30,451 nt of DNA, taken from contig SOIA01000094.1 of assembly GCA_004378665.1 (NCBI GenBank), positions 1 to 30,451 of the forward strand. The letters run 5' to 3'. Under the pieces are notes generated by a model. That model saw nothing but the letters and a program-made list of their open reading frames with translations. It was not told the DNA's origin and did not search any database. Position numbers and translations under genes: made by a program. Source of the stretch: Candidatus Aminicenantes bacterium. GTDB lineage: Bacteria; Acidobacteriota; Aminicenantia; Aminicenantales; Aminicenantaceae. This document shows, in pieces, positions 1 to 30,451 of this stretch (positions are counted from its first letter, which is position 1; the number at the start of each line of letters is the position of its first letter).

Positions 1-91
1 TGAACTCCACCGTGTCCTTCTCCTGCCCCCAGAAGAAACACACGAATGCAAACATCAATGCGAATAAAACGAAAAACTTTCTCCCCTTCAC
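1..91 (-). CDS. 5' part of a secreted protein running off the window edge (MKGRKFFVLFALMFAFVCFFWGQEKDTVEF...)
   Basis: GTG at 89-91 preceded by AAGGAG six nt upstream; basic N-terminus plus hydrophobic stretch resembling a signal peptide; frame is open to position 1. Not in the supplied ORF track. Confidence 0.65.
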   Translation of the reverse strand, partial: MKGRKFFVLFALMFAFVCFFWGQEKDTVEF

Positions 92-270
92 CTTAATCTC
101 CTTGTTGGCTGCTCGAAAGCGCCACTTATTTTAACACATTTGTGTCGAACTCAATATAATAAATTTAGTTTTTTACTTTGATCTTTATGATTAGATGCTT
201 CTGTTCGGCTGCGATTTGATCATTCTGGTCCGAAATCCAATTTTTCAGAAATCATCCCGTGAGTTCTGAG

Positions 271-1548
271 CTAGAATTCATAAGTGATGTAAGTCCCGAT
301 AAATCCTCTTTTCCTGTTCTCCCAATAATAATTCGACTCCCTCTCCCAGAAATTCACCACGATCCCTATTCCTGTGTTCTCTATGATCCTGAAGGCCAGA
401 CCGACCGAATGATTCCGGTATCTATCCCTCCTTAAAATCTCCTCATAGCTTCCATCAGGCATTCTCACCGACACCGGTTCTGGATACCTGGTCTTTGCGC
501 GGCTTAAATCATAATCCATTCTTAAAAATCGTGTAAGGTAGAAAGATATCCCGACACCATACCGGTCTTCAGTGAAGTATATATTGTTCGTCCAGTAGGA
601 AAAATGACAATCGTATTCGGAGCTCAGTCGGATGCCGAAACGCCACAGCCTGAAATTCAGCCGTGTGTTTCCCACCAATCCTGAAAAACTTTCTTTGTCT
701 TCTACCCGAGGAATCAGCTTCTTATAGCCGACTGAAAGGATTCCTCCTACACTGCCCAACCGGGGGAAGCGGACCCCCGTGTAAACCTGGTAGGAATAGG
801 AATCCCGCCAACGAGATTCGGGATACTCAAACTCATAGTCTGTGTGTCCGACCGTGGTAAAAAAGAAACTCTTCGCGAATATCCTGTAATAAAACTCAAA
901 GATACCGCCGGTCTCTGTGCGGTTTAAATCACGGGACAGGTATATTTCCTCTCCAGGTTGAGTCACATCCTCATAACTGAATTTTCCGGTAAATCCGGAA
1001 AGGCCGAATGAGGATTTTCGGGCTGTTTCATAAAACAACTGGCCGCTGTAGCTGCTAATCATTTCATTCGCACGGACATCAAACTCACTCGTTGCCCGCC
1101 GCCTATGATCTCTGTAATAATACTTTCCTGAAATAACGAAACGGTTGAGAAAGAGAAGCTTAAATTCAGTAGAGAGCATGTTATTCCATCTTCGTTCTCT
1201 TTTTTCCTCATGGTAATATACATATTCCGGGTTTTCCACGAGCGAGAGGATCAAATAATCTCGAAAAAGTAAATACGCTTGGATCTCCGGCGAAAAAGTT
1301 GCGGTGAAATCAGAAACAGGATCGTTATCCTCGTGTTGATAATAGACATTGCTGTCATAACCGACATTCTTGAATCGAATAACCGGAGTTATCCCGAGGG
1401 GGCCGATTTTAAACCTGATCCTTTCCTTGATCTGTTCAAGAGTTGATACGAATGATTGGTAGCTCTGCCCGCAAACGGATAATGAAGGCAGGAAGAGGAG
1501 GAGAAAGATGGCGACTCGGCAGAATGCTGCGGAAAATGACCTTTTCAT
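271..1548 (-). CDS. Outer-membrane beta-barrel protein, possibly of the polysaccharide-export-associated class
   Basis: 425 aa; signal peptide; alternating aromatic/hydrophobic beta-strand pattern; C-terminal beta-signal GFIGTYITYEF ending in Phe. Family assignment is inference. Confidence 0.7.
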   Translation of the reverse strand: MKRSFSAAFCRVAIFLLLFLPSLSVCGQSYQSFVSTLEQIKERIRFKIGPLGITPVIRFKNVGYDSNVYYQHEDNDPVSDFTATFSPEIQAYLLFRDYLILSLVENPEYVYYHEEKRERRWNNMLSTEFKLLFLNRFVISGKYYYRDHRRRATSEFDVRANEMISSYSGQLFYETARKSSFGLSGFTGKFSYEDVTQPGEEIYLSRDLNRTETGGIFEFYYRIFAKSFFFTTVGHTDYEFEYPESRWRDSYSYQVYTGVRFPRLGSVGGILSVGYKKLIPRVEDKESFSGLVGNTRLNFRLWRFGIRLSSEYDCHFSYWTNNIYFTEDRYGVGISFYLTRFLRMDYDLSRAKTRYPEPVSVRMPDGSYEEILRRDRYRNHSVGLAFRIIENTGIGIVVNFWERESNYYWENRKRGFIGTYITYEF

Positions 1549-1663
1549 TTTATATGATCATCAAATGAGTCAGACTGTGCCGACTGAAGCGAAGACCTCA
1601 TCCCCATAAAATCTCTGTACACACTGTTGAAATAATGTTCCCGTATAGCCAGGAAGTTCCTAT

Positions 1664-1692
1664 AGTTTAAAATCGTAATTCTTAGATTACAA
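1664..1692 (-). promoter_or_regulatory. Putative sigma70 promoter for the beta-barrel gene
   Basis: TTGTAA (1687-1692), 17 nt, TAAACT (1664-1669) on the minus strand. Confidence 0.45.
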
Positions 1693-1739
1693 GAATATTT
1701 TTCAAATATTTATCTTTGGAGTCAGACACCAATTGATAA

Positions 1740-1768
1740 TTGACTTCGATTCATCATTATTCTATATT
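1740..1768 (+). promoter_or_regulatory. Putative sigma70 promoter for apgM, giving a near-leaderless transcript
   Basis: TTGACT (1740-1745), 17 nt, TATATT (1763-1768); ATG at 1778 with no SD. Confidence 0.6.
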
Positions 1769-1777
1769 TGTCTTGCT

Positions 1778-2980
1778 ATGGACTGGGAAACGATCGCTCG
1801 AGAAATAAGCGTAAAAACCGACTCAAAGATCATTCTCTTTGTCATGGATGGCCTGGGCGGTCTGCCCATCGACGGGAAGACTGAGCTCGAGGCCGCCCGC
1901 ACTCCCAGCCTTGACCGCCTCGCCGCGCAGAGCGCCTGCGGCTTGACCGATCCTGTGTTCATGGGAATCACTCCCGGGAGCGGCCCGGCCCATCTGTCTC
2001 TCTTCGGGTATGATCCCACAAAATACATCCTCGGGCGAGGGATCCTGGAAGCCCTTGGGAGTGGAGTCGAAGTGGGAAAGAATGACCTGGTGGCCAGGGG
2101 AAATTTTGCAACACTCAAGGAGGGCCTGATAGTCGACCGCAGAGCCGGTAGGATCCCCACAAGCGAGAATGAAAAACTCTGCCGGAAAATCAATGATTCT
2201 TTGAAAGAAGTCGACGGAGTAAAAGTCTCTCTTTTTCCCGGGAAAGAGCACCGGTTCGTCGTGAAGTTCACGGCAGGCGGACTCTCGGATGCGCTTTCCG
2301 ACGCGGATCCTCAAAAAGAAAACCAACCCGGAGTCCCGGCCAAAGCCCTTTCTCAGGAAGCGGAGAAAGCGGCCCGTGCCGCAAACACCTTCATCGATTG
2401 TGTGACGGAAATCCTGAAGGATTCTCCGAACGCCAACACCGTCCTTTTGAGGGGATTCTCCGGATTTCCCTCTCTTCCCACATGGAGCGAGCTTTATAAG
2501 GTCAACGCCGTGGCTATCGCGAATTATCCGATGTACAGGGGACTGGCGAAGCTCGTCGGGATGGAAATCCTGGATGTCGGGCCGAACGTGTCCGATCTTT
2601 TTGACGCGCTGGAAAAACATTATAAGGATCACGACTTCTTTTATGTTCATTTGAAAAAAACGGATTCTGCGGGCGAAGACGGAAATTTTGAAGCAAAAAA
2701 GGAAGCCATCGAGGAGGCTGACAGATACATCCCCCGCCTGCTGGCCCTGAAGCCGGAAGTCCTGGTCGTGACTTCCGACCATTCCACGCCTTCTCTTTTA
2801 AAATCTCACTCCTGGCACCCCAATCCTTTCCTTCTTTTCTCAAAAACTTCCCAACCCGATGACGTGGCCCGGTTTTCCGAAAAGGAGTGCAGCCGGGGAT
2901 TCCTGGGGAGGTTTCAAGCTACCTACGCCATGCCCCTGATGCTGGCGCATGCCGGCAAGCTCAAGAAATTCGGGGCCTGA
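1778..2980 (+). CDS. apgM: 2,3-bisphosphoglycerate-independent phosphoglycerate mutase, ApgM (archaeal-type) family
   Basis: MDGLGG, TELEAARTP, GITPGSGPAHLSLFGY, VHLKKTDSAGEDG and VTSDHSTP...HSWHP metal-binding motifs of the alkaline phosphatase superfamily; start moved to ATG 1778, just downstream of the promoter. Confidence 0.85.
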   Translation: MDWETIAREISVKTDSKIILFVMDGLGGLPIDGKTELEAARTPSLDRLAAQSACGLTDPVFMGITPGSGPAHLSLFGYDPTKYILGRGILEALGSGVEVGKNDLVARGNFATLKEGLIVDRRAGRIPTSENEKLCRKINDSLKEVDGVKVSLFPGKEHRFVVKFTAGGLSDALSDADPQKENQPGVPAKALSQEAEKAARAANTFIDCVTEILKDSPNANTVLLRGFSGFPSLPTWSELYKVNAVAIANYPMYRGLAKLVGMEILDVGPNVSDLFDALEKHYKDHDFFYVHLKKTDSAGEDGNFEAKKEAIEEADRYIPRLLALKPEVLVVTSDHSTPSLLKSHSWHPNPFLLFSKTSQPDDVARFSEKECSRGFLGRFQATYAMPLMLAHAGKLKKFGA

Positions 2981-2994
2981 AATCTCGTATCTTG

Positions 2995-3023
2995 TTGACA
3001 ATAATTGAGTTATATTATAGAAT
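2995..3023 (+). promoter_or_regulatory. Putative sigma70 promoter for the amidase-DUF362-polyferredoxin operon
   Basis: TTGACA (2995-3000), 17 nt, TAGAAT (3018-3023). Confidence 0.7.
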
Positions 3024-3036
3024 ATACAGGCTTGCG

Positions 3037-4188
3037 ATGAGGAAAAAAGAGAGGGCGATTTTCACGGTATTCTTGTGGCTTGTTTTTCTCGTCTTCCCGT
3101 CTCCTTCCCATCCCGACTCAAGGGTCGAGATCCACAAGCTTCGACATCACGTTCATCCGTCATTCACCAGAGTTGTCGTTGAAATCGGGAAAGTGAGAGA
3201 ATTTAACTACAACGAGCTCAAGTCTCCGGACCGGGTTTATGTGGATATCTACCAGGCTAAACTGAATGCCATCTTGCACAACCATGCATACCCAATAAAA
3301 AGTGACTACCTCAGCCAGATTCGCATCGCGCAAAAAGTCCACTCCACCGTGCGCGTGGTGGTGGACCTGGATTTCAACAAAGCCTATTATCGCGTCTGGC
3401 ATCTCCCTGATCCTTTCAGGATCATCATCGATGTCTATCCCAAAGAATCCCCTGTTCTTCCTCCTCCTCCCAAATTGAAGACCAGCATAATCCGCCAGTT
3501 GGGCCTGGGAATCCAGAGAGTTGTCATCGATCCCGGTCACGGGGGAAAAGATCCCGGCTGTATCGGGAAAAAAGGGCTCCAGGAGAAAGAGGTCGTTCTC
3601 GATGTCTGCCACCGTCTGAAAACACTCCTGGAATCCTTAGGGCTGGAAGTGATCATGACCAGAGAAACTGATATTTATCTTGACCCTGAAACCCGGACTG
3701 TGGTGGCCAACCAGAAACAGGCCGACCTGTTCATCTCCATCCACGCAAACGCCAGCCGCAACAGGAAGCTTTCCGGGGCCGAGACATTTTTCCTCAACCT
3801 CAGCCAGGATCCTTCGGTTGTCGAAACAGCCGCCCGCGAGAACGCCACTTCCACAAAGAGCATCAGCGAGATGAGGGAGACCATCCAAAAAATCCTCCAG
3901 AACACGAAAATTCCTGAATCCAAAGAACTCGCTCATACAGTCCAGCGAAACCTGGTGAAAAGCCTCTCTCAAAAATACAGCGGCGTGAAAGACCTGGGCG
4001 TCAAGGGAGGCCCTTTCTGGGTTTTGATCGGAGCGGAGGTGCCTTCGGTTCTCGTCGAAATCTCTTTTTTAAGTAACCCGACAGAAGAAGAAAGGCTCGG
4101 GCAGTCTGCATACCGTCAGACTATTGCCCATGGAATCTATCAAGGGATCATTGCCTACAAAAGCACATTAGAGAAAGGAATAGACTGA
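3037..4188 (+). CDS. N-acetylmuramoyl-L-alanine amidase (AMIN domain + Amidase_3), AmiC-like
   Basis: Signal/anchor sequence; AMIN-like FTRVVVE and TVRVVVDL; catalytic motifs IDPGHGGKDPG, EKEVVL, SIHANA, LVEISFLSN; proline-rich linker VLPPPPK. Start at ATG 3037. Confidence 0.9.
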   Translation: MRKKERAIFTVFLWLVFLVFPSPSHPDSRVEIHKLRHHVHPSFTRVVVEIGKVREFNYNELKSPDRVYVDIYQAKLNAILHNHAYPIKSDYLSQIRIAQKVHSTVRVVVDLDFNKAYYRVWHLPDPFRIIIDVYPKESPVLPPPPKLKTSIIRQLGLGIQRVVIDPGHGGKDPGCIGKKGLQEKEVVLDVCHRLKTLLESLGLEVIMTRETDIYLDPETRTVVANQKQADLFISIHANASRNRKLSGAETFFLNLSQDPSVVETAARENATSTKSISEMRETIQKILQNTKIPESKELAHTVQRNLVKSLSQKYSGVKDLGVKGGPFWVLIGAEVPSVLVEISFLSNPTEEERLGQSAYRQTIAHGIYQGIIAYKSTLEKGID

Positions 4189-5075
4189 TGAAAAGAAGAG
4201 AGTTTATCAAGGACCTGGCTCTGGGAAGTCTTCTATTCAAATTTCAACCGGACCTTTTCGCTCAAGGCCAGAAGTTTCCTGATTTGGCCTGGATTAAAGG
4301 TGAATCCCCGGCGCAAATCACAAAGGAAGCGATTTCCTCTTTGGGCGGAATCCAGCGATTCGTCTCCAAAGGAGACGTCGTTATAGTGAAACCGAACATC
4401 GGGTGGGACAGAACGCCCAAGCAGGCCGCCTGCACAAACCCTCAGGTCGTCAAAACGCTCGTCGAGCTCTCCCTCGGAGCCGGAGCGAAGGAAGTCAAAG
4501 TCATCGATAATCCCTGCAATCCGGCCCAGAGAACCTATGCCCGTTCGGGCATCGCCGCTGCCGCCAAAGAAGCCGGAGGAAAAGTGCTCTTTCCCAATCC
4601 CCACAAGCTGAAGAAGATGAGCCTCAACGGAAAATGGCTCAAGGAATGGGAAGTGTATACGGATTTTGTTGAGGCGGACAAGATCATCAACGTGCCCATC
4701 GCTAAAACACACAGTCTCTCGAGGCTGACCATGGGCATGAAAAACTGGCTGGGTGCTCTGGGAGGAAATCGCAATCAGCTCCACCAGAAGCTTGATCAAG
4801 TGATGATCGACCTCGCAGCTTTTTTCAAGCCCTGCCTGACCGTGATGGACGGCTACCGGATTCTCATCCGGAACGGTCCGCAGGGAGGCCGGCTTTCAGA
4901 TGTCGAACTCTTCAAGACAGTGGTGGCCGGAGTGGATTACGTGGCTGTCGATGCCGCCGGCGCGACGTTCTTTGATATTCAACCCCAAGACCTCCCATAT
5001 CTTCAGATCGCCCATCAGATGGGAGTTGGAGAGATCAACCTGGAGAAGCTCAAAATTGAAAAAAGAACGGTCTAA
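4188..5075 (+). CDS. DUF362 domain protein with a twin-arginine (Tat) signal peptide
   Basis: MKRREFIK Tat motif; VIVKPNIGWD, TNPQVV, INVPIAKTH, TMGMKN and MDG...GP motifs typical of DUF362; TGATG overlap with the amidase stop. Confidence 0.8.
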   Translation: MKRREFIKDLALGSLLFKFQPDLFAQGQKFPDLAWIKGESPAQITKEAISSLGGIQRFVSKGDVVIVKPNIGWDRTPKQAACTNPQVVKTLVELSLGAGAKEVKVIDNPCNPAQRTYARSGIAAAAKEAGGKVLFPNPHKLKKMSLNGKWLKEWEVYTDFVEADKIINVPIAKTHSLSRLTMGMKNWLGALGGNRNQLHQKLDQVMIDLAAFFKPCLTVMDGYRILIRNGPQGGRLSDVELFKTVVAGVDYVAVDAAGATFFDIQPQDLPYLQIAHQMGVGEINLEKLKIEKRTV

Positions 5076-6651
5076 AAAATACAGGCTCATCCAGGCCCTA
5101 CGGATTCTCAGTCAAACGGTTTTCTTCGTCATCTTTTTTTATCTGCTGCTCGGGACTCGCTTCCCCGGCGGAGATTACATCGGACGTGTGGAGATCTTTT
5201 TCCACTTTGACCCTCTTCTCGCCCTGACTACGTTCATCGCTTCCCGCACAATTTTTGTCTCTTTTGTCTTCGCCGCCCTGACCGTTATCCTCACTTTTAC
5301 TCTGGGGCGCGTGGCCTGCGGGTGGGTGTGTCCTCTCGGTTCAATCCATCAAGCCTTTTCTTTTCTCTTCAAGAGATCGAAACTTCTCCAACCGAAGAGA
5401 CCCAAAGACAACTGGACGGCCTGGAAGTACTATATCCTGGGATTCATCCTCGTGGGAACGCTTTTCTCGTTGAACCTGGCCGGGATCCTTGATCCTTTCT
5501 CTCTGCTCTACCGCTCGTTCGTAACAGGAATCCTGCCTGCCGCGAACTACGGTTTTTCTGCCTTCATCGGATTCCTCTACACGATCCACTTTTTTCCCAT
5601 GGGTGATAGCCTTGTCCAATTCCAGCAGAACCTGGCCGTGAATTCCGTATTTCTCCAGGGATTCTTTATCGGCACACTTTTTATCGGTATCATCCTTCTC
5701 AATCTTTCCAGAGAAAGATTCTGGTGCCGTTATCTCTGCCCATTAGGAGCCTTCCTCGGCCTCACCTCGCGCTGGAATGTGATCAAACTTAAAATCGACG
5801 CCAAAAAATGCATCGAGTGCCACCTCTGCAACATTCACTGTGAAACCCAGGCCAATCCCTTTCCTGTAAAAGGATGGAAAAGCTCGGAGTGTGTCTACTG
5901 TTTCACCTGCAGCGCCATCTGCCCGACGAGCGCCATGGAATTTCCAATCAAACCCAAACCCGAGGAGATTAAAAAAGTCGACCTCTCCCGGAGAAAGCTC
6001 ATCTTCGCATCGCTCATGGGATTACTCGCTGTTCCCTTTTTCCGCCTTTCTCCTTCAACGAAACGCGCCTCTCCAAAATTGATCAGGCCTCCCGGAGCGC
6101 TGCCCGAGGAACAGTTCCTCCAGAAGTGCGTCAAATGCAGCGAGTGCATGAAGGTCTGCCCGACAAACGGCCTTCAGCCGGCCTTAACGGAAGCCGGCCC
6201 CGAAGGAATCTGGACTCCTATACTGGTCCCTGAGATTGGCTATTGTGAGTACTACTGTTCCCTTTGCTCTCAGGTCTGCCCGACAGGCGCCATACAGGAG
6301 CTCGCCATAGAGGAAAAAACGAAAGTGGTAATCGGGCTGGCGTGGGTCGATAAAAACAGGTGTATTCCTTATGACTTAGGGACTCCCTGCATCGTCTGCG
6401 AGGAACACTGCCCCACCTCTCCAAAAGCGATAAAGCTGGTGAAAACAGAAGTCAAGCTCCCGGATGGAACAATCCAGACTCCATTGGCTCCTGTTGTCGA
6501 CACAGACCTCTGCATCGGGTGCGGGATTTGTGAGAACAAGTGTCCGGTTGTGGACAAACCGGCTATCTATGTGACGAGCGTGGGAGAAAGCCGGTCTGAA
6601 AGAAACCAGCTCCTCCTTGACCTGATCAAGGAAGACTCAGGCCCTTACTGA
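5056..6651 (+). CDS. Membrane polyferredoxin, NapH/MauN-like plus NapG/MauM-like fusion
   Basis: TTG start at 5056 with GGAG upstream; about four TM segments; two CxxxCP motifs (CGWVCP, CRYLCP); two cytoplasmic-type CxxCxxCxxxC motifs; internal SRRKLIF plus hydrophobic helix; then LIRPPGA and four more Fe-S motifs. Confidence 0.85.
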   Translation: MKKERSKKYRLIQALRILSQTVFFVIFFYLLLGTRFPGGDYIGRVEIFFHFDPLLALTTFIASRTIFVSFVFAALTVILTFTLGRVACGWVCPLGSIHQAFSFLFKRSKLLQPKRPKDNWTAWKYYILGFILVGTLFSLNLAGILDPFSLLYRSFVTGILPAANYGFSAFIGFLYTIHFFPMGDSLVQFQQNLAVNSVFLQGFFIGTLFIGIILLNLSRERFWCRYLCPLGAFLGLTSRWNVIKLKIDAKKCIECHLCNIHCETQANPFPVKGWKSSECVYCFTCSAICPTSAMEFPIKPKPEEIKKVDLSRRKLIFASLMGLLAVPFFRLSPSTKRASPKLIRPPGALPEEQFLQKCVKCSECMKVCPTNGLQPALTEAGPEGIWTPILVPEIGYCEYYCSLCSQVCPTGAIQELAIEEKTKVVIGLAWVDKNRCIPYDLGTPCIVCEEHCPTSPKAIKLVKTEVKLPDGTIQTPLAPVVDTDLCIGCGICENKCPVVDKPAIYVTSVGESRSERNQLLLDLIKEDSGPY

Positions 6652-6659
6652 TTTTTCTT

Positions 6660-7076
6660 TTACTCTACGATCTTGAAGCCTAAGGTCTGCAGCACCTCTC
6701 CGTTGGGACCGATCACATCCACGTGCCAGTCTCCGACCCATCCATGCCAGATGTTTTTCGATGTCCATGTGCGCCAGCTGGCGGCTTCCACAGGCAGATT
6801 CCACCTGAAAATTTCTTCGTCCTTATAGTACCAGATATGTGTGATCTCGATCGGCTCCTGAGCTCCGACAATCTTTGTGTAGCAGAAGAGTTTTCCGACA
6901 GTCGCTTCGAATTCAGTCCCTTCTCCTATGGGTTCCCTGTCCTGGACATCCCGGCAAATGACGCCCTTTTCCACCTTTACCGTAGGCTCTTCCTGGGTTT
7001 TAGCTTCCGCAGCCTGGTAAAAAGAAAATGAAGCCAGTACAGCCAATGCAAAAAGGATTGAAAAAAGTTTTTTCAT
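6660..7076 (-). CDS. DUF2914-like secreted Ig-fold protein
   Basis: Signal peptide MKKLFSILFALAVLASFSF; motifs ITHIWY, WRTWTSK, GDWHVDV; SD AGGAGG before ATG 7076. Confidence 0.75.
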   Translation of the reverse strand: MKKLFSILFALAVLASFSFYQAAEAKTQEEPTVKVEKGVICRDVQDREPIGEGTEFEATVGKLFCYTKIVGAQEPIEITHIWYYKDEEIFRWNLPVEAASWRTWTSKNIWHGWVGDWHVDVIGPNGEVLQTLGFKIVE

Positions 7077-7136
7077 TGAGGCCCTCCTTTCCAGGATGAT
7101 ACGATTACTCATGTTTTTTTACCCTAAGTTGCGTCA

Positions 7137-7165
7137 AATGTAGCACAAATCAAAGTGTTTGACAA
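7137..7165 (-). promoter_or_regulatory. Putative sigma70 promoter for the DUF2914 gene
   Basis: TTGTCA (7160-7165), 17 nt, TACATT (7137-7142) with an extended TGn. Confidence 0.5.
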
Positions 7166-7220
7166 TAGCAAAGAATCAAGCCCTTGATAGTATGGCTTTA
7201 GAAATGCTTCCGAATGAGTT

Positions 7221-8198
7221 TTACTCAGAGATAGCCTTTTTCAATTCCTCCTTGAGATGAGGAATGACTTTAAAGAGGTCTCCGGCTATCCCGAAGTCTG
7301 CCACTTTAAAAATGGATGCTTCCGGGTCTTTGTTCACAGCCACGATGCATTTTGAGGAAGACATCCCGGCCAGATGCTGGATCGCTCCAGAAATCCCGAA
7401 AGCCATATACAGATTCGGAGTGACCGTCTTGCCGGTCTGGCCGACCTGATGCTGATGATCTATCCACTCCGCATCGACGGCAGAACGAGAGGCTCCGACA
7501 GCAGAGTGAGGAAGTATAGCGGTCAATTCCCTCAAAAGGTCAAAGTTCTCCGGTCCTTTCATCCCTCTTCCGCCGGAGACGACAATGTCCGCCTCGGTCA
7601 CATCGATCTCCGCGTCTTCTTCTCTTATTATTTCAGCAACCTGCCCTTTGATTTGGTCTTCAGGGATGACCACCTCTTTTTTCACGACTTCTCCTTTTTC
7701 TGCCCCGGGTTCAAGAAGAGGGAAAACATTCGGCCTCAGAGAAGCGATCTGCGGTGAAGATTTAAAAGAAACGGTGGCAAAGGCCTTGCCGGCGAATATC
7801 GGACGGACCACCTCCAGCTTCCCGTCCTTGCATGCTGTCGATGTACAATCAGTCGCCAGGCTGACTCCCAATTTGGCCGCCAGCCGCGGTGCCAGATCCT
7901 TGCCCATCGAAGTCGCGGGAAAGAAGATGATCTCCGGCTTGATCTCCTCGACCAGGGATACTAAAGCCAGGGAGAAGCTCGACGCGGAATAATGGGCGAG
8001 GAGAGAATTCTCCAACACATGGACTTTCGACGCACCGTACGGGAACACTTCCGGGGCCAGCCCTCCTGCGCCATGGCCGACAAGGACGGCATGAGCTTCT
8101 GTGTTGAGTTCGTCTGCTCTTCTTTTTCCTTCGGATAAAACCTCCAGGGAAGATTTTTTGACCTTTCCTTCTCTGATCTCTATGAACACTAATATCAT
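7221..8198 (-). CDS. etfA: Electron transfer flavoprotein alpha subunit
   Basis: [23 protein letters not shown] and [15 protein letters not shown]-binding motifs; SD AGGAGG. Confidence 0.93.
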
Positions 8199-8211
8199 TT
8201 CATCCCTCCTG

Positions 8212-8994
8212 CTAGATAATCTTCGCTTCTTCGTGTAAGAATTTCACCATCTGTTTGGCGGCCTCTTCCGGTTCATCCTCTATGATCTTCCCCGCCTGCC
8301 GCTGCGGAGGGCTTTCCAGTTTGGTGATCTCTAAGAGCGGCGTGACCTCTTCTTCTTTAAGACCCAAATCTTCAAAAGTCACGATTGGAATTTCTTTCTT
8401 TTTCGCCGCCATAATGCCTTTTAACGTCTCATACCGAGGCTCATTCAGCCCTTTCTGAGCGCTGACAACTGCGGGAAGGGAAAAGGAAACCTTCTCAAGC
8501 GCTCCTTCGATCTCCCGATGTGCGATTCCTTTATTGCCATCGATTTCCAGCTTTGTGACCACGTTGACCTGAGGGAGATTCAAAAGATCCGCTACCATGG
8601 CTGGAATCTGGGCATTATCTGCGCCGACGGACTGTTTCCCGAACAGGAGGAGGCTGTAGTCGGGAAATCTCTTCTCCACGGCACGGGCAAGGATTTTTGC
8701 TGTTCTCAACCCATCGTATGTCTCGGGAGTTTCATCTTTTACCAGGACCGCTTCATCCGCACCCATGGCCAGGCACTTCTTCAGAGTCGTCAGCGCCTCC
8801 TCATTTCCGACCGAAACGACAGTGACCGTACCGCCGTTCGCTTCCCGTAAGCGAAGAGCTTCCTCAACCGCGACCTCATCATAGGGACTCAGAATAAAAT
8901 TAATGCCTTCCTCGCTGATCGAGTTTGTCTCATGATCAATCCTTATCTTCGCTTCAGTATCAGGTACTCTTTTTACGAAAACGCAGATGTTCAC
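8212..8994 (-). CDS. etfB: Electron transfer flavoprotein beta subunit
   Basis: ICVFVKRVPD, SPYDEVAVEEALRL, AMGAD, GKQSVGADNAQ, LNEPRY; GTG start at 8994 with AGGAGG. Confidence 0.93.
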   Translation of the reverse strand: MNICVFVKRVPDTEAKIRIDHETNSISEEGINFILSPYDEVAVEEALRLREANGGTVTVVSVGNEEALTTLKKCLAMGADEAVLVKDETPETYDGLRTAKILARAVEKRFPDYSLLLFGKQSVGADNAQIPAMVADLLNLPQVNVVTKLEIDGNKGIAHREIEGALEKVSFSLPAVVSAQKGLNEPRYETLKGIMAAKKKEIPIVTFEDLGLKEEEVTPLLEITKLESPPQRQAGKIIEDEPEEAAKQMVKFLHEEAKII

Positions 8995-9020
8995 TTGTTC
9001 CTCCTTTTCAAGCATATCCC

Positions 9021-9043
9021 GCTTCGGTCACTCGAACCGAAGC
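9021..9043. repeat. Perfect 8-bp inverted repeat GCTTCGGT-N7-ACCGAAGC between fabF and etfB
   Basis: Arms at 9021-9028 and 9036-9043; no U-tract follows on the minus strand. Confidence 0.7.
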
Positions 9044-9053
9044 AAGGCCACCA

Positions 9054-9062
9054 AGATTAGCA
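9054..9062 (-). promoter_or_regulatory. Putative extended -10 promoter for etfBA
   Basis: TGcTAATCT on the minus strand; -35 is poor. Confidence 0.35.
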
Positions 9063-9077
9063 AGGCTTGATTCAAAA

Positions 9078-10352
9078 TCAGCCCTCATACCTCTTCAGGA
9101 CAAGAGAGCCGTTCGTTCCACCGAATCCGAAAGAATTCGTCAGCGCATACCGAACTTCAGCCGGACGGGCTTTATTGGGGATATAATCCAGGTCGCATTC
9201 CGGGTCAGGATTCTCATAGTTGATGGTCGGAGGCATAATCTGATCCTTCAGACAAAGCGCAGAAAATCCGGCTTCCAACGCTCCTGCGGCGCCCAAGAGG
9301 TGCCCTGTCATGGATTTTGTCGAGTTCACTCCAACCTTGTAAGCGTGGTCGCCAAACACCTTTTTGATGGCCAGTGTTTCGATCTTATCGTTATAGGGCG
9401 TGGATGTCCCATGGGCATTGATATAGTCGATCTCTTCAGGATCGATCCCCCCGTCCGCAATGGCCTTGGACATGCACAGCACAGCTCCCTCCCCGTCCAA
9501 GGAGGGTGCGGTCACATGGTAAGCGTCTGCACTCATCCCGTATCCGACGACTTCCGCATAGATGTTCGCTCCACGCTTCAGGGCCACCCCGAGTTCTTCC
9601 ACTACGATGATTCCCGCTCCTTCGCTCACGATAAATCCATCCCGCTCCGCATCAAAAGGACGAGAGGCTTTCTCCGGCTCGTCATTCCTGACAGAAAGAG
9701 CGCGCATAGCGCAAAATCCCGCCACTCCGAGGGGCGTGACAGGAGCTTCTGCTCCGCCGGATATCATGACATCTGCATCTCCTCTGGCGATGATGCGAAA
9801 TGAATCTCCAATCGAATGTGTACTGGTCGAACAGGCAGTGGCGGTGGCAGAATTCGGGCCCATCGCTCCGTATTTTATGGAAATCTGACCTGAAGCTTCA
9901 TTGATAATCGTCGAGACCAGGAAAAACGGAGTGACGCGTCCCGGGCCCTTCTCGAGCAATTTCTTGTGTGTATCTTCGATAATACCGATTCCCCCGATGC
10001 CTGACCCTACGTAGACTCCGGTCCTCCCCCCCCTCAGTGAAGCGGGATCAATCCCGGAATCCTTGACCGCTATCTCTGCCGCTGCATACGCGAACTGGAT
10101 AAACAGGTCCATCTTCCGGGCTTCCTTTTTATCGAGAAAATCGAGGGGATTGAAATCGGGAACCTGGCCTGCGATTTTGCTCGTGTAATCAGAAACATCG
10201 AAGCGGGAGATCCGGCTCACTCCGCTCTTCCCCTTGAGCAGGGCATCCCAATTTTTCTTGGTTCCTATCCCCAAGGGAGAGACCAGGCCAATTCCTGTAA
10301 TGACGACCCGTCTTTCAACAGTTCTTTTCTCAGAAGAAGGGGAATTTCCCAT
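9078..10352 (-). CDS. fabF: 3-oxoacyl-ACP synthase II
   Basis: RRVVITGIG; Cys-His-His triad in ATACSTS, INAHGTST and TGHLLGAAG; NSFGFGGTN. Confidence 0.95.
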   Translation of the reverse strand: MGNSPSSEKRTVERRVVITGIGLVSPLGIGTKKNWDALLKGKSGVSRISRFDVSDYTSKIAGQVPDFNPLDFLDKKEARKMDLFIQFAYAAAEIAVKDSGIDPASLRGGRTGVYVGSGIGGIGIIEDTHKKLLEKGPGRVTPFFLVSTIINEASGQISIKYGAMGPNSATATACSTSTHSIGDSFRIIARGDADVMISGGAEAPVTPLGVAGFCAMRALSVRNDEPEKASRPFDAERDGFIVSEGAGIIVVEELGVALKRGANIYAEVVGYGMSADAYHVTAPSLDGEGAVLCMSKAIADGGIDPEEIDYINAHGTSTPYNDKIETLAIKKVFGDHAYKVGVNSTKSMTGHLLGAAGALEAGFSALCLKDQIMPPTINYENPDPECDLDYIPNKARPAEVRYALTNSFGFGGTNGSLVLKRYEG

Positions 10353-10376
10353 CTGAAACTATTTCGTTTGGTTATC

Positions 10377-10619
10377 TTATTTGACGTTGTTCAGGATGTA
10401 ATCCATTGCCTTTCCAACAGTGGTCAGCTTCTCCGCCTGTTCATCAGGAATATCCATGTTGAACTCATCTTCCAGGGCCATGACCAATTCAACCGTATCC
10501 AGAGAATCGGCGCCCAAGTCGTCGATGAAAGACGCCTCCTCAGTGACCTGCTCTTCACCGATGCTGAGTTTGTCAGAAACGATTGATTTAATTTTCTTCA
10601 TCAGCTCTTCTCTTTCCAT
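10377..10619 (-). CDS. acpP: Acyl carrier protein
   Basis: [17 protein letters not shown] phosphopantetheine site; strong SD GAGGAGG. Confidence 0.96.
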
Positions 10620-10660
10620 GTTTATCCTCCTCTTAATTTAATTTTATTCTTAGACAATTT

Positions 10661-11407
10661 TTACGGCGACATAACCATTCCGCCGTTAACATTAATGACC
10701 TGACCTGTGATATAAGCGGCGTCATCAGAGAGCAGGAATTTCACCACGTGCGCGATCTCATCCGGAGTCCCGAACCTTTTCACAGGAATCAACTCAACGA
10801 ACATATTCTTGACCGAATCTGGAAGATTCTCGGTCATCGGAGTGGCAATGTATCCAGGAGCCACCGCATTCACCGTGATCCCGCGTGCCGCCACCTCTCT
10901 GGCCAGAGATTTGGTGAAACCTAAAACTCCAGCCTTGGAAGCGGCATAGTTGGACTGGCCGGCGTTCCCCATCAAGCCAACGACCGAAGAGATATTAACT
11001 ATTCGGCCGTACCGATTGCCGATCATATTCCGTATTACGGCCTTGGAGAAATTGAAAACGCCCTTCAAGTTCACAGACAGAACCGAATCCCACTCTTCCT
11101 CTTTCATTCTCATCAACAGGTTATCCCTAGTAATTCCTGCATTATTCACCAGATGATCGATCTTTTTATGATCCTGGACTACCTTTTCTGCCACATCCAT
11201 AGCCTGGTCCATCCGCGATACATCCGCACAGAAGACAGCCGCCTTCCCGTTGCTCTTGGATATTTTCTGAGCGACTTCCTCGAGCTTCTCTTTTTGAACA
11301 TCCACGAGTATGATCTCCGCCCCTTCCCTTGAAAGCTCAAGGGCAATACTCTCCCCGATCCCCTGAGAAGCGCCCGTCACGATTGAGACCCTGTCCTTAA
11401 AAATCAT
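10661..11407 (-). CDS. fabG: 3-oxoacyl-ACP reductase
   Basis: TGASQGIG, NNAG, YAASKAG; start moved to ATG 11407, just after the plsX stop. Confidence 0.93.
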   Translation of the reverse strand: MIFKDRVSIVTGASQGIGESIALELSREGAEIILVDVQKEKLEEVAQKISKSNGKAAVFCADVSRMDQAMDVAEKVVQDHKKIDHLVNNAGITRDNLLMRMKEEEWDSVLSVNLKGVFNFSKAVIRNMIGNRYGRIVNISSVVGLMGNAGQSNYAASKAGVLGFTKSLAREVAARGITVNAVAPGYIATPMTENLPDSVKNMFVELIPVKRFGTPDEIAHVVKFLLSDDAAYITGQVINVNGGMVMSP

Positions 11408-11408
11408 C

Positions 11409-12422
11409 TCACCCCCCGGCCTGGCCAAGCCTGTGAGACAGCTCCGCTATCTCATTTTGTATTTTCTCTTGAACCTTGTTCATGACAAAATCCTTGGCCA
11501 GTCCCACAGCGTTCTTCACAGCGTTGGAGTTCGAACGTCCATGTCCGATGATGCAGACACCGTTAATCCCCAAAAGCTGCGCTCCTCCGTATTCCGTGTA
11601 ATCCACTTTTTTATAGATTTTTTTAAGATTCCTTTTCATCAGGAAAAAACCAATTTTTGCGAAGATATTCTTCATGATCTCAGTGCGGGCCATGTAGAAG
11701 AAAGTCTCGATCACCCCTTCACTGACTTTTAAAGCGATGTTCCCGGTAAATCCATCGCTGACAATAACATCGGCTTTGCCGGAGTAAATGTCCTTGCCTT
11801 CAACATTACCGATGAAATTCAACGGAGACTCCTTGAGTCTGTTAAAGGCTTCCTTGGTCAGCTCATTCCCTTTTGACTCTTCTTCTCCGATGCTCATCAA
11901 GCCGATTCTCGGCCTTTTGATGCCCAAGACGCTGCTCATAAAAGTATGGCCCATTACGGCAAACTGTTCCAGGTGGTGGGGGCGGCAGTTGACGTTGGCT
12001 CCCACATCGATCAGAAGGGTTAATCCTTTTAAACTCGGGACCAGAAGGGAGAGAGCTGGTTTTTCCACTCCTTTTAACGCGCCGAGAATTGCCTTAGTAA
12101 TGTACACTACCGCAGCGGTGTTTCCCATGCTGACGAAAGCGTCCGCCTCCCCATCCCTGATCAACTGAGCTCCGATACGGATAGAGGACTTCTTCTTTTT
12201 CCGGACAGACAGGATGCCTTCGCCCATGCCGATGGCTTCCGACGCATTGACGATGGACAGCTTGGATCTTGAACGGTTGACTTTCTCGAATTCCTTCTTT
12301 ATCAGGTCTTCAACCCCGACAAGGAGAACTTCTAATTCGTACTCCCGGGAAGCTTTTACCGCTCCTTCTACTGTGACTCTGGGACCGAAATCTCCTCCCA
12401 TCGCGTCAACAGCAACTCTCAT
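11409..12422 (-). CDS. plsX: Phosphate acyltransferase
   Basis: VAVDAMGGDFGP, SMGNT, IDVGAN, NVEGKDI, DGFTGN, GHGRS; start at ATG 12422. Confidence 0.95.
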   Translation of the reverse strand: MRVAVDAMGGDFGPRVTVEGAVKASREYELEVLLVGVEDLIKKEFEKVNRSRSKLSIVNASEAIGMGEGILSVRKKKKSSIRIGAQLIRDGEADAFVSMGNTAAVVYITKAILGALKGVEKPALSLLVPSLKGLTLLIDVGANVNCRPHHLEQFAVMGHTFMSSVLGIKRPRIGLMSIGEEESKGNELTKEAFNRLKESPLNFIGNVEGKDIYSGKADVIVSDGFTGNIALKVSEGVIETFFYMARTEIMKNIFAKIGFFLMKRNLKKIYKKVDYTEYGGAQLLGINGVCIIGHGRSNSNAVKNAVGLAKDFVMNKVQEKIQNEIAELSHRLGQAGG

Positions 12423-12435
12423 ATCATTCCCTTGA

Positions 12436-12618
12436 TCAGTCTTTAGACCCCTCGACAACCTGTCTTTCTCCATAAAAGCCGCATTCGGGACAGGCTCGAT
12501 GGGGCAACTTCGGGTTCCCACAGTTAGAGCACAGGGCTAATGAGGGAATAGAGAGGGCATCATGGGCCCTTCTCTTCTTTTTTCGTGAATGAGAATGTTT
12601 TCTTTTCGGATTAGCCAT
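12436..12618 (-). CDS. rpmF: 50S ribosomal protein L32, zinc-ribbon form
   Basis: MANPKRKHSHSRKKKRRAH followed by CSNC...PHRACPECG. Confidence 0.95.
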   Translation of the reverse strand: MANPKRKHSHSRKKKRRAHDALSIPSLALCSNCGNPKLPHRACPECGFYGERQVVEGSKD

Positions 12619-13149
12619 TTATCTTTTATCTCTCATGAAATTTTTAAGTTTACCGAGGCAGGGATCAGAGCTTTTGGTTTCACAGGCGCACTCGCCGCTC
12701 TGGATGACCTTGCCGCAAACAGGGCAGATACCCTGGCAGTCCTCAGAGCAGAGCAGCTTGGGCGGAAACATCAGGTTCAACTGCTCTAAAACCACTTCTT
12801 TAATGTCTATCTTGTAGCCGCAGTAAAACAGCCTGTTGATGTCCTCATCTCCAAGATGGTCCTGCATCTCCTCAAGCTCCTCGGGAACATAGACAAGATC
12901 AAAGCTGGAATCCACCGGGAACTCAAAAGGAATGAGACAGCGGCTGCAGACAAAGCTGAGACAAGTGGTGACCTTGCCTTTTATGAATATTTCCTCTCCA
13001 GTCTTGTTGACTGTGAGTTCGGCATGGACAGGCTTAAGAAAAACAGCGTTTTCCTCCACGAGGGACTCGGGGAAGAACTCAAGCTCCTTCGAAATCTTAA
13101 GCCCTTCTTTGGGCAATCGATCAATATCTATAATCATCTTTCCTTCCAT
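12619..13149 (-). CDS. yceD: YceD/DUF177 family protein
   Basis: CSRCL and LCSEDCQGICPVCG motifs; canonical position directly upstream of rpmF. Start may be 13137. Confidence 0.88.
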   Translation of the reverse strand: MEGKMIIDIDRLPKEGLKISKELEFFPESLVEENAVFLKPVHAELTVNKTGEEIFIKGKVTTCLSFVCSRCLIPFEFPVDSSFDLVYVPEELEEMQDHLGDEDINRLFYCGYKIDIKEVVLEQLNLMFPPKLLCSEDCQGICPVCGKVIQSGECACETKSSDPCLGKLKNFMRDKR

Positions 13150-13170
13150 TTTTTTCGGATAAGTCCTCCT

Positions 13171-13198
13171 ATTATACCATCTTGCTTCCCTTTGTCAA
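13171..13198 (-). promoter_or_regulatory. Putative sigma70 promoter for the yceD-rpmF-plsX-fab operon
   Basis: TTGACA (13193-13198), 16 nt, TATAAT (13171-13176) with an extended TGn. Confidence 0.75.
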
Positions 13199-13414
13199 CT
13201 GAGGTCATTTGGAGTTAAATCCGAGTAACTTCAATATTCAGAAGGGTTTGTGCAGGAGGAGAAAACCCATTCGAGTCAATCGGACCGTGTCTCACCATTT
13301 GACACATCTCAAACAATTATTAATCTCAAAGACTCTATTCCATATTGCACAAGTAATGAATACATGGATCTAAAAGAAGAAGAAAACCGCTGAAGCAACT
13401 AAGGGCAGACCCCG

Positions 13415-13443
13415 ATGACAAAGCCTGAGCCCGGTGATATAAT
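13415..13443 (+). promoter_or_regulatory. Putative sigma70 promoter for polA
   Basis: ATGACA (13415-13420), 17 nt, TATAAT (13438-13443) with an extended TGn. Confidence 0.7.
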
Positions 13444-13458
13444 GGGAGCGCGAACTCT

Positions 13459-16134
13459 ATGAAGGAAAAAAAGCTCTATTTAATAGACGGCAATTCTATT
13501 CTCTACCGAGCATATTACGCTATCCGGTTTCTGTCCAACTCAAAGGGATTCCCGACAAACGCCATCTTCGGGTTCATCAGTATGCTCAGAAAGTTCATGC
13601 AGAAAGAGAATCCTCACTATCTCGGAATCGCCTTTGATGTGAAGGGCCCGACCATAAGGCATAAAGTCTTCAAGGATTACAAGGCGCATCGCAAACCCAT
13701 GCCAGAGGACCTGGTGGTTCAGGTCCCGGTCGTAAAAAAAGTCATAAAAGCCATGAACATTCCTCTTTTTGAACATGAAAATTACGAAGCGGACGACGTG
13801 CTGGGAAGCCTGACCCGTGAGGCCTCCAAAAGAAAAATCTCTACCGTTATCGTCACCACAGACAAAGATATCTTCCAGCTCGTGGACGATCTGACCAGCG
13901 TCTATAATCCTGTCAAGGATACCGTCCTGGACAAGAAGAAGGTGAAGGAAATTTTCGGGGTTTTTCCTTCTCAGGTGACAGACGTTTTGGCTTTATGGGG
14001 AGATCCCACGGATAACATTCCCGGAGTTCCAGGAATCGGGGAAAAGACTTCCAAGTCTTTGATCAATCAATTCGGCTCGTTGGGGAATCTGCTCGAAAAC
14101 TTGGACCAGGTCGATAAGGCTCCTCTTCGCGATAAGATCAAACAGAACCTGGACCAGTTGGAATTGAGCCGCCAGCTGGTGACCATCGAAAGGGGCCTAG
14201 ACCTGAAATTCAAGCTGGAAGACTTTTCCGTATCCGAGCCAAACCGTGAGGAATTGATCCAGATCTTCAAGGAATTAGAGTTCCCTTCGCTCCTGTCCGA
14301 ATACATGAAAAAGACAGAACGCGCGAAAAAACAGTACAAGATCATACTCAAAGAAGATAAATTGCGAAAACTCGTCGCCCGGATTAAAAAAGAAAAATTT
14401 GTCTCTCTCGACACAGAAACAGATAGTCCTTCTCCCACTCAGGCGAACTTGGTCGGGATGTCATTCTCTGTAAAGAATAACCAGGCTTTTTATCTCCCTC
14501 TCCGTCACGATTACCCCGATGTTCCCGAGCAGCTCTCGAAGGAGACGGCTTTTCGCCTTCTCGAAGACATCCTCACGGATCCGAAGGTTCGAAAATTCGG
14601 ACAGAACATCAAATATGACTCCATCGTTCTCAACAGGGAAGGGATCGCTCTCCAGGGAATCGATCTGGACTCCATGGTCCTCTCCTATCTTCTGGAGCCA
14701 AACTGGGGGAAACACAACCTGAATAAGCTGTCTTTGAGTTATCTCCAGGTCAAAACCATCCTCTACAAGGAGATCGTCGGAAAAGGGAAAAACGAGGTCA
14801 CGATCAACGCCGTTCCCATCGAAAAGGTTGCTCCCTACGCCTGCCAGGATGCAGACCTGGCTCTTCAGCTCTGCACTCTTCTCTGGCCTAAAGTCAAGCA
14901 GGAGAAAATGGAATCACTCTACAGCGAATTCGAGCGTCCCCTGATCGAAGTGCTGGCAGACATGGAGATGTGGGGAGTGAAGATCGACACTCAGGCTTTG
15001 GAAAGATTGTCCGAAGAGCTGCAGTCCGAACTCGACAATCTCCGGAAAAAAATCCACACGCTTGGCGGCGAAGAATTCAACATCAATTCCCCTCAGCAGT
15101 TAGGACACATTCTCTTCGAGAAACTCCAACTTCCGGCGTCCAGAAAAACCAAGAAAACAAAAAGCTATTCGACAAACATGAGCATACTTCAGGAGCTTGC
15201 CCGTGTTCATCCCATCGCAGAACACACGCTGGAATACAGGCGGCTCTCCAAGCTGAAATCTGGCTATGCAGACTCCCTCCCGCTCCTTCTCCATCCGGAG
15301 ACGAGGAGGATACACACTTCCTACAACCAGACAGTCGCCGCGACCGGAAGACTTTCAAGCAGCGACCCGAACCTGCAGAACATTCCCGTAAGGGGGGAAT
15401 TGGGGCGGAGGTTCCGTCAGGCGTTTATTCCCGAGGAAGGCCATCTCTTTCTTTCGGCCGACTACTCCCAGATTGAACTCCGAGTCCTGGCCCATCTCTC
15501 AGAAGACCCGGCTCTGATCGAGATATTTCTCCACGACAGAGATGTGCACGCAGAGACCGCTTCCCGTGTATTCGGTGACGCAACCGCACTGTCCAAAGAA
15601 GAGCAGCGAAGACACGCGAAAATCATCAATTTCAGCATGATTTACGGCGCATCGGCCTTCTCCCTGGCCAAAGAGCTGGGAACCTCCAATTCAGAGGCCC
15701 AGAGCTTCATCGACCTCTACTTCGCACAATACTCGAAAGTGCATGAGTTTCTGGAGAAAAAAGTTCAAGAGGCTACGGAAAAGGGATTCTCCGAGACGCT
15801 GTTCGGACGTAAACGCCAGGTGCCCGAACTCAAACAGAAGGAGTGGTTCGCCCAACAGGCAGGCCGCCGTATCGCTCTCAACACTCCCATACAGGGCACT
15901 GCCGCCGACTTGATGAAAAAAGCCATGATCGACATCTGGCGTGAGATAAAGAAACGAAACCTGAGGTCCAAGATGATCCTTCAGGTTCACGATGAACTGG
16001 TCTTTGAAGTCCCTGACAAAGAGAGAGAAGTGCTGGAGCCCCTCGTTAAGGAAAAGATGGAGAAGGTCTTCGCCCTCAAAATCCCGCTCAACGTACACTT
16101 AGAATGGGGAGTGAACTGGGCTGAAGCCAAATAA
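13459..16134 (+). CDS. polA: DNA polymerase I with 5'-3' exonuclease, 3'-5' exonuclease and polymerase domains
   Basis: LIDGNSILYRAYYA; ExoI DTE, ExoII NIKYD, ExoIII YACQD; motif A ADYSQIELR; motif B RRHAKIINF..IYG; motif C VHDELVFE. Confidence 0.97.
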   Translation: MKEKKLYLIDGNSILYRAYYAIRFLSNSKGFPTNAIFGFISMLRKFMQKENPHYLGIAFDVKGPTIRHKVFKDYKAHRKPMPEDLVVQVPVVKKVIKAMNIPLFEHENYEADDVLGSLTREASKRKISTVIVTTDKDIFQLVDDLTSVYNPVKDTVLDKKKVKEIFGVFPSQVTDVLALWGDPTDNIPGVPGIGEKTSKSLINQFGSLGNLLENLDQVDKAPLRDKIKQNLDQLELSRQLVTIERGLDLKFKLEDFSVSEPNREELIQIFKELEFPSLLSEYMKKTERAKKQYKIILKEDKLRKLVARIKKEKFVSLDTETDSPSPTQANLVGMSFSVKNNQAFYLPLRHDYPDVPEQLSKETAFRLLEDILTDPKVRKFGQNIKYDSIVLNREGIALQGIDLDSMVLSYLLEPNWGKHNLNKLSLSYLQVKTILYKEIVGKGKNEVTINAVPIEKVAPYACQDADLALQLCTLLWPKVKQEKMESLYSEFERPLIEVLADMEMWGVKIDTQALERLSEELQSELDNLRKKIHTLGGEEFNINSPQQLGHILFEKLQLPASRKTKKTKSYSTNMSILQELARVHPIAEHTLEYRRLSKLKSGYADSLPLLLHPETRRIHTSYNQTVAATGRLSSSDPNLQNIPVRGELGRRFRQAFIPEEGHLFLSADYSQIELRVLAHLSEDPALIEIFLHDRDVHAETASRVFGDATALSKEEQRRHAKIINFSMIYGASAFSLAKELGTSNSEAQSFIDLYFAQYSKVHEFLEKKVQEATEKGFSETLFGRKRQVPELKQKEWFAQQAGRRIALNTPIQGTAADLMKKAMIDIWREIKKRNLRSKMILQVHDELVFEVPDKEREVLEPLVKEKMEKVFALKIPLNVHLEWGVNWAEAK

Positions 16135-16145
16135 AAGCTTTTCTT

Positions 16146-17270
16146 TTAAAGATCTTTTTTATAGACGCGGAATTTTTTATACAGCTTTCCGCCCATTCTC
16201 TGCATCTCCGCTCTGACCTTCACGTTTTCTTCGAGCTCATGATGCGTGTCCATTATTTCCATGCCTGCTTCTTGGGCGGAGATTATTATCTTTACTCCCA
16301 TGATGACATCAATCCCGCGGCCTCGATATTTCTCTTTGATGGCGCCGAGGAGGAGATCGAGCTGTTTGGTCTTCTTCGCCGCCCTCAATATTTTCAAAAA
16401 GCCGAAAGGAAAAAGGCGACCTCTGGCTTTCTGGATGCCTTCTGTCATATCCGGAATACCGATGAAAAAGGACACCGGTTCATCCTTTACTAACACGACC
16501 TTCACAAACCTCGGGTCGATAACAGGCAGATAACGTGCGGCCAAATCCTTCATCTCTTTTTCGCTCAACGGTGCGTACCCGTAAATATTGCCTGCCAGAT
16601 AACACTCATTCATTAGGGTGAAAATCGGAACGATCCACGGCTTCAGTTCTTTTCTTTTCCTGAACTCGATAATTTTATAGTTTCCCTTGCGCGTGGCTCT
16701 CTCGTAAATCCTCTTGTAGAATTCCGGCAGCTCTTTCGGCACATCAAGCTTGTAGACGAAATAGTCCACGTCCTTCGAATACCCCTGCTTCTCAACTAGT
16801 GCGGTCATCCATTCAAAATTATAATAGGTGGCAATGGTGGCTCTGTTCTCGAATCCCTCGATCAAAAATCCCTCAGGATCCTGGTCCGAAAACCCATAGG
16901 GGCCGACAATCTTCGTCATCCCCTTCTCCCGGGCCCAATCCTCAACATGATTCAAAAGAGCACGAACGACTTCTTCCTCTTCCCATGTTTCCAAATAACC
17001 AAACCGGGCTGTCTTTTCATTCTTGTGCTCGTTATACCGTGAATTGATGACCCCCATGATCCTCCCGACAACATCTTCCCCGCGGTAAGCAAGGAGAATA
17101 ATCGTGTCGCAATACGAAAAGGCTTCGTTCTTCTTTGGGTCGAAGTAACTCCATTCATCCACGTAGATAGGATGCACCCAGTTGGTATGACCGGCATGAA
17201 TCTTTTCAGGAAGATAGATGAATTTTTTTAAATCTCTCCGCGTTTTGACTTCTCTAATTTCAATGTCCAT
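16146..17270 (-). CDS. YghO-like GNAT-fold acyltransferase, same family as bacterial ceramide synthase bCerS
   Basis: Pattern EVKT..DLKKFI.LP..I, VGRI, RFGY.E, DWAREKGM..IVGP, EGFLIEGF, YN, GY.K..D; SD AGGGAG before ATG 17270. Family recognised from memory. Confidence 0.65.
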   Translation of the reverse strand: MDIEIREVKTRRDLKKFIYLPEKIHAGHTNWVHPIYVDEWSYFDPKKNEAFSYCDTIILLAYRGEDVVGRIMGVINSRYNEHKNEKTARFGYLETWEEEEVVRALLNHVEDWAREKGMTKIVGPYGFSDQDPEGFLIEGFENRATIATYYNFEWMTALVEKQGYSKDVDYFVYKLDVPKELPEFYKRIYERATRKGNYKIIEFRKRKELKPWIVPIFTLMNECYLAGNIYGYAPLSEKEMKDLAARYLPVIDPRFVKVVLVKDEPVSFFIGIPDMTEGIQKARGRLFPFGFLKILRAAKKTKQLDLLLGAIKEKYRGRGIDVIMGVKIIISAQEAGMEIMDTHHELEENVKVRAEMQRMGGKLYKKFRVYKKDL

Positions 17271-17381
17271 TGTTACTCCCCTAAGTCCTATCCTATATAT
17301 CACTACCGCATAAAAATCAATTGTAAAAGCATAAGCATCCCTATTTCCGGGTTCCATACTCATACATATTCCCATTCACGC

Positions 17382-17411
17382 TTGACAACACAGGGGGAGA
17401 ATGAATAAACT
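17382..17411 (+). promoter_or_regulatory. Putative sigma70 promoter for the rnf operon
   Basis: TTGACA (17382-17387), 18 nt, TAAACT (17406-17411). Confidence 0.55.
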
Positions 17412-17444
17412 TTATCCTCATTTTTTTGCGCACATCAAAGGCCT

Positions 17445-18764
17445 ATGAAGACCAAGACATTCCCTCACGGAATCCATCCTCCTGAACTCAAAAATCTCAC
17501 GGAGGAGATCTCTCTCCAGCCCATGCCCGCTCCTGAGAAAGTCATGATCCCTCTCCTGCAGCATTTTGGCGCCCCCGCAAAGCCTTTAGTCCAGAAAGGG
17601 GACGAAGTCTCGCTGGGTCAGAAAATCGGCGAAGGACAGGGCCTCTTCTCGGCTTCCGTCCATTCCAGCGTTTCCGGCAAGGTTCTCTCTGTAGACTCTT
17701 TTCACCACCCCGGGGGAACTCCTGTTCCTGCGGTCACGATCGCTAATGACGGCCAGGATAAAGCCGATACCGATAAAAAAGAAATAAAAAATCCCTTTTC
17801 CCTGAGCCCGGAGGATATCCGTGACAAGATCAAAGAGGCCGGAGTGGTCGGCCTGGGAGGAGCCGCCTTCCCCACGGCGGTCAAGCTTTCTCCCCCCAAG
17901 GATAGTCCGATTGACACGATCATCATAAACGGCTGTGAATGCGAACCCCTATTGACTTCTGACTACCGGCTCATGCTGGAATTTCCCGACGAAATCCTCA
18001 AGGGCGCAGAACTGGCGCGCATCGCAACGGGCGCAGACCGGATCATTGTGGGAATAGAGGACAATAAGAAAAAAGCGTTTGAACTATTCCAGGAAAAAAT
18101 TCAGGATTACGAAGGAGAGGCCGTGCTCCTCAAAACAAAATATCCGGAAGGAGCCGAGAAAAACCTGATCTATGCCATCCTCCGCAGGGAAGTCCCAAGG
18201 GGAGGGCTTCCTTTCAACGTGGGAATCGTCGTCCAGAACGTGGGGACAGCCAAGGCCATCTGGGATGCCGTGAGCACAGGAAAGCCTCTCTTCGAAAGGG
18301 CCATCACGGTTTCAGGGCAAAGTATCACAGAGCCGAAAAATCTCCTCGTCCGCATCGGAACTCCCTTCCAGGCCGTGATTGATTTCTGCGGAGGGCTCAA
18401 GGAGGACGGAAACATTCTGGTGATGGGCGGTCCGATGATGGGGCTCACTCAGTGGACTCCGGAAGTGCCGGTTGTCAAAGGGACTTCTGGCATTTTGGCC
18501 TGGAACGCTCCCGCGCCCGGCACCGAATACTCCTGCATTAACTGCGGGCGCTGTATCGAGCACTGCCCGATGGCACTTGTGCCGACTCAACTCGCAAAAT
18601 ATGTCCAGTTCGACAAGCTGCCCGAAGCCGAGAGCTGGGGCATCCTGGACTGCGTGGAATGCGGCAGCTGCCAGTACATCTGCCCTTCTAAGATCCTTCT
18701 TGTCCACTGGATGCGCCTGGGAAAAAATAAGGTCATGAGCTCGAAACAAAAAAAGAGCGCCTGA
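17445..18764 (+). CDS. rnfC: Rnf complex subunit C, short form
   Basis: GIHP, GVVGLGGAAFPT, NGCECEP, KYP.GAE, GGPMMG and two CxxCxxCxxxCP motifs. Confidence 0.95.
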   Translation: MKTKTFPHGIHPPELKNLTEEISLQPMPAPEKVMIPLLQHFGAPAKPLVQKGDEVSLGQKIGEGQGLFSASVHSSVSGKVLSVDSFHHPGGTPVPAVTIANDGQDKADTDKKEIKNPFSLSPEDIRDKIKEAGVVGLGGAAFPTAVKLSPPKDSPIDTIIINGCECEPLLTSDYRLMLEFPDEILKGAELARIATGADRIIVGIEDNKKKAFELFQEKIQDYEGEAVLLKTKYPEGAEKNLIYAILRREVPRGGLPFNVGIVVQNVGTAKAIWDAVSTGKPLFERAITVSGQSITEPKNLLVRIGTPFQAVIDFCGGLKEDGNILVMGGPMMGLTQWTPEVPVVKGTSGILAWNAPAPGTEYSCINCGRCIEHCPMALVPTQLAKYVQFDKLPEAESWGILDCVECGSCQYICPSKILLVHWMRLGKNKVMSSKQKKSA

Positions 18765-19741
18765 TGACAGATAAACTCTTCATCCTCCAATCCTCGCCTC
18801 ATTTCAGGGATAAAGACTCTGTCCCCAAAATCATGTACGTCGTTATCATCGCCCTCCTCCCGGCTGTTTTCGCCTCTCTTTACTTCTTCAGGCTCAAGGC
18901 TGTCGGCCTGTATGTCTCATGTTTGGTGGCCTGCCTGGTGACTGAAGCCATCTTCCTCTGGGTCAGAAAAAAGCCCCTGCAATCTCTTGGGGATGGCTCT
19001 GCCGTGATCACTGCCTTGCTTATCGCTATGACCCTTCCGCCGACTATTTCCCTGGAATTGGCAGTCATCGGATCGGTTGTTGCGATTGCCATAGGAAAAC
19101 AGGTCTTCGGAGGGCTTGGATACAATATCTTCAATCCTGCACTGGTTGGAAGAGCCTTTCTCCAAACCGCCTTCCCTGTCGCGATGACGACCTGGTTCCC
19201 TCCTGCAACGTTGAGCTTTGACACCGCGACTTTCGCCACGCCTCTGGGCAACCTGAAATTTGAAGAAGCGATTGCCCAGGGAACGCTCACCCCTCTCAAA
19301 GACCTCTTTTGGGGGAATACCGGCGGCTGTTTGGGGGAGACTTCGGCTATCGCTCTTCTCATCGGTGCGATCATCCTGTTCTCCAAAAAAACGATCGACT
19401 GGCGCATCCCGTTGGGAATCATCCTTGCCTTGAGTGTCTTTACGGGCATTTTTTGGCTCGCGAATCCGGACAAATACGCCTCTCCTGTTTTCCATGCGCT
19501 CGCGGGAGGCCTGTTGATCGGAGCTTTTTTCATGGCCACTGACATGGTGACTTCACCGATCACACCCAAAGGCACATGGATATACGCTCTGGGGATAGGC
19601 TTCATGGTGGGATTGATCCGTCTTTTCGGAGGTTTTCCAGAAGGCGTGATGTATTCCATCCTTTTCATGAACACTTTTGTTCCTCTTCTCAACCGCTATT
19701 CACGGCCAAAAATCCTCGGAGAAAGGAGGAAAGAATCATGA
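18764..19741 (+). CDS. rnfD: Rnf complex subunit D
   Basis: SSPH, KQVFGGLGYNIFNPALVGR, FATPL, MATDMVTSP, EGVMYSILFMN. Confidence 0.95.
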   Translation: MTDKLFILQSSPHFRDKDSVPKIMYVVIIALLPAVFASLYFFRLKAVGLYVSCLVACLVTEAIFLWVRKKPLQSLGDGSAVITALLIAMTLPPTISLELAVIGSVVAIAIGKQVFGGLGYNIFNPALVGRAFLQTAFPVAMTTWFPPATLSFDTATFATPLGNLKFEEAIAQGTLTPLKDLFWGNTGGCLGETSAIALLIGAIILFSKKTIDWRIPLGIILALSVFTGIFWLANPDKYASPVFHALAGGLLIGAFFMATDMVTSPITPKGTWIYALGIGFMVGLIRLFGGFPEGVMYSILFMNTFVPLLNRYSRPKILGERRKES

Positions 19742-20343
19742 GCCTTTCCTCTCGAATGATCATCGTTCTGACTACGGTCGGCCTGATCTCCGGAGGTTTT
19801 TTAGCCGGAGTGGCGAAACTGACAGAGGAAAGGATCGCACTGAATATTCAAGCGGAAATCGAAGAGGCCATCGCAGAGGTCGTAGATAATGCAGAGGTCA
19901 ACCAGAAAGTGTACGAAGAGGAAGACCTTGTTATCTACAGAGAGCTGGACGAGGAAGGCGCTCTCGCTGGATTCGCAGTCCAGGCGACCGGCGTAGGCTT
20001 TCAGGATAAAATCACTCTGATGTTTGGATTGGACGCATCCCTGACAAAAATAACCGGACTGACCGTCATTGACCAAAATGAAACGCCCGGTTTGGGCGCG
20101 AAGATCGAAGATTGGAATTCCTTCCTTCAGTTCTGGGAAAACAAAGATGCGACTGGCCAGCTCACCTTGCGCAAACCTGCCGCACGCACTCCAGAAGAGC
20201 TCTCGGCCGCTGAAATCAACACCATCACAGCGGCCACGATCTCCTCGAAGAAAGTGCTGGAAATCGTGAATCTTTCGCTGGAAAAGGTCCGACAGCTCAT
20301 TCAGGAGGGGAAAATCGCAAAAGAGGAGCAAGATGGCGACTAA
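19738..20343 (+). CDS. rnfG: Rnf complex subunit G (FMN-binding)
   Basis: N-terminal TM helix, NETPGLG, ITAATISS flavinylation motif; ATGA overlap with rnfD. Confidence 0.9.
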   Translation: MSLSSRMIIVLTTVGLISGGFLAGVAKLTEERIALNIQAEIEEAIAEVVDNAEVNQKVYEEEDLVIYRELDEEGALAGFAVQATGVGFQDKITLMFGLDASLTKITGLTVIDQNETPGLGAKIEDWNSFLQFWENKDATGQLTLRKPAARTPEELSAAEINTITAATISSKKVLEIVNLSLEKVRQLIQEGKIAKEEQDGD

Positions 20344-20944
20344 AAGCATCGGGCAGGAATACCTCAAGGGTCTGTGGGATGAAAATCCCGTGTTCCGCCA
20401 GCTTCTCGGGATGTGCCCGACGCTTGCTGTCACCGGGACTGTGATCACCGGCATGGCCATGGCCCTGGCCACGACCTTCGTGTTGATCTTCAGCTCACTC
20501 GTTGTCTCGTCGATCAAAAAGCTCATCCCCTCCCAGGTCCGCATCGCCACTTATATCGTCGTCATCGCGAGCTTCGTGACCATCGCCGACCAATTCCTGA
20601 AGGCCTATTTTTATTCGATATCTGAAGCCTTGGGCCCTTATGTCCCTTTGATCGTGGTCAACTGCATCATACTGGGCCGACAGGAGGCGTTTTCATCGAA
20701 GAACTCGGTCGGCCGGTCTCTGATCGATGCCCTGGGTATGAGCTCAGGGTTCGTGCTGGCTCTGTTTGTTCTGAGCGCGATCCGGGAACTCCTGGGAGCA
20801 GGAACGTTTCTTGGCTATCAAGTTATGGGCCCCTGGTTTAAACCCTGGATAATCATGATCCTGCCTGCGGGTGCTTTCATCACTTTAGGGGTTCTTCTTG
20901 GAATTGCCCTTTTGATCGAAAGCAAGACAAAGAGGAGTCAATAG
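20333..20944 (+). CDS. rnfE: Rnf complex subunit E
   Basis: ENPVFRQLLGMCPTLAVT, PLIVVNCIILGR, RELLGAG, LPAGAF. Confidence 0.95.
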   Translation: MATKSIGQEYLKGLWDENPVFRQLLGMCPTLAVTGTVITGMAMALATTFVLIFSSLVVSSIKKLIPSQVRIATYIVVIASFVTIADQFLKAYFYSISEALGPYVPLIVVNCIILGRQEAFSSKNSVGRSLIDALGMSSGFVLALFVLSAIRELLGAGTFLGYQVMGPWFKPWIIMILPAGAFITLGVLLGIALLIESKTKRSQ

Positions 20945-21519
20945 TGGAACTGGCTGCAATTTTTATCTCGGCTGTTCTGGTCCAGAACTTTGTTCTGTAT
21001 TACTTTCTCGGCATCTGTCCCTTCCTGGGGGTGAGCAAGAAAATCGACTCCGCCTTTTCCATGGGGCTCGCCGTCACTTTTGTCATGTCCATCACTGCGG
21101 TTGTCTCATGGCTGATCAACAACCTGATCCTTATTCCGTTCGGCCTGGACTATCTCCAGATCGTATCCTTTATTCTTGTCATCGCATCCCTGGTCCAACT
21201 GGTTGAAATGTTCATCCGCAAGATCAGCCCTCCTCTCTACCAGGCTTTGGGTATCTATCTTCCGTTGATCACGACAAACTGCGCCATCATGGGCCTAGCC
21301 CTGATCGCTGCGTTGAACGAATACAGCTTTGTGGAGACCGTAATTTTCGGGTTCAGTTCAGGCATAGGATTCACTCTCGCCATCGTTCTGATCGCCGGAA
21401 TCCGGGAACAATTGGACCTGGCTGATGTTCCCGAACCCTTAAAAGGAGCTGGGATCGCGCTTATTGTTGCCGGAATCATGGCTCTGGCCTTCAATGGATT
21501 TATAGGAATGCTGACATGA
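20944..21519 (+). CDS. rnfA: Rnf complex subunit A
   Basis: NFVL..FLGICPFLGVS, YLPLITTNCA, GIREQL; GTG start overlapping the rnfE stop. Confidence 0.95.
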   Translation: MELAAIFISAVLVQNFVLYYFLGICPFLGVSKKIDSAFSMGLAVTFVMSITAVVSWLINNLILIPFGLDYLQIVSFILVIASLVQLVEMFIRKISPPLYQALGIYLPLITTNCAIMGLALIAALNEYSFVETVIFGFSSGIGFTLAIVLIAGIREQLDLADVPEPLKGAGIALIVAGIMALAFNGFIGMLT

Positions 21520-22361
21520 CCGAAATCTTGATCTCGATCATCACCATGACCGCACTCGGTTTTCTGTTCTCTGTGGGCCTGGTGTTTGCGTACAAAAAAC
21601 TGAAGGTGGAAGAAGACCCAAAGATCGAGCAGGTGTCAGAAGCCTTGCCTCAGGCTAACTGCGGCGCCTGCGGCTACGCGGGATGCCGGGCGTTCGCGGA
21701 AGCTGTGGCCAAGGGTGAGGCGGAAGTCAACGGATGCCCTGTCGGAGGAGAAGACGTCACCTCTGAAATCGCAAATATTCTGGGAATCGAGGCGCCCGAA
21801 GTGGTCAAACAACTGGCCCGCCTTCACTGCCGGGGAACCCATGAAGCCGCAAAGGACAAGGGCCCTTACATCGGGATCTCCACATGCCATGCTGCCCACC
21901 TGATCGGCGGGACCAAACAGTGTTCTTTCGGATGCCTTCATTCTGGAGACTGTGTCCGAGTTTGCCCTTTTGATGCGCTCCACATGGGAGAAGAAGGCCT
22001 CCCTGTAGTGGATGAAGACAAGTGTACGGCCTGCGGGAAATGTGTTGATGCGTGTCCGAGGAATCTCTTCGAGCTCCATCCGGTGTCTCAAGAGATCATC
22101 GTTTTCTGCCGTTCGCTGGACAGGGGTGCGGCTTCACGGAAAGCATGCAAAAACGCCTGCATAGCCTGCGGAATCTGTGCGAGGGCCTGCCCGGAGGCCA
22201 TCGTGATGGAGAATAATATTGCGGTGATTACGGACTATAAAAAGATAAGCCCGGATAAAATTCCTGAGATTGAGAAATGCCCGACCGACGCTATCGGACG
22301 GCTTCACAAGGATACGAATGAAGAAGAAAAGGAGGAAGAAAAAAAGGAAGATGAGGGATAA
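21516..22361 (+). CDS. rnfB: Rnf complex subunit B
   Basis: N-terminal TM helix, LPQANCGACGYAGC, multiple ferredoxin Cys motifs; acidic C-terminal tail. Confidence 0.93.
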   Translation: MTEILISIITMTALGFLFSVGLVFAYKKLKVEEDPKIEQVSEALPQANCGACGYAGCRAFAEAVAKGEAEVNGCPVGGEDVTSEIANILGIEAPEVVKQLARLHCRGTHEAAKDKGPYIGISTCHAAHLIGGTKQCSFGCLHSGDCVRVCPFDALHMGEEGLPVVDEDKCTACGKCVDACPRNLFELHPVSQEIIVFCRSLDRGAASRKACKNACIACGICARACPEAIVMENNIAVITDYKKISPDKIPEIEKCPTDAIGRLHKDTNEEEKEEEKKEDEG

Positions 22362-22794
22362 AGGGCTGGTTATCGCCATAAAAAATAACCTGGCTCAGGT
22401 TGAAGTCCAATGCCTGATCGAATCCTGCGGCCGCTGCTCCGCCAGAAGCCTCTGCACCGGACAGGACAAATCCAAAGGGCATCTTGATGTTCAAAACCCC
22501 CTCAAGGCCTGCGTAGGAGACGAGGTCGAAATCGAGATCCCTGAGGCAAAATACAACCAGGCTTTGATCCTTCTCTTCGGGACTCTTCTCACTGCTCTTC
22601 TCTTCGGAATGGGAGGAGGTTATCTCCTGTCCTTCCTTATCCCTCTTTCAGCCTCCGCAACAAGCATTCTCGGCCTCATCCTTGCCGTGATTATCTCAGG
22701 AGCCTTTCTCTTCCGCCATTTTAAAAGAAAATTTCATGATCAACTTTATCCGGTGATCACTGATATCCTCAATAAAGGAGACTGCCATGGATAG
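22351..22794 (+). CDS. rseC: RseC/MucC family protein
   Basis: G.V....N.A.VEV followed by CGRCSARSLC, then VGDEVEI and two TM helices; ATG at 22351. Confidence 0.8.
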   Translation: MRDKGLVIAIKNNLAQVEVQCLIESCGRCSARSLCTGQDKSKGHLDVQNPLKACVGDEVEIEIPEAKYNQALILLFGTLLTALLFGMGGGYLLSFLIPLSASATSILGLILAVIISGAFLFRHFKRKFHDQLYPVITDILNKGDCHG

Positions 22795-23521
22795 ACGTGC
22801 TTTTTTCAAAACACTCTTCGTCACACCTCTCCTGACTCCATTCGTATTGTCATCCGAGTCGAACAGGAGCCCAGTCCAGCTCTGTGTGATCGGAGATTCT
22901 CCGCAACTCTTCCTCCCTCCAATCCTTCGTGGATTGAGCGAATATGGATTCATACCAGGCCAGACGTTTGCCTTTCTCAATTCCCATCCAGAAGGAAACG
23001 AATTGAAAAACGTTCTTTCAACCAGTGGCTGGAAATTCGCGGCTCAGACATCCAGGGCAGACCTCCGTTTTTCCTTCAACCATCTTCGTCAAAAGGCTTC
23101 TCCATCTTTTACTTTTATAAAAAACGGAAAGGTTTGGGATATCCGAACACGAGAACTCTATTCCCTCTGGAAGGACATGCACAGCCATCACTCCTCTTCT
23201 TCTTTGCTAACGACGGTCTCTTTCAAGGACACAAGCGTTCGGGTCCAACCAGGAACTCACGCGCAAGTCTTTTTGGATGGGAAAAACGTGGGAAGCCTTT
23301 CGTTAAACAAGAATTCATCCCGGTTATACCGGGCAAAAAAAGGAAAAATCTCTGTGGTCGTGGAAAACAGGCGGGCTTGGGTGTCTGAATCTTCCTGCCG
23401 TCATAAAATCTGCGCTTCCGCACTCCCTGTCTCTCTGACCGGAGAGCGCATCATTTGTGCGCCGAACAATTTCCTTGTCGAAATCCAGGGTCCGCGTATC
23501 GTGGACACAATTATCGGATGA
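22787..23521 (+). CDS. Tat-signal protein with unknown N-domain and C-terminal NusG domain II (DUF1312)-like domain
   Basis: MDRRAFFK Tat motif; C-terminal AWVSESSCRHKIC...GERIICAPN matches the NusG-II/DUF1312 pattern; overlaps the rseC stop. Confidence 0.7.
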   Translation: MDRRAFFKTLFVTPLLTPFVLSSESNRSPVQLCVIGDSPQLFLPPILRGLSEYGFIPGQTFAFLNSHPEGNELKNVLSTSGWKFAAQTSRADLRFSFNHLRQKASPSFTFIKNGKVWDIRTRELYSLWKDMHSHHSSSSLLTTVSFKDTSVRVQPGTHAQVFLDGKNVGSLSLNKNSSRLYRAKKGKISVVVENRRAWVSESSCRHKICASALPVSLTGERIICAPNNFLVEIQGPRIVDTIIG

Positions 23522-23591
23522 TTTTAATCAAATGAATTTGGAATGTTTTCTTAAAAAGGAATATTAAATATTTCTTGGATGCCGACTTTGT

Positions 23592-24692
23592 CTACAGTTT
23601 CATCGGCATGAGAACGTAATGATACTTAACCTCTTCTTCGATCTCTGGCCTCATCAACACAGAGCTGTTGGAATCTTTGAACTCGATCTGAACCTTATCT
23701 GATTTAACCGTTGAGAGGAAGTCTAAAAGATACTGAGAGTTGAATCCAATCTCCAATTCATCTCCTTTGTAATCAATGGCCACTTTGTCTCGGGCTTCTC
23801 CCATTTCCGGGTTGGACGAGAAGAGTCTCATTTCGTTCTTTTCAATAAAGAATTTAATCCCTTTAGATCTCTCTGTGGAAAACAGCGATACTCTCCTGAC
23901 TGCTTCTGTGATTTCTTCCCGTGAAACAGTTATCGTGTTTGGGTTGTCTTTCGGGATGACAGCTTCAAAATCCGGAAACTTTCCTTCTATAATCCTTGAT
24001 ATCAGCGTTCTTTGTTCAACCTTGAAAAACAGATTGCTCTCATCCAGGTCAAACTCAACTGATTCGTCTTCAAACTTCCTCAATTCACTCAAAGTTTTTT
24101 TGGCCACGATCGCCCTGATTTCTTTTCCCACCTTAAGGTCTTTTATCGTGTTTGCCGTGTAGGCTAACCTGTGTCCATCTGTACTGACTAGCTCCATGGA
24201 GTTGTCTTTAACGATCAAAAGCGCCCCGCTGAGGTAGTACCTCTGCTCTTGTGTTATGGCAAAATAAACCCTATCTATCATTTCCTGGAATTTATCCAAT
24301 GAAAAAACAATTTTATTCTCGAATTTCGGCTCCGGAACTTGAGGATAATCCTCCTTCGACAAACAGAGAACCTTGAACTCGCTCTCTCCAGACGTGATCT
24401 GCATAGTCAAATCATCACTCTCTTGGAAATTGACCTCTTTCCCTTCCGGGAGTGATTTAATGATTTCAAATACTTTTTTCCCGGATAAAGTTATGGAACC
24501 GGTCTCTTTGACCTGTGCCGGGAAATGGGTCTTCAGTCCAACCTCCAGGTCTGTGCCGATCAACTCAATTTCTTTTTCTTTAGCATTCACCAGAATGTTG
24601 GCCAGAATGGGCATGGTGTTTCTTTTTTCCACTATTCCCTGCAGCAACTGGAGTTCCCTGGCAATGTCTTCCTTTTTAGTAGAGAATTTCAT
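23592..24692 (-). CDS. dnaN: DNA polymerase III beta sliding clamp
   Basis: PILANIL, TDLEVG, STDGHRL, GKFPDF, IGFNSQYL, YVLMPM. Confidence 0.97.
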   Translation of the reverse strand: MKFSTKKEDIARELQLLQGIVEKRNTMPILANILVNAKEKEIELIGTDLEVGLKTHFPAQVKETGSITLSGKKVFEIIKSLPEGKEVNFQESDDLTMQITSGESEFKVLCLSKEDYPQVPEPKFENKIVFSLDKFQEMIDRVYFAITQEQRYYLSGALLIVKDNSMELVSTDGHRLAYTANTIKDLKVGKEIRAIVAKKTLSELRKFEDESVEFDLDESNLFFKVEQRTLISRIIEGKFPDFEAVIPKDNPNTITVSREEITEAVRRVSLFSTERSKGIKFFIEKNEMRLFSSNPEMGEARDKVAIDYKGDELEIGFNSQYLLDFLSTVKSDKVQIEFKDSNSSVLMRPEIEEEVKYHYVLMPMKL

Positions 24693-24807
24693 TTTTCCAC
24701 CTTTTCATGCGCCTTAATATTAATTAGATAAATATAAAATTAGATTAAAGAATATATTAAATAAAAGCAAACAAAAAGTGAAAATACTTTATAACTATCT
24801 GATTTTC
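24693..24807. other. Probable oriC unwinding region in the dnaA-dnaN intergenic space
   Basis: DnaA-box-like TTTTCCACC (24693-24701), a short GC patch GCGCC, then a very AT-rich tract at about 24714-24800. Confidence 0.6.
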
Positions 24808-26139
24808 TTACTGGATAGAGCTTATCAAACTGTTCAATTCTCTGTTGAATTCTGGATCTTTGGTGTTCATTTTTTCTATTTTTTTGATGCTGTGGATCAC
24901 TGTTGTATGATGTTTTCCACCGAATTTCTTCCCGATCTCGGGAAGAGAGGTTTTTGTTAAGTTTTTGGATAGATACATGGCAACCTGGCGGGGAAAGGCC
25001 ACCCTGGGGGAGTTATTCCTGGATTTGAGTTGAGAAAGATTGAGCTTGAATTTAAGGCAGACAATTTTCTGTATTTTTTCAACGGTCACTATGCTGGACG
25101 CCGAATCCAAAAGGCTTTGGAGGGCCTCTTTGGCAAGGTCCAGGTCGATCTTTTCACCCTTCAAAGAAGAGTATGCGATAACACGGCGCAGGTATCCTTC
25201 CAAAACCCTGATGTTGGAATGAACCTTGTCAGCGATGAAAAGAGATACAGCTTCAGGAAGATCCACTCCCTCCAGCTCTGATTTCTTCCTGAGGATAGCA
25301 ATTCTGGTTTCGATATCAGGCGGCTTCAAATCAGCGATCAAGCCCCATTCGAACCTGGAGCGAAACCTTTCTTCAAGATTGGGGATTTCCTTTGGAGGAC
25401 AGTCGCTGGAGATGACAATCTGCTTTTGGCTGTCGTACAGGTGATTGAAGGTGTGAAAGAATTCCTCTTTTGTTCTCTCTCTGCCGGAAAGATAATGAAT
25501 ATCATCCATGAGAAGGACATCGACGCTCCTGTATTTCTGGCGAAAGTCGAGAACCTTTCCATACTGAAGATGATTGATCAAATCGTTCATGAACTTTTCT
25601 GTGGTGATGTACATAATTTTCTGGCGGCTGTGGTTTTCCATGGTCAAATGTCCAATGGCATTCATCAGGTGGGTTTTGCCCAACCCCGCACCTCCGTAGA
25701 TATACAGAGGATTGTAAGCCTTGGCCGGATTTTTTGTGACGGCAGTGGCCGCGGCATGGGCAAACTGGTTGCATGAGCCGACGACAAAATTCTGGAAGGT
25801 GTAATTCGGGTTCAGGTTCGGATTGAGGAGCGGGCCGCGTTTCGACTTTCTCTCTTGTGGTGAACGTCGCTTGAACGATGGAGAATCTTCATCGAAGATA
25901 AACTTGATGTCGAATACTTTTCCGAGAGACTTTTGAGAACATTTGTTGATCAAGCCGGAATAGTGGAAAGCCAGCCAATCCTTGAAATAAGAATTCGGGA
26001 CTTTTATATAAAGAGAATTCGATTCCTTTCCGATGTATGATGTCGGCTCGAACCAGGTTTCGTAGCTGTTTTTATCGATCTTCTTTCGAAGGGACTCCTT
26101 GATTTGAAGCCAAGGATTATATTTATCTTTAGGTTCCAT
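24808..26139 (-). CDS. dnaA: Chromosomal replication initiator DnaA
   Basis: YNPLYIYG, Walker A GGAGLGKTHL, Walker B LLMDD, EEFFHTFN, SRFEWGL, RQVAMYL, HTTVIH. Start is ATG 26139 or GTG 26172. Confidence 0.97.
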   Translation of the reverse strand: MEPKDKYNPWLQIKESLRKKIDKNSYETWFEPTSYIGKESNSLYIKVPNSYFKDWLAFHYSGLINKCSQKSLGKVFDIKFIFDEDSPSFKRRSPQERKSKRGPLLNPNLNPNYTFQNFVVGSCNQFAHAAATAVTKNPAKAYNPLYIYGGAGLGKTHLMNAIGHLTMENHSRQKIMYITTEKFMNDLINHLQYGKVLDFRQKYRSVDVLLMDDIHYLSGRERTKEEFFHTFNHLYDSQKQIVISSDCPPKEIPNLEERFRSRFEWGLIADLKPPDIETRIAILRKKSELEGVDLPEAVSLFIADKVHSNIRVLEGYLRRVIAYSSLKGEKIDLDLAKEALQSLLDSASSIVTVEKIQKIVCLKFKLNLSQLKSRNNSPRVAFPRQVAMYLSKNLTKTSLPEIGKKFGGKHHTTVIHSIKKIEKMNTKDPEFNRELNSLISSIQ

Positions 26140-26152
26140 TTTGATGCTTCGG

Positions 26153-26217
26153 ATTTCCACAGATATTTCCACACCTGTGGAAAAATCATTGCTTCTTTCC
26201 TGAAACAGGGTGGAAAA
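26153..26217. promoter_or_regulatory. Cluster of DnaA-box-like 9-mers upstream of dnaA
   Basis: ATTTCCACA at 26153-26161 and 26165-26173; TTTTCCACA (minus) at 26176-26184; TTTTCCACC (minus) at 26209-26217. Confidence 0.7.
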
Positions 26218-26226
26218 GGCGAAGGT

Positions 26227-26255
26227 ATATTAGCACTGTCGTGTGGGGAATTCAA
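26227..26255 (-). promoter_or_regulatory. Putative dnaA promoter
   Basis: TTGAAT (26250-26255), 17 nt, TAATAT (26227-26232) with extended TGn; upstream A-tract; a degenerate box TTCCCCACA overlaps the spacer. Confidence 0.65.
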
Positions 26256-26272
26256 GAGATTTTTATTTTTTT

Positions 26273-29221
26273 TTAGAAGTCCCAGCCGATCCAGAAAATC
26301 GTCCTCCAGCCTCCTTTGGCTTTCATTTTCCAAGGCTGTGAAAAATCATCGATTATCAGAAGTTTTGCAAATTCAAGATGGATGGGGAGGCCGAGGAAAA
26401 AGGCTTCAAACCCGTAGCCATAAGATCCGATAGCCTCGTACACGTTATACACGGGAGGAAGAAAAGGAGAAAGCGGATTCTCTTCCAACAAGACAATTTG
26501 TGCAGGAGACCCTGGCATTCTCGCTCGAGTGACATCAAAGAAAAAGGTCCCTCGAATAGGTCCGATCTGGCCTATGAGTGTGGATGCGGCATTGACGATC
26601 GGGTACCTGAATTCCGCGTTGAAATACCATCCCTCGGTGCCGACGATAGTGTAGAAATCGACAGCGCGGACTTCGTTGTTTCCGCCCCAATAAAAAACAT
26701 ACGGATCCCTTCCCCGGCTTGCAAAACCTTTGAAGCGGAAGGCGAGAAGAAAATCAGAGCCCAGATAGAGGTATTGACGAAGATCTCCCCGAACGGTCGT
26801 ATTCATAATGAAATTTTTTGATATCGGGATGCCCTGGGAGAGAGAAAACCTGAATGTGTTTCCCGTTACAGGTCCGTAGGGGTATTTGAACCTGGTGGTT
26901 TCACCGACAAGAGCGAAGTCCACAGCGAAATTGTTTCCGTTCAGGAATCCAGGATACTGGCTCTGGACAGGAATATAGTAGTCCTCCTCGTAATTATAGT
27001 AGCCTATGTTGAACTCCGCTCGATAAAAACGGTTGAAGGGATAGTAGGCGCTGAGCTGGACCCCCGCGATAGTCCGTGTCGCCATGGCGTTTCGGGGCTC
27101 AAGGAGTTGGTCACCAAAGAATGGGTCATAGAACGAAGGAAGGTAGTAATAATAGGTATACGAGAAAGCGTTGGTCGCGAACGCAAGCCTATTTTTTTGA
27201 TTGATGTAAGAGAACTGGTAGGAACGGAAAGAACTGAACTGATACGCCATAAGGAGAAAGGTGTAGTCTCCAAGGATATCGGAGAAGCTGATTGCGGCGC
27301 CACCGTAGATTGTTCCGTCGGAATTAATGTAGGCATCGATCGGAGGTCTTCCGGTAAGGTATAATTTGCTCAGGCCTTTGTGGGGCTTAATCTCATCCCG
27401 GTTGATTTCCAGAGATACGATGGGCTCAAACCGTTCGAACTCCTCCTCGATCGGCTCTTCTTCGAAAGTCACGGTTTTTTCCAATTCGGCCTCGAACTCG
27501 CTCACAAAAAGCTGAAGCGCACCCTTGTTGTATGAAGAGAACACGATCTTTTCGGGATTGTTGGGAAGAGGAATGGGGAAGAAATTACCCGTTCTGACGT
27601 CTGTGTAGCGTTTCTGCTCTCCGGTTTCGAGGCTCAGGGAATAGATGTTGTAAGCTCCGCGGGCGTCGCCTGAGAAATAGATTTCTTTTGAATCAGGGGA
27701 GAAGTGTGGAGCAATCGTGTTGCCTTCACCGAATGTCAGCTGGGTTCTTGTCTTCAGGTTGTCGAGGGGAGAAATAAAGAGTTTGTCGTATTCATCGAGA
27801 CGAATCGTGTAGGCGACATGTTTTCCATCCGGGGAGATGGTGGGCGCTTTCTCGAAGAAGGAGTCCTCAGTCAGTTTCTGGAATTCTTCGGTTTCCAGGT
27901 TAACCTTGTAGATATCGTGGAGTCCCTCGGAGAATGCCGTAAAGAGCAGCTCGTTACTATCTGGGTAAAAACTGGGAGACGTGGGCTGGTCAAAAGGGAT
28001 GTAGATTTTTTTAATGTTTTTTCCTGTTAAGGGGCTTGTTATGAAAAGAGCATATTTCTCGCCGGACCGTCCGAAAAAGGCGATCCTGTCGCCGTCAGGA
28101 GACCAGCTAACATCCCTTCCCTTGGGAGGCCGAGCGTTGAATCGGATGTATTCGTACGAGAGAGTGTATCCTTGTGTGATGTTCTTAATGACACTCCCGT
28201 CTCTTGTGGAGATGAGAAGAATATCGAACTCTCCAGCTCTCACGTTCATCGTGAGCACGGCGACGAGGTCTCCCGAAGGAGAGATGGAGTGAGAGAGCGC
28301 GAAGTAGTAAGGATTCAAAGGGAAGGAAGGCCCCAGCGGAATGCTGTAGTCTTCGGGGGTTTCTCTTAATAAATAATCCTTGAACCTGTCGCGGAGGTAT
28401 TTTCTGAACTCGAAGTTGAATTCTTTATGAGACATGTTGAATGCTTTTTTGATCGGGTTCCTTCTTCCGATAAGAGGCGAACGTTTAAGAGCGTGCCAGA
28501 ATTCTCTTATGCCGTCTTTCCCGAATTTATGCTCGATGAATTCAAACATGGCGTGTCCGAAGTCATAATCCGGAGATCGGGGCAATGGATAACGGGAAAG
28601 GAGCATACCAGATTCTGTGAGCTCGGGTGTCCGGTCGTTGAGGGCTGCATCGCGCACGATCAGGAGAGACCAGGGATCCCAGACATCGGTGTTATACTCG
28701 CACCACCCTTCCATGATCCAGCCCGGAGGAAAGCTTAGGGCATAGGCGCCCCCTCCAGGGCTCCCGAAAAGAAGGTCAAATTGGAAAATATGCGTGAGCT
28801 CGTGGGAAATCAGAGCTTGGAGTTGATCAAGAGTCAGGTCTCCATAGATGATGACCCGGTAGAGGATGGGCTCTGAAACTCCCAGGATCCCTTCCTGGGC
28901 GGGAAAAAGGTTTGTCTGCTCAAAGTCAGTATAAGTCTTGTAATAGATGATCGGAACTTCTGCTGAGAGCGAATGTTTGACGTCCTGGCTGATTCTCTTG
29001 TAAGAGCTCTCAGCCATTTCCGCAATGTTTTCGAGGATCTTGGGATTTTCTACGTAATGGTAGATGTTGAAATGCTCGGTTTTATAGGTGTTCCATTTGA
29101 AATTGGAATACTGGACTTTGTTTTTCCCGTAGTACGGCATGTAATAGTATTGGGCGGAAACCTCCGGCACCAGGAGGAAAAGCAATGGAAGAAAAAAGAG
29201 GTATTTTATGTGTTTTTTCAT
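26273..29221 (-). CDS. Omp85/BamA-superfamily outer-membrane protein with N-terminal zinc-peptidase (MA-like) domain and PD40/TolB beta-propeller, no obvious POTRA
   Basis: Signal peptide; HELTH plus downstream EG..E; six SPDG-type repeats; C-terminal barrel with GGNNEVRA, AEFRYP, GSYGYG and terminal FWIGWDF; SD GGGGAG. Confidence 0.8.
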   Translation of the reverse strand: MKKHIKYLFFLPLLFLLVPEVSAQYYYMPYYGKNKVQYSNFKWNTYKTEHFNIYHYVENPKILENIAEMAESSYKRISQDVKHSLSAEVPIIYYKTYTDFEQTNLFPAQEGILGVSEPILYRVIIYGDLTLDQLQALISHELTHIFQFDLLFGSPGGGAYALSFPPGWIMEGWCEYNTDVWDPWSLLIVRDAALNDRTPELTESGMLLSRYPLPRSPDYDFGHAMFEFIEHKFGKDGIREFWHALKRSPLIGRRNPIKKAFNMSHKEFNFEFRKYLRDRFKDYLLRETPEDYSIPLGPSFPLNPYYFALSHSISPSGDLVAVLTMNVRAGEFDILLISTRDGSVIKNITQGYTLSYEYIRFNARPPKGRDVSWSPDGDRIAFFGRSGEKYALFITSPLTGKNIKKIYIPFDQPTSPSFYPDSNELLFTAFSEGLHDIYKVNLETEEFQKLTEDSFFEKAPTISPDGKHVAYTIRLDEYDKLFISPLDNLKTRTQLTFGEGNTIAPHFSPDSKEIYFSGDARGAYNIYSLSLETGEQKRYTDVRTGNFFPIPLPNNPEKIVFSSYNKGALQLFVSEFEAELEKTVTFEEEPIEEEFERFEPIVSLEINRDEIKPHKGLSKLYLTGRPPIDAYINSDGTIYGGAAISFSDILGDYTFLLMAYQFSSFRSYQFSYINQKNRLAFATNAFSYTYYYYLPSFYDPFFGDQLLEPRNAMATRTIAGVQLSAYYPFNRFYRAEFNIGYYNYEEDYYIPVQSQYPGFLNGNNFAVDFALVGETTRFKYPYGPVTGNTFRFSLSQGIPISKNFIMNTTVRGDLRQYLYLGSDFLLAFRFKGFASRGRDPYVFYWGGNNEVRAVDFYTIVGTEGWYFNAEFRYPIVNAASTLIGQIGPIRGTFFFDVTRARMPGSPAQIVLLEENPLSPFLPPVYNVYEAIGSYGYGFEAFFLGLPIHLEFAKLLIIDDFSQPWKMKAKGGWRTIFWIGWDF

Positions 29222-29236
29222 GTGTGTTCTCCCTGT

Positions 29237-29893
29237 TTAATCCGTGATCAGGTATCTTTGCTGGAGCCGGGATCCCCCCAGAATGTTGGTGAGAAATTTC
29301 TGCTTCACTCTCTCGGTCAGCTCATAGAACGCAAAAGGGCCGGTCTGTTTCGGGTTTTCATAGCCCTGGCTTTCTTTGAATGCTTTTGAGTAGAGCGTCT
29401 CTCCTGTTTTGGCATCGATAATGTAAAGGTCGAGATTGAGAGTGTAAAACTGCCTCTCCTCAATGGCCTTGTCGCGGGAGAAGGGGTCTTCTGCGCCCTT
29501 CTTTTTTGTCTCCAGGATAGCCTTCCTGACCTCTTTGCTGTATTCGGCAATTCCGGTGAAGAAGACGGCCCCTTGTGGGCCCGCCTGGAGATTTTTCCAA
29601 AAGGAGCTGTCTTTGAAAAGCTGCTCATTTTCAAAAGAAGTCTTTCTGAATGTCACTGTTCCCTTAAAGGATTGCTTTATCTCGGTCGTAAAAAAATTGA
29701 CCAGCTCTTGATTCATGTCGAAATCTTCCGCTTCTTTCTTGACAAGGAAATCGGTGATGATGATTTCATTGAGCTGTTGTATATCGAGAACTGTTGTTAT
29801 CGGGACTTCTACGGTCACCCGCGTGTAATCGACAGAAGAGCAGGAAGCGACCAGAAAAAGCAGGGGGATGATCAAGAAACTATTTCTTTTCAT
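29237..29893 (-). CDS. Lipoprotein of unknown function
   Basis: ATG 29893, MKRNSFLIIPLLFLVASC with lipobox; alpha/beta pattern; lies between two envelope genes. Confidence 0.75.
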   Translation of the reverse strand: MKRNSFLIIPLLFLVASCSSVDYTRVTVEVPITTVLDIQQLNEIIITDFLVKKEAEDFDMNQELVNFFTTEIKQSFKGTVTFRKTSFENEQLFKDSSFWKNLQAGPQGAVFFTGIAEYSKEVRKAILETKKKGAEDPFSRDKAIEERQFYTLNLDLYIIDAKTGETLYSKAFKESQGYENPKQTGPFAFYELTERVKQKFLTNILGGSRLQQRYLITD

Positions 29894-30257
29894 CTTTTTT
29901 TTCCTGTTGGACCTTTTCTCGAGCTTCAAGATTCTTCTTGAAGTTTTCAAAGTTCGATTGAATGTAATTGTTCTTTGGAGCAAGCTTTAAGGCTGTTTGG
30001 TATTCTTCCCGGGCTTCCTCCCACATCCCTCTGTTCTCGTAGGCCACCGCCAGGTTGTTGTGGGCCGCCGCAGAGTCGGGATTGTGTTGGATTGCTTTTT
30101 TCCAGCGGAATATCGCCTCATCCCACAAGCCGTTTTGAGCGGACAATATGCCGAATTGAATCTGGTTATGTTGAATCGCAGTGCTGCAGGCTGAAAGGAT
30201 GATGACGAAAAGAAAAATAGTGAAAATATAGACTGTCAATTTCTTATGCATTGTCAT
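29880..30257 (-). CDS. Small TPR-repeat lipoprotein
   Basis: Lipobox LSAC; TPR pattern WDEAIFRWKKAIQHNPDSAAAHNNLAVAYENRG...ALKLAP. Start is 30257 or 30251. Confidence 0.85.
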   Translation of the reverse strand: MTMHKKLTVYIFTIFLFVIILSACSTAIQHNQIQFGILSAQNGLWDEAIFRWKKAIQHNPDSAAAHNNLAVAYENRGMWEEAREEYQTALKLAPKNNYIQSNFENFKKNLEAREKVQQEKKDEKK

Positions 30258-30272
30258 CAGTCTCTAATATCT

Positions 30273-30301
30273 AAATTACTGCTTTTTCAGTCATTCGTCA
30301 A
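30273..30301 (-). promoter_or_regulatory. Putative sigma70 promoter for the TPR-lipoprotein-Omp85 operon
   Basis: TTGACG (30296-30301), 17 nt, TAATTT (30273-30278). Confidence 0.55.
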
Positions 30302-30451
30302 GAAGACTGCAAATTTCGTACCAATTCGGACAGGCTGACAATAAAGAAAGAGAAAGATTTCTGTGTCATAAAAAAGAGACAGATGTCTCAGAAAAAGGAA
30401 ATGGGGATGCTTTCTGATCCCACAAATCGTTTGGATTTTTCTTTGAAATAT

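Follow-up and report, generated by a model that had tools for sequence, protein, structure and literature searches.

The last gene of an rnfCDGEAB-rseC operon in an uncultured Aminicenantes bacterium encodes a two-domain variant of EetA, in which the PF07009 domain is preceded by a conserved twin-arginine motif and by an additional N-terminal domain. This EetA with a Tat signal and an orphan domain is a new form of a known protein, present in part of one uncultured class, and no description of a two-domain Tat form was found in the literature on NusG_II/DUF1312 and flavinylation. With moderate confidence, we regard the protein as a periplasmic accessory of the ApbE-dependent flavinylation or maturation of Rnf. 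A preliminary description of the sequence had proposed a new Rnf accessory; the form itself, with its Tat signal and N-domain, is indeed new, but as PF07009 is the domain of EetA, the protein counts as a variant of a component that already has a name, not as an entirely new accessory.

Gene organisation at the end of the rnf operon

The window, meaning the whole stretch of DNA that was analysed (30,451 nucleotides of contig SOIA01000094.1), contains the following genes, of which the six rnf genes and rseC were identified by Pfam and NCBIfam.

17382..17411, + strand: sigma-70-like promoter candidate before rnfC (TTGACA-18-TAAACT, 10/12 consensus; a match to the consensus only)
17445..18764, + strand: rnfC (RnfC_N, Complex1_51K, SLBB and Fer4 domains; TIGR01945, 522 bits)
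18764..19741, + strand: rnfD (PF03116, E 1.7e-112; aligns with the solved RnfD chains 7zc6_D and 9eri_D)
19738..20343, + strand: rnfG (FMN_bind and TIGR01947; likely start ATG 19738)
20333..20944, + strand: rnfE (PF02508, E 4e-64)
20944..21519, + strand: rnfA (PF02508, E 6e-61)
21516..22361, + strand: rnfB (PF04060 FeS and Fer4 domains)
22351..22794, + strand: rseC-family gene (PF04246, E 1.3e-18; Cys-rich N-terminus followed by hydrophobic segments)
22787..23521, + strand: gene for the EetA-like protein (244 aa), last gene of the rnfCDGEAB-rseC operon

As described before, the last ORF lies at the end of the operon and overlaps rseC by 8 nt, its ATG being placed inside the last rseC codons (common sequence ATGGATAG; rseC stop TAG at 22792-22794), with an AAGGAG ribosome-binding site directly 5' of the ORF. 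From this arrangement, its translation is likely to be coupled to that of RseC. On the 3' side, dnaN and dnaA were found 70 bp off in convergent orientation, and the copy in the window has no adjacent apbE.

The subunit genes also presented some peculiarities of their own. The longest ORF of rnfG begins at 19576, inside rnfD; RnfG more likely starts at the ATG at 19738 (MSLSSRM...), where start and rnfD stop overlap in the sequence ATGA, and the 54 codons that precede this ATG in the long ORF look non-coding for RnfG. The FMN site of RnfG is here NTITAATISS (TAAT; 20218-20247), likewise in a few close relatives, and the canonical TGAT was found at this site in most related loci. In RnfD, the flavinylation-site region reads DTATFATPLG (nt 19220-19249; aa 153-162), and T-[F/Y]-A-T-P-L was found in 48/48 scored RnfD from the loci with an EetA-like protein (L006-L078), compared to T-[S/A/G]-A-T in 10 operons of the class without it and T-T-A-T or T-G-A-T in the solved RnfD structures. 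It is uncommon to find an aromatic residue where Gly or Thr usually stands, although the contrast is confounded by lineage; for this reason, and because the position is already T/G-variable in the solved structures, a link between the aromatic motif and the EetA-like protein was rejected.

The C-terminal domain is EetA

Three regions were distinguished in the protein encoded by the last gene of the operon.

22787..22867, + strand: predicted twin-arginine signal, aa 1-27 (MDRRAFFK, Pro/Thr-rich h-region, then VLSS)
22868..23236, + strand: orphan alpha/beta N-domain, aa 28-150 (~120 aa; conserved P39, PSFT (107-109) and WDIR (117-120))
23237..23521, + strand: EetA / DUF1312 / NusG_II domain, aa 151-244 plus stop (C204, C209, C224, GERIICAPN)

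The Pfam family PF07009 (NusG_II) matched aa 148-235 with an E value of 1.4e-15 and 57.8 bits, against a gathering cut-off of 29.6. When the modelled C-domain was compared to solved structures, it was aligned with 4esn (chain 4esn_B; Z 15.1, rmsd 1.2 A over 77 residues; Foldseek E 8.6e-8), with domain II of the Aquifex aeolicus NusG (1m1g; Z 13.7), with 3ld7 (Z 13.2) and with 4obi (Z 12.8). Hence, the C-domain is EetA both by sequence and by fold. The NGN and KOW domains that flank domain II in NusG were not detected by Pfam, where PF07009 was the only match. As the similarity to NusG is restricted to domain II, the protein is not a transcription factor, in agreement with the preliminary description, which had also assigned the C-domain correctly to NusG-II/DUF1312 without naming it as EetA.

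The D-R-R-A-F-F-K motif, the three cysteines and the IICAPN sequence (aa 222-227) noticed previously are all present in the protein. In an alignment of 34 homologues, C204, C209, C224 and the G-E-R-I-I-C-A-P stretch were invariant or nearly so. Among the solved DUF1312 proteins that share the fold of the C-domain, namely 4esn (Ruminococcus gnavus), 3ld7/2kpp (Lin0431) and 4obi (EF3258), all three cysteines are present in 4esn, whereas 4obi and the Aquifex NusG have them only in part. These DUF1312 structures correspond to single-domain proteins and the 1m1g domain is an insert in a transcription factor; none of them has the N-domain or a Tat signal.

In Listeria and Firmicutes, ApbE (FmnB), EetA and EetB reportedly constitute a flavin-trafficking module, as described by Light in 2018. 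The name EetA is given to 'NusG_II (PF07009)' in Data Set S1 of Rivera-Lugo et al. 2023 (PMC9973259), where the EetA proteins have 125-133 aa and one transmembrane helix and are encoded beside an ApbE lipoprotein and EetB (PF07456), the S-component for FAD export. In the same study, the genes co-located with eetB included eetA in 3,328 genomes, apbE in 2,169 genomes and Rnf genes in 572 Clostridia, and a clean deletion of eetA in Listeria had no EET phenotype (PMC9973259). The L. plantarum work used an eetA/B double mutant only.

A canonical ApbE-EetA-EetB trio was also found in one of our loci, from a Clostridiales MAG (L076), in which the EetA (143 aa, with a membrane helix) and the Tat-type protein have the CxxxxC...GERIICAPN signature in common. 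As the signature is also present in this Sec-inserted EetA, the Cys triad is a feature of the EetA family and is not special to the Tat form.

The Aminicenantes protein therefore has in common with the EetA of the ApbE/EetA/EetB module the PF07009 domain, as judged by HMM and fold, and the CxxxxC...GERIICAPN signature, together with a predicted extracytoplasmic location and a genomic link to apbE and Rnf. In contrast, it is larger (244 aa vs ~125-145 aa), it has a predicted twin-arginine signal where canonical EetA has a single N-terminal membrane helix, and it contains the extra orphan N-domain, which canonical EetA lacks. The gene context also differs, as the Aminicenantes gene is coupled to rseC in a class in which EetB was not found, whereas canonical EetA is encoded beside EetB. 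The twin-arginine signal would thus take the place of the membrane anchor of EetA, with a lineage-specific domain of 120 aa lying between the signal and the EetA domain.

The N-terminal domain is an orphan

In its AlphaFold2 model (pLDDT 79), the whole protein consists of a disordered signal and two domains. When folded alone, the N-domain reached a pLDDT of 93.4 and a pTM of 0.86 (AF2 model), with an alpha/beta topology of about five main strands and four helices. Pfam searches with 28 N-domains revealed no common family, the best single match being TraT (E 0.0042) in one member, and neither a match in NCBIfam nor a usable match in the ESM Atlas was obtained for the domain. Against the PDB, Foldseek found nothing at E <=0.001 (best LptE, E 0.04) and VIA-align nothing at Z >=5 (best 4.8, the THUMP domain of 1vbk). 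As these fold similarities are weak only and fall within what the tool rates as uninformative, no fold was assigned, and the N-domain is as unrecognised in Pfam and the PDB as it had appeared at first reading.

The distribution of the domain was followed with a HMMER profile built from the 28 N-domains, which matched 64 proteins among 1.84 billion cluster representatives. Matches of approximately full length had the domain at residues ~28-149 of a protein of ~244 aa, that is, in the same architecture, and the short matches look like fragments; the weakest match, to nine short stretches of a 506-aa protein (E 3.5e-4), seems spurious. The N-domain is thus an orphan confined to the Tat-type EetA-like family. 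The HSHH sequence singled out in the preliminary description is present within this domain (aa 132-135; nt 23180-23191), but it is variable among the 34 aligned homologues and was consequently dropped as a candidate metal site. In a sequence scan of the EetA-like protein itself, the ApbE flavinylation motif ([ST]G[AS][ST]) was absent.

Signal region and putative Tat export

The N-terminal D-R-R-A-F-F-K fits the Tat consensus (S/T-R-R-x-F-L-K). A motif count showed that the RR pair is kept in 96/96 homologues, as would be expected from orthologues if the preliminary reading of a Tat motif were right, and the extended pattern M-[DEN]-R-R-x-F-[FLI]-[KQRN] was likewise retained in all 96 sequences, down to an identity of ~40%. 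In the alignment of 34 homologues, M1, R3, R4 and F6 were invariant or nearly so. The 16 amino acids that follow the RR motif have a mean Kyte-Doolittle hydropathy of 1.2 and usually include two prolines, and from its sequence this h-region fits a Tat signal better than a membrane anchor. The signal region had a pLDDT <60 in the AlphaFold2 model.

The machinery for such an export is encoded in the same genome (TatC, 232 bits; TatA, 66 bits), which does not point to a cytoplasmic protein, and TatC was detected in 120/121 genomes of the class. An AxA-like cleavage site was not evident after the h-region in the homologue alignment, in which only sequences similar to L-A-S or L-S-S were found; because of this, the protein could stay anchored. 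A reading of C33 (VQLC) as a lipoprotein cysteine was discarded, since C33 is variable among the homologues and sits after a polar stretch. Judging from these sequence features, the EetA-like protein is probably exported to the periplasm by Tat.

Tat export typically concerns proteins that have folded or received a cofactor beforehand. In the EetA-like family, the change of targeting signal goes together with the acquisition of the N-domain, and the reason for the use of Tat may be that this domain has to be folded, or loaded in some way, prior to export. The Cys triad and GERIICAPN are not that reason, because they are also present in canonical Sec-inserted EetA and in 4esn.

Distribution, synteny and duplication of the gene

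A search among 5.8 billion proteins revealed 95 homologues, nearly all of ~244 aa, with identities down to ~40% and all of them with PF07009. When the EetA domain was searched among proteins of 134-427 aa, 100 matches were obtained, again nearly all of ~240 aa, and every source name given was Aminicenantes or Acidobacteriota. Members of the family are annotated at NCBI only as 'NusG domain II-containing protein' or as hypothetical.

A scan of GTDB representative genomes yielded 73 loci, nearly all from MAGs of Aminicenantes or Acidobacteriota; two of them were Clostridiales MAGs that matched the C-domain only and were of the canonical ApbE-EetA type. Many TPA MAGs are titled 'uncultured Eubacteriales bacterium' (within L006-L078) and have the rnf-rseC-X-dnaN-dnaA synteny, X being the gene studied here, in common with MAGs titled Aminicenantes, at 40-70% identity; the Eubacteriales title seems to be a generic placeholder rather than a real placement.

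The gene context was mapped by tblastn for 73 gene copies in related loci, leaving out the two copies of the own genome. The gene stands after rseC at the end of rnfCDGEAB in 56/73 copies, and apbE lies directly 3' of it in 30/73, both neighbours being present in 16/73. It follows rnfCDGEAB-rseC without a subsequent apbE in 36/73 copies and precedes apbE without rnf upstream in 13/73, and the remaining copies are cut by contig ends. Linkage to rnf-rseC and/or apbE was found for 70/73 scored copies, so the expected association of the homologues with rnf or flavinylation genes held, and the short overlap between rseC and the gene recurs across loci.

In the own genome, one copy is that of the window, after rseC, and the other is beside apbE on contig C204 (L004:3-1608). 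The 5' end of this paralogue is truncated by the contig edge and its 3' end overlaps the longest apbE ORF. A second, different ApbE is encoded on contig C315 of this genome.

In some relatives, apbE was found 4-6 kb 3' of the gene, with mostly opposite-strand genes in the gap (L034:10744-16309; L048:10375-14074). These encode an FGGY kinase, a xylose-isomerase-like/3-keto-disaccharide hydrolase, a GFO/IDH/MocA oxidoreductase, and a transporter of the nucleoside-H+ symporter family or a DoxX protein. The block seems to have been inserted into what was ancestrally an rnfCDGEAB-rseC-X-apbE unit, where the gene would have stood directly before apbE. Two loci (L043 and L048) have a second copy of the gene directly before apbE, and some of the genomes whose rnf and apbE are split by the sugar-gene island retain a copy beside each of them. 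In a maximum-likelihood tree of 75 copies with midpoint root, the rseC-X-apbE context was dispersed over the branches and also occurred in the clades on one side of the root. At least one clean lineage-specific duplication was found (SH-aLRT 97), in which such a pair of copies forms sister clades, one associated with rnf and the other with apbE.

Class-wide counts were made in 121 genomes, 91 of them of high quality. PF07009 was detected in 33/121 genomes and RnfC above cut-off in 60/121, including all 33 genomes with PF07009, whereas EetB (PF07456) was detected in 0/121 genomes of the class (0/91 of high quality), and none was found in the own genome. Co-occurrence with rnf, as anticipated in the preliminary description, is thus complete in one direction (33/33) but not in the other, since 27 Rnf-positive genomes, all of one family (f8), have no EetA-like protein. 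It follows that Rnf, or its flavinylation, does not need the protein in general.

Ten loci of this family (L080-L089, from genomes G084, G068, G078, G046, G008, G096, G100, G038, G020 and G036) were inspected. Eight of them have the order rnfBCDGEA, with ~45% identity, and are devoid of rseC, of the EetA-like gene and of an adjacent apbE. The other two have the order rnfCDGEAB, also without rseC or the EetA-like gene, and one of these is followed ~1.5 kb downstream by an apbE-like gene on the other strand. Two types of Rnf operon coexist in the class, rnfCDGEAB-rseC-X(-apbE) and, in most of the inspected f8 loci, rnfBCDGEA.

Putative role in the flavinylation of Rnf

The identity of the C-domain, the conservation of the signal motif, the Tat genes, the synteny, the lack of a detectable EetB and the orphan nature of the N-domain are direct observations on which the assignment of the protein to the maturation of Rnf is based. 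As EetB was not found in the class, the role of the EetA domain is not limited to helping EetB, the ECF exporter. The gene was kept beside both rnf-rseC and apbE after these were split, which argues that it serves a step of flavin attachment or assembly and not of export. The folded protein would be exported by Tat to the periplasmic face, and would there work with ApbE at the outer face of the inner membrane in the maturation of Rnf, the step served being presumably the covalent attachment of FMN to RnfG and RnfD. A possible way to do so would be to bring together ApbE, its FAD substrate or the acceptor sites of Rnf.

The nqr operon provides a parallel for this arrangement. There, the maturation genes for NqrM, a membrane protein, and ApbE stand at the end of the operon. 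In both systems, the structural genes of homologous redox pumps are followed by small accessory genes next to apbE, although no relation in sequence or fold was detected between NqrM and the EetA-like protein.

Other roles were weighed against the same data. It is rather unlikely that the protein is an extra periplasmic subunit or redox partner of Rnf, such as a partner of RnfG, with the three cysteines as a thiol/disulfide or metal site. Its place as the last, translationally coupled gene of the operon, the invariance of C204, C209 and C224, and its constant association with the rnfCDGEAB-rseC type of Rnf would be in line with such a subunit, but the same Cys triad is found in canonical EetA from loci without rnf and in 4esn, and many copies stand beside apbE and far from rnf (13 loci). 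Moreover, when the PDB chains were all searched with a family profile, only DUF1312 proteins and NusG were found, whereas the RnfD of the window as a query found 7zc6, 9eri and 8ahx. A partnership with RseC in the delivery of iron or an Fe-S centre to RnfA/RnfE, by analogy with NqrM, which acts in the maturation of NQR, would explain the conserved rseC overlap, the Cys-rich N-terminus of RseC and the joint absence of rseC and the EetA-like gene from the rnfBCDGEA-type loci of f8. Such a role appears quite improbable, however, as 13 copies are associated with apbE and have no rseC, Pfam recognised no Fe-S-like motif, and the Cys triad is general in Sec-inserted EetA, which cannot carry a cluster loaded in the cytoplasm.

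A different possibility, also unlikely, is that the N-domain or the whole protein loads FAD (or another cofactor) in the cytoplasm and is carried by Tat to deliver it to ApbE, replacing EetB. The kind of cargo that Tat usually exports, the coincidence of the signal switch with the gain of the N-domain, the 0/121 count for PF07456 and the position of the gene directly before apbE in many loci are all compatible with a ferry of this sort, and the route by which FAD reaches ApbE was called obscure in a 2025 ApbE review. On the other hand, the N-domain has no flavodoxin, Rossmann or other nucleotide-binding fold and no glycine-rich loop, its best PDB matches being weak THUMP-, LptE- and LpoB-like alpha/beta sandwiches (Z <=4.8), and a stoichiometric carrier would be costly. 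The Rnf-positive relatives without the protein are also without EetB, so another route for FAD must exist in the class. Finally, the RR pair might not be a working Tat signal at all, with the protein being anchored in an ordinary way or cytoplasmic and its operon position being devoid of functional meaning. The lack of a clear cleavage site and the anchoring of canonical EetA by one helix would agree with this, but we consider it very unlikely given the retention of the complete motif in 96/96 sequences down to ~40% identity, an h-region with two prolines whose hydropathy is low for a membrane anchor, and a conserved synteny that recurs across the class-wide tree. The explanation that we prefer is that the protein acts in the periplasm as an accessory when Rnf is flavinylated or matured with the help of ApbE.

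EetA is widespread, being encoded beside eetB in 3,328 genomes (PMC9973259), and its only clean deletion had no phenotype. In a lineage that has the EetA domain but in which EetB was not found, its ties to ApbE and Rnf-RseC and its duplication where these two were separated point to a role in flavin attachment or assembly. Since the Aminicenantes protein has a signal instead of a membrane helix, the mature form may be soluble, and if so, it would be a convenient form in which to test what EetA domains bind. The protein also bears on the question raised in the 2025 review of how FAD reaches ApbE: if it were a carrier of FAD, it would give a lineage in which no EetB was found a way to export flavin without a transporter.
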